A stretch of DNA of 64,000 bases from Thermococcus sp. JdFR-02. GTDB lineage: Archaea > Methanobacteriota_B > Thermococci > Thermococcales > Thermococcaceae. The notes beneath the pieces were generated by a model. It did not search any database. It was not told where the DNA came from and saw nothing but the letters and a program-made list of their open reading frames with translations. The stretch spans positions 64,001-128,000 of the forward strand of contig MTLP01000031.1 of NCBI GenBank assembly GCA_002009975.1, read 5' to 3'. The position numbers were made by a program, and so were the translations under genes. This document shows, in pieces, positions 1-64,000 of this stretch (positions are counted from its first letter, which is position 1; each line of letters starts with the position of its first letter).

Positions 1-1263
1 AACCTGCTACAGTTTCAGTCCCTCCCCAATGTATACCATAAATCACTGCAGCTTCATTTCTGTAGTTGTGGTAGACTGGGGCCCCACTATCCCCACTAGC
101 ATGCTCGTAGTAGCTTCCATTTGACAATAGAGAACCCCTCCTCCCTTTGGATATGAAGTTACACACTTGCCTGTAATTGCACCAGAGGTTTTTCCTGTTG
201 TTATACCTACTTTATATACTATCTCCCCGATATATTGGTTTGAGGAGTACCTCTTTCCTATAACATTGCCATTGCTATAAATTCCTGTTGAAATGTCTGC
301 ATTAGTAACTTCAATCAACAGTGAATCACTATACCTCGGAAGTGGTGGATTATAAACAATTACTCCAATGTAATTATCTGACCCCTCTGTAGGTTGATAC
401 ACCGGTTGTCCAGAGGTTCCATAGTCTCCAAAATGGCCAGCTGTTACAGCATATTTCCTGCTTCCATAGTAACCTACATAACCTAATGTACCGGCACCTC
501 CCTTTTCTCCATTGACTATTTGTATTCCCCCAACTAACGGTCTAATTCTGTCTGTGTTGCTCTCTAATTTCATGTATTCCCTTTTTTCTATTCTTACTGC
601 TTCTTTTGGTATTCCAAGTTTTTCTAATTCATTTTCAAGGAGTTTCAGTTTCTCTGGTGTTACCTCTGCCAAACCTATGGTTAAAGTGTTGTGAGCTTCG
701 TCAGCATCAATCATTGTAACACCAAGTTTTTTTACATCAAGCTTTTCCACAAGCTTCTTCCACTTTACTAACTGATAAAAGCTGTATTCACCTTTTAGGA
801 ATACCACGTTTACTTTTCCCCTGTGTTTTCCTAATGTTTGCTTGATTTTCTCCTTATCCTTCTCATCCTTCACGTACACGAAAATTAATCCCTTCTCCTC
901 ATTAATAAACATTCCTCCATACGAGGGCACGTTCCTAGAGAATTTGCCGTGAAGCTCATCAATTCCCAGCAAATCAGTTAAATCCTTTGCAGCTTGATGT
1001 AAAACACTAACATCAGGCTTCTTAAAAATTCCGTAAGGCATTTCTTTGAATGCAAACCCCATGAAACCCTTAACTTTTTCAGGCTCTTGGCAATACCACC
1101 AGACTCTGGGCTCGCTCTTCTCAACCCACCGCCCATTCTCAAAAACCCAATAATTTACCATTTGACAAGTCTTGCCCTTATCACTACTTCTAATCCCCGC
1201 GCTCCCAAAAGAACCCAAAACCAATAAACCAAGCAATAAAATACCCAGTAGTTTCCATCGCAT
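1..1263 (-). pseudogene. Secreted S1 (chymotrypsin-like, alpha-lytic type) serine protease, frameshifted near 109; runs off the window start
   Basis: Signal peptide ([20 protein letters not shown]), prodomain, TAGH catalytic His motif, YSDSLLI Asp region. The GDSGAP Ser motif and IYGIHWGG lie in a shifted frame at 94..1, not in the called ORF. Confidence 0.75.
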
Positions 1264-1525
1264 TGGTATCACCATATAAAGTTTTCATAATTTTATATAA
1301 TCTCAAGATATTTAAAATTTTTGACTTTAAGATATCAAATTTATTTTAAAAAAAGTAAATGTTGGAAAGCCTCATTTTCGAAATAGAAGGAATTTAAAGC
1401 AGAAAAATCCCAGAAAGTAACCAAAATGTTGATACTTTTTTGATTATCTAAATAAATTACTACTTTAATGTGTTAAACTGATAGAAGTTATCACTCTCCT
1501 AATTTTCTCCCAAAACACTTTTATG

Positions 1526-1542
1526 TATCACCGACAATGAGT
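1526..1542 (+). promoter_or_regulatory. Degenerate TGM (TrmBL1/Tgr site) downstream of the putative malP TATA
   Basis: TATCAC-CGACA-ATGAGT versus consensus TATCAC-N5-GTGATA; right half imperfect; upstream of a maltodextrin gene. Confidence 0.35.
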
Positions 1543-1572
1543 ATAATAACAATTGCTTTATGAGGTGAGCTT

Positions 1573-4080
1573 ATGACTGAGGTAGAATCAAAGATTATGG
1601 AGAAGCTTCCCGAAAATATTAAAGGTTTGTTAGACCTTGCTTACAACTATTGGTGGACTTGGAATCACAAGGCTCAAAGACTGTGGATGTATATAGACGA
1701 GGAACATTGGAGAGAGTATAAGAATCCAGTGAAGCTTCTTCTTGAAGTTGATGAAAAGCGTTTAAAAGAACTCTCAAGAGATGAACAGTTCTTAAACCTC
1801 TATGAGCTCGTTATAGGGAATTTTGAAAAATACATGAACGAAAAAAACACATGGTTCTCAAGCAACTACCCGAAATGGGACAAACCCATAGTGTATCTTT
1901 GTATGGAATACGGGATTGGGAAGAGTTTGCCCATCTATTCTGGTGGATTGGGAATTTTAGCAGGGGATCACGTTAAAACTGCCAGCGATTTAGGATTACC
2001 CTTCATTGCGATTGGCTTGCTGTATAAACATGGATATTTTAAGCAGGAGATTGATACAACTGGAAATCAAATAGAAATTTTCCCAAGCTATGATCCAGAG
2101 GAAATGCCAATAAAACAAGTCCTTAAGGAAAATGGAGAGCCTTTATTGATTGAAGTTCCAATTGAGAACAAGATAGTCTATGCTAGGGTTTTTGAGGTAA
2201 ATGTTGGTAGGGTAAAGCTCTATCTCTTAGATACAGATGTCGAAGAAAATTCTTGGGAAGACAGAAAAATCTGTGATTACCTCTATAATGCAGAGCTTGA
2301 TAAGAGAATAAAGCAAGAAATTCTCCTAGGAATTGGTGGAATGAGATTATTAGAAAAATTGGAAATTGAACCAGGAGTAATACACTTAAATGAAGGTCAT
2401 CCAGCGTTTGCAAACTTCCAGAGAATCGCGTGGTACATGGAAAAAGGGCTAAGATTTGAGGAAGCTTTGGAAGTAGTTAGAGGAACAAGCGTTTTCACAA
2501 CTCACACACCCGTCCCAGCTGGGCATGATGTCTTTCCAGTATGGTTCGTTGAGGAAAAGTTGACAAAATTCTTTGAGAGCCTTCCAAAAGAGAAGTTCCT
2601 CAGCTTAGGAAAGGTTGAAGAAAAAGATCCTAACTTCAACATGAGCTTATTAGCTATAAGAACTTCTAACTTTGTCAATGGAGTTAGCAAATTACATGCC
2701 GACGTTACTAAGCTAATGTGGCAGAGCCTTTGGAAAGAGGTTCCATTAGACGAGATTCCGATTGAAGGCATAACAAACGGTGTGCACACTTCAACATGGG
2801 TTCATGAGGAGATGGCAAAGCTTTATGACAGATATATGGGCAAAGTTTGGAGAAATCATGTAAACTTAGAGGGTATTTGGTATGCGATAGAAAAGATACC
2901 AGATGAGGAACTGTGGGGCACTCATTTAAGGGCAAAGAGACAACTCATAGAGCTAATTAAAAGGAAGATAAAAGAGAGGAACGAGCGCTTAGGAATAGAT
3001 GAACCTATTCCAGAGATTGATGAAAATGCCTTGATAATAGGATTTGCAAGGAGATTCGCAACTTATAAAAGAGCAATTTTGCTACTGAGTGACCTTGAAA
3101 GGTTAAAGAAAATCGTAAATAACCCAGAGAAGCCCGTCTATATAATATATGCTGGAAAAGCCCACCCAAGAGATTTAGCAGGAAAAGAATTCTTAAGAAA
3201 AGTCTATGAAATTTCCCAGATGCCGGAGTTTAAGGGTAAAATAATCCTATTTGAAAACTATGATATGGGTTCTGCACGTTTAATGGTTGCTGGAGTTGAC
3301 GTTTGGCTAAACAATCCAAGAAGACCCATGGAAGCAAGTGGGACAAGTGGGATGAAAGCCGGTTTAAATGGAGTTCTAAACCTAAGCATATACGATGGAT
3401 GGTGGGTTGAAGGTTACAATGGTAGGAATGGATGGGTAATAGGCGAAGAGACAACAGAACCAGAAAGTGAAGCAGATGATCCTAAAGATGCTCAAAGCCT
3501 TTATGAACTTTTGGAGACCGAGATAATCCCATTGTACTATGAGAATCGCGAAAAATGGATACAAATAATGAAGGAGAGCATAAAGAGCATTGCTCCAAGA
3601 TTCAGCACTCACAGGATGGTAAAAGAATATATGGCAAAATTCTATACAAAGGCTATGGAGCATGGAATCTGGCTTGTAAGAGACAACTTCAGGTGGGCAA
3701 AGGAAATTGCAGAATGGAAAGAGAAAGTCTTTAAATCATGGGGCAACGTTAGGATAGAGAGCATTATAACGAAAGATGCAAGAGGAGTAGATGTTATAGT
3801 TAATCTTAATGGACTAAGTCCAGAAGATGTAAAAGTTGAGCTTTATTATGGAGTTAAGGCTTGGGAGTATATAATAGAAAAGCCGCATATAATCGAACTC
3901 AAAAATCCAGAAGATTTAGGTAATGGAAAATTTAGATACAGATACGAGGGCACTGCATTAAGAAATCTAAGAAACCCATGTTGGCACTATGCTGTTAGAA
4001 TTTACCCACACCATGCCAGATTGCCCTATAAATTCCTCTTTGGTGGATTAATAAAATGGAGAGGGCTCTTTGAAGAATAA
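1573..4080 (+). CDS. malP: Maltodextrin/alpha-glucan phosphorylase
   Basis: YSGGLG, HLNEGH, RRFATYKR and EASGTSGMK (PLP lysine) motifs; SD GAGGTGA. Confidence 0.96.
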   Translation: MTEVESKIMEKLPENIKGLLDLAYNYWWTWNHKAQRLWMYIDEEHWREYKNPVKLLLEVDEKRLKELSRDEQFLNLYELVIGNFEKYMNEKNTWFSSNYPKWDKPIVYLCMEYGIGKSLPIYSGGLGILAGDHVKTASDLGLPFIAIGLLYKHGYFKQEIDTTGNQIEIFPSYDPEEMPIKQVLKENGEPLLIEVPIENKIVYARVFEVNVGRVKLYLLDTDVEENSWEDRKICDYLYNAELDKRIKQEILLGIGGMRLLEKLEIEPGVIHLNEGHPAFANFQRIAWYMEKGLRFEEALEVVRGTSVFTTHTPVPAGHDVFPVWFVEEKLTKFFESLPKEKFLSLGKVEEKDPNFNMSLLAIRTSNFVNGVSKLHADVTKLMWQSLWKEVPLDEIPIEGITNGVHTSTWVHEEMAKLYDRYMGKVWRNHVNLEGIWYAIEKIPDEELWGTHLRAKRQLIELIKRKIKERNERLGIDEPIPEIDENALIIGFARRFATYKRAILLLSDLERLKKIVNNPEKPVYIIYAGKAHPRDLAGKEFLRKVYEISQMPEFKGKIILFENYDMGSARLMVAGVDVWLNNPRRPMEASGTSGMKAGLNGVLNLSIYDGWWVEGYNGRNGWVIGEETTEPESEADDPKDAQSLYELLETEIIPLYYENREKWIQIMKESIKSIAPRFSTHRMVKEYMAKFYTKAMEHGIWLVRDNFRWAKEIAEWKEKVFKSWGNVRIESIITKDARGVDVIVNLNGLSPEDVKVELYYGVKAWEYIIEKPHIIELKNPEDLGNGKFRYRYEGTALRNLRNPCWHYAVRIYPHHARLPYKFLFGGLIKWRGLFEE

Positions 4081-4088
4081 AAGAAAAG

Positions 4089-4673
4089 TTAAGCCTTCTT
4101 TTCTTCTTTCTTTTGTTGTAGCTTTGGAGGTTTAAGACCGTATCCCAAGATTTTGAATTCCACTGTTTCTCCATCTCTTAGAACGTATCTAACTTTTCCA
4201 TCTTCAAGCTTCTCAATCTTTGCCAATGGATGCCTATAGTCTGTGAATTTCTTGACCTTTTCTTCTGGAAGCGGAACCCAATCAAAGAGTTCCAACTCCT
4301 CATCTTTCCAAACTGTGGTAAGCATATAATTGCTTACAAAGCCTAAGGCATTTGTTGGACACACATCAACACAGAATTGACAGAAGGTACACCTTCCATA
4401 ATCCACCTTTGGATGCGGTCTTTTCTCCCCTTCAATCCATGTCATTTCTATAGCTCTTGCTGGACATATCTGCCCGCACATGTTACACCCTATACAGGTT
4501 TTCCAGTTTAGAGTATGGAAACCTCTATAGTTTTCAGCAATTTGAGTTGGTTCATAGGGGATTTTAATTGTAACAGGTTTTTTGAAAAGATACTTTAAGC
4601 TCATCCAAGGTTTGATAAATGATGGTCTTTTCTTAACTTCTTCCTCAGGTGCGACTTTAATTTTCATACCCAT
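4089..4673 (-). CDS. mbxN: Membrane-bound sulfane reductase subunit N (NuoI-like, 2x[4Fe-4S])
   Basis: Two CxxCxxCxxxCP motifs; last gene of the operon. Confidence 0.92.
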   Translation of the reverse strand: MGMKIKVAPEEEVKKRPSFIKPWMSLKYLFKKPVTIKIPYEPTQIAENYRGFHTLNWKTCIGCNMCGQICPARAIEMTWIEGEKRPHPKVDYGRCTFCQFCVDVCPTNALGFVSNYMLTTVWKDEELELFDWVPLPEEKVKKFTDYRHPLAKIEKLEDGKVRYVLRDGETVEFKILGYGLKPPKLQQKKEEKKA

Positions 4674-4678
4674 GATCA

Positions 4679-5854
4679 TCACCTATCTATATCTGGTGGA
4701 CAATTACCCAAGCTCATCAATATAACTGGGACATCAGCTATTCTTGCTCCAACTAAAAGCTGCTCCAAAACCCTAATCCCATGAGCTATGCTTGGTCCTC
4801 TAATTTGAACTCTGTAGGGTTTACTCCCTCCATCGCTTACTACATAAGCACCAAAGTCTCCCATCGTAGCTTCAACATGAGCATAAGCTTCACCTGCTGG
4901 AACTTTAAACCTTGGAAGAGCTTTTAATCGTGGATCTTGGACTTTATATGCTCCACTTGGAGGTCCCATCTCGAGGAGCTGCTCTAATATGTATAGGTCC
5001 TGCTCAAGCTCGAATCTTCTAACCAAAGCTCTCGCTAAAGCATCGCCTTCCTTTAATACTGGGATTTCAAAGTCAAGCTCTGGGTAAAATAGATATGGAT
5101 CAAGCTTTCTAACGTCTGCTGCAACTCCAGTAGCCCTTAAATTGGGTCCAGTTACTCCTTCATCCAAAGCAAACTTCTTGTCCATTACTCCAATTCCTTC
5201 CATTCTTCTATGAGTAATGTAGTTCTCAAAGAGCACATTATCAAAATCCTTTAGCTTGTCTTTTATGTACTCAACAGTATCTTTCAATTGTCTAAGCCAT
5301 TTATCGCTTGGAATGTCCCTTCTAACTCCCCCTGGAATTGTATAGATATGATAAACTCTTGCACCTGTTAATTCCTCAAAAAGTGCCATTAATCTTTCTC
5401 TATAAGCAGCAGCCCACTGACCAGCCGTATAGACACCAAGCTTAAATCCCAAACCCATTGTCCAAAATAAGTAAGAGCTGACCCTTGCCATCTCTAAAAC
5501 TACTGTCCTTATCCATTGAGCTCTCTCTGGAACCTCCCATCCCATTAGCTCGTCAACAGCCATTGAGTATATTGCCTCTGGAACATCTGGCTCTGGAACA
5601 CAGATTCTCAAAAGTAGAGCTATGTTAGTGTACCAAGGTCTAAACTCAGCTAACTTTTCAAAACCTCTATGCAAAAATCCTGGATTTGCAATGGCTTTAA
5701 CTACCCTATGTCCATCCATTTTAAGGATAATGCTAAAGTTCTCTGTAGCCATATGCTGTGGTCCAAAGAATAACTCGTAAGTGTCTTTATCTAAGGGTAA
5801 GAGCTCCATTCCGTTCTCCCTTGCTTCCTTAACTAACTCACTTTGTGAAACCAT
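4679..5854 (-). CDS. mbxL: Mbs/Mbx catalytic subunit L (NuoD-like, no NiFe site)
   Basis: FGPQH, HRGFEK; only two of four NiFe cysteines (RICVPE, NCPPDIDR), diagnostic of Mbx rather than Mbh. Confidence 0.93.
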   Translation of the reverse strand: MVSQSELVKEARENGMELLPLDKDTYELFFGPQHMATENFSIILKMDGHRVVKAIANPGFLHRGFEKLAEFRPWYTNIALLLRICVPEPDVPEAIYSMAVDELMGWEVPERAQWIRTVVLEMARVSSYLFWTMGLGFKLGVYTAGQWAAAYRERLMALFEELTGARVYHIYTIPGGVRRDIPSDKWLRQLKDTVEYIKDKLKDFDNVLFENYITHRRMEGIGVMDKKFALDEGVTGPNLRATGVAADVRKLDPYLFYPELDFEIPVLKEGDALARALVRRFELEQDLYILEQLLEMGPPSGAYKVQDPRLKALPRFKVPAGEAYAHVEATMGDFGAYVVSDGGSKPYRVQIRGPSIAHGIRVLEQLLVGARIADVPVILMSLGNCPPDIDR

Positions 5855-5864
5855 AATCCTCACC

Positions 5865-6383
5865 TCAGATTACATAATTATCCTTATCCTCATCAAATCT
5901 GTCCAAAATCTTGTACTTCCTCTTTGTATAACCGAGCCAATCAAAGTCCTTTCTGTGCGGAAATAACCCCTGTTCTGCATCATCTAAAATCCAAGGCATT
6001 TCCATCTTTTCATTTCCTTCAAAGTAAACCCCATAAAAGTCGTGTGCATCTCTCTCATAAGTCTCTGCAACTGGATAAATATCCTTTACAGTTGGCATTC
6101 TTGCTTTATCTAAGTCCCTTGGAATCCTTGTCTTAACGAAAGCATGAACTGCATAGGTGTAGCTCCAAAGCTGATACACAAGCTCAAATTCTCCATCCTT
6201 TAACCAATCAACAACCGTTATCTGCATCATTGATTCAAAGTTGTTTTCCTTCATGATCATGAGGAATTCTCTAATCCTATCTGCTGGGACTTTGAACTCT
6301 ATTCTTCTTTCCCTCTTAACTTTCCCTTCTGCATAAGGAGCTTTTTCAAGTACCTTTTGAACAATCACTTCTTCTTTAGCCAT
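5865..6383 (-). CDS. mbxK: Mbs/Mbx subunit K (NuoC-like)
   Basis: ERDAHDFYGVYFEG and PHRKDF motifs; operon position. Confidence 0.9.
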   Translation of the reverse strand: MAKEEVIVQKVLEKAPYAEGKVKRERRIEFKVPADRIREFLMIMKENNFESMMQITVVDWLKDGEFELVYQLWSYTYAVHAFVKTRIPRDLDKARMPTVKDIYPVAETYERDAHDFYGVYFEGNEKMEMPWILDDAEQGLFPHRKDFDWLGYTKRKYKILDRFDEDKDNYVI

Positions 6384-6925
6384 GGAATCCACCTCCTTGC
6401 TTCCTTCTCTCTCCAACCCTCACCAAATAGTTCGTCTTGGTTTTTCTTATACCACTCATAGTTCTCCTTATAGCGTTTCCATCCATCAGCGGTTCCATTT
6501 TCAATCATTTCCATTATTTTCTTGATTCCGTCCATTACAGCTTCTGGTCTTGGCATGCATCCAGCTATTGCAACATCAACGGGTATATACCTATCCAAAT
6601 GCTTTATCGCGTTGTATGAATCCCAATATATTCCACCATTAAGGGGACATGAACCGTGAGCTAAAACATATTTTGGATCTGGTTGAAGTTCATAGGTTAT
6701 TATTATTCTCTTTAGCGTCTTTGGGGTTACATAGCCAGTGATTAGGAATAAATCTGCCATTCTTGGTGCTGGATTTGGCATCATACCAAACCTTTCCAAG
6801 TCATAACGTGATGTCATTAGAGGTGGCATTTCTATACCACCACATCCCGTACAAAATGCTACAATCCAAAGACTCTTCTTTCTCGCATAGTTAAATAAGG
6901 GTTCAAAGAGACGCCAATCAACCAT
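6365..6925 (-). CDS. mbxJ: Mbs/Mbx subunit J (NuoB-like Fe-S)
   Basis: CTGCGGIE, HGSCP and GCMPRPE motifs. Confidence 0.92.
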   Translation of the reverse strand: MVDWRLFEPLFNYARKKSLWIVAFCTGCGGIEMPPLMTSRYDLERFGMMPNPAPRMADLFLITGYVTPKTLKRIIITYELQPDPKYVLAHGSCPLNGGIYWDSYNAIKHLDRYIPVDVAIAGCMPRPEAVMDGIKKIMEMIENGTADGWKRYKENYEWYKKNQDELFGEGWREKEARRWIPWLKKK

Positions 6926-6935
6926 TTTTATCACC

Positions 6936-7823
6936 TCACAAACTTGCTAATATCGCGCCCAAAGCGGCTATTATAGTTGGCCACTTCCAGTAAAACTTAG
7001 CTGCTTGGTCAATTGTGAATCTTGGGAATATTGCCCCTATGAATATAGCTATCATAAGCACAGCTACTTGTTTAATAAGCAATACTAGAATGCTTCCTCC
7101 TCCAAGGAATATGTTTGCAAAGAATAATGTCTCAGCGAACAATGCTATTGCATGCTGTATTTGTAGCATTCCCATGTGTTTTCCTCCAAATTCCACCATT
7201 GGACCCAAAGAGATTTCTCCAGGAGCTATCATGATATCAAACGGCTCCTTTCCAAACATGGCTTGAAGAACTATGTCATAAGCTATCGCCGCCAAGAACA
7301 ATGGTAAGTGGAATATGCTCCATCCGCCCGCTTGCTGTGCCATAACTATCTCATAAGTGCTGAAAGTTCCATAAAACTGTGCTAAGGCAATTATTGCAAA
7401 ACCTAATGGAACTTGAATCGCCAAAAGTGTTAGTAAAGCCCTCTGAGCACCTAAACCCGCCCATGGATTCCCAGAACTCATTGCCGCAAACATTATTCCA
7501 AGCATTGGAATTTCGAGGAGGAAGGTAATTAAGATTAAGTCACCATAAGCCCTTAAGATGCTGATATTCCCAAGGGGAATAAACATTAAGGCTAAGATTG
7601 TTGCTCCTAATGCATAGATAATTCCAAAGTCGTAGATGAGTCCATGAGTAATGTTGCTTTTCTTTGAGAGTAACTTAATTGTATCAAGGATTGGCTGGTA
7701 AATTGGAGGTCCTACCCTCCTATGAATCCTTGCTGTTACTATTCTGATTATTCCCATGAACATGAAACCTACAAATGTTGCATAAATTAAAATTAGGAAA
7801 GCCCTTAAGGCAATTTCAAGCAT
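6936..7823 (-). CDS. mbxM: Mbs/Mbx subunit M (NuoH-like)
   Basis: RRVGPP, QPILDTIKLLSK, PFD, PRFTIDQ; multi-TM. Confidence 0.9.
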   Translation of the reverse strand: MLEIALRAFLILIYATFVGFMFMGIIRIVTARIHRRVGPPIYQPILDTIKLLSKKSNITHGLIYDFGIIYALGATILALMFIPLGNISILRAYGDLILITFLLEIPMLGIMFAAMSSGNPWAGLGAQRALLTLLAIQVPLGFAIIALAQFYGTFSTYEIVMAQQAGGWSIFHLPLFLAAIAYDIVLQAMFGKEPFDIMIAPGEISLGPMVEFGGKHMGMLQIQHAIALFAETLFFANIFLGGGSILVLLIKQVAVLMIAIFIGAIFPRFTIDQAAKFYWKWPTIIAALGAILASL

Positions 7824-7824
7824 T

Positions 7825-9651
7825 TTACCACCCCCACAATGCAAGCACTACCAATACTATTGCTAAATACCATGCATAACTTTGTACATTTCCGTTGTAG
7901 ACATAATATCTCAAGGTCTCAGCCAAATCTTCTACACTCTTTCCAACGTCTTGATAAAGCCTATCAAAGCTCATTCTAAGCCAGAAAGCCAATGTTTCTT
8001 TCAATGGAAGGAAGAAGTTTCTCCTTATAGTTAGATTGTACTCCATAGTTACGGGATTTCCTGATTGATATGTATCTGTAACGGGAACTCTTCTAACTTT
8101 AGCCCCCATGAAGTACACTATCCCAGCAATTACAATGCCAATTACAAGCCAAATCGTTAATAGCAAAGCGTTGTATTTTCCAAAGCCGAGGTCAAGTATG
8201 AACAAGTCCCCTTTAATAACCTCCTTTCCCAGTATGCTGTTTAACTCCTTGGCAACTAAGCCTGGCGCAATTCCAAATACTACGTTAAGCAAAGCCAAGA
8301 TTCCCATTGCTATTGCTAAAGGCAATGGCGCATCTTTTGTATCATCTAAGTCTGTCGGTCTCTGTCCAAACCACACTGCGTATGTGAATCTAATGAGGTA
8401 AACAAACCCTATTGCACTTCCAAAGAAGATAAAGCCACCTAAAATTGGCAAGTTTTGACTTATAACAGCTTCAAATAGAAGCCACTTGCTTGCAAATCCA
8501 ACTAGTGGTGGAATTCCTGCTAAACTCAATATTGCAACAAACGCCATTGCAAAGGTTATTGGCATCTTTTCTGCTAAGCCTCCCATGTCTTTGAACTCTG
8601 TTTTACCAGTTCTATATACAATTGTAGCAACTATTAGGAAAAACAACCCTTTGAAAAGTGCATGGCTTAAAGTGTGGAATAGTGCCGCTTGAATACTCAA
8701 AGCAGTGCCAACACCTATACCTATAAGCACATAGCCAAGCTGACTTATACTCGAGTAGGCAAAGAGCTTTCTTATGTCTTCTTGGAGGGCTGCCAATAAA
8801 CCGCCAACGACTATAGTTAAACCTCCAATGAACGCTATGATATATCCAAACTTTGTTGTACTCCTAAATGCTCCAAAGTCATAGGCTAATTTACTTCCAA
8901 TTAAGATGTAAATCAATATAAATCCATAGACTCCTGCCTTACTTAAAGCACCGCTGAACATTGCAGTGTAGCTTTGGTTTGTTTCACTATAAGCATCTGG
9001 CGCCCAAACATGAAGTGGAAAGGCTCCAGCTTTTACTCCAAAGGCTATTAGGAAGAGCAAATAGATTAGGGCTAACTTCCACTTTGTTAGCATCATTGAA
9101 GCTACGCTCATTCCAGCAAAGCTTAAGTCACCTACACTAGCATACAAAATCCCAATTGCTATTAACATTGAATACGCTCCAAATAAGCTAAGTAAGAAGT
9201 ACTTTAGTGAAGCTTTCTTGTTGTACTTTAAGACCATCATGAATGAGCCAAATGTCATTATTTCCCAGAAAATGAAAAAGCTAACCATATCAAATGCTAA
9301 GAAAACCCCAAGTACTCCTGTTAAGCTCATCAAAGCGAAAAGCCACTCATAGCCATCTTTTGAAGTTGATGTCATGCCAAGTATTGCCGCAAATCCCACT
9401 AAAGCCGCTATTGTAGCAAAGAACCACCCAAGCTTGTAGAGCAAGAAATTGAACTCAAAACCACTTAAACTTAAGGTAAAGTTTATCGTCTCTTTGCTGA
9501 GCTGTTGGTAAAGGTAAGCTAAATAACCCAATGGAATTGCAGCGCTAATTACCCCAATTATCTCTCTAATTCCTTTAATGTTAATGAGCCAAGCTAAAAA
9601 ACCACCTATGAGGGGAGCTAATATTATAATTGGAATTGGATTGATGCTCAT
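7825..9651 (-). CDS. mbxH2: Mbs/Mbx subunit H' (MrpA/D-like proton-translocating)
   Basis: FWEIM, FPLHVWAPDAY, AYSSISQ, HALFKGLFF. Confidence 0.88.
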   Translation of the reverse strand: MSINPIPIIILAPLIGGFLAWLINIKGIREIIGVISAAIPLGYLAYLYQQLSKETINFTLSLSGFEFNFLLYKLGWFFATIAALVGFAAILGMTSTSKDGYEWLFALMSLTGVLGVFLAFDMVSFFIFWEIMTFGSFMMVLKYNKKASLKYFLLSLFGAYSMLIAIGILYASVGDLSFAGMSVASMMLTKWKLALIYLLFLIAFGVKAGAFPLHVWAPDAYSETNQSYTAMFSGALSKAGVYGFILIYILIGSKLAYDFGAFRSTTKFGYIIAFIGGLTIVVGGLLAALQEDIRKLFAYSSISQLGYVLIGIGVGTALSIQAALFHTLSHALFKGLFFLIVATIVYRTGKTEFKDMGGLAEKMPITFAMAFVAILSLAGIPPLVGFASKWLLFEAVISQNLPILGGFIFFGSAIGFVYLIRFTYAVWFGQRPTDLDDTKDAPLPLAIAMGILALLNVVFGIAPGLVAKELNSILGKEVIKGDLFILDLGFGKYNALLLTIWLVIGIVIAGIVYFMGAKVRRVPVTDTYQSGNPVTMEYNLTIRRNFFLPLKETLAFWLRMSFDRLYQDVGKSVEDLAETLRYYVYNGNVQSYAWYLAIVLVVLALWGW

Positions 9652-11129
9652 TTTACCACCTCCAAAAGAGGAACGTTCTTAATGTAAGCAGCCTTGTCAA
9701 AGATATCCCTTCCAGCCTCTTGTATGAAGTGCCAAAGTGAGTCTGGATAAATTCCTATGAGTACTATTATTGCTATTAACAGAGTCATTATTATCCCCAA
9801 AACAATGTTTTCTTCTCCTTTTTCACTTTCAAAGAACCACATTACATGGATTAATTTAATGTAATAAACCGCTTCAACCAAGCTTGCCCCAAGTATTAGT
9901 GCAACTACAAACGTCTTTCCCGCAACCAACGCAGCCAACAGTAATTTTATTTTACTCCAAAAGACGTTGAATAGAGGAATTCCAATTACACTCACAGCTC
10001 CAACTGTGATTGCAAAAGCCGTTAATGGCATTCTTTTTCCTAATCCCCTGAACTTCTCAAACTCTGCACCACCAAGCTCTAAAGCAACATAGCCTACAGC
10101 CAAGAATAAGAGAGCTTTTACTATTGCATGATTTACCATGTGAAATACACTCGCATCTATACCTGCTTGAGTTCCAAGTCCAAAGCCTACTGCAATTAAA
10201 CCTACTTGGGCTATGCTTGAGTAAGCTATCATTCTTTTGACGTTTGCTTGTCTCAAGGCACTTAACTCACCAATAACGACGGTTAAAGTTCCCAAAATTA
10301 TAAGCAGATTTAGAATGTTTTGCCATGTCTCAACACTGCTCAATAAGTAGACTATTCTCGCTATCGCATAGAGTGAAGCTTTAACTACGAAGGCAGAGAA
10401 CAATGTGGTTATTGGATGAGGTGCGGCTTGGTATGCATCTGGTGCCCAAGCGTTTAGTGGGAATAGCTCACCTTCAACTGCTAATCCAAAAATGAGCAAA
10501 GCTAAAGCTACTTGAGCAACTGTTGGATCAATAAGCGAAGCTTTTTGAGCTATATCCGCTAAGTTTAAAGTTCCCAAGCTTCCATAAATCAATGCAACCC
10601 CGACGAGGAAAAAGCTTGAACCAATCCCACCTAGGATTATGTATTTCATGCTCGCCTCACTTGCGTGAGCATCTTTGTTGTAAGCTGTCAAAGCATAAGC
10701 ACTAATTGCTGTAATCTCCATGAAAACGAAGAGATTGAAAATGTCCCCCGTTGCAATCATTCCCGTTGCACCAAGCATTAAAAGTAAAAACAGCATTGCA
10801 TACTTGTCCTTTGGCTCAATATTAATTGCCCTCATGCTAAACACTGCCATCAGAAATGATACTAAGGCTATTATTAATGCAAATAGAGAAGCGAAGTGTC
10901 CAATGTAGAGGTTAATCCCAACGGGTGGTCTAAAGCCACCAGCCATGATTATTATTGGGTTTCCAGTTGTATAAACATCTCTAAACACTAAAGCAGCTAT
11001 GATCGTTTGAATTAAGGTGATTAAAGTTAAGTAAGGCATTATAGCTTTTTTGCTTATCTTTTTGAGGATTGGGACAAAAAATGCACTAATTAGAGGTAAA
11101 GCAATGAGTAATGAAGCGTATTGGGTCAT
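9648..11129 (-). CDS. mbxH: Mbs/Mbx subunit H (MrpD-like)
   Basis: DIFNLFVFMEI, FPLNAWAPDAY, AYSSIAQ, HAIVKALLFL. Confidence 0.88.
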   Translation of the reverse strand: MTQYASLLIALPLISAFFVPILKKISKKAIMPYLTLITLIQTIIAALVFRDVYTTGNPIIIMAGGFRPPVGINLYIGHFASLFALIIALVSFLMAVFSMRAINIEPKDKYAMLFLLLMLGATGMIATGDIFNLFVFMEITAISAYALTAYNKDAHASEASMKYIILGGIGSSFFLVGVALIYGSLGTLNLADIAQKASLIDPTVAQVALALLIFGLAVEGELFPLNAWAPDAYQAAPHPITTLFSAFVVKASLYAIARIVYLLSSVETWQNILNLLIILGTLTVVIGELSALRQANVKRMIAYSSIAQVGLIAVGFGLGTQAGIDASVFHMVNHAIVKALLFLAVGYVALELGGAEFEKFRGLGKRMPLTAFAITVGAVSVIGIPLFNVFWSKIKLLLAALVAGKTFVVALILGASLVEAVYYIKLIHVMWFFESEKGEENIVLGIIMTLLIAIIVLIGIYPDSLWHFIQEAGRDIFDKAAYIKNVPLLEVVK

Positions 11130-11476
11130 CCCCTCAACCCCCTTATCTTTTCTATATCCAAAGTATTATAGCGCTCATAAACGTTAATTGCAACGCTTAA
11201 GGCTAAAGCGGTTGTAGCAACACCAATAACGATTGCAGTAAGAACTAACGCCTGTGGAATGGGATCAACGACATTTGTAGGAGTTGCATAGTCACTTAAA
11301 ATTGGAGCAGTGGCATTTCTTACATAGCCAACTGAAATGAGCAGAAGGTTAACACCAGTTTCCATTATGCTTAATCCTACGAGGATTTTAAGCAAATTCC
11401 TCTTGGTTAAAATGGCATAGAGTCCAATGAGAATCAATGAAATTGCTCCAAAGTAGTAAACGCCTATGCTGGTCAT
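11126..11476 (-). CDS. mbxG: Mbs/Mbx subunit G (MrpC-like)
   Basis: DPIPQALVLTAIVIG motif. Confidence 0.9.
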   Translation of the reverse strand: MTSIGVYYFGAISLILIGLYAILTKRNLLKILVGLSIMETGVNLLLISVGYVRNATAPILSDYATPTNVVDPIPQALVLTAIVIGVATTALALSVAINVYERYNTLDIEKIRGLRG

Positions 11477-12180
11477 CCTTCCACCTCCTTGGATTCCTTA
11501 ATCATGCGATCAATTATTCCCGTTAGCTCTGTTCCAACCTTGATTCCGATTATTGTGTAGATTATGGGGATGAATCCAGCACTTAAGAGCCTTCCAATAT
11601 CTCCAACTTCCCAAATTTGCCATATCCAATCAAAGAGGAAGTAGCCACCGATAGCTAAGCCTATTAGACCAACTGCAACATAGCTTACTCCACTTAGTCC
11701 CTCTAAAGGCTCGAATAGATTGTGATCAATTTCATATTCCTTGTACGCTAAGTAGATCATTAGAAATGCTGTTGCTATTGTCGCTCCACCCGGAAATCCT
11801 CCTCCAGGTGTTAAATGACCATGGATGAATATGTAGGCACCAAAGAGCATTATGAATGGCAGTAAAACCCTTGAACCGGTTTTTAGGATTAAGCTACCAT
11901 CAACTTCTGCACTTCTCTCTTCCCTTCTCCTCCAAAGCAAAGCTGCAACTCCAGTTGAAGCGATAAACAAAACTGTAACTTCTCCCAACGTATCAAAGCC
12001 TCTATAATTAACGACCACTGCTGTAACTGCGTTAATCGCTCCAGTTTGCTCTTTAACATTCTCTAAATAGTACTTTCCAACGAGCATTTTGTCTTCTCCA
12101 AAGGGAACCTTAGCTAAAGCATTCGCAATCCAAAATCCAATTACCAAGATGAAGATTATTGCCAATATTCGCTTCACCAT
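11473..12180 (-). CDS. mbxF: Mbs/Mbx subunit E/F (MrpB-like)
   Basis: NYRGFDTLGE and HGHLTPGGGFPGG motifs. Confidence 0.88.
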   Translation of the reverse strand: MVKRILAIIFILVIGFWIANALAKVPFGEDKMLVGKYYLENVKEQTGAINAVTAVVVNYRGFDTLGEVTVLFIASTGVAALLWRRREERSAEVDGSLILKTGSRVLLPFIMLFGAYIFIHGHLTPGGGFPGGATIATAFLMIYLAYKEYEIDHNLFEPLEGLSGVSYVAVGLIGLAIGGYFLFDWIWQIWEVGDIGRLLSAGFIPIIYTIIGIKVGTELTGIIDRMIKESKEVEG

Positions 12181-12449
12181 CTTACCCACCATCCTGTTCC
12201 TTCTTCCTCGCTCTCATACCTTTGAGTTCTCTTAATTGCGAAGATGAAGATAGCTGCACTCATAGCTGCTCCAATAGCCGCTTCTGTCATTGCAACATCC
12301 GGAGCTTGAAGGAAGAAAAACGCTATTGAGGCGAATAAACTTACAGCCGCCATTCCGACTACTGCAGCTAATAAGTCTCTCCACTCAACAGCAAATATTG
12401 CAGAAAGCACCATTAAAGCGACTATAAATATTCCAACCCATTCGCTCAT
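12174..12449 (-). CDS. mbxD: Mbs/Mbx subunit D
   Basis: APDVAMTEAAIG motif. Confidence 0.87.
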   Translation of the reverse strand: MSEWVGIFIVALMVLSAIFAVEWRDLLAAVVGMAAVSLFASIAFFFLQAPDVAMTEAAIGAAMSAAIFIFAIKRTQRYESEEEGTGWWVRW

Positions 12450-12787
12450 TGCTCTCCCTCCTCTTTCAGGGCTTCTTTGTACTTATCCACAATGCTTCCT
12501 TCCCAAAGCGGAATTCCACTCCTATAGGCTGCTCTAATCAACGCATGGGCACTTATTGGGTTTGTAAGCAATAGGAACAGCGCAATCACAAGTGCTTTTG
12601 GAAAACAGCAAGGGCTGTAAATTCCAACTCCAATCATAACACCTAATGAAGCCAAAGTTGCACTCTTCGTTGCTGTCTGCATCCTATTGTAAACATCTGG
12701 CATCCTAATTAGACCGAGGGATGAGAGAACGTAAAAAAGTGACCCTGTGAATATTAAAAATGCTCCAATAGCTTCATTTATTGTCAT
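12446..12787 (-). CDS. mbxC: Mbs/Mbx subunit C (MrpG-like)
   Basis: RMPDVYNRMQTATK and TNPISAHAL motifs. Confidence 0.9.
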   Translation of the reverse strand: MTINEAIGAFLIFTGSLFYVLSSLGLIRMPDVYNRMQTATKSATLASLGVMIGVGIYSPCCFPKALVIALFLLLTNPISAHALIRAAYRSGIPLWEGSIVDKYKEALKEEGEQ

Positions 12788-13038
12788 AACCCTCCCTCCA
12801 AGTACCTTGCAAAAGCTATCACTCCTAAGAAAGCTAAAACCGCATAAACCAATGCAACGTCAAGGAAAATCGCCCTCTTGTAGTACAGTGCAAAGAGAAC
12901 CATTAATCCAGTTGTAATTGTGGTCATTATATCAATAGCTATAATTCTGTCAACAGTTGTTGGACCTCTAAACACTCTATACATGCTCAGAACTGTTGCT
13001 ATGGCTATTAAAACTAGGGAAACTTCAATTATCGTCAT
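12784..13038 (-). CDS. mbxB: Mbs/Mbx subunit B (MrpF-like)
   Basis: GPTTVDRIIAID motif. Confidence 0.9.
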   Translation of the reverse strand: MTIIEVSLVLIAIATVLSMYRVFRGPTTVDRIIAIDIMTTITTGLMVLFALYYKRAIFLDVALVYAVLAFLGVIAFARYLEGGL

Positions 13039-13540
13039 GGAATATCACCCTTAGGAATTTTTCAAAAGGCTTTCCTATATGCTTAGATGCACCTTCAAGG
13101 GAAGGATCTTTGACATCAATCCAGTGAATGTAGAGTCGATCACCTTTAACATCAACACTCATTGTACCTGGTGTTAGTGTAATTGAGTTTGCTAAAACGA
13201 GCTTTGCAATATCATTTGTAAGATTTGTCTTTATTTCAACAATTCCTGGATTTATGGGTCTCTTTGGATGCAAAACTCTATAAGCAACGTCTAAGTTTGC
13301 CATTATCATTGCCCAGAGAAAATAAGGTATGTAGGCTACAGTGTAGAGAATTCGCTTTGGGTGCAAATTGCTTAGTCCATACTTGGTGAAAACCTGATAG
13401 GTTAATGCTGCTATTATTAAAGATAGCACAAATCCCATGGTAAGTTCTTGAGGATCTAAACTGTTTGTGAGAAATAACCAAATCACAAAAAGGATGATTA
13501 CCGTGTAGAGATAGCGACTTACTTTGCTTGCTTCGCCCAT
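13025..13540 (-). CDS. mbxA: Mbs/Mbx subunit A (MrpE-like)
   Basis: LANSITLTPGT motif; first gene of the operon. Confidence 0.9.
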   Translation of the reverse strand: MGEASKVSRYLYTVIILFVIWLFLTNSLDPQELTMGFVLSLIIAALTYQVFTKYGLSNLHPKRILYTVAYIPYFLWAMIMANLDVAYRVLHPKRPINPGIVEIKTNLTNDIAKLVLANSITLTPGTMSVDVKGDRLYIHWIDVKDPSLEGASKHIGKPFEKFLRVIFHDDN

Positions 13541-13587
13541 TTATCAACCCTCCTAAATCTTAAATTTGAAACTGATTACATACATTT

Positions 13588-13660
13588 GTTCTAAACGTTT
13601 GTTTTAAAATTTGCATATATAAACTTTATCAAAGGAACCTTTGGTTCAAAACATTATGTT
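13588..13660. promoter_or_regulatory. SurR binding sites flanking the mbx TATA box
   Basis: GTTctaAAC at 13588-13596 and AAC-ctttg-GTT-caa-AAC-attat-GTT at 13636-13660 (SurR GTTn3AAC / GTTn3AACn5GTT); minus-strand TTTATATA between them. Confidence 0.85.
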
Positions 13661-13734
13661 AAAAAACGCTCAAAAATGCTCTCTGTTGTAGAATAGAGTA
13701 CTATAAAATCCAAAGATCAGCATACAAAGTTTTA

Positions 13735-14328
13735 TCATTTCTTACATACCATAAGCCTAACAATTCCCAGATAGTACCTCTCTTCTCGTTCAATCTTAAA
13801 GAAATCTCTAACAAGGTTGTGAGTCTTTCTTAAAGTGTCATCTCCCAAGATAGGATAGAGAAAGAGCTTAAGGATTCTTAAAAAGAGCAGATTTAGAACT
13901 TTAGAATTGCTCAGAGTGTGCTCAAGAAAGATTATTTTTCCATTGGGCTTTAATACTCGCCTTAATTCACCCATCGCTCTAACAGGATTCGGTACTGTAC
14001 AGAAAACAAAGCTTACAATTATTGTATCAAAATATTCTGAGGGAAAGCTCAACTTTTCGGCATCCATCTTGAAGAACTTAACATCTAAACCAAGCTTTTT
14101 AGCCCTCTTTTGAGCTATTTTGAGCATCCCCTCACTTCCATCAATAGCGTAAAGCTCAACGTCCTTAGAATAATAGGGCAGATTCTTCCCTGTTCCAATA
14201 CCAACTTCTAGAGTCCTTCCTTTAGCATAGCTAACAGCTTTCTGCCTTAGAGGGAGGAAAAAAGAATCCAAAATCCTTTCAAACTTGTCGTAATTCTCAG
14301 CTATTGCATCATATTTATGGTGATACAT
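13735..14328 (-). CDS. Class I SAM-dependent methyltransferase
   Basis: LEVGIGTG motif I; DAEKLSFP...FDTI; RVLKPNG. Confidence 0.88.
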   Translation of the reverse strand: MYHHKYDAIAENYDKFERILDSFFLPLRQKAVSYAKGRTLEVGIGTGKNLPYYSKDVELYAIDGSEGMLKIAQKRAKKLGLDVKFFKMDAEKLSFPSEYFDTIIVSFVFCTVPNPVRAMGELRRVLKPNGKIIFLEHTLSNSKVLNLLFLRILKLFLYPILGDDTLRKTHNLVRDFFKIEREERYYLGIVRLMVCKK

Positions 14329-14347
14329 GGAGTCACCAAACCTTTAT

Positions 14348-15181
14348 TTATCCTTTAAGGGTTTTAAACCTTGCAATTATCCATCCAACTGGTGGGTGTT
14401 CTTCTCCATATAGCCGAAGCTTTTTGTAAGCTTTTTCCCACCTCTCTAAAATATCCCTTTGCTTTTGCCTATCGCTAATTTTTTCAACATATTCTTTTGG
14501 AATGTAAGCTAAGAAATGAGGTAGATTAGGCTCAAAAACTCCAAAGTCTTCAACTTTCCCACCAGCTTTTCTTATGAACTCTAAGAGTCTTTCAAGAGGA
14601 AAATAATGCAAATCATCCTTTTCACCGTAAAGAGCTTCAAAGATCTCTTGTCTTAAATTGTACATCTCAAGATGAGCTTCTTGCGCTTTGTTCTTTGCTA
14701 TTGGCAAACTTTCAGCTATGAAAATTCTTTTCGAAACTCTCAACATTTCCTTTAGCACTTTGATTATTGTTCTTTCATTTCTTAAGCTCCTAATTCCATG
14801 AACTAGAACAGCTAAATCAAAACTTTTAAAGGGAAATGGCAACTCCTGAGCATCGCACTTTAAAGGGATAACTCTTCTCTTTAAACCAGCTTGTCCTACT
14901 ATCTCTTCAAAGTAAGCCCACCTTGCCTTATCAACCGCAACCACTCTCCCTTTTTCTCCAACCATGTAAGCTAAAGGAACAGTTGTTATAGCATGTGCTC
15001 CACAGCCAATCTCGAGAACATTCATTCCCTTTTGAATGCCAGCAAACTGTAAAAGCCTAAACCTTTCAAGCATTTCAATGTGAAGCCAGTTCTTTGGGAG
15101 AGGTTGCTCATTCCTTGGAGGGATTTTTGAAAGAATCTCATTCTTAAACCGTTCCTCAAAATTTTGCACAGTATTCACCAT
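14348..15181 (-). CDS. Class I SAM-dependent methyltransferase
   Basis: VLEIGCG, DAQELPF...FDL, EMLRVS. Confidence 0.85.
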   Translation of the reverse strand: MVNTVQNFEERFKNEILSKIPPRNEQPLPKNWLHIEMLERFRLLQFAGIQKGMNVLEIGCGAHAITTVPLAYMVGEKGRVVAVDKARWAYFEEIVGQAGLKRRVIPLKCDAQELPFPFKSFDLAVLVHGIRSLRNERTIIKVLKEMLRVSKRIFIAESLPIAKNKAQEAHLEMYNLRQEIFEALYGEKDDLHYFPLERLLEFIRKAGGKVEDFGVFEPNLPHFLAYIPKEYVEKISDRQKQRDILERWEKAYKKLRLYGEEHPPVGWIIARFKTLKG

Positions 15182-15301
15182 TAAAAACTTAAAAACCCCC
15201 GTTTAAAGCGTTTTTGGAGAAAAAATTTAAAAGCTGGCGTTGATATTTAACCCGGACAAAATTTCGACAAAGTTAAATAACTTGAAAAGAAAGAAAAAAT
15301 T

Positions 15302-17017
15302 TCACTTGTGCGCAAATATTGCCCTAACCTTCTCTTCTTCAACTGCATCAATTCTTACAAAGCCAAACCTCTCGAACTGTACTATCTCATCAACCTTCAC
15401 ATTTGCATCGCTTTCCAAAAGCCCTTCTCTCAGTACTAACTCATCTCCCTCTGGAATTAGCACTTCACATAGCTTACCCTCTGGAACCCAGTGAATCATG
15501 TGCCATCTGTGCTCTCTTGCTTTCTCATACTCAATGCTATCAAACTCTGCCGTAACTTTCTTTTCACTAACTTCAAGAATCTTGACATTAAAGAGGTCTT
15601 TTAATCTAATGTATTCGCTTTTCTTCAAGAGTTCTAAATCATCCTTTGAAATATAAACTGGCTTCTCTGGAATGAACTTAAGTTCCCTATACCCTCTTTC
15701 TGGATGATCCGGGTGAAGTGGGACTTTTGCCATAAATTCCTCATTAAAACCTTTGATCTCCATTGGAATCGGGTCAGCAACAAAGAAATATCTATTAGCT
15801 ATTGGGTCAATCAGCTTTCTATTTATTGCTGCTAAATTATCCCAGCTTATTGTTGCATCGCTCTTCTTAATGCCAACGCTTATGATAAGCTCTCTAATTG
15901 CCTCTGGAAGAATTCCTCTCCTTCTTAAAGCTCTAATAGTTCCTAACCTTGGATCATCCCAGCCGAGATATTTACCCTCTTGAATTCCCCTTCTCGTCTT
16001 TGATTTACTTAAAATAACGCCTTCAATTGAAAGCCTTCCATGCTGAATTGCCACTGGATATTCCCATCCAAAATATCTGTAGATATAGCGTTGTCTCGTC
16101 TCGTTTTCAGCATGCTCTTGTCCTCTAAAGATGTGGGTAACTCCCAATTCATGATCATCAATTGCTGAGGCAAAGTTGTAAAGGGGCCAAACCCTATATT
16201 TATCCCCAGCTCTTGGATGGTCTGGATTGTCAATTATTCTTAAAGCGGGCCATTCTCTAACAGCAGGATTTGGATGATTTAAGTCAGTTTTAATTCTTAC
16301 AACAGCTTCTCCCTCTTTGTAAGTTCCATCAAGCATTTTTCTCCACTCTTCCAACTGAACTTCTGGAGGTAAATCTCTATGAGGACAGGGTTTTCCTTCA
16401 TCCCTACGTTTTCTAAACTGCTCCGAGCTACAAGTACAAACATAAGCTTTACCCATCTTTAAAAGCTCTTCAGCGTATCTATAATAAATCTCAAGCCTAT
16501 CACTTGCGTGGTGAATTTCATCTGGTTTAAGCCCAAGCCACTCTAAATCCTCAATAATCCACTCATAAAATATCGGTTCTGGTCTCTTTACCTTGGGATC
16601 AGTGTCATCAAACCTCAAAATAAATTTTCCGCCATATCTCTTTGCGTATTCGTAGCTCAAGACTGCGGCTCTTGCATTGCCTAAATGAAAAGCTCCATCT
16701 GGATTCGGTGCAAAACGAGTGATAACTTTTCCTTTCTCAGCCTTTGGTAGTGGAGGTAATTCATGCTTTTTCTCCTCTTTCTTTTCTTTAACCTCAAAGA
16801 ATTCTGGATAAATTTCCCTAAGCTTTGTCTCTTGCTCTTCTTTACTCATGGAATTAACTTTTTCAACAATATCATTAACAAGAGGGACTAACTCTCTTGC
16901 TTTGGGTCTGAGCTCTGGATTCTCACCTAAAATTTTACCAATTACTGCTTTTGGGTTAGCTTTTCCTCCATGTTGAACGGCATTGATGAGAGCGTACTTC
17001 AAAACTACCTTTTCCAT
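15302..17017 (-). CDS. gltX: Glutamate--tRNA ligase
   Basis: TRFAPNPDG, HLGN (HIGH), RFDDTDP, LSKS. Confidence 0.96.
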   Translation of the reverse strand: MEKVVLKYALINAVQHGGKANPKAVIGKILGENPELRPKARELVPLVNDIVEKVNSMSKEEQETKLREIYPEFFEVKEKKEEKKHELPPLPKAEKGKVITRFAPNPDGAFHLGNARAAVLSYEYAKRYGGKFILRFDDTDPKVKRPEPIFYEWIIEDLEWLGLKPDEIHHASDRLEIYYRYAEELLKMGKAYVCTCSSEQFRKRRDEGKPCPHRDLPPEVQLEEWRKMLDGTYKEGEAVVRIKTDLNHPNPAVREWPALRIIDNPDHPRAGDKYRVWPLYNFASAIDDHELGVTHIFRGQEHAENETRQRYIYRYFGWEYPVAIQHGRLSIEGVILSKSKTRRGIQEGKYLGWDDPRLGTIRALRRRGILPEAIRELIISVGIKKSDATISWDNLAAINRKLIDPIANRYFFVADPIPMEIKGFNEEFMAKVPLHPDHPERGYRELKFIPEKPVYISKDDLELLKKSEYIRLKDLFNVKILEVSEKKVTAEFDSIEYEKAREHRWHMIHWVPEGKLCEVLIPEGDELVLREGLLESDANVKVDEIVQFERFGFVRIDAVEEEKVRAIFAHK

Positions 17018-17098
17018 TCACACCACCTAAGTAAGGAAAAAGAGATGATGGTTATAAAAGTTATGTGGGGGAAGAAAACAGAAAAGGATAAAAGGGCG

Positions 17099-18478
17099 TT
17101 ATTCTGCAAAAGTCAAAATTCTTAAGTCAATTGGTCTTCTAACAACGTTGGCTTTCCTTGCTCCAATTAAGTATTTAACACCCTTTTCACTGACTATATC
17201 AATCAATCTTTGGGTTATTATTCCATTGAAAATTATTGCATGAACACCTTCCTTCTCATTTAATGTGTTTAGTAAATCTCTAACTGGGATTTCAGCCACA
17301 ATGTTCTTGTTTTCATCTAAAAGTATTGCTGTTGAGTCATTTTTTACCTTTTCAACGAATTCACTGAACTTTTCAAGTTCAGATACTTTTGGAACCTGTA
17401 TTGGCTTAACAAACTTCTCTTCCCTTTCTTTTGCTTCTTGCTTTGCAGTTGTAACAGAGGGCTGAGGTTTAGGCTTCTCTTCTTTAGAGGTTTCTTCAAT
17501 TTTCTCTACTTTCTCTTTTTCCTTCACTATCTCATAGAAATTCTTTCCTCTGTAAAATAGCTCATTAATAACCTGCTCAGCTGGAACTTTACTCCTTAAG
17601 GATTTGATAATCTCTTTCTTTGTTAATTCCTCAACTTCTTTTCCCTCTGGTGCCCTTGCAACATAGTCAACATCAGCAACTTGCAAAAGCTCCTTGAGTA
17701 TTAACTCCCCTCCTCTGTCACCATCTGTAAATGCTGTTACGATTCTTTCCTTACTTAATTTAATGATTGTCTCTGGTACTGAAGTTCCTTCAACAGCTAT
17801 GGCATTTTTAATACCATGCTTTAGTAGATTTAAAACATCAGCTCTGCCCTCTACTACGATAATTGAGTCTGAAAATGGAACGTGTGGACCAGCTGGTAAT
17901 TTCTCTGGACCATATTCAATCAACTCCTTAGCCCTAACAGCTTTTTTAACTTCCTCTGTAAGCTCTTGGCTTTCTGGAATTTCCTCCTCCATTAAGGTCT
18001 CCAATATTTCTTTTGCCCTTTCAACTATGTATCTCCTCTTTGTTGCCCTAACGTCTTCAATCTTCATTACCTTTATTCTTGCTTCACAAGGTCCTACCCT
18101 GTCAATAGTTTCCAACGCTGCTGCCAAAATTGCAGTTTCTACCCTATCCAAACTAGAAGGAACGGTGATTGTCCCATATGTTTTTCCAGCTCTTGTATGA
18201 ACATCAACCTTAATTCTTCCAATTCTCCCAGTTTTTTGGAGTTCTCTTAAATCTAAATCATCACCAAGCAAACCTTCAGTTTGTCCAAAAATAGCACCTA
18301 CAACGTCTGGTCTTTCAACAACACCATTAGCCTCAAATTCAGCATAGATGACGTATTTTGTTGTTCCAAAATCGTCCCTTACCGCCATATCTTCACCACC
18401 TTCTCCTTTCTTTCTCTCGTATTCACGTCTTTGTTTTTCGGTCAAAATATGATGCAATATTGTCTTCTTCCTTTTCAA
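17099..18478 (-). CDS. dnaG: Archaeal DnaG (exosome-associated Toprim protein)
   Basis: GVVERPDVVGAIFGQTEGLLG, VEGRAD, DGDRGG; alternative ATG at 18388. Confidence 0.94.
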   Translation of the reverse strand: MKRKKTILHHILTEKQRREYERKKGEGGEDMAVRDDFGTTKYVIYAEFEANGVVERPDVVGAIFGQTEGLLGDDLDLRELQKTGRIGRIKVDVHTRAGKTYGTITVPSSLDRVETAILAAALETIDRVGPCEARIKVMKIEDVRATKRRYIVERAKEILETLMEEEIPESQELTEEVKKAVRAKELIEYGPEKLPAGPHVPFSDSIIVVEGRADVLNLLKHGIKNAIAVEGTSVPETIIKLSKERIVTAFTDGDRGGELILKELLQVADVDYVARAPEGKEVEELTKKEIIKSLRSKVPAEQVINELFYRGKNFYEIVKEKEKVEKIEETSKEEKPKPQPSVTTAKQEAKEREEKFVKPIQVPKVSELEKFSEFVEKVKNDSTAILLDENKNIVAEIPVRDLLNTLNEKEGVHAIIFNGIITQRLIDIVSEKGVKYLIGARKANVVRRPIDLRILTFAE

Positions 18479-18489
18479 GCAAATCCCTC

Positions 18490-18882
18490 CTAAAGGGGGT
18501 CAGAAACGGAGCGTTTTACCCTTAAATATAAACCATAGATGTCCTCAATGCCTTTAATGTCCTTTTTTGCAATTCTTTTGAGCTCTTTCCTAGTTCCTGT
18601 ATCTACTCGGCACTTATACCCAACTAAATATTGAGCCAACCTCTTTGCAAGTTCTTCTCCTTTTTCATCTAAATCCGTGAGTATCATGATTTCATGATAC
18701 TGTGATGCAATTAAGGCAATTTCAGAGAGCGGTAAACGGGAGCTTACCCGAATTATCTCCGCTCTGACCCCCAATTTTCTTAGCGCCACCTCGTCTCGCA
18801 TACCTTCAACTAAGATTACACCTTCAAACTCTCGCAATTTTTCTATCAGCAGTTCGAATCTTTTATAGTTTTCGGCATACAT
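18490..18882 (-). CDS. Small Toprim-domain protein (UPF0292-like)
   Basis: ILVEGMRD and ILTDLDEKG motifs. Confidence 0.85.
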   Translation of the reverse strand: MYAENYKRFELLIEKLREFEGVILVEGMRDEVALRKLGVRAEIIRVSSRLPLSEIALIASQYHEIMILTDLDEKGEELAKRLAQYLVGYKCRVDTGTRKELKRIAKKDIKGIEDIYGLYLRVKRSVSDPL

Positions 18883-19052
18883 TTTGCCGTCATGATGGTG
18901 AAAAGTTAACAAGGTTATAAATTTTTGGGAATCAGAATGGACATTAAGATGACAATCGAATTACTAACTTTATCCTAACCTTAAAACTGAAGTATGTGAG
19001 ATGGCTCTTCTTAAGCTTAAACACCTCCCCTTAGTTAACTTTGATATCTCAT

Positions 19053-20318
19053 TCAACAAACCTCCCTAATCTTCCCAACATAACTCATTGGTTCTTCATA
19101 GAATTCTTCAATCAACTTCTGAAGCTTTTTTGAAAGTCTGATCTGCTCGCCCCAAGAACCTTCTATTTTCCCTTCCCTTGCCATGTCTCCTAAAAATTTG
19201 CTCATCTCTTTGCTTAATGATGAAGGCTTGCACCTAGCAAAGGGCGTTCCTGGCAGAGGCATGAAGTAATGAGCCCTAACTTTTCCTCCCTTTCTCATGA
19301 TCCACTTCATGAGCTCAATGCTTTTTCTTTGCTTCTCTTCATCCTCATTTGGCAATCCAACTATAAAATCAACAACCGGCTCAATTCCATACTCAATCAT
19401 ATACTCAACAGCTTCCATAATGTGTGTAATGCTGTGCCCTCTATGCATAAAACGAAGCATTTCATCATCTCCACTTTGAGCTCCGATAGCCAGTCTTCTG
19501 TTGTCGGCATATTTAATTAAAAGCTCCAAAGTTTCTGGTTTAACAAATTCTGGTCTTACTTCACTTGGAAAAGTTCCATAGTAAAGCCTTCTCCCTTCTT
19601 TTCTAAGCGGTTGCAGTGCTTTCAACAATGCTTCAAGCTTTCTAATTTTCAAAGTTCCTCCAGGAGAACCGTAAGCAAAGGCATTTGGAGTTATATAGCG
19701 CATATCTTTCATTCTTTTTGAGTACTTCACTATCTGATCTATGGGTCTATGCCTCATAAGAAAGCCTTTCATATAAGGGGTTTGACAGTAACGGCAAGCA
19801 AAAGGACATCCTCTACTGATTTCAATTGGGGCAATAAGCTTGGATGTTTCTGCATATGGGGGAAACCTGGCAAAATCTTCAACCTTTGCAAAACCTGTAA
19901 AAGCAAATTGACCATTCAAATAGAAAGCTAATCCCTTGATATCTAAAAGTTCCTTTGTTATTTTAAATTTCCTTGATTTAAGAGCATTTAGAAGATAAAA
20001 GAGGGTTTCCTCTCCCTCACCAATCACAGCTATATCAAAAGTCCTTAAAGTGTGCTTTGGCATTGCTGTTGCATGATAGCCTCCAGCTATGAATAAGGCA
20101 TTGATTTTTTCTCTCAACAATTTAACCTCTTCTTCAACTTTCCATACCTCTTGAGTCATGAAAGAATAGAGAACAGCTTTTGGCTTAGCCCTTATTATAT
20201 CCTCAAGCTTTTTTGTTATCAAAATCTCATCGATATCAAAACCCTGAGCTTCTAAAGCTCCTAAAAGATGAACAAAGGTATTGTGGTTTCTATTGGTCAT
20301 TCTTATAGCTATCTGCAT
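19053..20318 (-). CDS. B12-binding-domain radical SAM protein (TIGR04013-like)
   Basis: GGYHAT, GEGE, SRGCPFACRYC (CxxxCxxC). Confidence 0.88.
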   Translation of the reverse strand: MQIAIRMTNRNHNTFVHLLGALEAQGFDIDEILITKKLEDIIRAKPKAVLYSFMTQEVWKVEEEVKLLREKINALFIAGGYHATAMPKHTLRTFDIAVIGEGEETLFYLLNALKSRKFKITKELLDIKGLAFYLNGQFAFTGFAKVEDFARFPPYAETSKLIAPIEISRGCPFACRYCQTPYMKGFLMRHRPIDQIVKYSKRMKDMRYITPNAFAYGSPGGTLKIRKLEALLKALQPLRKEGRRLYYGTFPSEVRPEFVKPETLELLIKYADNRRLAIGAQSGDDEMLRFMHRGHSITHIMEAVEYMIEYGIEPVVDFIVGLPNEDEEKQRKSIELMKWIMRKGGKVRAHYFMPLPGTPFARCKPSSLSKEMSKFLGDMAREGKIEGSWGEQIRLSKKLQKLIEEFYEEPMSYVGKIREVC

Positions 20319-20385
20319 GTGAACAACTTAAGAAGAGGGGTTTTAAAGATTTAGGTTGCAAAATTAAATAAAAATAGAACGGAAA

Positions 20386-20589
20386 TCAAGCCTTAATAGC
20401 GAGCTTAATGTCCTCGGCTTTGACTGTCTTTCTTCCAGCGTGTCTTGCATACTCAACAGACTTCTTAGCGAGCTCGACAGCGTAGTCCTCGAGGTATTCA
20501 GCCAATATTTTGGCTGCCTCCTCACTAACTCTCTCAGCACCAGCCTTCCTAATCAACCTGTCAATTGGGGCAATTGGCAACTCGGCCAT
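20386..20589 (-). CDS. Archaeal histone
   Basis: [20 protein letters not shown]...[12 protein letters not shown] histone fold. Confidence 0.97.
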
Positions 20590-20975
20590 TTATAACACCT
20601 CCACAAAGAGTTTTTCAATACTCTTTTTTGATTTGGAGATATATAAAGGTTTCGGTAAAAAGAGCGTTTTTACACCTTTTATAAGCCTATACTCTTATAG
20701 ACATAACTAAGCAAGCTATTGAAAATTTTTTGAAAGTATGTCAAAAATATAACCCCCATATTTAGGTGATCAACGAAATAGAAGGCACCACCCAGATATG
20801 GACTTGTATTTGTAAATAGACACATGCTAGAGATTTAGACAATTGTCTAATAGTACAGACAATAAGGTATCTACGAATCACAATAAAAATGAGAAAACTC
20901 CTCAAAATATAGCCTAAAATCGTATTATCAAATTCAAACAATACAAGTGCTTTTAAAGCTTAAACTTAAAGTATT

Positions 20976-21052
20976 TGGCGGGCCCGGCGGGATTTGAACC
21001 CGCGACTGCCGGCTCCGAAGGCCGGTGCCCTATCCTCCTAGGCCACGGGCCC
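20976..21052 (-). tRNA. tRNA-Arg (anticodon TCG), CCA encoded, no intron
   Basis: GGGCCCG acceptor stem, anticodon arm CCGGC-CT-TCG-GA-GCCGG, GGTTCAAATCC T-loop, 3' GCCA. Confidence 0.96.
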
Positions 21053-21101
21053 GCAAAAGAGTTATAACCTTAAGCTTTACATAAACCTTGCGGTGGTAAA
21101 A

Positions 21102-21575
21102 ATGATTTTGCCAGATCATAAAATAGTGAAAGAAATTTTAATTGAGCCTTTTAATGAAAAGTCTTTACAACCAGCAGGTTACGATTTAAGGGTTGGAAAT
21201 GAAGCTATGATAAATGGAAAGTTTATCAACGTTAAAGAAGAGGGAAAAATAGTTATTCCCCCAAAAACCTATGCATTAGTTCTAACTTTGGAAAGAATTA
21301 AGTTACCAGACGATGTTCTTGGAGAAATGAGACTAAGAAGTTCGCTTTGCAGGGAAGGTCTTTTAGGTTCCTTTGCATGGGTAGATCCTGGATGGGATGG
21401 AAACTTAACCTTAGGCATCTTTAATAGCTCAAACGAGGAGATAATCCTTGAATATGGAGAAAGATTCGTTCAAATGGTTTTTCATCGCTTAGAAGAAGCA
21501 GCATCAAAGCCTTATAGGGGGAACTATCAAGGAAGTCAGCATTTAGCTTTGTCAAAGAGAAGAAAGAAGAACTAA
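21102..21575 (+). CDS. dcd: dCTP deaminase / trimeric dUTPase family
   Basis: LQPAGYDLR, RSSL, VDPGWDGNLTL, GERFVQ, YRGNYQ. Confidence 0.88.
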   Translation: MILPDHKIVKEILIEPFNEKSLQPAGYDLRVGNEAMINGKFINVKEEGKIVIPPKTYALVLTLERIKLPDDVLGEMRLRSSLCREGLLGSFAWVDPGWDGNLTLGIFNSSNEEIILEYGERFVQMVFHRLEEAASKPYRGNYQGSQHLALSKRRKKN

Positions 21576-22321
21576 CTTTTTCTTCTTTGTTCTTTATAGA
21601 CCAAAGCATAGACAACTGTAAACGCTGGTATCACAATTAAGTAGTTTAGAAGGGAACCAATTATTGGTATCAGTGAACTCACTGCAGAGGATACCAAAAC
21701 GTAAAGTATTCCCAAAATAAGGCTCTTTTTAAGATTAGCCCTGTAAACTTTCAAACTCTCAATTATGGCAAGCTTATGATCTAAGACAATTACTGGTAAA
21801 AATAAGAATAACGGTATTACTAAAAAGCTCAAGATAAAAACGTAGCCAAAAACTAAGAAAGGAGATTTAACGAGCATTATAGGTAAAAATGCAAGCACAA
21901 AAACAAGCAGCATTGCTATAAAGTTTCCAAATAAGAAAGGTGCTCTTGAAACCCCCACTTTAAAAGAATTCATATAATCTCGCTCCTTAATTGCAAAATA
22001 AGCAACTGATAATGATCCAATAAGGTAAGAGAAGACCGTGATAACTATTACAATGACAGTAACAAAAATAAAACTCTTTGATGCAAAAAATTCAATGGCT
22101 TCTGGATTAGTTGCAAATGAAAATATTCCATAAATAAAGAGTCTTTTGAATATATAAATGAGGTAAATCAAGTTAACGATAGCTGCTGGAAAGAACGGCA
22201 AAAGTATCTTTGGATGAGAGAGTATTAGATCAAAGCTATCAGAGAGATACTTGTCTATGCTTTTTTCATTTTTAACTTCTGGATGCTCTATCTTAACCTC
22301 AATTTCCCATTCCTTTTCCAT
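21572..22321 (-). CDS. Hypothetical multi-pass membrane protein
   Basis: About 6 hydrophobic segments; SD GGAGA. Confidence 0.7.
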   Translation of the reverse strand: MEKEWEIEVKIEHPEVKNEKSIDKYLSDSFDLILSHPKILLPFFPAAIVNLIYLIYIFKRLFIYGIFSFATNPEAIEFFASKSFIFVTVIVIVITVFSYLIGSLSVAYFAIKERDYMNSFKVGVSRAPFLFGNFIAMLLVFVLAFLPIMLVKSPFLVFGYVFILSFLVIPLFLFLPVIVLDHKLAIIESLKVYRANLKKSLILGILYVLVSSAVSSLIPIIGSLLNYLIVIPAFTVVYALVYKEQRRKS

Positions 22322-22396
22322 AGTATCTCCCAAAAGAGCTTAGTGTTTAGATGTTTAAACTTTTTTGTAAACAATAAATAAATGGGAGAAAAGGTT

Positions 22397-22711
22397 TCAG
22401 CCGAAGAGAGCTCCAAGTCCAGCAAGGGCCTCCTCTTCGCTAGCCTCTTCCTCTTCTTCCTCTTCCTCAACTTTCTCCTCTTCTGCTGGAGCCTCAGCGG
22501 CAGCTGGAGCAGCTGGAGCAGCGACTGCAACTGGCATTGCAGCTTTTTCAATTACCTCCTCGATGTTAACTCCTTCTAATGCAGCAACTAAAGCCTTTAC
22601 TCTTGCATCATCCACATTAACACCTGCAGCTTGTAAAACTGTTTTTATGTTCTCTTCGTTTATCTCCTTACCAGCGGCGTGTAATAGCAAGGCAGCATAT
22701 ACATACTCCAT
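22397..22711 (-). CDS. rpl12: 50S ribosomal stalk protein P1/L12
   Basis: [11 protein letters not shown], acidic tail, GLGALFG. Confidence 0.97.
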
Positions 22712-22784
22712 TTCTTTACACCTCCAAATCAGCTTTATTTTTAATTATTAAATCATGGATGCGTGGGAAAGTAAATAAGGGGGA

Positions 22785-23804
22785 TCATCCAAATAAAGCC
22801 CCCAATCCAGCAAGGGCTTCTTCTTCCTCTTTTTCCTCCTCTTCTTCCTCTTCCTCAACTTTCTCCTCTTCTTCAACTACCTGTGGTTGAGTAGCAACAG
22901 CTAATTGAGCTTGTTGGTTTAAAAGTTCTTTGGTCTTTTCATCGAGCAACTCCTCTGGCAATTGTTGAGCTATGAACAATGCAACTCTAAAGGCTTTGCT
23001 CAAGATATCTCCTGCAGTGTCTTTTGTGATGTAGTTTGCTTCAACAGCAACAGACTTTGCATTGAGGAATGCCTTTTGCAATATAGCTTCAATTGTTTGC
23101 TTTGTTGGGTATGCTATATTCACGGATAAGTTAAATGCATACATGTAAGCTTGTTGAAGCATTTGGATGTATTCCTCTGGATCAACTGCCAGTACGTTTG
23201 GTGTATAAATTATCCCATCCTCATAAACTGCTAAGACATCAAGACCCACTTCAAGTGGCTCGAGCCCTAATTTGTTTAGAATATTGGCTAATTGAGGAGT
23301 AATTATCTCACCAGCTTTTAATACGACAGTCTCTTTTTGAATTGTAACCTTACCCTTTTCAATTCTCGCTGGAATTCCCAAGGCTTGCATTTCACCGACA
23401 ACTGGACCTGGTGCTAGTGCAGTTGGACCAGCAGGAACTACCACATCCTTTGGGACTGGAACTCCTGGTTTAGCTGGAGCAGGTGTTTTGTTCTCTTGAA
23501 GGAACCTATAAAGCTTAAATGGATTCATTTCAGTTGCTAATATTGCGGCTCCACCTTGAATGTAATCAATTAGCTTTACCAACTCTGGCTTTCCAAGTTC
23601 TTCCGCCGCTTTCTTTATAGCAAGTTCGATCAAAGTGTTCCTTGAAACTCTGAGGACAGCTTTATCTCTGAGATTTTCTCTCATTTTTGATAATGGATAA
23701 GCTGGAACATTTGCAACATCAACCAATGCAATAACTGGATGTTCTTTGATGATGTTAGCCAAAACTTCAACTTCCTTTTTCTTCCATTCAGCAACATGAG
23801 CCAT
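22785..23804 (-). CDS. rpl10: 50S ribosomal protein L10 (P0)
   Basis: [15 protein letters not shown], acidic GLGALFG tail. Confidence 0.97.
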
Positions 23805-23809
23805 TTACC

Positions 23810-24460
23810 TCACCCCTCGATCTTTACAGCGGGGCCCATTGTTGTTTTAACGTATACTGACTTCACTTGGCTTTCTCCCCTCTCAAGCTTACCGATCACT
23901 GCATTCAATATTGCTTCTACATTTTCTGCAAGCTCTTCTTCATTCATAGTTTCTGTTCCTACTGGAGCATGAATACTTGGGTTATTCTTCAACTGTATTC
24001 TGACTGTTTTATTTAGCTTTTCAACTATTGGGGTTAAATCTTGGAGTGTTGGTGGAACTACAACTGGCATCTTGTTTCTTGGTCCCAAGAATCTACCCAA
24101 TATTCTACCTATCTTTGGCATTAATGGTGCAGCTGCTATGAAAAAGTCGTATTTTCTAGCTATCTTTCTCGCTTGTCTTGGATTATTTGCTAACTCCTCT
24201 AACTCCGCACCACTAATAACATCAAGCCCGAGCTTTTTAGCCGCTTCAGCTACAGCACCATCAGCAATGACCGCGATATTAATTTTTTTACCTCTCCCGT
24301 GTGGCAACACAACCTCAAGTTTAAACCTATTCTCAGGTTTCTTAAGATCAATATCCTTGAGGTTTATTGCCACTTCGACGGTCTGTGTGAAGTTACGCGG
24401 CTTAGCCCGGGCTTTAGCCTCCTTCACCGCTTCCACGATTTTTTGTCTGTCAAAGGCCAT
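23810..24460 (-). CDS. rpl1: 50S ribosomal protein L1
   Basis: [23 protein letters not shown]. Confidence 0.97.
24387..24427 (-). promoter_or_regulatory. L1 autoregulatory binding site inside the rpl1 coding region
   Basis: GTGAAG-GAGGC...GCCG-CGTAA-CTTCAC hairpin about 35 nt after the start, same layout as the Methanococcales L1 mRNA site. Confidence 0.75.
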
Positions 24461-24551
24461 CTTTCTGACCTCCCTAAACTTTTTTATTTAAACTCACCTT
24501 TAACTCAAAAATCAAAAATTTCGTGAAAAGAGAAGCTTTTAAACTTTTCTA

Positions 24552-25043
24552 TCACTCACCAGCTTTTTCAAAGACTTCGTCATAAACTCCTTCATCTATC
24601 TCCTTTTGAACTACCCTTGGGTCCTTGCCCTCAACGGTAACACCCATAGTTAGAGCTGTTCCAATAACTTCTTTAGCTGCAGCCTTTAAGTTAGAAGCCA
24701 GCATTTGAGCTTTCTTTGCTTTTGCTATCTTAATTACTTGCTCCATTGTTAGGTTTCCTACTATGTTTCTTCCAGCTTCATCTGAACCTTTTTCTAGACC
24801 AAGTTCTTTTTTGATTAATTGGCTAACTGGCGGGGTACCGACTTCAATCTCGAACTGCTTTGTTGCTGGATCAACGATAATTTTCACTGGAACTTGCATC
24901 CCTGCAAAGTCTTTTGTTGCCTCGTTAATTTTTTGAACGACTTGCATGACATTTAATCCTAATGGACCGATTGCAGGACCTAATGGAGGACCTGGAGTAG
25001 CTTTACCACCCTCTACTAATACCTCAACTACTTGCTTTGGCAT
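24552..25043 (-). CDS. rpl11: 50S ribosomal protein L11
   Basis: [15 protein letters not shown]. Confidence 0.97.
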
Positions 25044-25057
25044 TACTTTTCACCCCT

Positions 25058-25516
25058 CTACTCCTTTGAACGTTTGCTTATAAGTCTAACGTATTCTCCC
25101 CTAACTGTAACGGGGATTGGAACTATTGCGCCTATAAGCTCAACGACAATTTCATCTTTAGCTTCATCAACCCTAACAACCTTGGCTTTTTCACCCTTAA
25201 ATGGACCGGCAATAAGCTCAACAATATCTCCAGGCTCAAAGCCACTAACAGCTGGTCTTTCTTCTAAGAAGTGCTCAATCTCAGAGAATTTAACCTCTCC
25301 CGGCAAAGCTCCTTTTGCATGCCTTATTCCCCTTATTGCCTCATCCACAGCACTTTTGTTCTCAGCTTCAACAAAGATATAACCTTTAACCTTAGATGGG
25401 CTTAAGATAGCGTATATTGGGAGATTATAGGTTTTTGCTTTGCTATAAAGTAGGGTAGCGACATTTTCCTCTTGCCCAACTGTGACCCTCACTGCAAATA
25501 TTTTACTCTCGCTCAT
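25058..25516 (-). CDS. spt5: Transcription elongation factor Spt5 (NusG)
   Basis: KGYIFVE NGN domain plus KOW motif ([13 protein letters not shown]). Confidence 0.95.
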
Positions 25517-25533
25517 CTTTATCACCTAAAGGA

Positions 25534-25725
25534 TTACTTGCCAGTTATTAGTATTCCTATAATACGAATGAGCATGCCAATTATGCCTATTAATACTATA
25601 CCCATCCCAGTGACCTTAGCAGCCATCTTATATTCCTTTCCACTGGGCTTTTTTGTAACTAACAAAACCCTCTTGGACTCTGATAGGAAGTTTTTAAGCT
25701 TTTCCATGTACCCCTCTGTTGGCAT
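25534..25725 (-). CDS. secE: Protein translocase SecE/Sec61 gamma
   Basis: RVLLVTKKPSGKEY plus one TM; conserved position. Confidence 0.92.
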   Translation of the reverse strand: MPTEGYMEKLKNFLSESKRVLLVTKKPSGKEYKMAAKVTGMGIVLIGIIGMLIRIIGILITGK

Positions 25726-25771
25726 TTCTAACACCTCACATAATTATTAAAGAAAGAGAGAACTGAGTGGA

Positions 25772-26890
25772 TTAGAGCTCTTCCAAGTCTAAATGAATAA
25801 TTCTTCTTTCACCCTCCTCTGGAAGATGTACTTCTTCTTCAACAACCGCATATGGAGAGCTTACACCACTAACCACAATCATAACTCTAATTGTTTTTCC
25901 TAATTCTGGATCTAACTGTATTCCCCAAATAACTTGAGCCTCTGGATCAAGTTTACTTGTAACCAACTCAATTATCTGCTGGGCTTCCTCTAACTTTACA
26001 TCACTTCCACTTATGCTGATCAATGAACCCTTTGCACCGCTTATGTCAACATCTAAAAGTGGGCTGTTTAATGCTTGAGTAGCTGCTTCTAAGGCTCTCT
26101 TTTCACTATCGCTTTCACCAATACCAATCATTGCAACACCGCCATCTTTCATCACTGCTTTAACGTCAGCAAAGTCCAAATTAACTAATCCTGGCTTTGT
26201 AATTAGCTCTGTTATTCCTTTAACAGCTTGCACTAGAATCTCATCTGCAACTTTAAATGCCATGTGAATTGGCAAGTTTGGAGCAACTTCCATTAACTTG
26301 TCGTTTGGAATAACTATGACTGTATCACTGTTTCTTCTTAGTCTTTCCAAACCATATTCAGCATTTTTGATTCTTCTAATTCCCTCAACTGTAAATGGCA
26401 AAGTAACTACTGCAACTGTTAAAGCACCCATTTTCTTAGCTATCTCCGCAACAATTGGAGCAGCACCGGTTCCAGTTCCACCACCTAATCCACAAGTTAT
26501 AAAAACCATGTCTGCCCCTTCTAGTGCATCTCTAATGTCTCTTTCACTCTCTTTTGCAGCCTCCTCACCAATTTTGGGATTATTTCCGGCTCCCAAACCC
26601 CTTGTGAGTTCTTTACCAATTAAAATCTTCTTATGGGCTTTAACTTTAAGTAAATCTTGGGCATCAGTGTTTATCCCTATAATCTTAGCTCCTTCAACAC
26701 CAACTTCCATCATCCTATTGATGGTATTACAACCAGCTCCACCAACACCAACAACATAGATTTTTGCTTGTATTTGCTCCAATATTCTTCTAAGTTCTTC
26801 ATCTATGTCTGATTGAGGAACTTGAACCTCTTCAACCTTATTCATTTCGGCAGATGTCCTTTCGATTGCATTTTCTATTAGTTTCAACAT
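25772..26890 (-). CDS. ftsZ: Cell division protein FtsZ
   Basis: GVGGAG, GGGTGTG tubulin signature, NLDFAD. Confidence 0.97.
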
Positions 26891-26958
26891 GCCTTCACCC
26901 TCCGGGAAATCAATCTAAAATCTGGTAAAATTTGTGATAAAGCAATATATAAATTTAG

Positions 26959-27783
26959 CTAATCCTTAATAAATTCTAACCCTAATTCTTCCGCAAGTAA
27001 CTTAGCGAGTTGTTTTGTATCCCCTCTACTTCCCTTCCAATCAACATAAATTGCTTCAACTTCTGTATCAGTCCTTTTTATAGCCTTTAAAAGCATTTCC
27101 TTTGAAAGAGGATGAGCATATTTAGCCGCTATATGTCCAAATGCCAAATCACTGTCAAAGGCTATCTTAGTTTGCTTTGGTGCATAATGTCCACCACCAA
27201 TTCCAATAACTGATTTGTATCTCGCTTTCTCATAATTCTCTAAAACGTAAGTAATGGTTTCTGCCAATATCTCACCAGCTCTATCATTAACCCACTCTTC
27301 CTTACTACTTCCAATCTCTACGAACAGTGAGGGCACATCAATCTCACTGGGACCATGATGTGTCGCTTCATAACAAACAGTCCATCCTAGATCATTTAGT
27401 TCATTCAGCTTTAATAGGGCTAATTTCATTGCATTTGGTTGAGCTATTGCCAAACTTTGATCTTTACCACCATACATAGCATTTTTCCAATTGCCAGTTA
27501 TGTGAGTAGTTAATGCTGGCATTTTTGCTTGGCTTGAATGTCTCGAAGCAAAAATTATAATCTCAGGAATAATTCCAAGTTGCTTCTTGATTTCTTTATC
27601 AAGATAATCATAGTATATCATCTCATCGTTTGTAGTTAAAAGGAGAATGTCCCTTCTTCTATAGACTGGATTGCCATCAAAGGCTAAATCGCTCTCTTTA
27701 AATCCAAAGTTCTTCACAAGTTTCTCCTTAATGTTCATTGATGCTAAATCAATTTTCGTTGTCATTATAACCTTCACTTTCAC
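26959..27783 (-). CDS. dtdA: D-aminoacyl-tRNA deacylase (DTD2)
   Basis: SRHSS, THITGN, EATHHGP, GGGHYAP. Confidence 0.92.
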
Positions 27784-28145
27784 ACCTCCAAGAGATAGCC
27801 AAGGTTCATCGTTAAAAGACTTTTGTATAACCTTGAGAATTTTGTAGTAAGTTCAATTTTAAAATATGCTTTACATATAGCAAGTTTTGATAAAGTTGTG
27901 AATCAACTGAATTCATAGGTGTTTAGCAAATTTTTAGAAAGAATAATCTAAATATGTAAAAATTTTTCATTATATTGAATTTCAAACTTGAATTTTGTCA
28001 TGTTTTACAACCGTGTAAACGCAAAATATATAATATCATGAATGTTCACTAATTCTGTGGCATACTCTACAATGAGCTTAAATATACAGCAGCGTCCTAA
28101 ATTGTTAGGGTGTTCAAAATAAGGCATTGGCGGAGGGGTTTAAAA

Positions 28146-30059
28146 ATGGAAAAACAAATGGAAAGTGCTGTTTCGACTTTCGATATAGAAGCCTCCCCAT
28201 GGGGGTTAAAACAAGGAATTAAACATGAAGAATTTTTAAGAATATTTGACCCGCTACCTCAGCTTAAAGAGATTTTAATAAAAAGTGAAAGTTTAGATGA
28301 AGCAAGAGAAAAGCTTGTTGAATTTTGTAAAGAATTAGAATGGAAAGTAAAGAGCGGAGAAATTGAGCTTGATGCTATGGATAGATGGCTCTCATTAGAG
28401 GCTATCAAAGTGTTTACAAACATGATATCACCCTATGGTGAAAAAGCTGCTGGCTTTAGCACACTCGAATATCTCTGGAAAGCTACAAAAGGAGATAAAA
28501 GAGTTCTCGGGATAATAACTGATGGGTTTATTGAAGAATTTAAGCATTTATTTTTAGCTATGTCAGGAAAAGCAGGATATTCAAAGGGATGGCTTGGACT
28601 AAGATTAGAAAAGGAAGGAGTCCAATTTGTCGATTTCAGCAAAATTAAAGGAAGAAAAGCAGCGTTAGCAAGATCGGAGTATCTTGACAAGGTTTGGCAA
28701 CACATAAAGAAATGGATAGAGAGATATCCAAGCGGTTTAGATAAACGGATCATTGAAAAGAGAAAGAAACAAAGAGAGCAGCTAATGGAATATTTCGGCA
28801 TAACAGAGGACGAGTGGTTTGACTATAGATGGCAGTTCTCTCATGTCTTGAAGAGAGAAAAAGGCGTTGAAATTCTTAAGGAGCTCAACGAACTTGGAAT
28901 AGTGAAGATACCCGAGGAGGATATAAAACAAGCAGAAATAGCTGTAAAATACGGCATACCTTGGGGAATAACTCCATACTACCTAAATCTCTTTGATTTC
29001 AAAAACCCATATAAAGAGGATCTACATGTAAGGAGACAAGTTATGCCACCAGTTTGGTATGTAAAAAACATGCTTCAGCACAAAGAGGATAGGGAATATT
29101 ACTTTGATTTCATGGGTGAACACGATACTTCACCAATTGATCTCGTCACGAGGAGATATGTCACGATAGCAATTCTCAAAGCTTATGACACATGCCCACA
29201 AATATGTGTCTACTGTCAAAGAAATTGGGAGGTTCTCGAGCCATTCATGGCTGGTTCATTCCCCGGATGGGAGACAATTGAAAAGGCATTAGAATGGTTT
29301 GCAGAACATGAATCAATGCTTGATGTGCTCATAACTGGTGGAGATCCACTAGCGTTAAGTGATAAGATAATTGACAAGATCATGAGCAGATTATCAGAGA
29401 TGGATCATGTTGTTAACATAAGATGGGGAAGTAGAATTTTCGTTACAGTGCCAATGAGAATTACAAACGAGCTTGCCGAAATTTTGGGAAGCTATATAGA
29501 GCCAGGAAAAAGAAATGTTTCGATTTCAACTCACGTTGAAACAGCTTATGAAGTAACTCCCGAAATGGCTGAAGCGGCGTATAAAGTAAGAAGACAAGGA
29601 ATTTACATCTATAATCAACTTGTTTACCAAAGGAATGTTAGCAGAAGGTTCGAAAACGTTGCACTGAGAATAGCGCTTAGAAAGGTTGGTATTGATCCAT
29701 ACTACACATTCTATCCAAAGGGCAAGATTGAGCAGAAAGACTACCTCGTGCCAATAGCGAGAGTTGTGCAGGAGAGAAAAGAGGAAGCTAGACTCTTACC
29801 TGGACAGTTTAGACCTGATGAACCAGTATTTAATGTGCCTAGAATGGGTAAGAACCACTTGAGAGCATGGCAAGATAGAGAATTAGTAGGCATCAGACCA
29901 GACGGAAGTAGGATATACTTAATGCATCCCTGGGAAAAGGGAATAAGCCAGACAAAGCTTTACACTTATCCCGATGTTCCAATTAAGGAGTATCTTGACT
30001 ACTTAGAAAGCATTGGTGAAAACAAAGAAGACTATGAAACTATCTGGTATTATTACTGA
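28146..30059 (+). CDS. KamA-family radical SAM/PLP aminomutase, probable glutamate 2,3-aminomutase, with a long N-terminal extension
   Basis: CPQICVYCQR, LITGGDPL, NQ, PYY..YPK, VFNVPRMGK. Confidence 0.8.
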   Translation: MEKQMESAVSTFDIEASPWGLKQGIKHEEFLRIFDPLPQLKEILIKSESLDEAREKLVEFCKELEWKVKSGEIELDAMDRWLSLEAIKVFTNMISPYGEKAAGFSTLEYLWKATKGDKRVLGIITDGFIEEFKHLFLAMSGKAGYSKGWLGLRLEKEGVQFVDFSKIKGRKAALARSEYLDKVWQHIKKWIERYPSGLDKRIIEKRKKQREQLMEYFGITEDEWFDYRWQFSHVLKREKGVEILKELNELGIVKIPEEDIKQAEIAVKYGIPWGITPYYLNLFDFKNPYKEDLHVRRQVMPPVWYVKNMLQHKEDREYYFDFMGEHDTSPIDLVTRRYVTIAILKAYDTCPQICVYCQRNWEVLEPFMAGSFPGWETIEKALEWFAEHESMLDVLITGGDPLALSDKIIDKIMSRLSEMDHVVNIRWGSRIFVTVPMRITNELAEILGSYIEPGKRNVSISTHVETAYEVTPEMAEAAYKVRRQGIYIYNQLVYQRNVSRRFENVALRIALRKVGIDPYYTFYPKGKIEQKDYLVPIARVVQERKEEARLLPGQFRPDEPVFNVPRMGKNHLRAWQDRELVGIRPDGSRIYLMHPWEKGISQTKLYTYPDVPIKEYLDYLESIGENKEDYETIWYYY

Positions 30060-30182
30060 TCTTTCTTTTATTTACTGGTATGTAAATCTTTCAAAGAAAC
30101 AAAAAGGTAATAATACCTAACTTACAAACATTTAAGGTATTGCGGGGCATTGCCCCACTTCCATATTTAGAGGTGGTAAGAA

Positions 30183-31208
30183 ATGAAGAAATGGAAAACT
30201 TTGGGTTTGGTTTTTGTTTTGGTATTGGGTTTAGTTGCGGCTGGATGTACCCAGAAAGAAACTGCTACACAAACAACTCAAAGCATACCAACAACCGAAG
30301 AAGGGAAATATGAGATTACAATCTATACCGGTTCAGGACCTGGAAGTGTTTATTTCGCAATTGGTTCAATGTTTGCCAAGGTTTTGAACAAAAAGAGTGA
30401 GAATATCGCTGCAAAGGGTGTTACAAGTGGTGCAAGTGTATCCAATGCAAAGGCTATTGGAAAGGGTGAAGCCCAAGTAGCCATTATACAAAACGACGTG
30501 ACTTATTATGCTTGGAATGGGCTGTATCAATTCGAAGGCAATCCAATTAAGGAGCTAAGAGGAATTGGGACTCTTTACCCTGAACCAGTTCAGATCGTCG
30601 TTAGAGCTGATAGTGGCATTAAGACTCTTGAAGACCTAAAAGGTAAGAAAGTTGTAGTTGGCGCTCCAGGAAGTGGTGTTGCAGCTACTGCTGAGAGAGT
30701 TTTAAAGGCAGCAGGACTATGGGACCAAGTTGAAAAGATCTATCAAACATTTGAAGAAGCTGCTCAAAGCTTAGTACTTGGACAAGTAGATGCAGAATTT
30801 ACTGTTATCGCATATCCAGCCCCAGCAATTGATCAAATAGCAGTTAAAACACCAGTTCGTTTGATTCCAATCCCAGACGAACTCATAAAGAAACTACATG
30901 ATGAGGGATATCCATTCTATGTTAAAGTTGTTATTCCAAAGGGTACCTACAACGGAATGGATGAAGATGTCCAAACAATTGCAGTTAAAGCAACATTAGT
31001 AGTTGACAAAGATGTGCCAGATGACGTTGTTTATGAATTAACAAAAATCTTCTTTGAAAACACTGACGAACTTGCAAAAGCACACCAAGTGGCTAAACAA
31101 ATAGATGTTAAAAAGGCATTTGAAGGATTAATGATCCCACTACATCCAGGGGCAATAAAATATTACGAAGAACAAGGAATAACAGTCCCTGATGAACTTA
31201 AGCCTTGA
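30183..31208 (+). CDS. TAXI-family TRAP transporter solute-binding lipoprotein
   Basis: Lipobox VAAGC; GSVYFAIG, GASVSN, QND, LYPEPVQ, GAPGSG, PLHPGA. Confidence 0.9.
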   Translation: MKKWKTLGLVFVLVLGLVAAGCTQKETATQTTQSIPTTEEGKYEITIYTGSGPGSVYFAIGSMFAKVLNKKSENIAAKGVTSGASVSNAKAIGKGEAQVAIIQNDVTYYAWNGLYQFEGNPIKELRGIGTLYPEPVQIVVRADSGIKTLEDLKGKKVVVGAPGSGVAATAERVLKAAGLWDQVEKIYQTFEEAAQSLVLGQVDAEFTVIAYPAPAIDQIAVKTPVRLIPIPDELIKKLHDEGYPFYVKVVIPKGTYNGMDEDVQTIAVKATLVVDKDVPDDVVYELTKIFFENTDELAKAHQVAKQIDVKKAFEGLMIPLHPGAIKYYEEQGITVPDELKP

Positions 31209-31221
31209 AGGGGTGGATTTT

Positions 31222-31674
31222 TTGAAAAAATATTTTCTTTTTTTCCCATTAGCTTTTTTGCTTCTTACACTTTTTCCCATAACTGCTTTAGAGATAGAAT
31301 TTAATAAAAATGTGTGTTACTTTCCTCTAAGCTCAAATCCTACTCTTATAATCTCTTATACTCATAGTGTTTCTCTCACTAAAGTTGTAGACATATATCG
31401 AATTAACGGAACTGGTATATATGCAATACAAGAAAAATGGCAAGAGTTTATGGCCGGACAACCATTAGATGTTCAATACACCGAAGGACAATTTTACGTT
31501 AAGGACATGAACATGTACCTAGGAAAATCCTGGGAGTACTGGTTTATTCCATTAAATAACGTTACGGTAAAGATCAGCGATAAGATTGTTTTCACCCAGC
31601 TAAAAGAGGAGGGAATTATGAAATTTAAAGTCAAAAAAGTACCTTTTGTATTTTCCATAATTAGGAGGTGTTGA
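31222..31674 (+). CDS. DUF1850-like TAXI-TRAP accessory protein
   Basis: YTHSVSLTKV motif; sits between the SBP and permease genes. Confidence 0.75.
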   Translation: MKKYFLFFPLAFLLLTLFPITALEIEFNKNVCYFPLSSNPTLIISYTHSVSLTKVVDIYRINGTGIYAIQEKWQEFMAGQPLDVQYTEGQFYVKDMNMYLGKSWEYWFIPLNNVTVKISDKIVFTQLKEEGIMKFKVKKVPFVFSIIRRC

Positions 31675-31676
31675 AA

Positions 31677-33974
31677 ATGAGCGAAAAGATTGAAAAGAAG
31701 ATAATTCTAGAGAAAACGAGAACCTTATCTCCAAAGCTTGAAACCATAGTTAAGATAGCAGCAGTTTTAATTGGAATTTATGAAATCTTATTTATATTCA
31801 ACTTTACTTATTCAATCTACGATCTCTTTGAAAAAGTTGGATTAAAATGGACATTCTTACGACTTGATTTCCAAGATAAGCAAGGAGAAGCATTTGTCTT
31901 AGCAATGATTCTGTTAATAGCATATCTCCGATATCCTATACTGAAAAAAAAGAAATATCTCAAAAAAGTACCTTTCTATGATTATATCCTAATTGTTTTA
32001 AGCTTGGCTACCATGTTCTACATGTTCTGGAGATTTCCAACGTACATGATATACTACGATGTAAATCAATACGATGTAATTTTTGGACTTTTAGCAATAG
32101 CTCTTGTACTAGAAGCAACAAGAAGAACACTTGGATGGATTTTGCCCGCAATAGTCACCGTGTTTTTAATCTATGGAATAAGAGATACTGGATTTAACTG
32201 GCAACGCTTTGTGCAGTATCTCTACCTCGATCAGGGTATATTTGGAATTCCCTTTTATGTCATGACAATCTATGTTTTCGCCTTTGTGTTCTTTGGAGCA
32301 TTCTTGTTAAAAATTGGAGTGAGTGATTATATAACAGAATTTATGATAACACTCTTTGGTCCTCGTTCTGGAGGACCAGCAAAGTCTGCAGTTGTTTCAA
32401 GTGGACTTATGGGTACTGTAAGTGGAAGTTCAGTAGCCAATGTTTTAACAACCGGAACTTTTACAATTCCTCTAATGAAGAAAGCGGGATATCCACCGGA
32501 AATTGCAGGAGCTGTTGAACCAGTTGCTTCGACAGGAGGACAGCTAATGCCTCCAATCATGGGTGCTGCTGCATTTATTATGGCACAATTCTTAGGAGTG
32601 CCTTATAACAAACTGATAATTGCAGCAGTATTGCCAGCTCTAATCTACTATTCAGGTGTTTACCTCTTTATCGATCTCGAAACTAAACGTTTGGGATTAA
32701 AAGGAATGCCAAGGGAATACTTTACACCATTAAAGTATTTCATCAGAAAGCTCTACATTCTACTGCCAATAGTGGTCATAACCGTGGCTTTAGTGTGGGG
32801 AATTGCTCCTCATATAGCGGCAATATCTTCATTAGGAATAGCAATCTGGGTGGCGTGGATATCAAAAGATGAAATACCAGGACATGAACAACTATATGTC
32901 GGTGTTGTACTCCTTACTTTACTTCTCATGTTCAGTGGAGAAAATGTTGCAAAATATGCCGCAATAACCCTTACCCTGATAGCAACCGCGCTGATAATAT
33001 TGGCGTTTACATCCAAACATGTTGAAATGAATGAAAAGTTTTACATAAGCTTGCTGTTCATAATTTTCATTGCTTTCGCAAAATTCTTGGGCATAAGAAA
33101 AGAATCAATTCTATTAATGACTGGGGTCTTTGGAATAGTGTTTTCATTAATAGTCGGTCGTCTTTCTAAGAGTGAAGAAGGGAAGACAATGTACAGTGCA
33201 ACTTATACATCGATGATTGATGCTGGAAAAACGAGTACGAGCGTTATGCTCGCAGCTGCAAGTGCAGGTCTAATCCAAGGAGTTCTTACTATGACTGGAT
33301 TAGTTACAAGTTTAGGCTACAGATTAGTGGATCTCGCTGGAGGAAATCTGCTACTACTCTTAATGATGGCAATGGTATTCAGCCTTATACTTGGAATGGG
33401 TGTTCCAACAACAGCTAACTACGTTATAACATCTCTCGTTGCTGCACCTGCAGTATTTAACGCTGTGGCTAATGTGGGGATGTATGGACAACCAGTTCCT
33501 GGATATGGAACCCCAATAGCACTTCTCGCAGCACACTTCTTTGTGTTCTACTTTGGAATCCTTGCTGATTTAACTCCTCCTGTAGCCCTAGCAGCATATG
33601 CAGGTTCAGCTCTAGCTGGAGGAGACTTCTGGAAAACAGCGAGAAATTCTGTTAAATATGCTTTAGCAGGATACATTGGTCCATACATATATTTCCACCA
33701 CCCAGAAATGTTTTTAATCACAGTAACCTCATGGAATTTAATGACAGCGCTTAGAATACTCTACTACTTCCTAGCAACAATAATGATCATGTACCTCTTT
33801 GCAATTGCAATAACCGGATACCTCAATAAGACCTTAAGAAAAGAAATCAGAATAGCTTTGGGAGCATTAGGCTTTGCAGGTGCAACGTTACATATAATTC
33901 CAGTAACCTTAGGAGTATTAGCATTAGTGGGCTTAAAGATATATACAAAGAAGGCACAAAAAGTTAGTTCTTAG
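31677..33974 (+). CDS. TRAP transporter fused (4TM/12TM) permease
   Basis: SGSSVANV, ASTGGQLMPPIMGAAAF, GMGVPTTANY, TPPVALAA. Confidence 0.92.
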   Translation: MSEKIEKKIILEKTRTLSPKLETIVKIAAVLIGIYEILFIFNFTYSIYDLFEKVGLKWTFLRLDFQDKQGEAFVLAMILLIAYLRYPILKKKKYLKKVPFYDYILIVLSLATMFYMFWRFPTYMIYYDVNQYDVIFGLLAIALVLEATRRTLGWILPAIVTVFLIYGIRDTGFNWQRFVQYLYLDQGIFGIPFYVMTIYVFAFVFFGAFLLKIGVSDYITEFMITLFGPRSGGPAKSAVVSSGLMGTVSGSSVANVLTTGTFTIPLMKKAGYPPEIAGAVEPVASTGGQLMPPIMGAAAFIMAQFLGVPYNKLIIAAVLPALIYYSGVYLFIDLETKRLGLKGMPREYFTPLKYFIRKLYILLPIVVITVALVWGIAPHIAAISSLGIAIWVAWISKDEIPGHEQLYVGVVLLTLLLMFSGENVAKYAAITLTLIATALIILAFTSKHVEMNEKFYISLLFIIFIAFAKFLGIRKESILLMTGVFGIVFSLIVGRLSKSEEGKTMYSATYTSMIDAGKTSTSVMLAAASAGLIQGVLTMTGLVTSLGYRLVDLAGGNLLLLLMMAMVFSLILGMGVPTTANYVITSLVAAPAVFNAVANVGMYGQPVPGYGTPIALLAAHFFVFYFGILADLTPPVALAAYAGSALAGGDFWKTARNSVKYALAGYIGPYIYFHHPEMFLITVTSWNLMTALRILYYFLATIMIMYLFAIAITGYLNKTLRKEIRIALGALGFAGATLHIIPVTLGVLALVGLKIYTKKAQKVSS

Positions 33975-34002
33975 CTATTTTCTTTTTATCATTTATAAAA
34001 GC

Positions 34003-34833
34003 TCAGACACATCTTACACATTTTTCATAATCTTCCTTGCTTAACCTCCATCCCATTGCCCCAAAGTTTTCTTCTAAGTGTTTTCTGTTGTTTGCCTTTG
34101 GTATTGCTATTACATTTTCTTTCCAAATCAACCAGTTCAAGGCTACTTGTGCAGATGTCTTGTTGTATTTCTTCCCAATTTCGGCTAAGCATTTATTCTT
34201 AGCAAGTCTTCCCTTTTCTAAAGGAGTGTAAGCAATTAAAGCAATCCTTTCTTTTTCCATATAAGGCAAAAGCTCCTTTTCTACCCACCTATCCCTAAGG
34301 CTATACTTAACCTCATTGGCAACGACCTCATACCTCTTCATAACGCTCTGGGCTTCTTGTAAAAGGGAGAGATTGAAATTACTCACGCCTATATAGCGGA
34401 TTAAACCCTCATCCACAAGTTCTTCCATTGCTCTCATAGTCTCACTTAAAGGCACGTCTGGATTGGGCCAATGTAAAAGATAGAGATCAATGTAAGTGTT
34501 GAGCCTTTTTACACTATTCTTGGCGGCTTTTAGAACATCCTTATACCTAAAGTGGCTTGGCCAAACTTTACTTATAATAAAGATACTTTCCCTTTCATAT
34601 TCTTTAATCGCTTTTCCAACTATCTCCTCACTATGTCCAGCACCATAAAACTCTGCCGTGTCGATTAAATTGATTCCTAATTCCAATCCATATCTTAAAG
34701 CTTCAATACTTTCATTATCGTTTGAGTAGTCCGGAGTTTCATAACCTCCAATACCCCATGTACCCATCCCAATTGCCGTTACTTTATCTTCACCAATAAC
34801 TTTGAGATCTTTAAAAACATTAACTCCCTTCAT
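34003..34833 (-). CDS. Aldo/keto reductase
   Basis: GMGTW, DTAEFY, DLYLLHWP, IGVSNF, IPK. Confidence 0.92.
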   Translation of the reverse strand: MKGVNVFKDLKVIGEDKVTAIGMGTWGIGGYETPDYSNDNESIEALRYGLELGINLIDTAEFYGAGHSEEIVGKAIKEYERESIFIISKVWPSHFRYKDVLKAAKNSVKRLNTYIDLYLLHWPNPDVPLSETMRAMEELVDEGLIRYIGVSNFNLSLLQEAQSVMKRYEVVANEVKYSLRDRWVEKELLPYMEKERIALIAYTPLEKGRLAKNKCLAEIGKKYNKTSAQVALNWLIWKENVIAIPKANNRKHLEENFGAMGWRLSKEDYEKCVRCV

Positions 34834-34993
34834 AGGTTTCACCTATAGAAAATTTGATATTCAAACTTATTAAGTTTGCGATTTGAACATTAAGATTAAT
34901 ATCGAAAACTATCTTTGAGTTTAAAAGAACTTGAAATTGTTATTCCACGAAAATTATAAACTTTAAGAGGGAATATTTAATTGGTGCCGATTA

Positions 34994-36136
34994 ATGGTAA
35001 GCTGGTATTTCAAAGAAATACTTCTAAAGCTAGGTGTTGATGAAGAAAGGATAGAGATCATGAGTGCTAAAGGTGGGTTTAGTGAAGATGAATTTGAAGG
35101 AATAAGGTACTTACGCTTTAAAGACTCTGTAAAAAAGCTTAGAAGAGGCACTGTTGTTTTTAGTCAAAATGATATAGTTCTGGGATTTCCCCATATAAGA
35201 AGAGTAGTGCAGTTGGAAAATGGTGTGCAGAGGGTCTTTAAGAACAAGCCATTTTATGTTGAAGAAAAAATAGATGGTTATAATGTCAGAGTTGTGAAAG
35301 TTAATGATAAAATTCTTGCCATAACTCGAGGTGGCTTTATCTGTCCCTTTACCACAGAGAGAATAGATGACTTCATTAATGTTGACTTCTTTAAAGATTA
35401 TCCCAATTTGATTCTCTGCGGAGAAATGGCTGGTCCAGAAAGCCCTTATTTAGTAGAAGGACCACCTTACGTTAAAGAGGATATACAGTTTTTCCTTTTT
35501 GATATCCAAGAAAAGAGAACTGGAAAATCTTTAACTGTTGAAGAAAGGCTAAAGTTAGCAGAGGAATATGGAATTCCTCATGTGGAAGTTTTTGGAAAGT
35601 ACAGCATAAAGCAGATAAAAGAGCTTCATGAACTGGTAGAAAGATTGGCTGAGGAAAGGAGAGAAGGAATAGTTATGAAAAGCCCAGATATGAAAAAAGT
35701 TGTGAAATACGTAAGTCCTTATTCAAACATAAATGACATCAAAATAGGTTCTAGGCTTTTCTTTGACTTACCATATGGCTACTTTATGCAGAGAATTAAA
35801 AGATTGGCATTTTATTTGGCAGAAAAGAGAATTAAAGGAGAGGAATTTGAAGAATATGCTAAAGCTCTTGGAATTGCATTGTTACAGCCATTTGTCGAGA
35901 GCATTTGGGATGTAGCCAACGGTGAAGAAATTGCCGAAACCTTCATAGTTAGAGTGAAAAAAATTGAGACAGCTTATAAGATGGTTTCCCACTTTGAGAG
36001 GCTTGGATTAAATATACACATTGAAGATATAGAAGAACTCAATAATGGCTACTGGAGAATAACCTTTAGAAGAGTTTATGATGATGCTACAAAAGAAATA
36101 AGAGAGCTATGGAATGGACATGCTTTTGTGGACTGA
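34994..36136 (+). CDS. ATP-dependent RNA ligase (Pab1020/Rnl3 family)
   Basis: EEKIDGYNVR motif I, TRGG, GEMAGP, REGIVMK. Confidence 0.9.
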   Translation: MVSWYFKEILLKLGVDEERIEIMSAKGGFSEDEFEGIRYLRFKDSVKKLRRGTVVFSQNDIVLGFPHIRRVVQLENGVQRVFKNKPFYVEEKIDGYNVRVVKVNDKILAITRGGFICPFTTERIDDFINVDFFKDYPNLILCGEMAGPESPYLVEGPPYVKEDIQFFLFDIQEKRTGKSLTVEERLKLAEEYGIPHVEVFGKYSIKQIKELHELVERLAEERREGIVMKSPDMKKVVKYVSPYSNINDIKIGSRLFFDLPYGYFMQRIKRLAFYLAEKRIKGEEFEEYAKALGIALLQPFVESIWDVANGEEIAETFIVRVKKIETAYKMVSHFERLGLNIHIEDIEELNNGYWRITFRRVYDDATKEIRELWNGHAFVD

Positions 36137-36151
36137 TGCAGGAGAAGAATC

Positions 36152-36739
36152 CTATCTCCCATATTTTTCTATTAACTCCTCTAGAATCTCCTTAAACTTG
36201 GCAGCATCAACCCATTTTATGCCCATCTTTTCAGCCCAAGTTAAAATACCAACATCAGCTGAAACTATTATCGCATCGAGTTCTTTTGCCAACAAAATAA
36301 GCTCAAAATCCTCTTTACTATCGATCAATCCCTCTCTCAAAGCTCTTCTATAATTGCGTCTCAATTTGTTGATTATTTTATTCACATCAGCCTCCAAAAT
36401 GCCCTCTCTAACTGCAGTTTCAGCAACCCTTAAACCTTTATCGATTCTCCTCCTAATGTCTTCAATAAGTTCATAGACAACAAAAGCTGGAATTTTCATG
36501 TCATGCACATTAGGAGGCTTCCTTATTATATAAAGCTCAATATCTGGAGAAACTTCGCTCTCATCCACAAAATGCATAATTTCCTTGTATATTCCAGGAG
36601 ATACGTAAAACTCAACTTTACCAAAAAGCCTCTCAGCGTATTCTAAAAACTTCCTCATAGCTTCAGTTGGCGTATCCCCAAATTTTTTTCTAACATCTGG
36701 ATTAACAAAAATGCTCGTATCGAGGACAAACCTAATCAT
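36152..36739 (-). CDS. RNA-free RNase P (HARP, PIN domain; RNA ligase partner protein)
   Basis: FVLDTS, RIDKGLRVAE, REGLIDSKED, SADVG. Confidence 0.88.
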   Translation of the reverse strand: MIRFVLDTSIFVNPDVRKKFGDTPTEAMRKFLEYAERLFGKVEFYVSPGIYKEIMHFVDESEVSPDIELYIIRKPPNVHDMKIPAFVVYELIEDIRRRIDKGLRVAETAVREGILEADVNKIINKLRRNYRRALREGLIDSKEDFELILLAKELDAIIVSADVGILTWAEKMGIKWVDAAKFKEILEELIEKYGR

Positions 36740-36794
36740 CGCGACCACAAGATTAATTATAGTCTTGCTTGCTTTTAATCTTTAGGTGAAAGCA

Positions 36795-37997
36795 ATGAAA
36801 ATAGGAGTTGTCTTCGGAATAAGTGAATTGGCAAATCCAAAATATTTTGAAAAGAAGGCTTCAAAGTTTTTGACAGACTTAGCTGGAGAGTTTGAAATAA
36901 AGGGTGGACTCTTTGTTTCTTCAAAAGAAGAAACGAGACAAGAGGAACTTGACTTTCATGATGTGGATGCCATAGTCTTATATCCTCTCACAGGAGGAAC
37001 AGAAAATCCACTGAAAGAATTTGCCTACTTCAGAAAGCCAGTAATCCTTTTTGGTGATTCTTACAACAATTCAATAGCTGCTGCAATTGAGCTTAGAGAG
37101 TATTTTAGAGAAAAACTAATTCCATCAACATTAGTTAAAACTTATGAAGAGCTTAAAGCCGCTTTACTTGGATATGAAGACATGAAAGAGATATTGGAGA
37201 AGTTTCTAAAATTAAGGCTTGGATTAATTGGGAGGGTTTCTCCTTGGTTAATTAACGAGGATTTTGAACTTCCTTACATTCATATAAGCCTAAAGAAGTT
37301 TTATGAATACTACAATAGAATAACAGATGCCGAAGGTTATAGAGCAGTTGAGAAGATAATAGGGAAAGCTAAGAACATTGTAGAGCCAAAAAGGGATGAT
37401 TTGATAAAAGCTGGAAGGATTTATTTAGCCATAAGACAGATAATTGAAGATTATAAGCTTGACGGCTTTACAATCGGTTGTTTTGATCTAATTGGAAAGA
37501 TAAAGGCAACACCTTGCTTAGCTTTAGCAATGTTTAATGCTGAAGGAATTCCCGCTGCTTGTGAAGGAGAGCTTAATTCCCTATTGGGCATGACCATAAT
37601 TAGAAGATTCTTTGATAAACCCGCATTCATGGGGAATATAGCTGATTATGGTGAAGATTACATCATTTTAGCTCACTGTACAGCTCCACTAATAGCAAAT
37701 TACAATCTAAGAAGCCACTTTGAGAGTGGAATGGGAGTTGGTGTTGAAGTTTTCCTACCAAAGGAAAAAGCATCATTGTTAAAAATCAAGGGAAGAAAAG
37801 CTGTTGTTGCTGGAGTTGAAGTTAAAGAAAGAGAGAGAAATGAGCAGAGATGCAGAACACAGCTTAAGCTTAAAGTTGAAGAAGCAAAAGACTTCATCGA
37901 TGGAACCCTTGGAAATCATCACCTTTTAGCTTACGTGGATAGTGAAGAGTTAGCAGATTTGCTAAGTGAGCTTGGCTTTGAAGTTATGCTCTATTGA
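36795..37997 (+). CDS. L-fucose/L-arabinose isomerase-like protein
   Basis: PCLA, PAACEGE, AHCT, CRTQ, GNHH motifs. Confidence 0.7.
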   Translation: MKIGVVFGISELANPKYFEKKASKFLTDLAGEFEIKGGLFVSSKEETRQEELDFHDVDAIVLYPLTGGTENPLKEFAYFRKPVILFGDSYNNSIAAAIELREYFREKLIPSTLVKTYEELKAALLGYEDMKEILEKFLKLRLGLIGRVSPWLINEDFELPYIHISLKKFYEYYNRITDAEGYRAVEKIIGKAKNIVEPKRDDLIKAGRIYLAIRQIIEDYKLDGFTIGCFDLIGKIKATPCLALAMFNAEGIPAACEGELNSLLGMTIIRRFFDKPAFMGNIADYGEDYIILAHCTAPLIANYNLRSHFESGMGVGVEVFLPKEKASLLKIKGRKAVVAGVEVKERERNEQRCRTQLKLKVEEAKDFIDGTLGNHHLLAYVDSEELADLLSELGFEVMLY

Positions 37998-38006
37998 CTT
38001 TCCTTT

Positions 38007-38732
38007 TTATGATTTCAAAAATGCGTCAACAAAATTTCTTGTTTCTTTTAGTGCTTCTAAAGGAATTCCTTTGGGTAATCCACCGATTTCTCCTTGGACA
38101 TCTTTTAAAACCCCATCTCCCGCACCAAGGAACATTCCCTCACTTGTTATGCCTCTAAGGTTTGCTGGGGGAAGTAGAGCAACCGCAACCCTATCTCCCT
38201 CTTTAACGCTCAAATCATTCGTCACGACTGTTATTGCCCTTTCTCCGATGTTTACATTACAAACTAAGAGTTTATCTGCATTTGGATGCTTTCCAACGCT
38301 CATAACTTCTCCAACTTTAATGTCGACTCCAATCACTGGATCATTTATTTTGCCAAAAGCTAATCTTTTATCAAGGTTTGTTAAGGTGTTTATCGCAAAC
38401 TTAATTTTTGCTATAGCCTCTTCAACCTTTTCTCTTTCATCCTTATCTGCTAATCCTAAGAACCTCTTATACCACTCTCCCCCGCCTAAAGCTTCAATTA
38501 TTTCACCAACTTTTTGTTTTATACCCTGCATTTGGGGAGTGTTTACCAAATCCTTGGGGTCAAGATAGGAATACCTCATTGCTTGAAGCTCTGGGATTAT
38601 GTGCTTTGCAGTATCAATTGCTTTCTTTTTCTCCCATTTACCTTTAAACTTTGCATTTTCAAGTGTCCTTATCATTAATTCAACTGCTTTTTCAGCAACC
38701 AATAAGCGATAATCCTTACTTGTGTCCCACAT
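38007..38732 (-). CDS. tRNA-binding protein with C-terminal EMAP/Trbp111-like OB fold
   Basis: HPNADKL, GITSEGM. Confidence 0.85.
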
Positions 38733-39795
38733 CTAACTCACCCTGAATCTCTTCTATAAGGCTTCTCCTAATACCTTTGTGAGGTATTGCTTTAATAATT
38801 TTTAGAGCCTTCCTTGTATTTCCCAACTTTATGAACATTCTAGAGAGATCTGCTAAGATCTGAGAAAGCTCAAGTTCATCGGATATATGCCCAGCAGTTA
38901 TTAAAGCTTCATCAAGAAATCCAAGGTTCATTAAGGTGTAAGCGATATAGGACAAACTACTATCAGAGACACTAATATCACCGTTTAGAATTTGAGAAGC
39001 GATATCCTTTGCTATCATCTCTGCATATTTCTTTTGATCATTGTTATAAAGCCATCTGGCAATTTCAACGAGAGCAACTAGCCTGTCTTCTGGAGTTAAG
39101 AACTTCACAACATCAATTGCAGAGTCTATATCGCCGTTCTCCAAGGCTTTTCTTACAGCAGCAACTCCTTCTTTAAACGCGCTTTTAATAAGTCCTATCT
39201 TATTTTCGATCCTTTTAGCCTTCACCTTCATATTGAGCAGAGAATAAATCTCATGAATAAGTTCATAGAATTTTATAGCATCTGGAGTTGTGGTTCTTTC
39301 AGCTATCTCTGTTATTCTCCTAATAAGTTTCATCATTGGATCAACGTAATTTCCCTGTGAATTCCTAAGGAATTCCTTAGCTAGCTTAAATATCTCAAGT
39401 GCTTCATTCAATCTTCCAGAAAGAGCCATGTAATAGGCTACTTCAGTCAAAGCGTTTGCTCTTCCAATGTATTCCTTTATTGAAGAGGAGTGCTCAAGGG
39501 CTAGATTGAAGTACTTCTCTGCTTCTAGCTCTTTTCCAGCTTCATGGGCAATATATCCCAATAGAGCAAAGGTTTTTGCTTTTTTCCATTCCTCACTAAG
39601 CAGCTCAGCTATCTCCATCATCTCTCTCGTAATGATGTTGTAGTACTCTTCATACTCCAAGTTCCTTCCAATTTTACGTGCAATATATCCCAAGAAGTCG
39701 ATTTTTGAGTCTCTCCCAGAAACTTGATGAGCAAGATCAATTGCCTCTTTAACTTTCCCCTCCTCAAGAAGTCTGTCAATCTTCTCGAAACGCAT
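38716..39795 (-). CDS. Hypothetical TPR-like helical repeat protein
   Basis: Repeating helical A/L-rich units ([22 protein letters not shown]). Confidence 0.65.
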
Positions 39796-39849
39796 GAGCT
39801 TTCACCAACTCTTTGCCCACTGTAATAAGTAGACCGCTTATTTTTAAAA

Positions 39850-40176
39850 TTATTTCCTTGTTCTTCTATCCCACTCCTCTAACATGGTATTTAATGCGAG
39901 TAAATTTGTAAGCTTCAGCTTAACTCTCCTCCTCTCGTAGTCTATTCCACCTTCAAAATCATTCAGAAGTTCAAATACAACACCTGGCTCTTTCTCTCCC
40001 AAAGCTTTCCCATAAAATTCTTCACCACACCTAGGACATTTGAATACGAACTCACTAAAAGCTTTCAAGAATTCCTGCTTATCTCCCAAAAGTTCCCTAA
40101 AATTCTCTAAACTCAACATTTGCTCAATCAAATCTTCCCATTTCAATGCTTCACCACAGATCGGACATCTTGCCAT
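39850..40176 (-). CDS. Hypothetical Zn-ribbon protein
   Basis: CPICG and CPRCG pairs. Confidence 0.7.
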   Translation of the reverse strand: MARCPICGEALKWEDLIEQMLSLENFRELLGDKQEFLKAFSEFVFKCPRCGEEFYGKALGEKEPGVVFELLNDFEGGIDYERRRVKLKLTNLLALNTMLEEWDRRTRK

Positions 40177-40180
40177 ATCA

Positions 40181-41161
40181 TCACCCCAGACTCTTTAAAA
40201 ACTTCTCAATTTCTCTCACTAAAAACTTTATAGCCTTGTCAAAATTTCTCTTTCCATTTGCTCCAGCTGCTCCACTATGTCCACCACCAGAACCATCTAT
40301 AATTGGTCCAACTTTTTCCATTAGCTTTCCCAAATGAAGACCCCTTTTAACCAAATATTCCCTTGCCCTCGCTGAAATCCTAACTCCTTCCTTGTCACTT
40401 CCTACAATAGCAACATCAGCACCCAACTGAAGGAAGGTTTTACATGCTAAAGATTCATAAGCAGAAACCTTTGAAATTGCAATAACGTATCTCTTAACTT
40501 TCTTAACTTCCATTCTTTGGCAAGCTTTTAAAATTGCCATTCTTTTGGCTTGATCTATGTTCTCATCACTAACTGGAGCAACTAAGTTGAATATTTCCCC
40601 CATTTGAATATTAAAAATACTTAAAATTTCACTTACAGTTTTGAAAGTCTTAGAGTTTGCAAATCTAAAATTAGCGGTATCAGTAACAATCCCAGCTAAA
40701 ATTGCCTTAGCAGAGGTTAAATCATAAAAGTTGAGATACTTTAGGAGTTCCCATACTATCTCTGCTGTAGAAGTCCTCGAAGAGTCTACCACTCTAACCT
40801 TTGCTTTTATAGGCTTTTTCTTCTCAATATGATGATCTATTACAATAATAACTCTATCTTTTGGAATTTCAACAGGCTCAAGCTGTTCAGGAGAAGATGT
40901 ATCAAATATTACGACAACATCTTCTTTAACTTCAGGATCTTTTTCAACCTCTGCAAACTGCAAAAGTCTTTTAGCATAGGAAGAAACACTTTGAGCAACT
41001 CCAATACGATATTTCAATCCTAAGCTCTCAAGATAACGAGAAAAAGCAATAGCACTACCCAAAGCATCTGGATCAGCATTATGGTGACAAAGTAGCAAAA
41101 AGGATAAATTTTTTCCCTTTGCTTGATTCATAAAACGCTTAAACTTTATTTTGCCCTGCAA
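40181..41161 (-). CDS. DHH/DHHA1 phosphoesterase (NrnA-like)
   Basis: HHNADPD, IDHH, TDT, GGGH. Confidence 0.9.
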   Translation of the reverse strand: MQGKIKFKRFMNQAKGKNLSFLLLCHHNADPDALGSAIAFSRYLESLGLKYRIGVAQSVSSYAKRLLQFAEVEKDPEVKEDVVVIFDTSSPEQLEPVEIPKDRVIIVIDHHIEKKKPIKAKVRVVDSSRTSTAEIVWELLKYLNFYDLTSAKAILAGIVTDTANFRFANSKTFKTVSEILSIFNIQMGEIFNLVAPVSDENIDQAKRMAILKACQRMEVKKVKRYVIAISKVSAYESLACKTFLQLGADVAIVGSDKEGVRISARAREYLVKRGLHLGKLMEKVGPIIDGSGGGHSGAAGANGKRNFDKAIKFLVREIEKFLKSLG

Positions 41162-41462
41162 TTTCCCTCAACCGTTTCTCAACTTTTTCATAAGCTTTTT
41201 CCAAAGCCTCTTCAATTAGCTTATCAACATCAACCTTCACAAATATAGGAACCTCTATGTAAGCTTCAACTTCCAGGTTTAGTGTTTCGTTCCTGTTTAT
41301 CCTTGTAGTAACCTCAATGTCCTTTACTTCACTCTTTGATAGATGCTCAAAAATGTAATTTACAACAGTTTCCTGTGCTAAATCACCAATTTCAATTAGT
41401 TGTTCCTCACTAAGCTCTGGTAAGCCAATATGAACAACCCTTACATGCTCCACTTTCTTCAC
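41139..41462 (-). CDS. DUF3194-like protein
   Basis: IGLPELSEEQLIEIG; conserved position after pfdB. Confidence 0.7.
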   Translation of the reverse strand: MKKVEHVRVVHIGLPELSEEQLIEIGDLAQETVVNYIFEHLSKSEVKDIEVTTRINRNETLNLEVEAYIEVPIFVKVDVDKLIEEALEKAYEKVEKRLREIAGQNKV

Positions 41463-41484
41463 CTAAAAGAGGAAGTAAAAGGAA

Positions 41485-41838
41485 TTAACCAGCAACTCCC
41501 CCTCTTAAAGCCGCCTGTATCTTTTGAGTGAGCTCCTTAATCTTCTCGTTGAGTTTTTGTTCTTGCCTTTCTAAAGCACTGAGTCTTACTTCCAAAGTTT
41601 CAAGCTTATCTTTAAGCTCATCTAGAGATTTCTGCTTATTGGTCTTGACGATTAAAGTCCCTACCGTTTTGTATATTGAAGTGTCCTCTTCGACTTTCTC
41701 TATTTCTTCTATTGCCTTCTTAACGTCATTTAAGTCAATTTGGACTTTTTGCTTTTGCTGAATAACCAATTGAAGTTGCTGTTGATAGCTCTCAAGCTGT
41801 CCCAATAAAGCTTGAACTTGGGGTGGAATGTTCTGCAT
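41485..41838 (-). CDS. pfdB: Prefoldin beta subunit
   Basis: IPPQVQ, YKTVG, coiled coils. Confidence 0.95.
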   Translation of the reverse strand: MQNIPPQVQALLGQLESYQQQLQLVIQQKQKVQIDLNDVKKAIEEIEKVEEDTSIYKTVGTLIVKTNKQKSLDELKDKLETLEVRLSALERQEQKLNEKIKELTQKIQAALRGGVAG

Positions 41839-41941
41839 CTTAACACCTCCATAACCGTGAATTTCACTTCCTCTTTAAGTTTAGACATTTGCTTAAAAAG
41901 GCTTTCCATCGGTTTCTACAAAGGTCACCTAATTTTGGAAA

Positions 41942-42190
41942 TTAGAGATCAGAAACATCCATAGCTATCTTAATCCATCTCAAATAGGAGTTCAAAGTTC
42001 CCCTCAAAGCAGAATTATCCTTTGCGATGAACTTTATTTTTATCTTATTCCCCTCTCTCTCAAATTTAATCCTGCTCCTTCGATATGGAACGCTTTCATG
42101 TTCCAGAAGAACGCTCTCATAAACAACCTTTGCTATCTCTTCATTTGGGAATTCAATCTCAATAATGCCCTTTATTGGGGCTTTTGGCAT
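41942..42190 (-). CDS. pcc1: KEOPS complex Pcc1-like subunit
   Basis: SALRGTLNSYLRWI. Confidence 0.85.
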   Translation of the reverse strand: MPKAPIKGIIEIEFPNEEIAKVVYESVLLEHESVPYRRSRIKFEREGNKIKIKFIAKDNSALRGTLNSYLRWIKIAMDVSDL

Positions 42191-42195
42191 GAAAA

Positions 42196-42828
42196 TCACT
42201 CCTTGCTTTTAACTTTAATTCCTAAAGCCTCTTTATAGTCCCATCTTCTCCCATCTTCCATAATCCAAATTTTAACACTGATTAAAGGTCCAACAGGTTT
42301 ATCCTTAACAATATCTAAGCGATAGAAATTAATTGCCATACCTCTTGGATGTCTCTCAACAACACCCAAAACATCGGTGTTGTATTTATCTGCAATAGCC
42401 TGCAAGCTTAAATCCATTCTTGGAACGAATTTACCATTTGTTAGCTCAGCGAATACTTGGGCAAAAGCGACATGATCTAAGCCAACTCTCTTAGCGGTTG
42501 TAACTATAAAGGGCATATCTTCCTTAATTAACCTTATATTCCTAAACCCGATTTCTCTCTGCAACTTAATTCCATGCAAGTAAAGATAACCCAAATATCC
42601 CCAATCAGTAGGAGAAACTTTAATGAAAGTCATTTTGAGTGGATTACCCTTCCATACATTAATAATCAAAAGTCTTTCATAACCCCGATCATAAGCTTCC
42701 ATAAGAAGATCTTGAATAGTCTTTTTTCCCCTCGTCAAATAGGTAGAATTAGGGAAAACTCTTTCTAAATCATGACCAAAACTCCTTGTCCTCCGAGTAG
42801 GTCTATGAGAAGTTGTTATTAGAATCAT
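42196..42828 (-). CDS. Brix/Imp4-domain ribosome biogenesis protein
   Basis: ITTSHRPTRRTRSF, RGKK, KGNP. Confidence 0.9.
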   Translation of the reverse strand: MILITTSHRPTRRTRSFGHDLERVFPNSTYLTRGKKTIQDLLMEAYDRGYERLLIINVWKGNPLKMTFIKVSPTDWGYLGYLYLHGIKLQREIGFRNIRLIKEDMPFIVTTAKRVGLDHVAFAQVFAELTNGKFVPRMDLSLQAIADKYNTDVLGVVERHPRGMAINFYRLDIVKDKPVGPLISVKIWIMEDGRRWDYKEALGIKVKSKE

Positions 42829-42848
42829 TTTCACTCACGAATTGTTTT

Positions 42849-42998
42849 TCAAATTGCCTTAACCCTTCTTGCAACCTTAGTCCTTGGTTTATAGAGTATC
42901 TTGCTTCCACAGAAAGTACATCTAACTTCTCTTGTGGTTGCTAAATCAATCTTAACTTCCTTACCACATTTCGCACATCTATATATTACTTCCACCAT
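42849..42998 (-). CDS. rpoP: RNA polymerase subunit P (Rpo12); below the ORF-track length cutoff
   Basis: Manual translation MVEVIYRCAKCGKEVKIDLATTREVRCTFCGSKILYKPRTKVARRVKAI; Zn ribbon; SD GGTGA. Confidence 0.93.
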   Translation of the reverse strand: MVEVIYRCAKCGKEVKIDLATTREVRCTFCGSKILYKPRTKVARRVKAI

Positions 42999-43028
42999 CA
43001 TTATCACCAAAAAGATGTTTTAAGGGGA

Positions 43029-43298
43029 TTAACCCCTTGACTTTTCGCTAATTATTCTTTGAGCAACCTTTCCAGCTGGTGTGACTGGTAAATAAGCTCC
43101 ACCAGCAAAGACCGCACCACACTTTTGGCATTGCCATATTCCAGTGCTTATTCTCTTAACAGCTTTTCTTCCACATACTGGACAAGTGTGCTTTTGCCTC
43201 ATCTTTTCCTCTACTGCTGCAACTCTTCTTCTAATCTTCAAACCGTATCTCGGACCAAACCTTCCAGCTGAACCAACTTTTCCTGCTTTTTTAACCAT
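43029..43298 (-). CDS. rpl37ae: 50S ribosomal protein L37Ae
   Basis: [24 protein letters not shown]. Confidence 0.96.
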
Positions 43299-43409
43299 GA
43301 GCATCACCTCTAATAATCTTTAAGCTGATGAGTATAGCGGAGTTTTATTTAAAAGGCTTTTCCTAAAACCTAACTAAAGAACAAAAATTTAATTTATAAA
43401 TCTTTCTTG

Positions 43410-43946
43410 CTAAATGCTCCTAATTTCTCTGTGGGAGATTTTCCATGTTAAGACTACAAAAGCTTCTCCAACTAAGAGACATAATCTCATACTCCACGGA
43501 CCCCATGACTGATTGTAAATTGCACACTCCCAACCAGCGATCCAAAGAGCTGGAAAAAGAAAACCCATTAGGCGAATTGTCCATCTCTCTAATTTCGTGA
43601 CTTTAGGAAGTGCTTTCTTTTCATGGAAAGCTATGAATGCAAAGATTAAAGCCAATATCAGAAAAAATCTCCCCGTAGCCATTAATGCTGGAATAAAGAC
43701 CAAAAATAGCACAAATCCAATGACTACAACACCAAGAAGTGTCTTTTTATAATCAATGTCAGTCAAAAGCTCAACTAATCCAAGAATAATAATAGATAAT
43801 AGTAACGCAGGTATGAAAGTTCCCAGGTAGTCAGAAAATGATATGCAAGCACCAGGAGCAAAAAAAGTTAGTCTAAGTAACCAAAAAAGAAAAATAATGA
43901 GGGAATTAAGGAGCAACTTCTTTTTCTCTGGAGATACCTGAATCAT
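43410..43946 (-). CDS. Hypothetical membrane protein
   Basis: About 6 hydrophobic segments; SD GGAGG. Confidence 0.65.
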   Translation of the reverse strand: MIQVSPEKKKLLLNSLIIFLFWLLRLTFFAPGACISFSDYLGTFIPALLLSIIILGLVELLTDIDYKKTLLGVVVIGFVLFLVFIPALMATGRFFLILALIFAFIAFHEKKALPKVTKLERWTIRLMGFLFPALWIAGWECAIYNQSWGPWSMRLCLLVGEAFVVLTWKISHREIRSI

Positions 43947-43966
43947 ATGATGCTCCTCCCTTTATC

Positions 43967-44377
43967 TTAGACCAGATACACCCTCCTAAGCCGCATTTTT
44001 ATTGTGTAATATGCCAAGACAACCCCACTAAGCCATGAGACCAAAATAAGCCATCTATCATCTTTAGGAAGAGCAAGCCAAAAATCAAGAAAAAGTATTG
44101 AAAATAATCGGATTAGCCATTTTTCGTGAGATAAAGCCTTATCCAGCTCATTAGCTTTAGAGAAAGCGTTAGCCAATAGCTCATAAGAAAAAATCAAGAA
44201 AGTGCTAAGTACAGTGTAGCCAATTAACGCCTCATAAAAGGCTTTTGATGAGAGGTCTTTTATATGAAGATGGGGATAAAGGACTCTAAAAGCGCACAAC
44301 ACAGTAAAACCGAGTACAATCAATAGGAAGTCCTTACTTTTGATTATCCTACTGGAAGCTATATCATGATATGACAT
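43967..44377 (-). CDS. Hypothetical membrane protein
   Basis: About 4 hydrophobic segments; SD-like GGGGA. Confidence 0.6.
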   Translation of the reverse strand: MSYHDIASSRIIKSKDFLLIVLGFTVLCAFRVLYPHLHIKDLSSKAFYEALIGYTVLSTFLIFSYELLANAFSKANELDKALSHEKWLIRLFSILFLDFWLALPKDDRWLILVSWLSGVVLAYYTIKMRLRRVYLV

Positions 44378-44400
44378 TGTTACATCCCCCAATTGAGAAA

Positions 44401-44580
44401 TTAGAAAACAAGATCGTTAAGCCATCCACCTTTCAGAAGCAGTTTATGATATTCATTAAATACCTTCTCAATCTCAGTTCTTGACACTTCCTTACTAGTT
44501 CCAAAGGGAAATGCCATTGCTGTTCCAGCTGTTGCTCCAACCATTAACAATCCAACCAACAGGGCAAAAAGTTTCTTCAT
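44401..44580 (-). CDS. Short secreted peptide or truncated secreted-protein remnant (59 aa)
   Basis: Signal peptide MKKLFALLVGLLMVGATAGTAMA, SD GGAGGTGG, own TATA; mature part only about 36 aa. Confidence 0.55.
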   Translation of the reverse strand: MKKLFALLVGLLMVGATAGTAMAFPFGTSKEVSRTEIEKVFNEYHKLLLKGGWLNDLVF

Positions 44581-44804
44581 GTATCCACCTCCATGAAATA
44601 TTTGCATTAATAAATTGGGCATTATGGCTTATAAATTTTTCCTTTTATTTAAAGTAATTTATCTTTTTTCTTTTTTCGTAAGAAATTCTTTCAAACTGTA
44701 GTTTTGCTTGCCCTTTTATTCAAAACGGGCCAAAGTAAAAGAGTGGATATAAATGTACATTACAGTATAGAAGCAATAAATTTCAAAGGAAAAGAAGACA
44801 AAAA

Positions 44805-45617
44805 CTACTCCCTCTTTCCCACAGCTTCAAGAATCTTTTCCCTAATCTCTTTAGCCCTCTTAAAGGCTACATCAACTGCATACATGACCTCTTCAAGTTT
44901 GAAACTTCCTCCCTCGCTCTTTTGCACTGCTGAAATCATTCCATTTTCGTCTGTAGTTATTGTAAGCTTCCCCTCCATCACTTGTTCTTCTTCTAAGTTT
45001 GGATCAACTACCAAGTTTCCACCAATTTTTGCAAAGCTCACTGGAATTGGTATCTTTGTCACTGGCAATGGCTCAAACTCCTCCAATAGCATAACTTCCC
45101 CTGTTTCCTCGTTATATTGAACTTTTGGCATTTTTGTGTTCAAAAGAGCCGCGATTGCACCAATTCCACATGCATCTACTAAATTTCCGTCGTGATCTAA
45201 GACGTGAACATCTATAAACACGACCCTAACGAGCTTTCCTGGAACGATAACTAGCTTTTCCAAGTCAATAGTTTGACTTTCCCTTATACCTCTGTCCACA
45301 ACTCTAGCTAGTTCAATTGACCTCTCATCCGGAGGACCTGGTTCAAAGCTTGGTGAAGCCAATGGTACAAGCTCAACGTTTGTTGTCATGACACCCATAT
45401 TAGGCAGATCTGGAAAAGGCTCTCCCAAATCTATCTTTATACCTACAAGAACTTGAGTGTTGCCAAGTTTAACCCAAGCAGAACCTTCAGCTTTCTCAAT
45501 TACCCCAACTTTTACTTCTAATGGTCTTATATCTTCCAAGTCTCTGCCGTCTATTCTCTTCCCATTCTTGAGCAATTCGAGAATGTGATCTTTCATAATT
45601 GATGCCATTACTTCCAT
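44805..45617 (-). CDS. rrp42: Exosome complex component Rrp42
   Basis: RIDGR, KAEGSA, FEPGPP, DHDGN. Confidence 0.95.
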   Translation of the reverse strand: MEVMASIMKDHILELLKNGKRIDGRDLEDIRPLEVKVGVIEKAEGSAWVKLGNTQVLVGIKIDLGEPFPDLPNMGVMTTNVELVPLASPSFEPGPPDERSIELARVVDRGIRESQTIDLEKLVIVPGKLVRVVFIDVHVLDHDGNLVDACGIGAIAALLNTKMPKVQYNEETGEVMLLEEFEPLPVTKIPIPVSFAKIGGNLVVDPNLEEEQVMEGKLTITTDENGMISAVQKSEGGSFKLEEVMYAVDVAFKRAKEIREKILEAVGKRE

Positions 45618-45619
45618 TT

Positions 45620-46357
45620 TCACTCCTCCTCTATAATCTTAAGATATTTTTCTTTCAAAGCTTCTCTCTGCTTTTGATAAACTGCTTTTGCACCTTTTAT
45701 AGCTAATCTCACGGCTTCAACGAACTCCTCTTTACTTAAATAGCCATCCATTTGTAAGAGCGTTATATCATTCTTTATTGGCATTATTGCAACTGGAACA
45801 TCTGCTTCTCCATAGTTGTCTTCCTCTTTATTTAAATCCAAAACTAGCTCCCCATCGATTTTTCCTGCTGCACATGCTGCAACTAAATCCTTCATTGGAA
45901 TCCCAGCATCTGCTAAGGCTAATGAAGCAGCGGTAATTCCAGCAACTCTTGTTCCAGCATCAGCTTGTAAAACTTCTATGAAAACATCTACAGCTGTTCT
46001 CGGAAATAATTCAAGAATTAGAGCTGGTTCCAAAGCCCCTCTAATCACTTTGCTAATTTCCACACTCCTTCTATCTGGACCGGGTTTTTTACGTTCCTCA
46101 ACACTAAATGGAGCCATATTATATCTTACTCTTAAAATTGCCCTATCTGGTCTTTGCAAATGCTTTGGATGAATTTCCCTTGGACCATAGACAGCGGCTA
46201 AAACTTTATTTTTACCCCATTCTACATAAGCTGAGCCATCAGCACTTTTTAAAACACCAATTTCCATTTTTATTTTTCTAAGCTCATACTTCTTTCTACC
46301 ATCTATTCTATAGCCGTTTTCATCGATAAGCTTCAATCCCTCAGGCTTCTCCATCAT
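45620..46357 (-). CDS. rrp41: Exosome complex exonuclease Rrp41
   Basis: [26 protein letters not shown]. Confidence 0.96.
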
Positions 46358-47114
46358 TTCTTTCACTCTCCTCTACTTTGAATTCGGGGATATCTTCAAC
46401 AACTCCTTGCTCTTTAAGCTCTTGCAACCTCTTTACTAAGAAATCCTTAACCCTATCAGTTAATCCCTGAGTGTGGCTTTCTCTATTCACCTTTAGAATA
46501 GCTTCAATAGCTAATCTTTCAAGCTCTTGCTTCTTGCCACTCAACCAAACCCAACCGTTTTGTCCAACTATTATGCGCGTTTGTGTCAACGTTTTGATTG
46601 TGTTGATCATTGAACCTCCTTTCCCAATTAAGCGAGGCACTTTTGATGGTGTAATCTTTACTATCTGACCGCCCCTAAGAGGACCTCCACCAAAGGGCAT
46701 TCCCTTTGTCATTAAGTCTATTTGATTCACTTCATTAAAGGCCTTCACTTTTGCATAGATTATATCTCCTATGTCGAAGAATCTCCTTAGATCTACCTTA
46801 AGAAGGTCTATTTTTTCTTCTAAAGCATCTTGAATTCTAAGCGTTGCTTGATAAGGCGCACCAATATCTACTACCCAATTTGAGAATTTTACATCTATTA
46901 TTTTTCCGATGACATTGTCTCCAACTTCTGGAATGTAAGGACCTTCCAGTGGAATAACTCTTATAGTGTCTCCCCTTATGTCTACCAATCCTATAACGGT
47001 AGAGTAAACCCTCGTTCCTTCTTTAAAAGTTCCTTTGCCAGATTTGAATGGTCCTTGAGCTAAAAGCGTTCCTGGAACCACTAACTCCCTATTTGATACA
47101 AAAACCTTTCTCAT
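46341..47114 (-). CDS. rrp4: Exosome RNA-binding protein Rrp4
   Basis: VVPG, YIPEVGD S1 domain, KH motif RLIGKGG. Confidence 0.95.
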
Positions 47115-47821
47115 AGTCCCTTCCTCTCTATAAGTTTAGTCATAACATTGCCCTTTGTAAGGGCGTTTAGTTTTTCATAAAATTCTTCTTCAACTCCACC
47201 TGGAATTTCAATTAAAAACATCCACGAGCCATCTCTTCCCCATTCTTCTTTTTTAATATTTCCAAATTTCCTTACTTCTCCAAAGGCTTTTCCAACGTAT
47301 TCTGAAGGTATTTTAACTGCAATTACTTTTGTTTCAATCTTAAGAGGTAGGACCCTCCTCAACGCTTTAATAATCTGTGGCACTTGGGCTTCAGCATCTT
47401 TAAAGATATCCACATGAACACCAACTTCTTCCATAGCCTTCAAAACCCTATCCGGTGGATGTGGATAACCTGTTCTTGGATCAACAGCATGTCTGTGAAT
47501 TATCATTGCTATTTGCTTCTTTTTCTCCTCAAGCATCTCTCTCCTTTGCTGAGCTGTAAGCTGAACTTCACCTTTTCTAAGGATAATCTTTGCAACCTCG
47601 TAGGGATCGCTTGTCCCAAAGATCTTCTGCATTTCGTTTTCACTGGCTTTATCTCCTTTATGAGCATCTTTAAAAACATAAGGAGTGGCGAGAATTTCTT
47701 CTATTGGAACTTCCTTTCCTTCTTTGAAATCCCTTGCCAAGTAAGGATCTACTAAGATTTCAAAAACATCCCCATGTGTCTTTAATCGAGCAATCACTGC
47801 TTTATCAACGCTTATGGGCAT
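47111..47821 (-). CDS. Ribosome assembly factor SBDS
   Basis: [22 protein letters not shown]. Confidence 0.94.
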
Positions 47822-47832
47822 TGTACTCACCG

Positions 47833-48615
47833 CTAATAATTGTTGTCCAAGTCAGCATAATCAACTTCCTTTTCATCTACTTCTTCAGCCTCAACCTTTT
47901 GGAGAATGTCGGCGAAATACTTTTCAAGCTCCTCTTGGCTTAGCTTTCTAAACTTCTTCTCTTTAACATCAATTACGGCAACTTCAACATATTCTGCCTT
48001 TGGCTCTTCCATGGTCTTAGCTAGGGCAAGCATTGCAAGCTTTATTGCATCTTCTAAAGTCATGTCATCAGTGTATTTCTCCTCAAATATTGCCATTGCT
48101 GTGTTTCTTCCACTTCCTATTGCTACAGCCTTCCACTCAAAGTATGCACCACTTGGATCCGTCTCAAAAAGTTGTGGTTTTTCATTAACTCCAGCCATTA
48201 ACAAAGCGGCACCAAAAGGTCTTACACCACCGTATTGGGTGTGCATTTGCTTTAAATCACAGATCTTTTTAACTAAAACTGCAAGATGAACGGGTTCTCC
48301 ATAAGTTAGGCGATAAATTTGAGCTTCTAAACGAGCTCTATCAACTAAAATTCTTGCATCTGCTATTATTCCACTTGAAGCAGCAGCTATATGCTCATCA
48401 ATTTGGAAAATCTTCTCATAGCTTTCTGGTTCTATTAATCTACTTGTTACTCTTTTTTCTACAGCCAAAACTACTCCATCTTTACATTTTATTCCTACAG
48501 CAGTTGCTCCTCTTTTTACGGCTTCTCTTGCATATTGCACTTGGAAAAGCCTTCCATCCGGGCTAAAAACAGTTATTGCCCTATCATACCCAGCTTGCGG
48601 TGGTACAAACGCCAT
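47833..48615 (-). CDS. psmA: Proteasome subunit alpha
   Basis: [29 protein letters not shown]. Confidence 0.97.
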
Positions 48616-48740
48616 TTTACATCACCTCTAATGATTATCGTAACAGTTATACAATATTCCCTCTCTCCACTTATAAGCTCTTTTAAATATTGGATACTTA
48701 AACTTTTGCATGAACGACAAAAGGAAAACACCGTCTCACA

Positions 48741-49103
48741 TTACTTCCAATCAAATTCTTTCAAAAACTTCATCTTAAGCCTCTTTATTGTCCCAGATAC
48801 ACCAAGCGTTCTCATTATAACCTTTGAACCATTTATCTGGGTAAGCATTGTCAAAGCAAATCTAACTTGCTCCACATAAGCCCTATCGCACCTTACAATT
48901 CCAGTCTGACTCTTCTCATCAAATCTTATGAACCAAATCTTAGCTTTAGCAGTTCCCAATTCCCCCAAAACTCTGAGAGAAGCCTCCCAAATTGCCTTTT
49001 TGATCTCTCCACTCTTAAATGTCCTCTCTCCAATAACCTGAAAAGCTATATATCTTTGCTTATCCCTAAGTGTTGGAGGTAGGGTTTTAGGTTTTTTGTT
49101 CAT
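48741..49103 (-). CDS. rnp2: RNase P protein component 2 (Pop5)
   Basis: [24 protein letters not shown]. Confidence 0.93.
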
Positions 49104-49274
49104 GGAGAAGACTAAAGCAAATGACTTATTAATCTTTATGTTTTGTCAAAATGTCAGAACTCCTCAAAATCTAAGATTCATTTTAGACAATCAACAATGA
49201 AAATTTGATTTTGTCAAATTTTGACGGAAATTCTCCCAAAAAAGCTTTAAGAGTAAAGTTCATTTAAAGACCTT

Positions 49275-49457
49275 GATGCCCTATGATGTTCAGGAGTGAG
49301 TGTCTTTGGAATAGGAGTTAGAGAGTTTAGAATTCTTCTGGTTAGCTTATTCTTCAAAATCAAAGGGCGGGATTGTTTTTGGAATACACATTCTTAGGTT
49401 TGAAGGTATGAATAACGCTTATTCTGATCTTTTTAAACTTTTTAGGAGGTGTTTTAG
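49275..49457 (+). promoter_or_regulatory. Structured 5' leader of trpB2 (putative Trp-responsive RNA switch)
   Basis: TATA TTTAAGAG at 49246; long hairpin 49277-49369; alternative helix with 49415-49425; shares motifs with the leuS leader. Confidence 0.6.
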
Positions 49458-50798
49458 ATGAGAAGAGTTAAGGCAGTTTTAAAAGCCGAAGATATGCCAA
49501 ATAGGTGGTACAACATTTTGCCAGACTTGCCAGAGACTCTACCATTGCCTTTAGATCCAGAGACAAACAAGCCCATAAATCCAGCTAAGCTTGAGAGGAT
49601 TTTTGCAAAGGGATTGGTTAGGCAAGAAGTTAGCGACAAAAGGTATGTAAAAATTCCAGAGGAAGTTTTGGAGAAATACGTAAAAGTTGGTCGTCCAACA
49701 CCGCTTTTTAGAGCAACACATCTAGAGAAGGCATTGAAGACCCCAGCAAGGATTTACTTTAAATATGAAGGGGAAACGATAACGGGAAGCCACAAAATAA
49801 ACACCGCTTTAGCACAGGTCTACTACAACAAGCTTGAGGGAATTGAAAGGGTTGTAACAGAGACGGGAGCAGGACAATGGGGAACTGCTTTATCATTAGC
49901 CGGAGCTTTGTTTGATCTAAAAGTTAGGGTTTACATGGCAAGAGCCAGCTATCAACAAAAGCCATATAGAAAAGTGCTCATGCAAGTGTATGGAGCAGAG
50001 GTTTATCCTTCTCCAAGTGATAGAACGAAGGTTGGAAGATACTTCCTATCGCAAGATCCAAATCACCCCGGTGGATTAGGCATAGCAATAAGTGAAGCGA
50101 TTGAAGATGTATTAACGGATGAAAAAGCGCGCTACTCGTTAGGTAGTGTCTTGAACCATGTATTAATGCACCAGACAATCATAGGGGAAGAGGCTAAACT
50201 TCAAATGGAAATTCTTGGGGAAGAGGCAGACATAATAGTTGGCTGTGTTGGAGGAGGGAGCAACTTTGCTGGAATAGCATATCCCTTCATTAGGGATGCA
50301 ATAAAAGGAAGAAAGGAGATTAAATTTTATGCAATAGAACCTAAAGCCGCACCATCGATGACAAAGGGTATTTACACTTACGATTACGGAGACAGCGGGA
50401 GGTTAACGCCTTTAATAAAGATGCACACCTTAGGGCACATCTACAATGTTCCACCAATCCATGCGGGTGGCTTAAGATATCACGGTGTCGCACCAACTTT
50501 GAGTGTTTTAATTAATAACAACATCGTTAGTCCAAAAGCCTACCATCAAACCGAGATTTTTGAAGCAGCTATGCTCTTTGCAAGGACTGAGGGAATTGTT
50601 CCAGCACCAGAGAGTGCCCATGCAGTTAAAGGGGTTATAGATCTTGCTTTAAAAGCTAAGGAGAAAGGCGAAGAAAAAGTAATACTTTTTAACTTAAGTG
50701 GACACGGACTTTTGGATTTAAAAGGCTATGAAGACTATTTGGATGGAAAAATCCAAGATTATGAACCAAAAGAGATTCCAATTTTGAAAAGCTATTAG
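49458..50798 (+). CDS. trpB2: Tryptophan synthase beta chain, stand-alone TrpB2 type
   Basis: [14 protein letters not shown] (PLP Lys), [34 protein letters not shown]; 446 aa with no trpA nearby. Confidence 0.92.
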
Positions 50799-50799
50799 T

Positions 50800-51450
50800 T
50801 TATCTTTTTTCCAGCTTTTCTAAAATTTTTCTTGGATAAAAACTGATCGAAGCCTTTGCTTGGGGAATTTCCATTCCAATTGCAATTCCAAAGCTTGCTA
50901 AGTCTCTTGGAGCTCTTACTTCCCAAAAACTTTCTGCTGAAGAAGTTAAAAATCTTGGAACCTTGTATTTTTCTATCAATCGCCAGTTTCTCATCATAAA
51001 CTTTAAAATGTTCGCCCTCTCGTAGGGATTTGCCCTTAAAAGGGGAGCAAGAGAAAAGCCTATTGCAACATCATTCTTAGCCGCTAATCTAGCAAGAACA
51101 TGATCTAAGCCAGAGTCTCTTCTTCCAAATTCTGGGCTTATTAAAGCATCGACACCAATTTCAAGAGCAAAGCGGTTGATTTTTAAGCTCCCACCTTGGA
51201 CATATATTAAAGCTTTGAGATTCCTATTTTTCACTTCCCTAATCAAAGAAGGTTTGTTTGTTATCAAAAGCAGGGCAACTTTTTTATAACGCTCTCTAAG
51301 TTCTTTAAGCTCTTCTTTGAGCTTCCCATAATCTGGACTTTTCTCTAACTTAAGCTTTTTTGTAAAGACTACTTCATCAAACCATTCTTCAGCCAATTCG
51401 TAAGCCTTTGCATCCCTAATATCCATCTCAATGAACTGTAATGATGTCAT
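50800..51450 (-). CDS. rnp3: RNase P protein component 3 (Rpp30)
   Basis: [22 protein letters not shown]; superoperon position. Confidence 0.9.
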
Positions 51451-51902
51451 TCGCTCAACCACTCTCCAATAGCCCTTACAACGGTCTCTTTCTTCATTGG
51501 GAAGGATTTAACCTTTATTCTAACATGAATTACATCCTCTCCATCTAAAACTTTAATCTCTCCAAGGTAAGCCTTCTGCTTATCAAAGCGAATGTAGAAG
51601 GTTCCGTTCTCATCTACCTTTTCCTCTAAATTCTCCAAGAGAAATGCTTTATCTTCCTCGCTTAAGATGTTTTTGAGGTTTTCTAAAAACTTTCTAACGT
51701 TCCTACTTCTCTTTATCTCTGCATCAATAACGAGTATGGGATTTCCAAAGTATCCCTCTGTCTCAACCATTTCAAACTCCACATCTTTTGGAGACAAATC
51801 TTCAGGGAAGAGAGTTTCTAAAGCTTCTAAAACCTTTTCAGGATCTTCAGTGGCATGGACAAATGTTCTAATTTTGACATTATGAGCATTAAGCTTAACC
51901 AT
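51447..51902 (-). CDS. Exosome-operon RNA-binding protein (DUF54-like)
   Basis: [22 protein letters not shown]. Confidence 0.85.
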
Positions 51903-51984
51903 AAATTTCACCCCAAAGTTAATTGGAAATAAGGTTTAAAAGCTTTTAACTGCCAAAAATACCTAAGAAAGAAATTAAACACCA

Positions 51985-53499
51985 TCAGCGATTTCTCAGC
52001 AATATCAGTACAATAAGTGCCGCAATTCCAATGATTATCGTTACAACGACTTTGTTTATGGGGATAAGAGCGCTGTTATCCCTTCTATTCTCTACTGTTG
52101 GTGGTAATCTTACACTCTCTTTAGAATTGTTAAATGTGGTAGCTTCAAGAAAAGCTACAATCTCTGGAGTTAGGTTTTCAATTCTTTGTCCGTCAAATTT
52201 TAAAATTATCCTATCGCTTGCCAAAATCCACTCCCTTCCATCCCAACCAATCCACCTTATCCACAAAGCGTCATTCAAAACTTGTCTAAGAGTTCCGTTA
52301 AAGAAGTAAAGTGAAGAACCATTATAAATCAACCAGCCCTTAGGACTCCACAAAACATTGGTGTTTTCTTTAAAATATTCCTTACGGCAGTCAAGTGTTA
52401 TGTAAAAGAGCTTGTGAAATTCAGATGCATTGAAGTTTTTGAGATTCATTTTCCCAACTTGAACAATGCTATCTGAGACTTCATAGAGCGTGCCATTGGC
52501 AAAAAGCAAAGCTTCACCATTGTGAAACTCAGACATCTGGGCTTTAGGACTCACAACAGTATTAAGGCTTGCATTTTTTGCATCATAGAGGTATGTCCCA
52601 TTGATGCTCACTAAAAAGAGCCTTCCCTTATATGCTTCTATGAGGGTGAAGTTGCCCGAAAAGCTTGCAACCTTTCTGAAATCTTCTGGAAAGTGATAAT
52701 AGCCCTTCAAAGGTTCTATTGCATAAAGAATTTTGTTATAGAGCAGATAAACTCTTTCAGAGTCATAAATTAGCTGGGAACTATTAAGAGAAAACTGCGA
52801 CGTTATTTTTAGCACTGGAACCGCATCTATGAGAATCACTGCCTCAGTAAAGTTTTGATTAAAAATCGCTAAGGCACCGTTCTTAAGGTTGCGAACAAAG
52901 TACAAGTATCCTTTTTGGGCCAACAAAGGTGAAGATGCATTTTTGAAATCTCCCGTTAAATATCCGTACTTCTTCACCTTCACTTGTCCATCCTTGATAG
53001 TAGACAACCAAAGGAGGGAATCAAAATGCTCCAAATTGCACCACATAGAGAAGCAGTAAAAGGGATGAAGTACAAGGTAGTAATCTCGATTCCAGAAAAT
53101 ACTCACTGCTCCATCATTCCGAAAGCTGAGCAATTCCCTAAATTCCCCGCTGGGATAAAGGTAGCCATAGTGATCATACACCCTACCGGGTAAGGGTCTA
53201 TCACACCCCTCACATCCATAAAAGAGACATCCTTGAGAAGAGCAGTGAATCGGAATCATAGTAAAGTTGGAGCAAACGTTGGTTTTGCATGGAAATGCTG
53301 TCAAGTTCAACAGTTCAAATCTATACTCTGAAGGAAAATAAACTACTAAAAGTTGAGTTGATGAATTTGTAATGTTAAAAATTGTTGGGTTTCCTATTAG
53401 AACGTTGTTAATAGTCAAAGAATAAGCTAAGTGAGTAAAGAGGAGCATAAAAAAGCAAAAAATGAGAAGTCTTCCCTTCATTTTCACCATCTGAGGCAC
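51985..53499 (-). CDS. Hypothetical membrane-anchored surface protein
   Basis: Signal peptide, Cys-rich N-region, many N-x-S/T sequons, beta-rich repeats, C-terminal TM plus RNR. Confidence 0.65.
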   Translation of the reverse strand: MPQMVKMKGRLLIFCFFMLLFTHLAYSLTINNVLIGNPTIFNITNSSTQLLVVYFPSEYRFELLNLTAFPCKTNVCSNFTMIPIHCSSQGCLFYGCEGCDRPLPGRVYDHYGYLYPSGEFRELLSFRNDGAVSIFWNRDYYLVLHPFYCFSMWCNLEHFDSLLWLSTIKDGQVKVKKYGYLTGDFKNASSPLLAQKGYLYFVRNLKNGALAIFNQNFTEAVILIDAVPVLKITSQFSLNSSQLIYDSERVYLLYNKILYAIEPLKGYYHFPEDFRKVASFSGNFTLIEAYKGRLFLVSINGTYLYDAKNASLNTVVSPKAQMSEFHNGEALLFANGTLYEVSDSIVQVGKMNLKNFNASEFHKLFYITLDCRKEYFKENTNVLWSPKGWLIYNGSSLYFFNGTLRQVLNDALWIRWIGWDGREWILASDRIILKFDGQRIENLTPEIVAFLEATTFNNSKESVRLPPTVENRRDNSALIPINKVVVTIIIGIAALIVLILLRNR

Positions 53500-54395
53500 G
53501 TATTCCTAATGTATGAAACTATGTTTATATCCCAGTCAAAGTAATATGCCCTATTTTCCCATATATTGCCACTTACGGCCTCTTGAGCAGACACATAATC
53601 ACATGCTCTCTGTAATTTATACTCAGAACTTCTAACAGCACCATCAGCCTCCATTTCTATATAAACATTGGAAGGATTACTGTTTCTTATCCATCTTAGA
53701 ATATCAACTAAGAGGCTGTAAGTGTACTCTATTTGGTTGCAGTTTGCACCAATCTTATCTGCAAAGCAGTATCCTGGTTGCGGAAATACATAGTCAAAGT
53801 ACTTTGACAACAGAGCAATTTCCGAGTATTTATTTAACCACAGTATTACATCATTATTTGTTATTACCCCATCACCATCTTGATCTGTTATTGTTCCGGA
53901 GCATAGAACACTCCTTAGTGTAGGGATCCAAATAAACTGCAAATCTTTTTCCAAGTCTCTTTCTACTTCTTGAATACGCCCTGAAATGGCATTGATTTCA
54001 TATTCAGTAATACGTCCGCTTTGTATAGGCTTAGCATCCTCTAAACTCCAATAGAATCCCTTAAAATAATAACTTTCAATACTTGCAACTCCATCAATCC
54101 AACCCTCCCAGTAACTCAAGCCTCTTTTTCCTCCACTGAGAGTAAAATAGGGTATTGTTACTAAATATGGAATACCGCTTGTTCCACCTAACCATTCTTT
54201 CACTCTCAAAGCAAGCTCTCTGCCATCATTATATCCATCACTATATGAAGAACCACTGAATTTTGTTCTTGTTCCTTCTCCATCCAAAGCCACTGCAAAG
54301 TGAAATCCATTAATATACAAATCATCTGGTGTTGCATTGCTAACTTGGATATATTCTCCATTGTATTTATACCACCACAGTGCATACCTTGCCAT
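53484..54395 (-). CDS. DUF4855-like putative glycoside hydrolase (TIM barrel)
   Basis: GFYWSLE, IWIP, FDYVFPQPGY, IEME.D, AYY motifs; inserted DQDGDG loop; SD GAGGTGA. Confidence 0.6.
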   Translation of the reverse strand: MARYALWWYKYNGEYIQVSNATPDDLYINGFHFAVALDGEGTRTKFSGSSYSDGYNDGRELALRVKEWLGGTSGIPYLVTIPYFTLSGGKRGLSYWEGWIDGVASIESYYFKGFYWSLEDAKPIQSGRITEYEINAISGRIQEVERDLEKDLQFIWIPTLRSVLCSGTITDQDGDGVITNNDVILWLNKYSEIALLSKYFDYVFPQPGYCFADKIGANCNQIEYTYSLLVDILRWIRNSNPSNVYIEMEADGAVRSSEYKLQRACDYVSAQEAVSGNIWENRAYYFDWDINIVSYIRNTCLRW

Positions 54396-54597
54396 GACAT
54401 CACCTCGATCCATAGTTCTTATTATGACTATTTAAACTTTTTGATTTTTTAACACTCTTGTTAGTATTAATGAAATTTTACCTCGTTATTCAGGTTTAGT
54501 TTAACCACCTAAAATCACAAAATGAATTGATAATTAGAAATTAGAACCAAATGCATAAAATCTAACAGAAAAGGGAACAAGAAGAAAGCTAAAAGCT

Positions 54598-55182
54598 TCA
54601 CTTACCCTTTCTACCTTTTGCCCTAATGCTTGGTCTAATCTTCTCAGCACCTTTACCCTTATTGAGCAATCCTCTACTTCTTTTTCCAGCTGATGTTAAA
54701 CCTCTAAATACTCTACCCTTATGGCCTCTTCCAGCGATCCAAGCTATCTTTGGATCAGATTTAATAACTGGGTGATGTGGATCAACTAAAATTACCTCAA
54801 ACCACTTATACATTCCATCCTCGCCAACCCAATATGAGTTTAGAACTTCCAAGTTTGGATATTTTCTTGCTGCCTTTTCCTCAGCAATCCATTGTAAGCT
54901 CTTCTTTGGTGAATATTTGACTTGACCCATCTTACTTGGCTTTCTTCCGCCTCTCCACCTTGGTCTCTTTCTTCCGCCTCTCCTAACCCTAACTCTCACA
55001 ACAACGTAACCTTGCTTTGCTTGATAACCCAAGCTTCTTGCCCTATCTAATCTGGTTGGTCTCTCAATTCTAATAATGCTTGGCTCTCTTCTCCACTTAA
55101 TCATTCTAACCTTCAACAATTCCCCAACATAGCTCTTCTTTGGGCTTTTCCAAGCTTCTCTAATGTACTTGTACATTCCCAT
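54598..55182 (-). CDS. rpl15e: 50S ribosomal protein L15e
   Basis: [33 protein letters not shown]. Confidence 0.97.
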
Positions 55183-55204
55183 CTTCTTCACCTCGCTTTC
55201 ACTG

Positions 55205-55258
55205 TTTGTGGTTCTCCGCAGAGCGGAACATCCCGCGGGCTAAACCCGCTTAGTCGTG
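55205..55258 (-). promoter_or_regulatory. Structured rpl15e leader (eL15 r-leader-like)
   Basis: Two GC-rich hairpins at 55235-55249 and 55211-55229, between a TTTAAA TATA and the SD. Confidence 0.65.
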
Positions 55259-55298
55259 GTGAGTTTAGAGTTTAGGTTTTTAAAGGTTACGATGGATT

Positions 55299-55493
55299 CT
55301 AAGTTTGCACTTTCCTTTTGCGATCCAAGAGTAGTTCTCCATCAATCCCAACATTCTCAGGAGAATTTTCCTTTATAAGCACAGTTATATGTCTTATTCC
55401 ATAAATCTTAGATGCTACCTCTGTAAGTTCCCTAACTAACTTCCTCTTCTTTTCAATATCAATTGGTGGTCCTTCGATGATTATGGTCGGCAT
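55299..55493 (-). CDS. 4-oxalocrotonate tautomerase family protein
   Basis: Starts MPT (catalytic Pro1); EKKRKLV, ENVGIDG. Confidence 0.88.
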   Translation of the reverse strand: MPTIIIEGPPIDIEKKRKLVRELTEVASKIYGIRHITVLIKENSPENVGIDGELLLDRKRKVQT

Positions 55494-55582
55494 CGTATCA
55501 CCCATTAAAATTTGCGTTGAAACATCATAAAAATTTCCTATCTTCCAAAACTTTTAAATACTAAAACCTCAAAAATAACGCC

Positions 55583-55727
55583 GATGCCAATGAGGGGGGA
55601 TAGAGTTCTCAACGATTAAAGGTTACTTCTATGCTGATCCCCCTATTTGGCACTATCAACGCTTTTCCCCTTTTGAAATGCAAACTGTTTTAAGTTCCCA
55701 TTTTAACAACTTCAAGGAGGTTAGGGT
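55583..55727 (+). promoter_or_regulatory. Structured 5' leader of leuS (putative Leu-responsive RNA switch)
   Basis: TATA TTTAAATA at 55553; hairpin 55585-55652; alternative helix 55593-55607 with 55658-55672. Confidence 0.62.
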
Positions 55728-58592
55728 ATGGTAGATTGGAAAGCAATTGAAGAAAAGTGGCAAAAGAAATGGAGCGAAGAGAAAGTCTTTGAACCTCAAA
55801 TTGGTGAAAAGCCAAAATTCTATATAACGGTAGCATTTCCTTACTTATCTGGGCATTTACATGTAGGACATGCAAGAACTTATACAATCCCAGACGTAAT
55901 TGCAAGATTCAAGAGAATGCAGGGATACAACGTATTATTCCCAATGGCTTGGCACATAACAGGTTCACCAATAGTTGGAATTGCAGAAAGAATTAAGCAT
56001 AGAGATCCCCAAACAATTTTCGTTTATAGAGACGTCTATAAAGTCCCTGAGGAGATTCTATGGACATTTGAAGATCCAGTGAATATCGTGAAGTACTTCA
56101 TGAAAGCAGCAAAAGAGACTTTTAATAGAGCTGGATTTAGCGTAGATTGGAGTAGAGAATTCCACACAACATCTCTACATCCGCAGTTCAATGCTTTCAT
56201 AACTTGGCAGTTCTTAAAGCTAAAGGAGAAGGGATTAGTTGTTAAAGGAACTCACAGAGTTAGATGGGATCCTGTTGTTGGGACTCCTTTAGGAGATCAC
56301 GACTTAATTGAAGGCGAAGATGTTCAAATCTTAGAATATATCCTAATCAAGTTCATCTTAGAAGAAAATGGTAAGCGTATTTATTTACCAGCCGCAACCC
56401 TAAGACCAGAAACAGTTTATGGAGTAACTAATATGTGGCTAAATCCAGATGCTACATACGTTAAAGCAAAGGTTAATGATGAAATTTGGGTCATAAGCAG
56501 AGAAGCCGCTTATAAGTTAAGCTTTCAAGACAAGAAGATTGAAGTCTTAGAGGAATTCAAAGGAGAAAAATTAATTGGAAAATGGGTCAAAAACCCAGTA
56601 ACTGGCGATGAAATTATCATTCTACCAGCAGATTTTGTTGATCCAGATAATGCAACCGGTGTAGTTATGAGTGTTCCAGCACATGCGCCCTTTGATCATG
56701 CGGCATTAGAGGACATTAAAAAGAATACTGAGCTATTGTTAAAGTACGACATTGATCCTAGGATTGTAGAAAACATAAGCTACATTTCTTTAATTAAGTT
56801 AGAGGGATATGGAGAATTCCCAGCAGTTGAAGAGGCTCAAAAATTGGGTGTTAAGAGTCAGGAAGATAAAGAAAAGTTAGAGCAGGCAACAAAGAACATC
56901 TACAAAGCTGAGTTCCATAAGGGTGTGTTCAAGATAGAACCATACAAAGGAGTTCCTGTGAGCAAAGTAAAAGACCTGATTGCCAACGATATGAAAGAGA
57001 AAGGAATAGCTGATATGATGTATGAATTTGCTGAAAAGAACGTTATTTCGAGATTTGGAAATAGAGCGGTAATTAAAATTATTCATGACCAATGGTTCAT
57101 AGATTATGGAAACCCAGAATGGAAAGAAAAGGCGAGAGAAGCTTTAGCCAACATGAAGATTTTACCAGAGTCAAGAAGAGCTCAATTTGAAGCTATTGTC
57201 GAGTGGTTAGACAAGAAAGCTTGTGCAAGGAAAGTGGGTTTAGGAACATCACTACCTTGGGACAGGGAATGGGTTATCGAAAGCTTGAGCGATTCAACCA
57301 TTTATATGGCTTACTACACAATTTCAAGAGTTATCAACAAGCATGGAATTAAAGGGGAACAATTAATCCCAGAGTTATTTGATTACATATTCTTAGAAGA
57401 GTTCAGTGGAGCTAGGGAGGAAGAGCTAGGCAAAAAGACCGGAATTCCAAAGGAAGTTATTAGAGAGATGAAAGAAGAGTTCGAGTACTGGTATCCATTA
57501 GACTGGAGATGCTCAGCTAAGGACTTAATTCCAAATCACTTAACATTCTTCATATTCAACCACGTTGCAATATTCAAGAAGAAGCACTGGCCAAGAGGAA
57601 TTGCTGTAAACGGGTATGGAACATTAGAAGGCAAGAAAATGAGCAAGAGTAAGGGTAATGTCTTGAACTTTATTGATGCAATTAAGGAAAATGGAGCAGA
57701 TGTAGTGAGATTTTATATCATGAGCTTAGCTGAACATGACAGTGACTTCGATTGGAGAAGAGCAGAGGTTGCAAAGTTAAAGGGACAATTGGAGAGATTT
57801 TACGAACTAATAGAACAATTTGCAAGCTATGAAATCAGAGAAGGCGTTAAACTAAAAGATATTGATCGCTGGCTATTACACCGCTTAAACAAGGCAATTT
57901 ATGAAACCACAAAAGCTTTAGATGAATTTAGGACAAGAACGGCATCTCAATGGGCATTCTACAGCATTTTAAATGACCTAAAATGGTACATGAGAAGAAC
58001 TGAAGGAAGAGATGACGATGCAAAGCGCTATGTGTTAAGAAGCTTAGCAGATGTTTGGGTTAGGTTAATGGCACCGTTTACACCTCACATCTGTGAAGAA
58101 TTGTGGCAAAAATTAGGCGGAAATGGATTCGTGAGCTTAGCTAAGTGGCCCGAGCCTAAAGAAGAGTGGTGGAACGAGGAGCTGGAAATTGAGGAGGAAT
58201 ACATCAAAGACCTAATTGATGATATCAAAGAAATTCTAAGCGTTGCAAAGATTGAGAATCCAAAGAGGGCTTACATTTATACAGCTGAAGATTGGAAGTG
58301 GAAGATAGCGGAGATAGTTGCCCAAAAGAAGGACTTCAAAGCGGCAATGAGTGAAGCCATGAAAGACCCAGAGATGAGAAAGAAAGGTAAAGAAGTTGCC
58401 AACCTCGTGAATAGATTAATAAAAGAGAGGGTCTTTGAAGTGAAGCGCATTGACGAAGAAAAAGCATTGAGAGAATCAAAAGACTTCATTGAGAAAGAAA
58501 TTGGTTTAGAAATAATTATCAATCCAGAAGAGGATAAAGGTGGAAAGAAGAAGCAAGCAATGCCAATGAAACCTGCCGTGTTTATTGAGTAA
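55728..58592 (+). CDS. leuS: Leucine--tRNA ligase (archaeal type)
   Basis: [33 protein letters not shown] editing motif, ESLSDST, KMSKS. Confidence 0.96.
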
Positions 58593-58593
58593 T

Positions 58594-59094
58594 CTAAATT
58601 TTGCCTTCTTTCTTTAGTTTTAGAAGTTTTTTGCCAAGTTCAGTCAAAACTCGCTTGTTATGTTCTACCTTTATTATCCCTGCAGATGATAAATATGATA
58701 AATATGCTACTAGAGTGTTTTTAGACATGTCTGTTTTTTCTTCCATTAACTTAATAATCTCCTTTGTTGTCTTTCCATTTATTTCTTCCAGATCAAATAA
58801 GTTAATTAATTTCATAATGTTATTTAAAGTGTAACCACTCCCTTTTTTATTTTTTATGTTCTCTTCAATTTCTTGGAGAATGTCATCTAATTCAAAGTTT
58901 AAGTTTTCAATATTTTCATGACTTTGTTCTTGCTGAATTTTTATTAAGTTCATCATTTCTAGAAGTCGAATCCTATAAGGTTCTAAAAGTCTTCTAATAA
59001 GCTCCTGCACTGTTATTCCTCTAATCTTCGCTTCAAGTTCCAAATTTTCATAAAAATCCTTCGGAAGTTCAATTTTAATTTTTATGATTTCCAT
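58594..59094 (-). CDS. Putative DNA-binding protein: N-terminal RHH-like region, coiled coil, C-terminal winged HTH
   Basis: IKIELPKDFYENLELEAKIRGITVQELIRRLL (CopG-like); TTKEII...SKNTLVAYLSYLSSAGII...LTELGKK (wHTH-like). Confidence 0.6.
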   Translation of the reverse strand: MEIIKIKIELPKDFYENLELEAKIRGITVQELIRRLLEPYRIRLLEMMNLIKIQQEQSHENIENLNFELDDILQEIEENIKNKKGSGYTLNNIMKLINLFDLEEINGKTTKEIIKLMEEKTDMSKNTLVAYLSYLSSAGIIKVEHNKRVLTELGKKLLKLKKEGKI

Positions 59095-59114
59095 GAAATC
59101 ACCACCATTAATAT

Positions 59115-59990
59115 TCATAATGACATTCCTCTGAAGCGCTGTATCCTTAGCTCAAATTCATTTGTTAAGCTTTCAAAGAATTTTTGTGCCTTCTCATTTT
59201 TTCGAAGTATCCGTTCAATTGGAGATTTCCTCTTTTTTGTTGCATAAAGAGAGATTCTTCTTAAGTCCGAAATTGAGTACACTACTGTATTAAACAATAA
59301 TTCCTCATACAAAAGTTCTCTAAGTGGTGTATCTTTAAATTTTTCTTTAATTTTGTGTTCTAAATAATTCTTAACTTTTTTAAGTCCAGTAGTTACTCGT
59401 GAGTTTACATTATTCAGAACAATACCAATTAGTTTTGGTTTATCTTTTCTTTCATCAATAAGGGCATAATAGGCATAGAGAATTTTGTTTACAAAGAAAA
59501 TTGTACCATTTACGTTCAGATCACCAAGGTCAGTAGGGACAATTATGTAATTTGACACTTCAAGTCCATAACGAGCAAATATCGGATCGGGTGGGCAATC
59601 AATTATCACATAATCAAACTTATCCAAACTTCTCTCTTGTCTAAAATACTGTCTAAGAGTTTCTGGACCTAATAATCCAGCTCCAAATCTTCTCAGGAAT
59701 ACATCTGCAAAGAAGTTCACTGAAGAAGGTATTATTTTTAGATTCTCCCTAACTTTATTGTTCTCAATAAGTTCTGGTTTTGAATATGGGAACTTTCTAT
59801 TTTGAAGTAAATGATAAACATTCTTATTAGGAGTTGCCTTAAAGAATACTGATGTTAAATGGGCTTGAGGATCAAAGTCAATAAGACAGACTTTTTTATT
59901 TTGCATAGCTAATGATACACCCAAGATGGCAGATAATGTTGTTTTCCCAGTTCCTCCTTTTAAATTCACAATAGAAACAATATTTGTCAT
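59115..59990 (-). CDS. ParA/Soj-family ATPase
   Basis: Deviant Walker A KGGTGKTT, IDFDPQAHLT, IIDCPP. Confidence 0.9.
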   Translation of the reverse strand: MTNIVSIVNLKGGTGKTTLSAILGVSLAMQNKKVCLIDFDPQAHLTSVFFKATPNKNVYHLLQNRKFPYSKPELIENNKVRENLKIIPSSVNFFADVFLRRFGAGLLGPETLRQYFRQERSLDKFDYVIIDCPPDPIFARYGLEVSNYIIVPTDLGDLNVNGTIFFVNKILYAYYALIDERKDKPKLIGIVLNNVNSRVTTGLKKVKNYLEHKIKEKFKDTPLRELLYEELLFNTVVYSISDLRRISLYATKKRKSPIERILRKNEKAQKFFESLTNEFELRIQRFRGMSL

Positions 59991-60302
59991 AAACCTCACC
60001 AAATATAAAATATTACGCTAAGAATTTAAAAATTTTTCACAATTTGACATAACATAAATAAGCCATTTTTTGAGCATAAGATAACAAATAACAATTATGC
60101 TATGTTTACTTAATAAAAGCAGTTAATAACTTAAAGGATTCACTCAAATACCTAATTCTCAACTTGTTAGAAAAGTATGATTGAAAAAAACTATAATGGC
60201 TTTTAAAATATAATAGGGATAAGGAATATAAAACTATTTTTCCCTTTTAGTAAAATGATAAAAGTAAAATGAAAGTCAAAAAGGAGAGAATCTTTTCATG
60301 AT

Positions 60303-61331
60303 CTAATACTCCCTTTCCACTATGAAATCGGCGAGCAGTTCAAGATTTTTCCTTGCTTCGCTCTCTGGGAGAACCTTTAAAGCATCTTTAGCATCTTTTA
60401 TCAGATCCTTTGCGATCTTTGAAGCGTATTCGATACTTCCATACTTTTTCAATAGCTCAATCGCCTTTTGAACCTCTTCTCTAATATCTTCCTTAATGAC
60501 AGCATCACCTTTAACATCGCCAGCATATTTTCCAAAGACCTTAAAGAACTCCTGTCTATCTTCCTCACTTGCATTTTCCAAAAAGTGAGCAACTATTAAA
60601 GTCCTTTTGCCTTTCCTTATGTCGCTTCCCACAGGTTTTCCAAGCTTCTCCTCATCAGCTATTAAGTCCAAAACATCATCCCAAATTTGGAACGCAATTC
60701 CAACATTTCTGCCGTATGTAGACAAAGCTTGAATATATTCCTCATTATCAGTCCCGATTATTGCTCCAATAGTAGCTGAAGCATCAAATAAAGCTCCAGT
60801 TTTTCCACTAATCATCTTCATATATTCCTCAACAGTAACATCGTTTCTCGTCTCAAAGTCAATATCCATGGCTTGACCTTCACACAGCTCATTTGAAGTT
60901 TTTGCCATAACATCTAAGATTCTCACCACTTTTTTAGCATCTATTGGGATTTTTGCTATTGATTCAAAGACCTTTGAAAACAGCAAGTCTCCAGCCAATA
61001 TAGCCAAGTTAATGCCCCAGAGGACATGAACTGTTGGTTTCCCTCTTCTTTTTTCATCCATATCCATTATATCATCATGAACGAGTGAATAGTTATGTAA
61101 AAGCTCAACTGCAACAGCTCCATAAACGGCTTTATTTGGATCTCCTCCCACCGCTTCACTCGCGCTCAAAACCACAAAGGGTCTAACCCTTTTTCCTCCA
61201 GCTAGTGGATAATGCCTTGCGGCATCGTAGAGCTTCTTTGGATCTTTTTCTGGAATAAGTTCAAATATAGCTTCATCGACAGCTTTAGCCTTTTCTTTTA
61301 TTGCTTCAAAGAGAGATTCAAACTTTTCCAT
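60303..61331 (-). CDS. idsA: Geranylgeranyl diphosphate synthase
   Basis: GGKRVRP, HDDIMD, RRG, GQAMD, FQIWDD. Confidence 0.93.
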   Translation of the reverse strand: MEKFESLFEAIKEKAKAVDEAIFELIPEKDPKKLYDAARHYPLAGGKRVRPFVVLSASEAVGGDPNKAVYGAVAVELLHNYSLVHDDIMDMDEKRRGKPTVHVLWGINLAILAGDLLFSKVFESIAKIPIDAKKVVRILDVMAKTSNELCEGQAMDIDFETRNDVTVEEYMKMISGKTGALFDASATIGAIIGTDNEEYIQALSTYGRNVGIAFQIWDDVLDLIADEEKLGKPVGSDIRKGKRTLIVAHFLENASEEDRQEFFKVFGKYAGDVKGDAVIKEDIREEVQKAIELLKKYGSIEYASKIAKDLIKDAKDALKVLPESEARKNLELLADFIVEREY

Positions 61332-61335
61332 GTTA

Positions 61336-62661
61336 TCACCCCGTTATCTCAACTTTATACTCATTCCTTGATACAAACACATCTTTTCCAATCAAATACC
61401 CTTCTTCTTCAGCCATTTCAGCATAGTGAGTAAGCATCCTAAATTCTCCGTGAGCAGGAACAATATTTTCAGGATTTAAAAGCTTAATTAAATATCTATG
61501 ATCCTCTCTACTTGCATGTCCCGATACGTGTAAATCCTTAATCATTCTAACGCCTCTCATCCTAAGCTTTGTCTCTAAAGCATATCTCTGAGCAATGTTT
61601 AATGGATTTGGAATCACACCAGCTGAGAAAACAACTGTATCTTCCTTTCCAAGGTTATAAAGTTCACCATTAGCCATTCTTGTTAAAACGGCTCCAGGCT
61701 CTCCTTGATGTCCAGTAACTATCAAAAGATAATTTTCCTTAGCTTGGGCAACTTCTCTTAAGGTTTTTTGAACTGCATTTGGACTTCTAACCACTTTTGA
61801 GCCTTTCATTTTTATTAAACCCAATTGTTTAGCTATCCCCGTGTATTTTGCCAGCGAACGACCAACTAAAATAGCCTGCCTTCCCATTTTGTTTGCTATG
61901 TCTATAAGCTCTTGAAGTCTTGCAATATGGGAGGCAAAAGTAGTTGCTATCAACCCTTTCTCATCCATTCCTTCGTAGAGAAAGAAGTCTTCTAAGAGCA
62001 TTTTTGCTACAGCTTCGCTTGGAGTTTTTGTTTCTTGAGCAACCCTTGTTGATTCAGCTATTAACACCTTCACTCCCTCTTGTCCTATCTCCTTTAGCCG
62101 TTTATAGTCTGGTCTTTCACCCATTGGATTGTTGTTATCAAACTTGAAATCACAGGCATAAACTATAGCTCCTTCTGGTGTATGAACCACAACGAAAGAG
62201 GTTTGGGGTATTGAGTGAGTTATCTGCACAAATTCAATAGCCAAATTCTCACTAACTTGGACAATCTCGCCATAATTTGTCTCATACATTGGATTGGTGA
62301 CCTCAAAGTACTGCTCACTCTTAACTTCATTTTTTGTTAGCTTTATGGTGTAAGGTGTCCCATAAATTGGAACATTGGGATAATGGGGAGCTAACTTAGC
62401 TACAGCCCCAATATGATCCAAATGACCATGAGAAAATGCAATTGCGACAACTTTTTTGTTCTTAAGTGAAGTATCATCTGGAATTGCTCCAATCTTCCTA
62501 AGCTCTCTTGAACTCATCCGTTGAAAATTAACATCCTCATGAATTAAAACCCTATCAAGCCTTATTCCCATATCGATTATTACAACTTCTCCCTCATATT
62601 CTATGGCGGTCATGTTCTTTCCTACTTCCTCGTAACCGCCTATGGTGTAAATGGTAATCAT
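61336..62661 (-). CDS. rnj: Archaeal RNase J (beta-CASP)
   Basis: EVGKNM, HGHLDH, HSIP, GHQGEP, HVSGH, PAHGE. Confidence 0.93.
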   Translation of the reverse strand: MITIYTIGGYEEVGKNMTAIEYEGEVVIIDMGIRLDRVLIHEDVNFQRMSSRELRKIGAIPDDTSLKNKKVVAIAFSHGHLDHIGAVAKLAPHYPNVPIYGTPYTIKLTKNEVKSEQYFEVTNPMYETNYGEIVQVSENLAIEFVQITHSIPQTSFVVVHTPEGAIVYACDFKFDNNNPMGERPDYKRLKEIGQEGVKVLIAESTRVAQETKTPSEAVAKMLLEDFFLYEGMDEKGLIATTFASHIARLQELIDIANKMGRQAILVGRSLAKYTGIAKQLGLIKMKGSKVVRSPNAVQKTLREVAQAKENYLLIVTGHQGEPGAVLTRMANGELYNLGKEDTVVFSAGVIPNPLNIAQRYALETKLRMRGVRMIKDLHVSGHASREDHRYLIKLLNPENIVPAHGEFRMLTHYAEMAEEEGYLIGKDVFVSRNEYKVEITG

Positions 62662-62803
62662 TTCTGTTCCTCCTTTTGGATTTTAATTGAGACGGACGTT
62701 CGTCGGTCTCACTTATTGGTAGATGGGATTGAAACCCCATCAAGCTACATTATACTTGAGTAGAGAGTTTAAAAAGATGTGCCCTAAGTAAGAAAGAAAA
62801 AAC

Positions 62804-63925
62804 TTAAGGAATAGCTCTTCTTCTCTCCCTTAAAAACTCCCACAAGTCAATTCTTTGCTCAAGCCATTCCCTTGCAAAACTCGCAATTACTAGAGGAACT
62901 TTTCTAAGCTCTTCAACGTTCCTTGCACCAACTAAGAACATAGCATTCTTAAGCTCGTCAATATATCTTTGGAGAATTTTAACTACCCCTTCAACGTCTC
63001 CTTTAGCTGCTGGCTTTAATAAAGGCAAGGCTATACCAGCTAAATTTGCTCCCAAGGCTAAAGCCTTAGCTATTTGGATCCCATCCCTCATCCCACCTGT
63101 CGCAATAATTGGTAGGTCAGTTGCATATCTAACTTCAGCAACACTTATAGCTGTAGGAATCCCCCAATCCCAGAATTTTAGAGCTAAATTTTTGCTTCTT
63201 TCGTCTTTAGCTCTATAATACTCAACACCGCTCCAAGAGGTTCCACCTAAGCCGCCAACATCTATTGCATCAATTCCAATGCTTTCAAGCTTTATAGCAA
63301 CTTCCATTGAAACTCCGGCGCCTGTTTCTTTTGCTATTATTGGATAAGGGAACTTGCTTTTAAGCTCAGCTAAAGCTTTTAGAACGCCTCTATATTGTGT
63401 ATCTCCCTCAGGCTGAACGCTTTCTTGTAAAGGATTCATGTGAATGGCTAATGCATCAGCTTGAATTGTTTCTACAGCTTTGAGGGCTTCATCAGTTCCA
63501 TAACCTAAAACAAATTGAGCCGCTCCTAAATTCCCAACTAAAAAGATATCAGGTGCTACATCCCTAACGTAATAACTCTCCCAAGTCTCAGGCTTTCTTA
63601 TCATTGCTCTCTGACTTCCAACACCCATTGCTATGTTTAACTCCTGAGCAGCTTTAGCGAGAGTTTTGTTAATTTTCCCAGCTATTTGAGAGCCTTTTGT
63701 TCCTCCCGTCATTCCAGCTATCATTATTGGATAGTCAAGCTTGTGACCGAGGAATTCAACGCTTAAGTCTATCTCATCTTTGTCAATTTCAGGTAAAGCT
63801 TGATGAACGAAGTAAATGTTTTCAAAAGCATTGCTAACATGAGCTTCAACCTGCTTAGTTAAGCAATGCTCTATATGCTCAAACTTCCTAATAACTGTGA
63901 GCTCTTCTTTGTCAAAATGCTCCAT
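62804..63925 (-). CDS. fni: Type 2 isopentenyl-diphosphate delta-isomerase
   Basis: RKFEHI, GMTGG, GSQR, NPLQE, KETG, GGTSW. Confidence 0.95.
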
Positions 63926-64000
63926 AAAACCCACCTCCTTAAAGAGAAACGCTAAGATAGGTTAAGAGGTTTTTGGAAAGGAATCACCAAGATTCTATGT

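Follow-up and report, generated by a model that had tools for sequence, protein, structure and literature searches.

What does the 183-nt leader directly ahead of trpB2 do in a Thermococcus genome? To our knowledge, the matching of amino-acid supply to demand in Archaea is poorly understood. The window is a 64,000-nt stretch of Thermococcus sp. JdFR-02 (GCA_002009975.1, contig MTLP01000031.1, forward-strand positions 64,001 to 128,000), and the leader occupies window positions 49275 to 49457. A preliminary description had proposed a two-state RNA switch that responds to tryptophan. We consider it likely that the leader is instead translated and senses charged tRNA-Trp through programmed +1 ribosomal frameshifts made in series. 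Its conserved features are reading-frame features, and they point to translation with +1 frameshifting at Trp codons rather than to RNA refolding.

Promoter and parts of the trpB2 leader

The features of the locus are as follows.

49240..49253, + strand: promoter, an A-rich BRE-like run followed by a TATA-like box, TTTAAGAG, at 49246-49253
49275..49282, + strand: putative transcript start (G of GATGCC) and 8-nt untranslated 5' end, placed by TATA spacing and because conservation begins here
49283..49321, + strand: leader ORF, zero frame, translated as MMFRSECLWNRS and then a stop
49293..49309, + strand: shift cassette M1, with SD-like (Shine-Dalgarno-like) run GGAGTGAGT, slippery CTT (49304-06) and Trp codon TGG (49307-09)
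49308..49397, + strand: second frame, +1 relative to the leader ORF, translated as GIGVREFRILLVSLFFKIKGRDCFWNTHS and then a stop
49366..49382, + strand: shift cassette M2, with SD-like run GGCGGGATT, slippery TTT (49377-79) and Trp codon TGG (49380-82)
49381..49461, + strand: third frame, +1 again, open across the T5 tracts and the SD and ending at TGA 49459-61
49414..49425, + strand: conserved 3' element AACGCTTATTCT, the counterpart of GCTCATTATTCCCTC in Thermococcus
49430-34 and 49439-43, + strand: two T5 tracts seen in the sequence, both within the third frame
49445..49451, + strand: trpB2 Shine-Dalgarno GGAGGTG, seen in the sequence and conserved in the alignment of 54 leaders
49458..50798, + strand: trpB2, a TrpB-like PLP enzyme of 446 aa, assigned by NCBIfam and Pfam

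The trpB2 product matched NCBIfam models TIGR01415 (709.7 bits) and NF009057 (711.1 bits). It also matched Pfam PALP. The promoter was profiled over 78 leaders, with the G of GATG numbered +1. The profile contains A at -34 to -32 in 66 to 72 of the 78 and T or A at -28 to -23. The TATA box lies about 30 nt ahead of the leader 5' end in each of them. In the window, GATGCC at 49275 is 29 nt after the T of TTTAAGAG (49246-49253), as the preliminary description had stated. Its view of a leader that starts at GATGCC below a TATA box was borne out by the same profile, and the leader is conserved. Transcription would begin at about 49275, judging from the TATA spacing and the onset of conservation.

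The 3' element at 49414-25 (TTATTCCCTC in relatives) is strongly conserved as nucleotides and not as peptide. The reading frame through it is not the same among genera, and it plays no part in the frameshift model. The T5 tracts at 49430-34 and 49439-43 may be archaeal U-tract termination signals of the kind treated in parts of PMC8716108 and PMC11616081.

Cassettes, phasing and the frame path

The 17-nt core GGAGTGAnnGTnTTTGG (49293-49309) was found by pattern scan in 79 of the 97 Thermococcaceae genomes and in all 6 genera. A reversed control pattern gave 2 matches in the same scan. Conservation of the leader is far above chance. We read 83 loci and removed 4 identical duplicates, which left 79 distinct leaders. 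The gene downstream is trpB2 in 61, a trpB2 that lacks its own start in 1, a sodium-dependent transporter of the NSS type in 14, and another gene in 3. The link to tryptophan made in the preliminary description holds, with the leader standing ahead of both trpB2 and the transporter.

Each of 78 leaders contains a short ORF of the form MxxRS[DE]xFW followed by a stop, with TGG in frame. The in-frame start lies 6 to 8 codons ahead of the TGG in all 78 and is ATG in 77. Between the ATG and AGG, indels come only in multiples of 3. The zero frame stops 1 to 4 codons past the M1 TGG in 73 of the 78, and zero-frame stops also come quickly after M2 and M3. Initiation at the leader ATG is an assumption, as no SD precedes it and the inferred 5' end is a mere 8 nt away.

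The cassette consists of an SD-like G-rich run, a slippery (T/C)TT and TGG. There are 1 to 3 copies per leader and rarely four. A third site is present in most Thermococcus leaders and a fourth in a few. TTT-TGG or CTT-TGG is invariant at every cassette; the P-site codon is TTT in most relatives, compared with CTT in M1 of the window. The G-rich runs resemble the complement of the 16S 3' end (...GATCACCTCCT). This sequence comes from a relative (G005), as the window's own assembly lacks the 16S rRNA. The G-rich run ends 2 nt ahead of the P-site codon in Trp and Leu cassettes alike. The TGG at 49307-09, already singled out as the key codon, is invariant in the 54 aligned trpB2 leaders; TGG was part of the pattern used to find all leaders.

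The distance from the M1 TGG to the M2 TGG is 73 nt in the window, which is 3n+1. Across all leaders, successive cassette TGGs are 3n+1 apart in 116 of 119 cases. These spacings take 12 distinct lengths between 25 and 142 nt, and none is 3n+2. The three 3n spacings (L158, L179 and L198) are 1 nt shorter, and the path in these leaders still ends at ATGA. The second frame of the window is open from M1 to the M2 TGG and meets a TAG four codons past it. This frame is kept in all leaders with M2. The TGA of the third frame (49459-61) overlaps the trpB2 ATG (49458-60) as ATGA.

We followed the path that results from a +1 shift at every in-frame (T/C)TT-TGG. It ends exactly at ATGA in 50 of the 61 trpB2 leaders, including that of the window. 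The remaining 11 end at -4 (3 leaders), -3 (2), +11 (3) or +17 (1), with one in-frame run into trpB2 and one misassigned start. In the 14 transporter leaders, the shifted path ends 5 to 62 nt within the gene. As controls, the unshifted path stops 60 to 240 nt short of the trpB2 start, and the -1 (equal to +2) path stops 38 to 225 nt short. Stop codons make up 6 to 11% in the other two frames of the leaders. Between cassettes the sequence changes freely, but one frame remains without stops. At sites 2 and 3, the +1 frame opens about 17 to 26 nt ahead of the site. Sequence comparison establishes that the leaders have the cassettes, that these are phased at 3n+1, and that a three-frame path stays open to the end point given.

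From these features, we infer that slippage takes place and that it depends on Trp. Ribosomes would initiate at the ATG at 49283 on a transcript begun at about 49275 and proceed to M1. There they would meet the SD-like run with the slippery CTT in the P site and TGG, a single-tRNA codon, in the A site. The genome of the window contains a single tRNA-Trp gene. When Trp-tRNA is plentiful, TGG would be decoded and the ribosome would halt 1 to 4 codons on. When it is scarce, the waiting ribosome would slip +1 (CUU or UUU to UUU) and read GGN. The slipped ribosome would then run in the new frame to M2 and face the same choice again. Slipping at every site would be needed to translate the whole leader and terminate at the TGA of the ATGA over the trpB2 start. 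Arrival there would raise trpB2 expression by termination-reinitiation coupling, by shielding of the U-tract-rich nascent RNA from premature termination, or by both. The same device would operate ahead of the transporter and, with the Leu codon CTC instead of TGG, ahead of leuS.

One genome (G024, 99% complete, one contig) contains a trpB2 that has no SD or ATG of its own. In this leader (L155), trpB2 continues straight from the +1 frame of M1 and is reached only via the shifted frame. The frameshift reading would account for annotated trpB2 genes of this type that seemingly lack a start.

Contigs from four metatranscriptome runs of one study (X1-X4) span the whole intergenic region. These contigs may include DNA, and starts, ends, strand and frame are not readable from them. 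They were not counted as evidence of a leader transcript. On the single contig that spans the stretch, their strain and the window disagree at 36 of 1201 positions. In a close strain from the metatranscriptome, one nucleotide is deleted at 49416, and the path end would thereby move to +11.

RNA folding and rival explanations

The preliminary description built its switch from pairings between leader segments. All its strings are at the positions it gave: TGCCCTATGATGTT at 49277-90, AGGAGTGAGT at 49292-301, GCTTATTCTT at 49345-54, AAAATCAAAGGGCG at 49356-69 and AACGCTTATTCT at 49414-25. The TGG at 49307-09 followed by AAT, the GGTTA at 49340-44 and the two T5 tracts (49430-34 and 49439-43) were likewise found in the sequence. 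The long 5' hairpin does appear in the minimum free energy (MFE) fold of 49275-49457, and the pairings do not stand clearly above chance. The fold has an energy of -46.4 kcal/mol, against -39.4 on average for shuffled sequences (z = -1.72); of 200 shuffles, 12 were equal or better.

The two-state switch itself did not hold up. Its helices pair in 59.1% of cells over 54 leaders, which is the shuffle mean (59.1%), and 267 of 500 shuffles reached at least this value. The check that had been suggested, for conservation of the stems in orthologous leaders, found no excess of covariation in the 54. The 3' arm of the second helix sits in an insertion that is missing from 53 of 54 relatives. RNAalifold found no conserved structure in the 54 leaders (-6.63 kcal/mol, 0 of 17 pairs compensatory). 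The only conserved hairpin was a 3-bp CCC/GGG stem. An alternative helix between M1 and AACGCTTATTCT is possible in every genus, and covariation carries no information on it because both partners hardly vary.

Rfam 15 was searched with the whole window and gave no match in the region at gathering score, T-box included. At E values up to 10 over 48700-49900, there was no T-box, and weak snoR53Y, RgsA and NEAT1 rows were far below gathering scores. We computed ViennaRNA partition functions at 70 C for 59 leaders and found no consistent partner that masks the trpB2 SD; the predicted partners vary. Because this SD is strong and has no consistent masking partner, low expression under Trp plenty is left unexplained by the frameshift model. 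Two structural candidates were set aside. One was a K-turn or box C/D (ATGAT...GTGA / CTGA, by eye), whose flanking stems do not covary. The other was a T-box-like pairing with the tRNA-Trp anticodon loop or CCA end, for which the TGG flanks are not conserved as needed.

Five other explanations can be set against frameshifting. Classical leader-peptide attenuation is unlikely. As in bacterial trpL, it would have a ribosome stalled at the Trp codon alter folding or U-tract termination without any frameshift, with M2 and M3 as pairing or termination elements only. It fits the presence, in 78 of 78 leaders, of a short ORF whose Trp codon is conserved, the T5 tracts in every cassette and ahead of the SD, and the ability of M1 to pair with the 3' element. 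It leaves unexplained the 3n+1 phasing (116/119), the stop-free second and third frames that end at ATGA, the quick zero-frame stops past M2 and M3, and the L155 fusion, and no alternative hairpin is backed by covariation. Also quite unlikely is a set of independent or reinitiating small ORFs with the Trp codons as stall sites. Their second frame would begin at a GTG in M1, and later frames would arise by termination-reinitiation or non-canonical starts. A GTG at leader position 22, within M1, shares its frame with M2 in each of the 59 trpB2 leaders inspected. It could start the second frame without any frameshift, and the L155 trpB2 could start there too. This GTG adjoins the SD-like run with no spacer, and M2 and M3 contain GGG in its place. 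An in-frame ATG, GTG or TTG ahead of the site is missing for the site-2 frame in 51 of 58 leaders and for the site-3 frame in 44 of 47. Reinitiation needs neither a new frame that opens about 20 nt before each site nor exact 3n+1 spacing.

The repeated 17-nt motif may be thought of as a binding site, with the frame features secondary. It would be bound either as DNA, an operator at which a Trp-responsive repressor forms a roadblock, or as RNA by a TRAP-like protein. A TRAP site consists of nine to eleven (G/U)AG triplets 2 to 3 nt apart. Inspection of 78 leaders found no such array. The leaders do contain 2 to 4 direct repeats of a conserved motif below a promoter, and the motif is common to two functionally related genes. 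Spacing varies from 25 to 142 nt yet is 3n+1 in 116 of 119 cases, the intervening sequence drifts freely but keeps one frame stop-free, and the leuS version exchanges exactly the codon; all this makes a binding site very improbable. The structured switch of the preliminary description, T-box-like or a metabolite riboswitch, would sense Trp or tRNA-Trp and toggle U-tract termination or SD access. We give it even less credence, although the window sequence folds into the described hairpin, the TGG is conserved and the 3' element can pair with M1. Its stem pairing equals the shuffle mean, and one arm is in a window-specific insertion. RNAalifold found 0 compensatory pairs, Rfam gave no match and the fold z is only -1.72. 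The complement of the tRNA-Trp anticodon loop is not conserved around the TGGs (by eye). Least probable of all is transcriptional slippage on the T5 tracts, in which the polymerase would drop one U and so join the frames in some of the transcripts. In its favor, a T run is present in each cassette, and natural variants that are 1 nt shorter (L158 and L179) keep the path intact. Those variants miss a G of the G-run and not a T. Runs of five Ts are short for polymerase slippage, and CTTTGG, found in the window and two other leaders, has three Ts only. This explanation also does not account for the invariant TGG and SD-like run, and the X1-X4 contigs had no length change at the T runs.

Related systems, regulon and the leuS leader

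The closest parallel to serial +1 frameshifting is the prfB site. It has an SD-like run a few nt upstream of the slippery codon, and its P-site tRNA slips from CUU to UUU. Some of these details are given in part of PMC5009743. The leaders have an SD-like run too and would share the CUU-to-UUU slip (CTT-TGG at M1 of the window), with a slowly decoded A-site codon setting the shift frequency. In both, a stop closes the zero frame immediately, leaving the useful product to the +1 frame; the fused trpB2 of the L155 type is directly comparable. The proposed sensor codon of the leaders encodes an amino acid (Trp, or Leu at leuS) where prfB has UGA, and the leaders would sense charged tRNA where prfB senses release factor. 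The leaders also differ in having two to four sites in series and an archaeal host. In most genomes, their shifted frames encode no functional protein and would only bring the ribosome to the gene start.

A passage of PMC5009743 describes +1 frameshifting in Ty1 and ABP140 at the hungry codon of CUU-AGG-C, where the A-site aminoacyl-tRNA is scarce. The leaders resemble these in heptamer form (UUU or CUU, UGG, N); a scarce A-site aminoacyl-tRNA would likewise drive the shift, and the +1 codon is GGN as in Ty1. Ty1 uses its site for a fixed ratio of two yeast proteins, whereas the proposal here is a leader sensor with an SD-like stimulator and repeated sites. Two features expected of a +1 site are present in the leaders. 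A P-site codon able to re-pair is followed by a codon that would be slow under Trp limitation, and the zero frame closes and the +1 frame opens near the site across species.

The leaders also resemble trpL, pheL, hisL and leuL. These have a short ORF with a cognate codon before a gene of the same pathway, sense charged tRNA via the ribosome and contain U-rich tracts after the ORF. The leaders contain the ORF with its cognate codon, and no conserved hairpins were found in them that match the mutually exclusive terminator and antiterminator of such systems. Each leader ORF has one Trp codon instead of a tandem run, alternative hairpins do not covary, and the read-out would be a change of frame. 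For pheL, frameshifting is apparently incidental in the account given in part of a 2016 review (PMC5009743). In the ermC leader, as outlined in part of PMC5009743, frame-changing ribosomes likewise translate into the spacer and the downstream gene is expressed. The ermC inducer is a ribosome-acting antibiotic (ketolide) that causes a single event in bacteria, whereas the signal here would be amino-acid supply read by a phased series. T-boxes are a functional analogy, as they sense tRNA charging at a cognate codon over amino-acid genes, transporters and aminoacyl-tRNA synthetases. The leaders have no Stem I, specifier loop, antiterminator or Rfam match, and sensing would need translation. The leader lacks the covariance-model match that defines a T-box, and it lacks the covarying structure that defines a riboswitch.

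Neither this leader nor amino-acid sensing by frameshifting turned up in the literature we searched. The T. kodakarensis transcriptome study (PMC4247193), in the part used here, reports no direct experimental support for attenuator or riboswitch regulation in Archaea. The same part lists 11 mRNAs of "aminoacyl-tRNA biosynthesis functions" with long 5'-UTRs. One programmed -1 frameshift only had been reported in Archaea according to a section of a 2021 review (PMC8211752). If the frameshift reading is true, it would give Archaea their first demonstrated case of regulatory programmed frameshifting and be a translation-based archaeal counterpart of bacterial T-box and attenuator systems. It would also be a new logic of charged-tRNA sensing, a digital multi-step choice of reading frame instead of RNA refolding. 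The device would be a compact, tunable part for amino-acid-responsive expression in thermophiles. The frameshift claim is directly testable in the genetically tractable T. kodakarensis.

The search for further members of the regulon was made in the window's own genome and more broadly. A strict cassette scan of the genome found leuS and the transporter; the other matches were false positives inside genes. An M2-like match (C21) was rejected as an extra member, as it falls within a membrane-protein ORF and arose by chance. A broader contig scan with the 17-nt pattern gave, among the matches listed, mostly chance hits in unrelated bacteria, and the only useful one was in a Thermococcus MAG (L083). 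No trpA was found above the Pfam cut-off in the window's genome, which leaves TrpB2 and the transporter as the genome's routes to Trp. The sodium-dependent transporter that shares the leader is probably a Trp importer. The model predicts this function for the transporter, which would be co-regulated with trpB2.

On balance we favor a broader reading, with somewhat less assurance than the one for trpB2. Thermococcales may read the charging of individual tRNAs by "frameshift ladders," in which 1 to 4 phased +1 slips at cognate codons would be needed to reach and switch on a gene. Trp cassettes would serve trpB2 and the Trp importer, and a Leu cassette would serve leuS. The device would then be one conserved throughout a hyperthermophile family and reused with another codon for an aminoacyl-tRNA synthetase. 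Versions built on other codons may precede further amino-acid and aminoacyl-tRNA synthetase genes that have long 5' leaders.

The leuS leader in the same window had been assigned to the same family, and this was upheld. Its upstream ORF reads MRGDRVL, with the Leu codon CTC where the Trp leaders have TGG. By its sequence, it is of the same design with the cognate Leu codon. The +1 frame from CTC is open to the leuS start in 29 of the 29 leaders that bear the motif. Its stop lies between -6 and +20 and is at +4 in 17 leaders, compared with -59 to -111 for the stop of the unshifted frame.

The trpB2 leader and its relatives

The leader lies in the spacer between the Pop5-type RNase P subunit gene and the TrpB2 gene. 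All strings and coordinates in the preliminary description were correct when the window sequence was read again.

Features of the trpB2 locus (window positions)
48741-49103, minus strand: Pop5-type RNase P subunit gene
49104-49457: spacer between the Pop5-type gene and the TrpB2 gene, holding the leader
49293-49309 and 49366-49382: M1 and M2, the two 17-nt shift cassettes
49283-49321, 49308-49397 and 49381-49461: reading frames of the simulated path, in order
49458-50798, plus strand: TrpB2, a 446-aa TrpB-like PLP enzyme (TIGR01415)

TrpB2 matched TIGR01415 with 709.7 bits. The genes for proteasome alpha, SBDS and Rpp30 are neighbours of the locus, a context that helps to assign the window to Thermococcaceae. 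trpB2 is on the opposite strand within a conserved RNase P/proteasome/SBDS gene run (Rpp30 ... Pop5, PsmA, SBDS; window 47111-51911). The divergent Pop5/trpB2 arrangement also occurs in genus g5 (leaders L012, L013, L018 and L019).

In blastn searches against relatives, positions 49273-49311 were 92-95% identical in another genus, and a second copy of this element was present in the window's own genome. The core GGAGTGAnnGTnTTTGG was found in 79 of 97 Thermococcaceae genomes, in all six genera and mostly in single copy, versus 2 matches for the reversed control pattern. It matched 84 places, 81 of which were read (3 were not fetched). Together with related loci these gave 83 loci with 79 distinct leaders. 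One, L213, was set aside; it is internal to an ORF and shows none of the other leader features. The remaining 78 leaders precede trpB2 (61), a trpB2 without its own start (1; L155), a sodium-dependent transporter gene (14) or odd trpB2 loci (2; L016, a remnant, and L200). L016 (G013:C62) has an intact M1 with only a C-terminal trpB2 remnant downstream; the locus, from a MAG of 78% completeness, may have decayed.

Counting the G of GATG as +1, A occupies -34 to -32 in 66-72 of the 78 leaders, and a T/A box spans -28 to -23. This is the usual archaeal BRE/TATA geometry, from which we infer a transcript start at or beside that G. The ATG at leader position 9 (window 49283) is in frame with TGG in 77 of 78 leaders; the exception, L150, has GTG or TTG as its start. 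The leader ORF encodes the peptide MxxRS[DE]xFW and, in 73 of 78 leaders, reaches a stop after 1-4 more codons; the window peptide is MMFRSECLWNRS. Indels between the ATG and AGG are -3, -3 and -6 nt. A 1-nt change puts the upstream ATG of GATG into the leader ORF frame in two leaders, and several others have lost that ATG and kept the one at position 9. Ribosomes are assumed to initiate on the leader ORF, whose start has no SD and only 8 nt of transcript before it.

Cassettes, phase and the path to the gene start

Each cassette consists of a G-rich Shine-Dalgarno-like run, (T/C)TT and TGG. The trpB2 leaders contain three copies (49 leaders) or two (12, including the window), and the transporter leaders one or two. 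Distances between successive TGGs take 12 distinct lengths from 25 to 142 nt, and the stretches separating the cassettes differ freely in both length and composition. The distance was nevertheless 3n+1 in 116 of 119 cases, 3n in the remaining three and never 3n+2. The current frame shuts within a few codons 3' of each TGG, and the following one does not open until about 17-26 nt upstream of the site. The 3n spacings belong to L158, L179 and L198, each of which, set beside L153 and L162, is one G short in a cassette G-run. The affected TGG is out of frame, and a path with one shift fewer still ends at ATGA, the trpB2 start ATG overlapped by TGA. This could be the expected look of a hard-wired shift, or the missing G could be a homopolymer sequencing error.

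A ribosome was simulated that begins at the leader ATG and shifts +1 at every in-frame (T/C)TT-TGG. Its path was stop-free over three or four frames and ended exactly at the TGA of ATGA in 50 of 61 trpB2 leaders. The third frame of the window closes at TGA 49459-61, overlapping the trpB2 ATG at 49458-60. The unshifted path stops 60-240 nt before the gene start and the -1-shifted path 38-225 nt before it. Stop codons in the two non-path frames amount to 6-11%. The path did not end at ATGA in 11 of 61 trpB2 leaders or in any of the transporter leaders. In the latter it crosses the SD and ends 5-62 nt within the gene. Comparison of leader sequences establishes the cassettes and their phasing, and also that the path is open and ends at ATGA.

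Path ends of the trpB2 leaders not ending at ATGA (relative to the trpB2 start)
-4: 3 leaders
-3: 2 leaders
+11: 3 leaders
+17: 1 leader
Runs on in frame into trpB2: L202
Gene start misassigned: L211

A related strain in three metatranscriptome runs (X1, X2 and X4) has a 1-nt deletion at 49416, in the last leader frame, which would move the path end from ATGA to +11. This strain, from one marine-sediment study, shows 36 differences from the window over 1201 positions of the spanning contig.

Besides the 3n spacings, two observations favour frameshifting over separate ORFs. The first is that 51 of 58 leaders lack any upstream ATG, GTG or TTG in the frame entered at site 2, as do 44 of 47 in the frame entered at site 3. 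The second is L155 (G024:C1, about 1404605; genus g2; one contig, 99% complete). Its trpB2 lacks an SD and ATG of its own, and the TrpB2 N-terminal region reads straight on from the +1 frame of M1, a fusion arranged as in prfB. One reservation concerns the first step alone: all trpB2 leaders examined carry, inside M1, a GTG belonging to the second frame, and this could in principle be an ordinary start. Synthesis of TrpB2 in L155 apparently depends either on a frameshift or on that GTG. Simple ORF prediction at this locus picks an internal ATG about 320 nt 3' of the first base of the leader, which would remove the N-terminal part of TrpB2.

The cassettes also resemble known +1 shift sites. Their G-runs come close to the complement of the 16S 3' end of a relative, G005 (...GATCACCTCCT); 16S rRNA was not found in the window's own assembly of 44 contigs, whose completeness by marker genes is 99.99%. 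The runs end 2 nt upstream of the P-site codon, a placement that recalls the prfB stimulator, a comparable SD-like run near the P-site codon. At the +1 site of Ty1, according to the relevant passage of a 2016 recoding review, a GGN codon is placed in the new A site (PMC5009743). The same would hold for UUU-UGG-N and CUU-UGG-N after the P-site tRNA re-pairs on UUU.

The preliminary description had proposed a two-state RNA switch. Its long hairpin is present in the minimum-free-energy fold, but its energy does not stand out (z = -1.72; 12 of 200 shuffles reach at least as good a fold). Its helices did not hold up across leaders: pairing was no better than in shuffles, and one arm is an insertion specific to the window. 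Across 54 trpB2 leaders, RNAalifold gave -6.6 kcal/mol with zero compensatory pairs, and Rfam contained no family matching the leader region. The 3' element at 49414-25 (TTATTCCCTC in relatives) is conserved in its nucleotides, while the frame across it differs between genera. The element is almost invariant, and reads TTATTCCCTC(r)(y)(y)TTTGGGA in L083 and further leaders from Thermococcus. Pairing with M1 can be formed; both partners are invariant, so this pairing is beyond the reach of covariation. In L209, L176 and L207 the TGG of this element is in frame and adds a further shift site to the path.

A proposed Trp-tRNA sensor

We consider a serial +1 frameshift sensor of Trp-tRNA a likely mechanism. 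Under a shortage of Trp-tRNA the ribosome would slip +1 at each site, and only starved cells would deliver ribosomes to the trpB2 start. Arrival would activate the gene by termination-reinitiation at ATGA. Alternatively or additionally, the ribosome could cover U-tract-rich nascent RNA and prevent premature termination, a route that draws on U-tract and FttA/aCPSF1 termination in Archaea (PMC8716108, PMC11616081). The trpB2 SD is strong, and no consistent SD-masking partner was found among the leaders.

The elementary events (hungry-codon +1 slippage, SD-like stimulation and leader ORFs) are already known. Passages of the 2016 review list a ketolide-induced frameshift in the ermC leader and treat pheL frameshifting as apparently incidental (PMC5009743). 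The abstract of a 2021 review of archaeal recoding gives one programmed -1 case (PMC8211752), and its main text does not contain the words tryptophan, Thermococcus or Pyrococcus. Full-text searches of open-access papers, supplements aside, turned up no account of the trpB2 leader. By that literature, a phased series of cognate-codon frameshifts as an archaeal amino-acid sensor was not known before. On these grounds we count the proposed sensor as a system of a new kind.

The whole genome yielded no trpA above the Pfam cut-off, which would leave TrpB2 and import as its sources of Trp. TrpB2 probably serves indole salvage, and the organism may depend on this and on Trp import. The leader-associated transporter matches NF037979. 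Its best solved relative is chain 4us3_A (E = 3.6e-78), labelled in the search only as 'sodium-dependent transporter', which we take to be a bacterial hydrophobic amino-acid/Trp transporter. The genome has a single tRNA-Trp gene. This gene (G000:C2:61727-61871) contains a 67-nt intron in the anticodon loop.

The leuS leader

The preliminary description had placed the trpB2 leader in a family with the leuS leader, and this family is real.

Features of the leuS leader (window positions)
55583-55734, plus strand: leuS leader, GATG at 55583, leuS at 55728
55590-55619, plus strand: leader ORF MRGDRVLND, with a G-rich run, then GA, GTT and CTC (55608-10)

Its 5' end is the same as that of the trpB2 leader. 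The motif was kept in 29 of 30 loci (five other genera and the window), with the +1 frame from CTC open to the leuS start. That frame stops at +4 in 17 of 29 leaders and at -6 to +20 in the rest; in the window it is open to TAG 55732-34, just within leuS. The unshifted leader ORF stops 59-111 nt before the leuS start. Judged from sequence, leuS carries the trpB2 device with a codon for Leu instead of Trp, so the variable part of the family would be the cognate codon. A strict scan of the window's own genome found no further cassette members. An eL15-Euryarchaeota ribosomal protein leader was matched by Rfam at window 55205-55248 (minus strand), with 35.1 bits against a gathering score of 33.7.

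Follow-up and report, generated by a model that had tools for sequence, protein, structure and literature searches.

A candidate family of amino-acid-sensing +1 frameshift leaders upstream of leuS and tryptophan-related genes in Thermococcales

The release factor 2 gene of E. coli, prfB, is autoregulated by a +1 frameshift at AGGGGG-UAU-CUU-UGA, and where a stop codon overlaps a start codon (ATGA type), termination followed by reinitiation is an established form of translational coupling. Frameshifts of the prfB class are described in PMC5009743 and PMC8211752. The former, a 2016 review, also covers hungry-codon +1 frameshifting (Gallant; yeast Ty1 CUU-AGG-C), in which the P-site tRNA slips on CUU/UUU-N while the A-site aminoacyl-tRNA is scarce, and says of a starvation-specific use that 'no examples are known' (PMC5009743). 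In antizyme, which responds to polyamines, and in C. elegans zip-2, a frameshift serves a regulatory circuit both as its sensor and as its effector. In zip-2, elongation defects trigger it on an already translating mRNA (PMC11831180). For Archaea, a 2021 review on recoding names a -1 shift in fucA1 as the sole cellular case shown (PMC8211752), while the T. kodakarensis transcriptome study describes attenuators and riboswitches as lacking direct in vivo support in this domain and counts, among genes for aminoacyl-tRNA biosynthesis, 11 with long 5' UTRs that it leaves unexplained (PMC4247193).

Here we analysed the leader of leuS in a window of 64,000 nucleotides from Thermococcus sp. JdFR-02 (contig MTLP01000031.1), together with its counterparts in related genomes and similar leaders of tryptophan-related genes. 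Like prfB, these leaders have an internal G-rich Shine-Dalgarno-like (SD-like) block upstream of a CUU or NUU-U/C slip codon, and a slow A-site codon would be the sensed signal, with frame 0 ending at once and the +1 frame continuing. Because the slow codon is a sense codon, the signal would be aminoacyl-tRNA and not, as in prfB, the release factor. They differ from prfB in that their +1 frame encodes no conserved protein and leads to a separate downstream gene, in having up to three sites in series and in their archaeal host; moreover, their SD-like block lies about 3 nt farther from the slip codon than in prfB, whose geometry therefore does not simply carry over. The known hungry-codon cases are incidental or serve to set a ratio, whereas the leader site looks selected as a cognate sensor. 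From antizyme and zip-2, the leaders differ in signal, sequence signals and domain of life, and those two systems are not known to use a relay. In the literature covered by our search, which lay largely outside subscription journals, no account of a frameshift, an upstream ORF or a leader at leuS, trpS or trpB2 of Thermococcales was found, and an amino-acid-sensing frameshift leader is apparently undescribed in archaea.

On the comparative sequence evidence given below, the leuS leader is probably a hungry-codon +1 frameshift relay which couples aminoacyl-tRNA scarcity to the downstream gene. Beyond this locus, we lean towards an archaeal family in which chained, SD-assisted +1 frameshift modules in leaderless or near-leaderless leaders act as aminoacyl-tRNA sensors, each specific for one amino acid, with one CUC module for leucyl-tRNA synthetase and one to three UGG modules in series for tryptophanyl-tRNA synthetase, TrpB2 and a likely tryptophan carrier.

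The leuS leader and its conservation in relatives

The coordinates of the leuS and trpB2 leaders are collected in Table 1. Upstream of leuS, the TATA box is followed after 22 nt by GATGCC (55583-55588), a TATA-22 nt-G-ATG spacing that is kept in the leuS leaders of relatives, and in trpS leaders TATA is likewise followed after 22 nt by ATG. As the transcript is predicted to start one base before this ATG, the leader ORF would be leaderless. Logan contigs from RNA libraries of a strain with about 98% identity (four metatranscriptome runs of one study, uninformative on start, strand and level) span the leader and leuS without a break, and one of them begins upstream of the predicted leuS transcript start. 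Compared with this genome, the RNA contigs have 0 differences in 55538-55714, 8 in 55364-55537 and 9 in 55715-56078.

Table 1 Positions of the leuS and trpB2 leader features, numbered within the window.
Feature	Positions	Strand	Details
Predicted archaeal promoter, leuS leader	55545-55560	+	BRE-like A-rich CCAAAAC; TATA box TTTTAAATA 55552-55560
leuS leader ORF, frame 0	55584-55619	+	ATG CCA ATG AGG GGG GAT AGA GTT CTC AAC GAT TAA; MPMRGDRVLND, stop
Internal SD-like block AGGGGGGAT	55593-55601	+	Last base 3 nt upstream of slip codon
Proposed +1 shift site	55605-55610	+	P-site slip codon GTT; A-site sensor codon CTC (Leu)
+1 frame (f1), 42 codons open from shift site	55606-55734	+	TAG overlaps leuS codons 2-3 (ATGGTAG)
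C-run CCCCCT	55639-55644	+	Can pair with G-run of SD-like block (fold A); in f1, CCC CCT reads Pro-Pro
leuS Shine-Dalgarno AAGGAGGT and ATG	55714-55730	+	Read from sequence; duplex prediction
leuS, leucine--tRNA ligase, 954 aa	55728-58592	+	NCBIfam TIGR00395 leuS_arch, 1215.6 bits (cut-off 648.5)
Predicted TATA box CTTTAAGA, trpB2 leader	49245-49252	+	22 nt before GATGCC 49275-49280; spacing as in leuS leader
trpB2 leader ORF, frame 0	49283-49321	+	ATG ATG TTC AGG AGT GAG TGT CTT TGG AAT AGG AGT TAG; MMFRSECLWNRS, stop
trpB2 module 1	49292-49300; 49304-06; 49307-09	+	SD-like AGGAGTGAG; slip CTT; sensor TGG
trpB2 leader +1 frame	49305-49397	+	Ends with TAG 49395-97; contains second module
trpB2 module 2	49365-73; 49377-79; 49380-82	+	GGGCGGGAT, TGT; slip TTT; sensor TGG
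trpB2 leader third frame (after proposed second +1 shift)	49378-49461	+	TGA 49459-61 overlaps ATG 49458-60 as ATGA
trpB2, TrpB-like PLP-dependent enzyme, 446 aa	49458-50798	+	NCBIfam NF009057, 711 bits (cut-off 366)

From 40 loci with a leuS 5' end we obtained 37 distinct leaders of six genera, leaving out two duplicates and one locus split by an insertion; as the genomes are related, counts across them overstate independence. Orthologues of the short ORF (MPMRG[DE]x[VL]L...) precede leuS in all 37, each with CTC as the sensor codon after GTT or CTT as the slip codon (GUU in genera g1, g5 and g6). In 37/37 leaders the frame-0 stop lies 59-111 nt ahead of the leuS ATG, and the first stop of the +1 frame falls between -15 and +23 nt of this ATG, again in 37/37, with leader lengths ranging from 99 to 150 nt (20 distinct lengths). 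The +2 frame is open equally far in 16 of the 37, above the shuffle mean of 0.28, which speaks against the frameshift reading. Shuffling gives each leader a chance of 0.11-0.44 of an open +1 frame; multiplied across the 20 length classes, which are not fully independent, this comes to 3e-12. CCCCCT stands in the same f1 phase in 24 of the 25 leaders that have it, with the slip codon 31, 34, 37, 40, 43 or 46 nt away, that is in steps of 3, and as read from these sequences indels in the leuS leaders respect the +1 frame. The +1-frame peptide keeps only Pro-Pro, and a functional micro-protein in this frame was rejected on account of an even distribution of substitutions across codon positions in same-length leaders (115, 109 and 112, with noise added by same-length pairs that span different genera).

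The CGATGCYNATGAGGRGGGANNNNSTTCTC block recurs upstream of leuS across the genera of the family, and the degenerate pattern WTSAGGRGKGAKNNNSTT matches 94/97 family genomes compared with 18/97 for the reversed pattern; at the sequence level, the conservation of the leuS leader is located at its 5' end and not in a fold. The 3' tail of the 16S rRNA, GAUCACCUCCU, was taken from two relatives in which the gene was located by the Rfam SSU model, this assembly being without a 16S gene and a 17-nt pattern being unmatched in five relatives. With this tail, AGGGGGGAT has a predicted duplex energy of -11.7 kcal/mol. Mean energies are -11.8 kcal/mol for leuS (12 distinct slip sites), -9.3 for trpB2 and -7.6 for a sodium symporter described below. 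True starts reach -11.2 and control codons within the leaders -1.8, and by this measure the SD-like blocks of the leaders are real. Their aligned spacing is mostly 2 nt at slip sites vs 3-4 nt at true starts, so that a +1 move would restore a start-like spacing.

At all sites the slip codon has the form NUU followed by U or C, namely UUU-U or CUU-U in the Trp leaders and CUU-C or GUU-C in the leuS leaders, where the +1 frame reads UUC. Judging from the tRNA-Val(GAC) gene, re-pairing on GUU-C would be partial, with tRNA-Val(GAC) matching UUC at two of three positions. A re-pairable slip codon, an SD-like stimulator, a closed frame 0 and a conserved open +1 frame, as expected of prfB-like sites, are all present. 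The genome has one tRNA-Leu(GAG) gene, and CTC is used at 12.0 per 1000 codons.

Tryptophan leaders with chained modules

The initial annotation of the leuS leader had noted its likeness to the trpB2 leader and had proposed an amino-acid-specific family, to be tested by whether the triplet tracks the downstream gene. The likeness stands at the level of the motif (agg ggg gat aga gtt CTC and agg agt gag tgt ctt TGG), which is too short for BLAST and gave no match in the own-genome search. The family proposal was borne out: next to CTC in 37/37 leuS leaders, the sensor is TGG in trpS leaders (30/30), at trpB2 loci (28/30) and upstream of a transporter of the sodium:neurotransmitter symporter family (16/18), which is probably a tryptophan carrier. 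Across the genomes, a conserved short ORF, a cognate codon, an SD-like block and open +1 frames are observed. A repeat or mobile element was rejected as an explanation of the leuS leader, own-genome BLAST with the leader having found no second copy.

The trpS leader peptide is MxGDCFWLW followed by a stop, with two Trp codons, and its +1 frame ends within about 10 nt of the trpS start. The trpB2 leaders carry modules in series, two in this genome and three in many relatives, each located in the +1 frame of the preceding one. With the relay sites picked solely by XTT-TGG and an SD-like duplex of <= -6 kcal/mol, consecutive trpB2 sites are 1 mod 3 apart in 44/48 cases, with nine distinct spacings (25, 28, 31, 37, 55, 64, 67, 73 and 142 nt; 73 nt in this genome), as are symporter sites in 10/12. 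The last frame of the trpB2 leader ends between -11 and +11 nt from the start in 28/28 orthologous leaders, of which 19 show the ATGA overlap (+1). This resembles ATGA-type coupling, as does ATGGTAG at leuS, but the upstream ORF would need one to three frame changes to reach the overlap. Where a site has been lost, in leaders L118, L120 (1-nt deletion) and L110 (TGG-to-TGA), the leaders still reach the start in frame, and in the relative L134 site 1 is directly followed by the TrpB2 body, which itself lies in the +1 frame.

Scans of the own genome gave convincing matches for leuS, trpS, trpB2 and the sodium symporter only. Members for other amino acids were not found among 40 extra pattern matches, which were coding regions, ordinary SD-plus-start contexts and a small winged-helix gene. 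A genome scan for two sites returned trpB2 only, plus one chance match inside antisense coding sequence, and a motif-free genome scan, which looked for short leaderless ORFs whose shifted frame stays open, gave mostly noise (31 at +1 vs 59 in the +2 control). In the winged-helix gene, ATT, ATC or ATG comes after this same SD-like block, in frame with the protein; with its body in the +1 frame and a Cys-codon module, this regulator may be a fifth member that is made only by slipping.

RNA folding and alternative readings

The initial annotation had described the leader as a bistable RNA that displays its codon as a bulge in a specifier-like position. Its motifs were all found again, namely GATGCC, TGCCAA (55585-90) with TTGGCA (55647-52), AGGGGG with CCCCCT (55639-44) and CTC (55608-10). 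Its fold A comes out as the minimum-free-energy prediction for 55583-55727 (-41.3 kcal/mol, z = -2.27, equalled by 4/200 shuffles) and leaves CTC unpaired, and fold B pairs 55593-55607 with 55658-55672 at 13/15 positions, two of them G-U. The bistable architecture itself did not hold across relatives: for 25 leuS leaders of six genera, RNAalifold returned no consensus of fold A or B, its sole element being a local hairpin of 6 bp (-3.55 kcal/mol). Only genera g1 and g5 have the outer helix TGCCAA/TTGGCA, relatives do not keep the C-run partner of fold B, and the leader region of genus g2 folds differently. Five of the six genera share the pairing of the fold A G-run with the C-run, which, with both sides invariant, shows no covariation. 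A U-tract (CTCTTTTG/A) is conserved before the leuS SD, without a conserved hairpin. Sequestration of this SD was no higher than in shuffled leaders (pairing 0.82 vs 0.81; higher in 23/37), which leaves it without support either way. Candidate C/D-box, H/ACA or K-turn small RNAs (GATGCC...CTGATCC) were rejected, with no Rfam match and a K-turn alignment that fails by eye.

Among the alternatives to a frameshift, a stalling leader peptide fares best, and we consider it unlikely. Here, a ribosome paused at CUC or UGG would cover the G-run and alter the C-rich pairing or termination at the U-tract, on the model of bacterial trp/leu attenuators or of translational attenuation of the ermC type, and the +1 frames would be incidental. 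With trpL/leuL/pheL attenuation the leaders share a short ORF with pathway-cognate codons and decoding speed as the readout. The conserved cognate-codon ORF, whose translation is predicted, the recurring G-run:C-run pairing, the conserved U-tract, the two Trp codons of trpS and CTC CTC in some leuS leaders are consistent with stalling. However, the leaders contain one or two regulatory codons and not runs, their proposed output is a change of frame, and conserved 1:2, 2:3 and 3:4 hairpins or a hairpin terminator are absent, in that RNAalifold on the 25 leaders found no mutually exclusive hairpins of the trpL/leuL type with an intrinsic terminator; nor does SD sequestration exceed that of shuffled leaders. 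Stalling also fails to account for a +1 frame that stays open as far as the start in 37/37 leuS, 30/30 trpS and 28/28 trpB2 leaders, for the 1-mod-3 spacing of the Trp modules and for the +1-phase indels.

Ribosomes might also enter the long frames by initiation, the SD-like blocks being internal landing sites for GUG, AUU or AUC starts or for GUGA reinitiation; the main gene would then be coupled to long frames that are constitutive uORFs, with a different mode of action for the cognate codon. In the trpB2 and symporter leaders, a 5'-terminal AUG or GUG opens a frame (MPYDVQE, then stop) other than the TGG frame, and its UGA overlaps a +1-frame GUG as GUGA. The SD-like GGUGAU of trpS also places a GUG in the +1 frame, as does GGUGAU or AGGAGUGAU at Trp site 1. 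By this GUG/GUGA route, ribosomes at Trp site 1 might reach the +1 frame with no slip, and the start-like SD spacing and the arrangement of the winged-helix gene point in the same direction. Yet no canonical +1-frame start lies upstream of the shift in the leuS leaders, which have ATA, ATC, AGT or AGG at the position of a possible start, or at trpB2 sites 2 and 3; a start abutting or inside its own SD would have an unworkable spacing, and the invariant CTC/TGG and the early frame-0 stop would be left without a role. We therefore regard initiation as quite improbable.

Slippage of RNA polymerase on G6 or T5 runs, giving transcripts one base short that join the ORF to the long frame, would suit the homopolymers found at many sites (GGGGGG in leuS, TTTTT at most Trp sites). 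It is very improbable, since the g2 leuS leaders have AGGAGGGA without a run, trpB2 site 1 and the symporter site of this genome have only CTTT, and neither the cognate next codon nor the SD-like spacing is explained.

The T-box (RF00230) invites comparison by its genes (aaRS, biosynthesis, transporter) and its gene-specific triplet (CUC Leu, UGG Trp), and the triplet matches the regulated gene in the leuS, trpS, trpB2 and symporter leaders; leader peptides share this feature, so it is no proof of T-box membership, and in these leaders the triplet is, by prediction, translated and no tRNA-binding architecture is seen. The initial annotation had itself found no T-box consensus, in agreement with Rfam 15, which gave no T-box match at the gathering threshold in the whole window or at E <= 10 in 55480-55780, where the sole match was a chance hit to Afu_254 (E = 3). 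A T-box-like or other riboswitch that binds uncharged tRNA through CUC/UGG and toggles between folds A and B, to which the minimum-energy fold A with its unpaired CTC and the 13/15 pairing of fold B in this genome would lend themselves, is scarcely credible given folds that are not conserved, no family match beyond chance, a triplet that is always in frame in the short ORF from the predicted first AUG, and frame constraints that an untranslated RNA cannot explain.

Proposed mechanism and its meaning

The initial annotation had suggested that the leader senses tRNA charging, directly or through ribosome stalling. Sensing through the ribosome fits the data, and the frame pattern favours +1 frameshifting over direct tRNA binding and simple stalling. 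In the frameshift relay that we propose for leuS, transcription would begin at G55583, and ribosomes would start leaderless at the 5'-terminal AUG (55584). Eight codons in, with the P site on GUU and the A site on CUC, the SD-like AGGGGGGAU would pair with the 3' tail of 16S rRNA at a spacing one base below that of real starts. If Leu-tRNA(GAG) arrives promptly, frame 0 would be read on and would end three codons later, 108 nt before leuS. If leucine starvation leaves the A site empty, a +1 slip from GUU-C to UUC would become more frequent, and the slipped ribosome would read the otherwise meaningless 42-codon frame, which ends on the leuS start codon. It might then switch leuS on by termination-reinitiation, or by covering the nascent leader and so averting an early end of transcription. 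The same module with UGG would control trpS, trpB2 and the sodium symporter. The main genes carry strong SD sequences of their own, which counts against a clear output step, and some route of basal expression must exist because LeuRS and TrpRS are essential.

If this reading is true, hungry-codon frameshifting would here be put to natural regulatory use for the first time, attenuation-like sensing of aminoacyl-tRNA would be new to Archaea, and no multi-step frameshift relay would have come before; the need for n slips in succession would make its response steep. Genetically tractable relatives allow a direct test. The module is compact (about 30 nt), and if confirmed, the swap of a single codon should reprogram its specificity. 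The annotation of the leaders, and perhaps that of the winged-helix regulator and of one TrpB2, would need to allow for a change of frame. Confirmation would fill three gaps at once, namely archaeal attenuation, archaeal recoding and starvation-specific frameshifting.

Reading frames of the leuS leader

The conserved block CGATGCYNATGAGGRGGGANNNNSTTCTC, which is recognised in the leuS upstream regions of relatives, is an ORF whose ATG directly follows the first base of the predicted transcript; it reads ATG CCA ATG AGG GGG GAT AGA GTT CTC AAC GAT TAA (MPMRGDRVLND*) in the window. We compared 37 distinct leuS leaders, taken from 40 loci with a leuS 5' end after exclusion of two duplicates and of L021, a locus split by an insertion. 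In all 37, the leader ORF frame (frame 0) stops 59-111 nt ahead of leuS, the proposed sensor codon CTC is invariant, and the +1 frame, followed from the codon before CTC, stays open until a stop that lies at -15 to +23 relative to the leuS ATG (in the window, the TAG within ATGGTAG at the leuS start), across leader lengths of 99-150 nt with 20 distinct values. Frame +2 is open as far in 16 of the 37. By shuffling, each leader has a chance of 0.11-0.44 of an open +1 frame; multiplied across the 20 length classes this gives 3e-12, and the significance is at most this high because these classes are related lineages. No ATG, GTG or TTG occurs in the +1 frame upstream of the shift point in the leuS leaders. 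In 24 of 25 leaders the +1 frame reads the C-run as CCC CCT, with 31, 34, 37, 40, 43 or 46 nt separating it from the slip codon, and therefore indels come in threes; substitutions in this frame are spread evenly over the codon positions (115, 109, 112). These comparisons suggest that the +1 frame must be open, and its peptide, other than Pro-Pro, does not look selected.

Features of the leaders and their surroundings (positions in the window unless a contig is named)
Feature	Position	Strand	Remarks
TATA box TTTTAAATA of leuS leader	55552-60	+	predicted from sequence
leuS leader spacer	55583-55727	+	145 nt, between TATA box and leuS ATG
leuS	55728-58592	+	954 aa; NCBIfam leuS_arch 1215.6 bits
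U-tract of leuS leader	55660-55700	+	columns ~124-132 of alignment A1
GGTTAC in leuS leader	55621-55626	+	
ORF of tautomerase family PF01361	55299-55505	-	68 aa; E = 4.9e-9
eL15-Euryarchaeota leader (Rfam)	55205-55248	-	35.1 bits, gathering score 33.7
ORF downstream of eL15-Euryarchaeota leader match	54598-55191	-	197 aa
5'-terminal start region of trpB2 leader	49275-49298	+	
trpB2 leader frame 0, MMFRSECLWNRS*	49283-49321	+	
trpB2 site 1, CTT TGG	49304-09	+	
trpB2 second module, GGGCGGGAT TGT TTT TGG	49365-82	+	inside +1 frame that stops at TAG 49395-97
trpB2 third frame	49458-61 (end)	+	open to TGA overlapping trpB2 ATG as ATGA
Sodium:neurotransmitter-symporter-family gene leader	contig C4		MFRSEGLWIKYC*
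trpS leader	contig C2		MMKLGDCFWLW*

Conservation and folding of the leuS leader

A 301-nt query around the leader found matches in 21 of 41 genomes, the own genome included (by genus within the family: g2 5/6, g4 3/3, g5 5/5, g6 5/5, g3 0/5), which in distant genera did not extend beyond the promoter and ~30 nt at the 5' end of the transcript. A degenerate pattern built from CGATGCYNATGAGGRGGGANNNNSTTCTC occurred in 94 of 97 family genomes, as against 18 of 97 for the reversed-pattern control, and 21 of the 30 loci returned lay upstream of leuS, those of g3 among them although BLAST had missed this genus. Among RNA libraries, only four metatranscriptome runs, all of a single study, gave Logan contigs with the stretch; these come from a ~98% identical strain, with no differences at 55538-55714 compared with eight in the preceding 174 nt and nine in the following 364 nt; one contig spans 55472-56165 and another 55620-56184, so leader and leuS are contiguous in these contigs. 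In genome G009 (L021 and L031), the leader is cut after the G-run by an insertion of ~1.2 kb, the end of which encodes a TnpB-like zinc-finger C-terminus, and the promoter with the first 18 nt of the leader sits 1.2 kb upstream.

The initial annotation had described this leader as a bistable RNA switching between two mutually exclusive pairings, fold A and fold B. The sequence elements it listed are all in place, and fold A is the predicted minimum-energy fold (-41.3 kcal/mol, z = -2.27, with 4 of 200 shuffles equally good). The RNA-switch picture is nevertheless wrong: the RNAalifold consensus of 25 leuS leaders holds a local hairpin of 6 bp (-3.55 kcal/mol) but no global fold, and both the outer helix of fold A (TGCCAA/TTGGCA) and the fold B partner are lineage-specific. 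The G-run:C-run helix is present in five genera with both sides invariant. Rfam returned no known family for the leader even at E <= 10, BLAST detected no second copy in the own genome, and we found no support for sequestration of the leuS SD by the leader.

A U-tract motif, (G)CTCTTTTG/A-AAA, precedes the leuS SD in all genera, and trpB2 leaders of g3 and g5 carry TTATTCCCTCnnnnTTTGGGACTTTTTT ahead of their SD; both may be transcription pause or termination signals. Divergent from leuS, the tautomerase-family ORF has its start just 47 nt away from the predicted leuS TATA box, which may serve both strands because it is nearly palindromic.

Tryptophan leaders and related modules

The module consists of an SD-like block, 3 nt, a slippery NUU codon (P site) and a sensor codon cognate to the downstream gene (A site). 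The likeness of the trpB2 leader to that of leuS, noted in the initial annotation, stands for this module, with TGG in place of CTC, and falls for the RNA-switch architecture. Whole-genome scans revealed two further module-bearing leaders, at trpS and the symporter gene, and the triplet does track the downstream amino acid: CTC at leuS (37/37), TGG at trpS (30/30), trpB2 (28/30) and the symporter (16/18, the two loci without module being more distant paralogues). All 30 trpS loci read TATA, 22 nt, ATG xxx GGT GAT TGY TTT TGG ..., with the shifted frame ending within about 10 nt of the start. Among the symporter leaders, six have a single site and a +1 frame reaching the start (seven under differently tuned site selection), and in ten (nine) the +1 frame ends 32-38 nt short; those ten carry another module within this frame, and the frame that follows it leads to the start. 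Of the 28 trpB2 leaders, 20 pass through three modules, seven through two and one through a single module, and the last frame ends -11 to +11 of the start in all of them, with an ATGA overlap in 19. With sites picked frame-blind (XTT-TGG plus an SD-like duplex at or below -6 kcal/mol), the distance from one Trp site to the next is 1 mod 3 in 44 of 48 trpB2 cases (nine distinct spacings) and 10 of 12 symporter cases. In three loci (L118, L120, L110) a module has been destroyed, through deletion of one base or a change of TGG to TGA, and the path still reaches the start in frame.

Since the SD-like block of Trp site 1 and of trpS holds a GUG in the +1 frame, slipping may not be the sole route into this frame at these sites. 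The trpB2 and symporter leaders also have a 5'-terminal AUG or GUG (GATGCC...) outside the TGG frame, which opens a 7-codon ORF, MPYDVQE*, whose UGA falls within the SD-like block, overlapping the +1-frame GUG (GUGA). GGTTAG recurs between modules and SD in trpS and trpB2 leaders (GGTTAC in leuS) and supplies the frame-0 TAG in L145, the one trpS leader traced by eye. At L134 (genome G024), the TrpB2 reading frame, encoding a TrpB-like PLP-dependent enzyme, runs on in the +1 frame directly after Trp site 1 without separate SD or ATG; the GTG inside AGGAGTGAT is its only candidate start, and the shifted leader frame seems here to be naturally fused to the gene.

Mean duplex energies with the 16S 3' tail of two relatives (...GAUCACCUCCU; the own assembly lacks a 16S gene) were -11.8 kcal/mol at leuS slip sites, -9.3 at trpB2 sites and -7.6 at symporter sites, compared with -1.8 at other leader codons and -11.2 at true start sites. 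In the aligned duplexes, the distance to the P-site codon is 2 nt at most of the shift sites and 3-4 nt at true starts, and therefore +1 movement would give back a start-like geometry; in E. coli prfB the SD-like spacing is tighter than in these modules. The slip codon is NUU at every site, followed by U or C, and the own genome has single genes for tRNA-Leu(GAG), tRNA-Phe(GAA) and tRNA-Val(GAC). Points that weaken the frameshift reading are the poor re-pairing of GUU-C, the spacing that is looser than in prfB, the lack of support for SD sequestration, the +2 frame that is open in 16 of the 37 leuS leaders and, in the Trp leaders, the out-of-frame 5'-terminal starts and the GUG within the SD-like block.

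A small winged-helix gene (ArsR/HTH_20-like, ~85 codons; own genome contig C9:24785, L085:201-459; relatives L036-L038, L042-L044, L064-L070) opens with a leader-type module, ATG AGG RGG GAT nnn [CG]TT TGC. Read in frame 0 it gives a short ORF (MRRDRLC* in g2), and it is the +1 frame that encodes the protein body; an ATT, an ATC or, in two cases, an ATG immediately next to the SD-like block is the sole start-like codon of that frame, and the gene has either a non-AUG start or is produced by a +1 shift at the Cys codon. A 278-aa gene with a CxxxCxxC-like motif (L082/L187, genome G010, contig C10:143453), starting at GTG inside ATGAGGAGTGATTCTCTT, has ATG, SD-like block and +1-frame body arranged likewise.

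A proposed +1 frameshift relay as regulatory model

The core inference of the initial annotation, that a gene-specific codon is read by the translation machinery, was right, and what it had seen is real and unusual. The best-supported model for the leaders is a hungry-codon +1 frameshift relay, which we regard as probable from the sequence comparisons. Here, the module would act as an SD-assisted +1 shift site with the A-site codon as sensor: fast decoding would lead to early frame-0 termination, and slow decoding to a slip into the frame in which the ribosome would travel as far as the main start. From the comparative frame evidence, the shifted frames are very likely translated. Scarcity would presumably turn the gene on, with an output through either reinitiation at the overlapping stop/start or prevention of termination at the conserved U-tract by shielding of the emerging transcript; we likewise infer a role of the Pro-Pro/C-run element.

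The relevant passages of a 2021 review of archaeal recoding name only fucA1 (-1), some viral cases and magnesium chelatase (PMC8211752), and those of a 2016 review treat hungry-codon and Ty1-type +1 shifts, stating for starvation-specific use of the former that 'no examples are known' (PMC5009743). The start-site paper on T. kodakarensis, in the sections concerned, counts 245 long 5' UTRs, of which 11 belong to aminoacyl-tRNA biosynthesis genes, and describes attenuators in Archaea as without in vivo evidence (PMC4247193). Full-text search of the literature found no description of leaders of this kind, and the frameshift-relay model proposed for them is directly testable.
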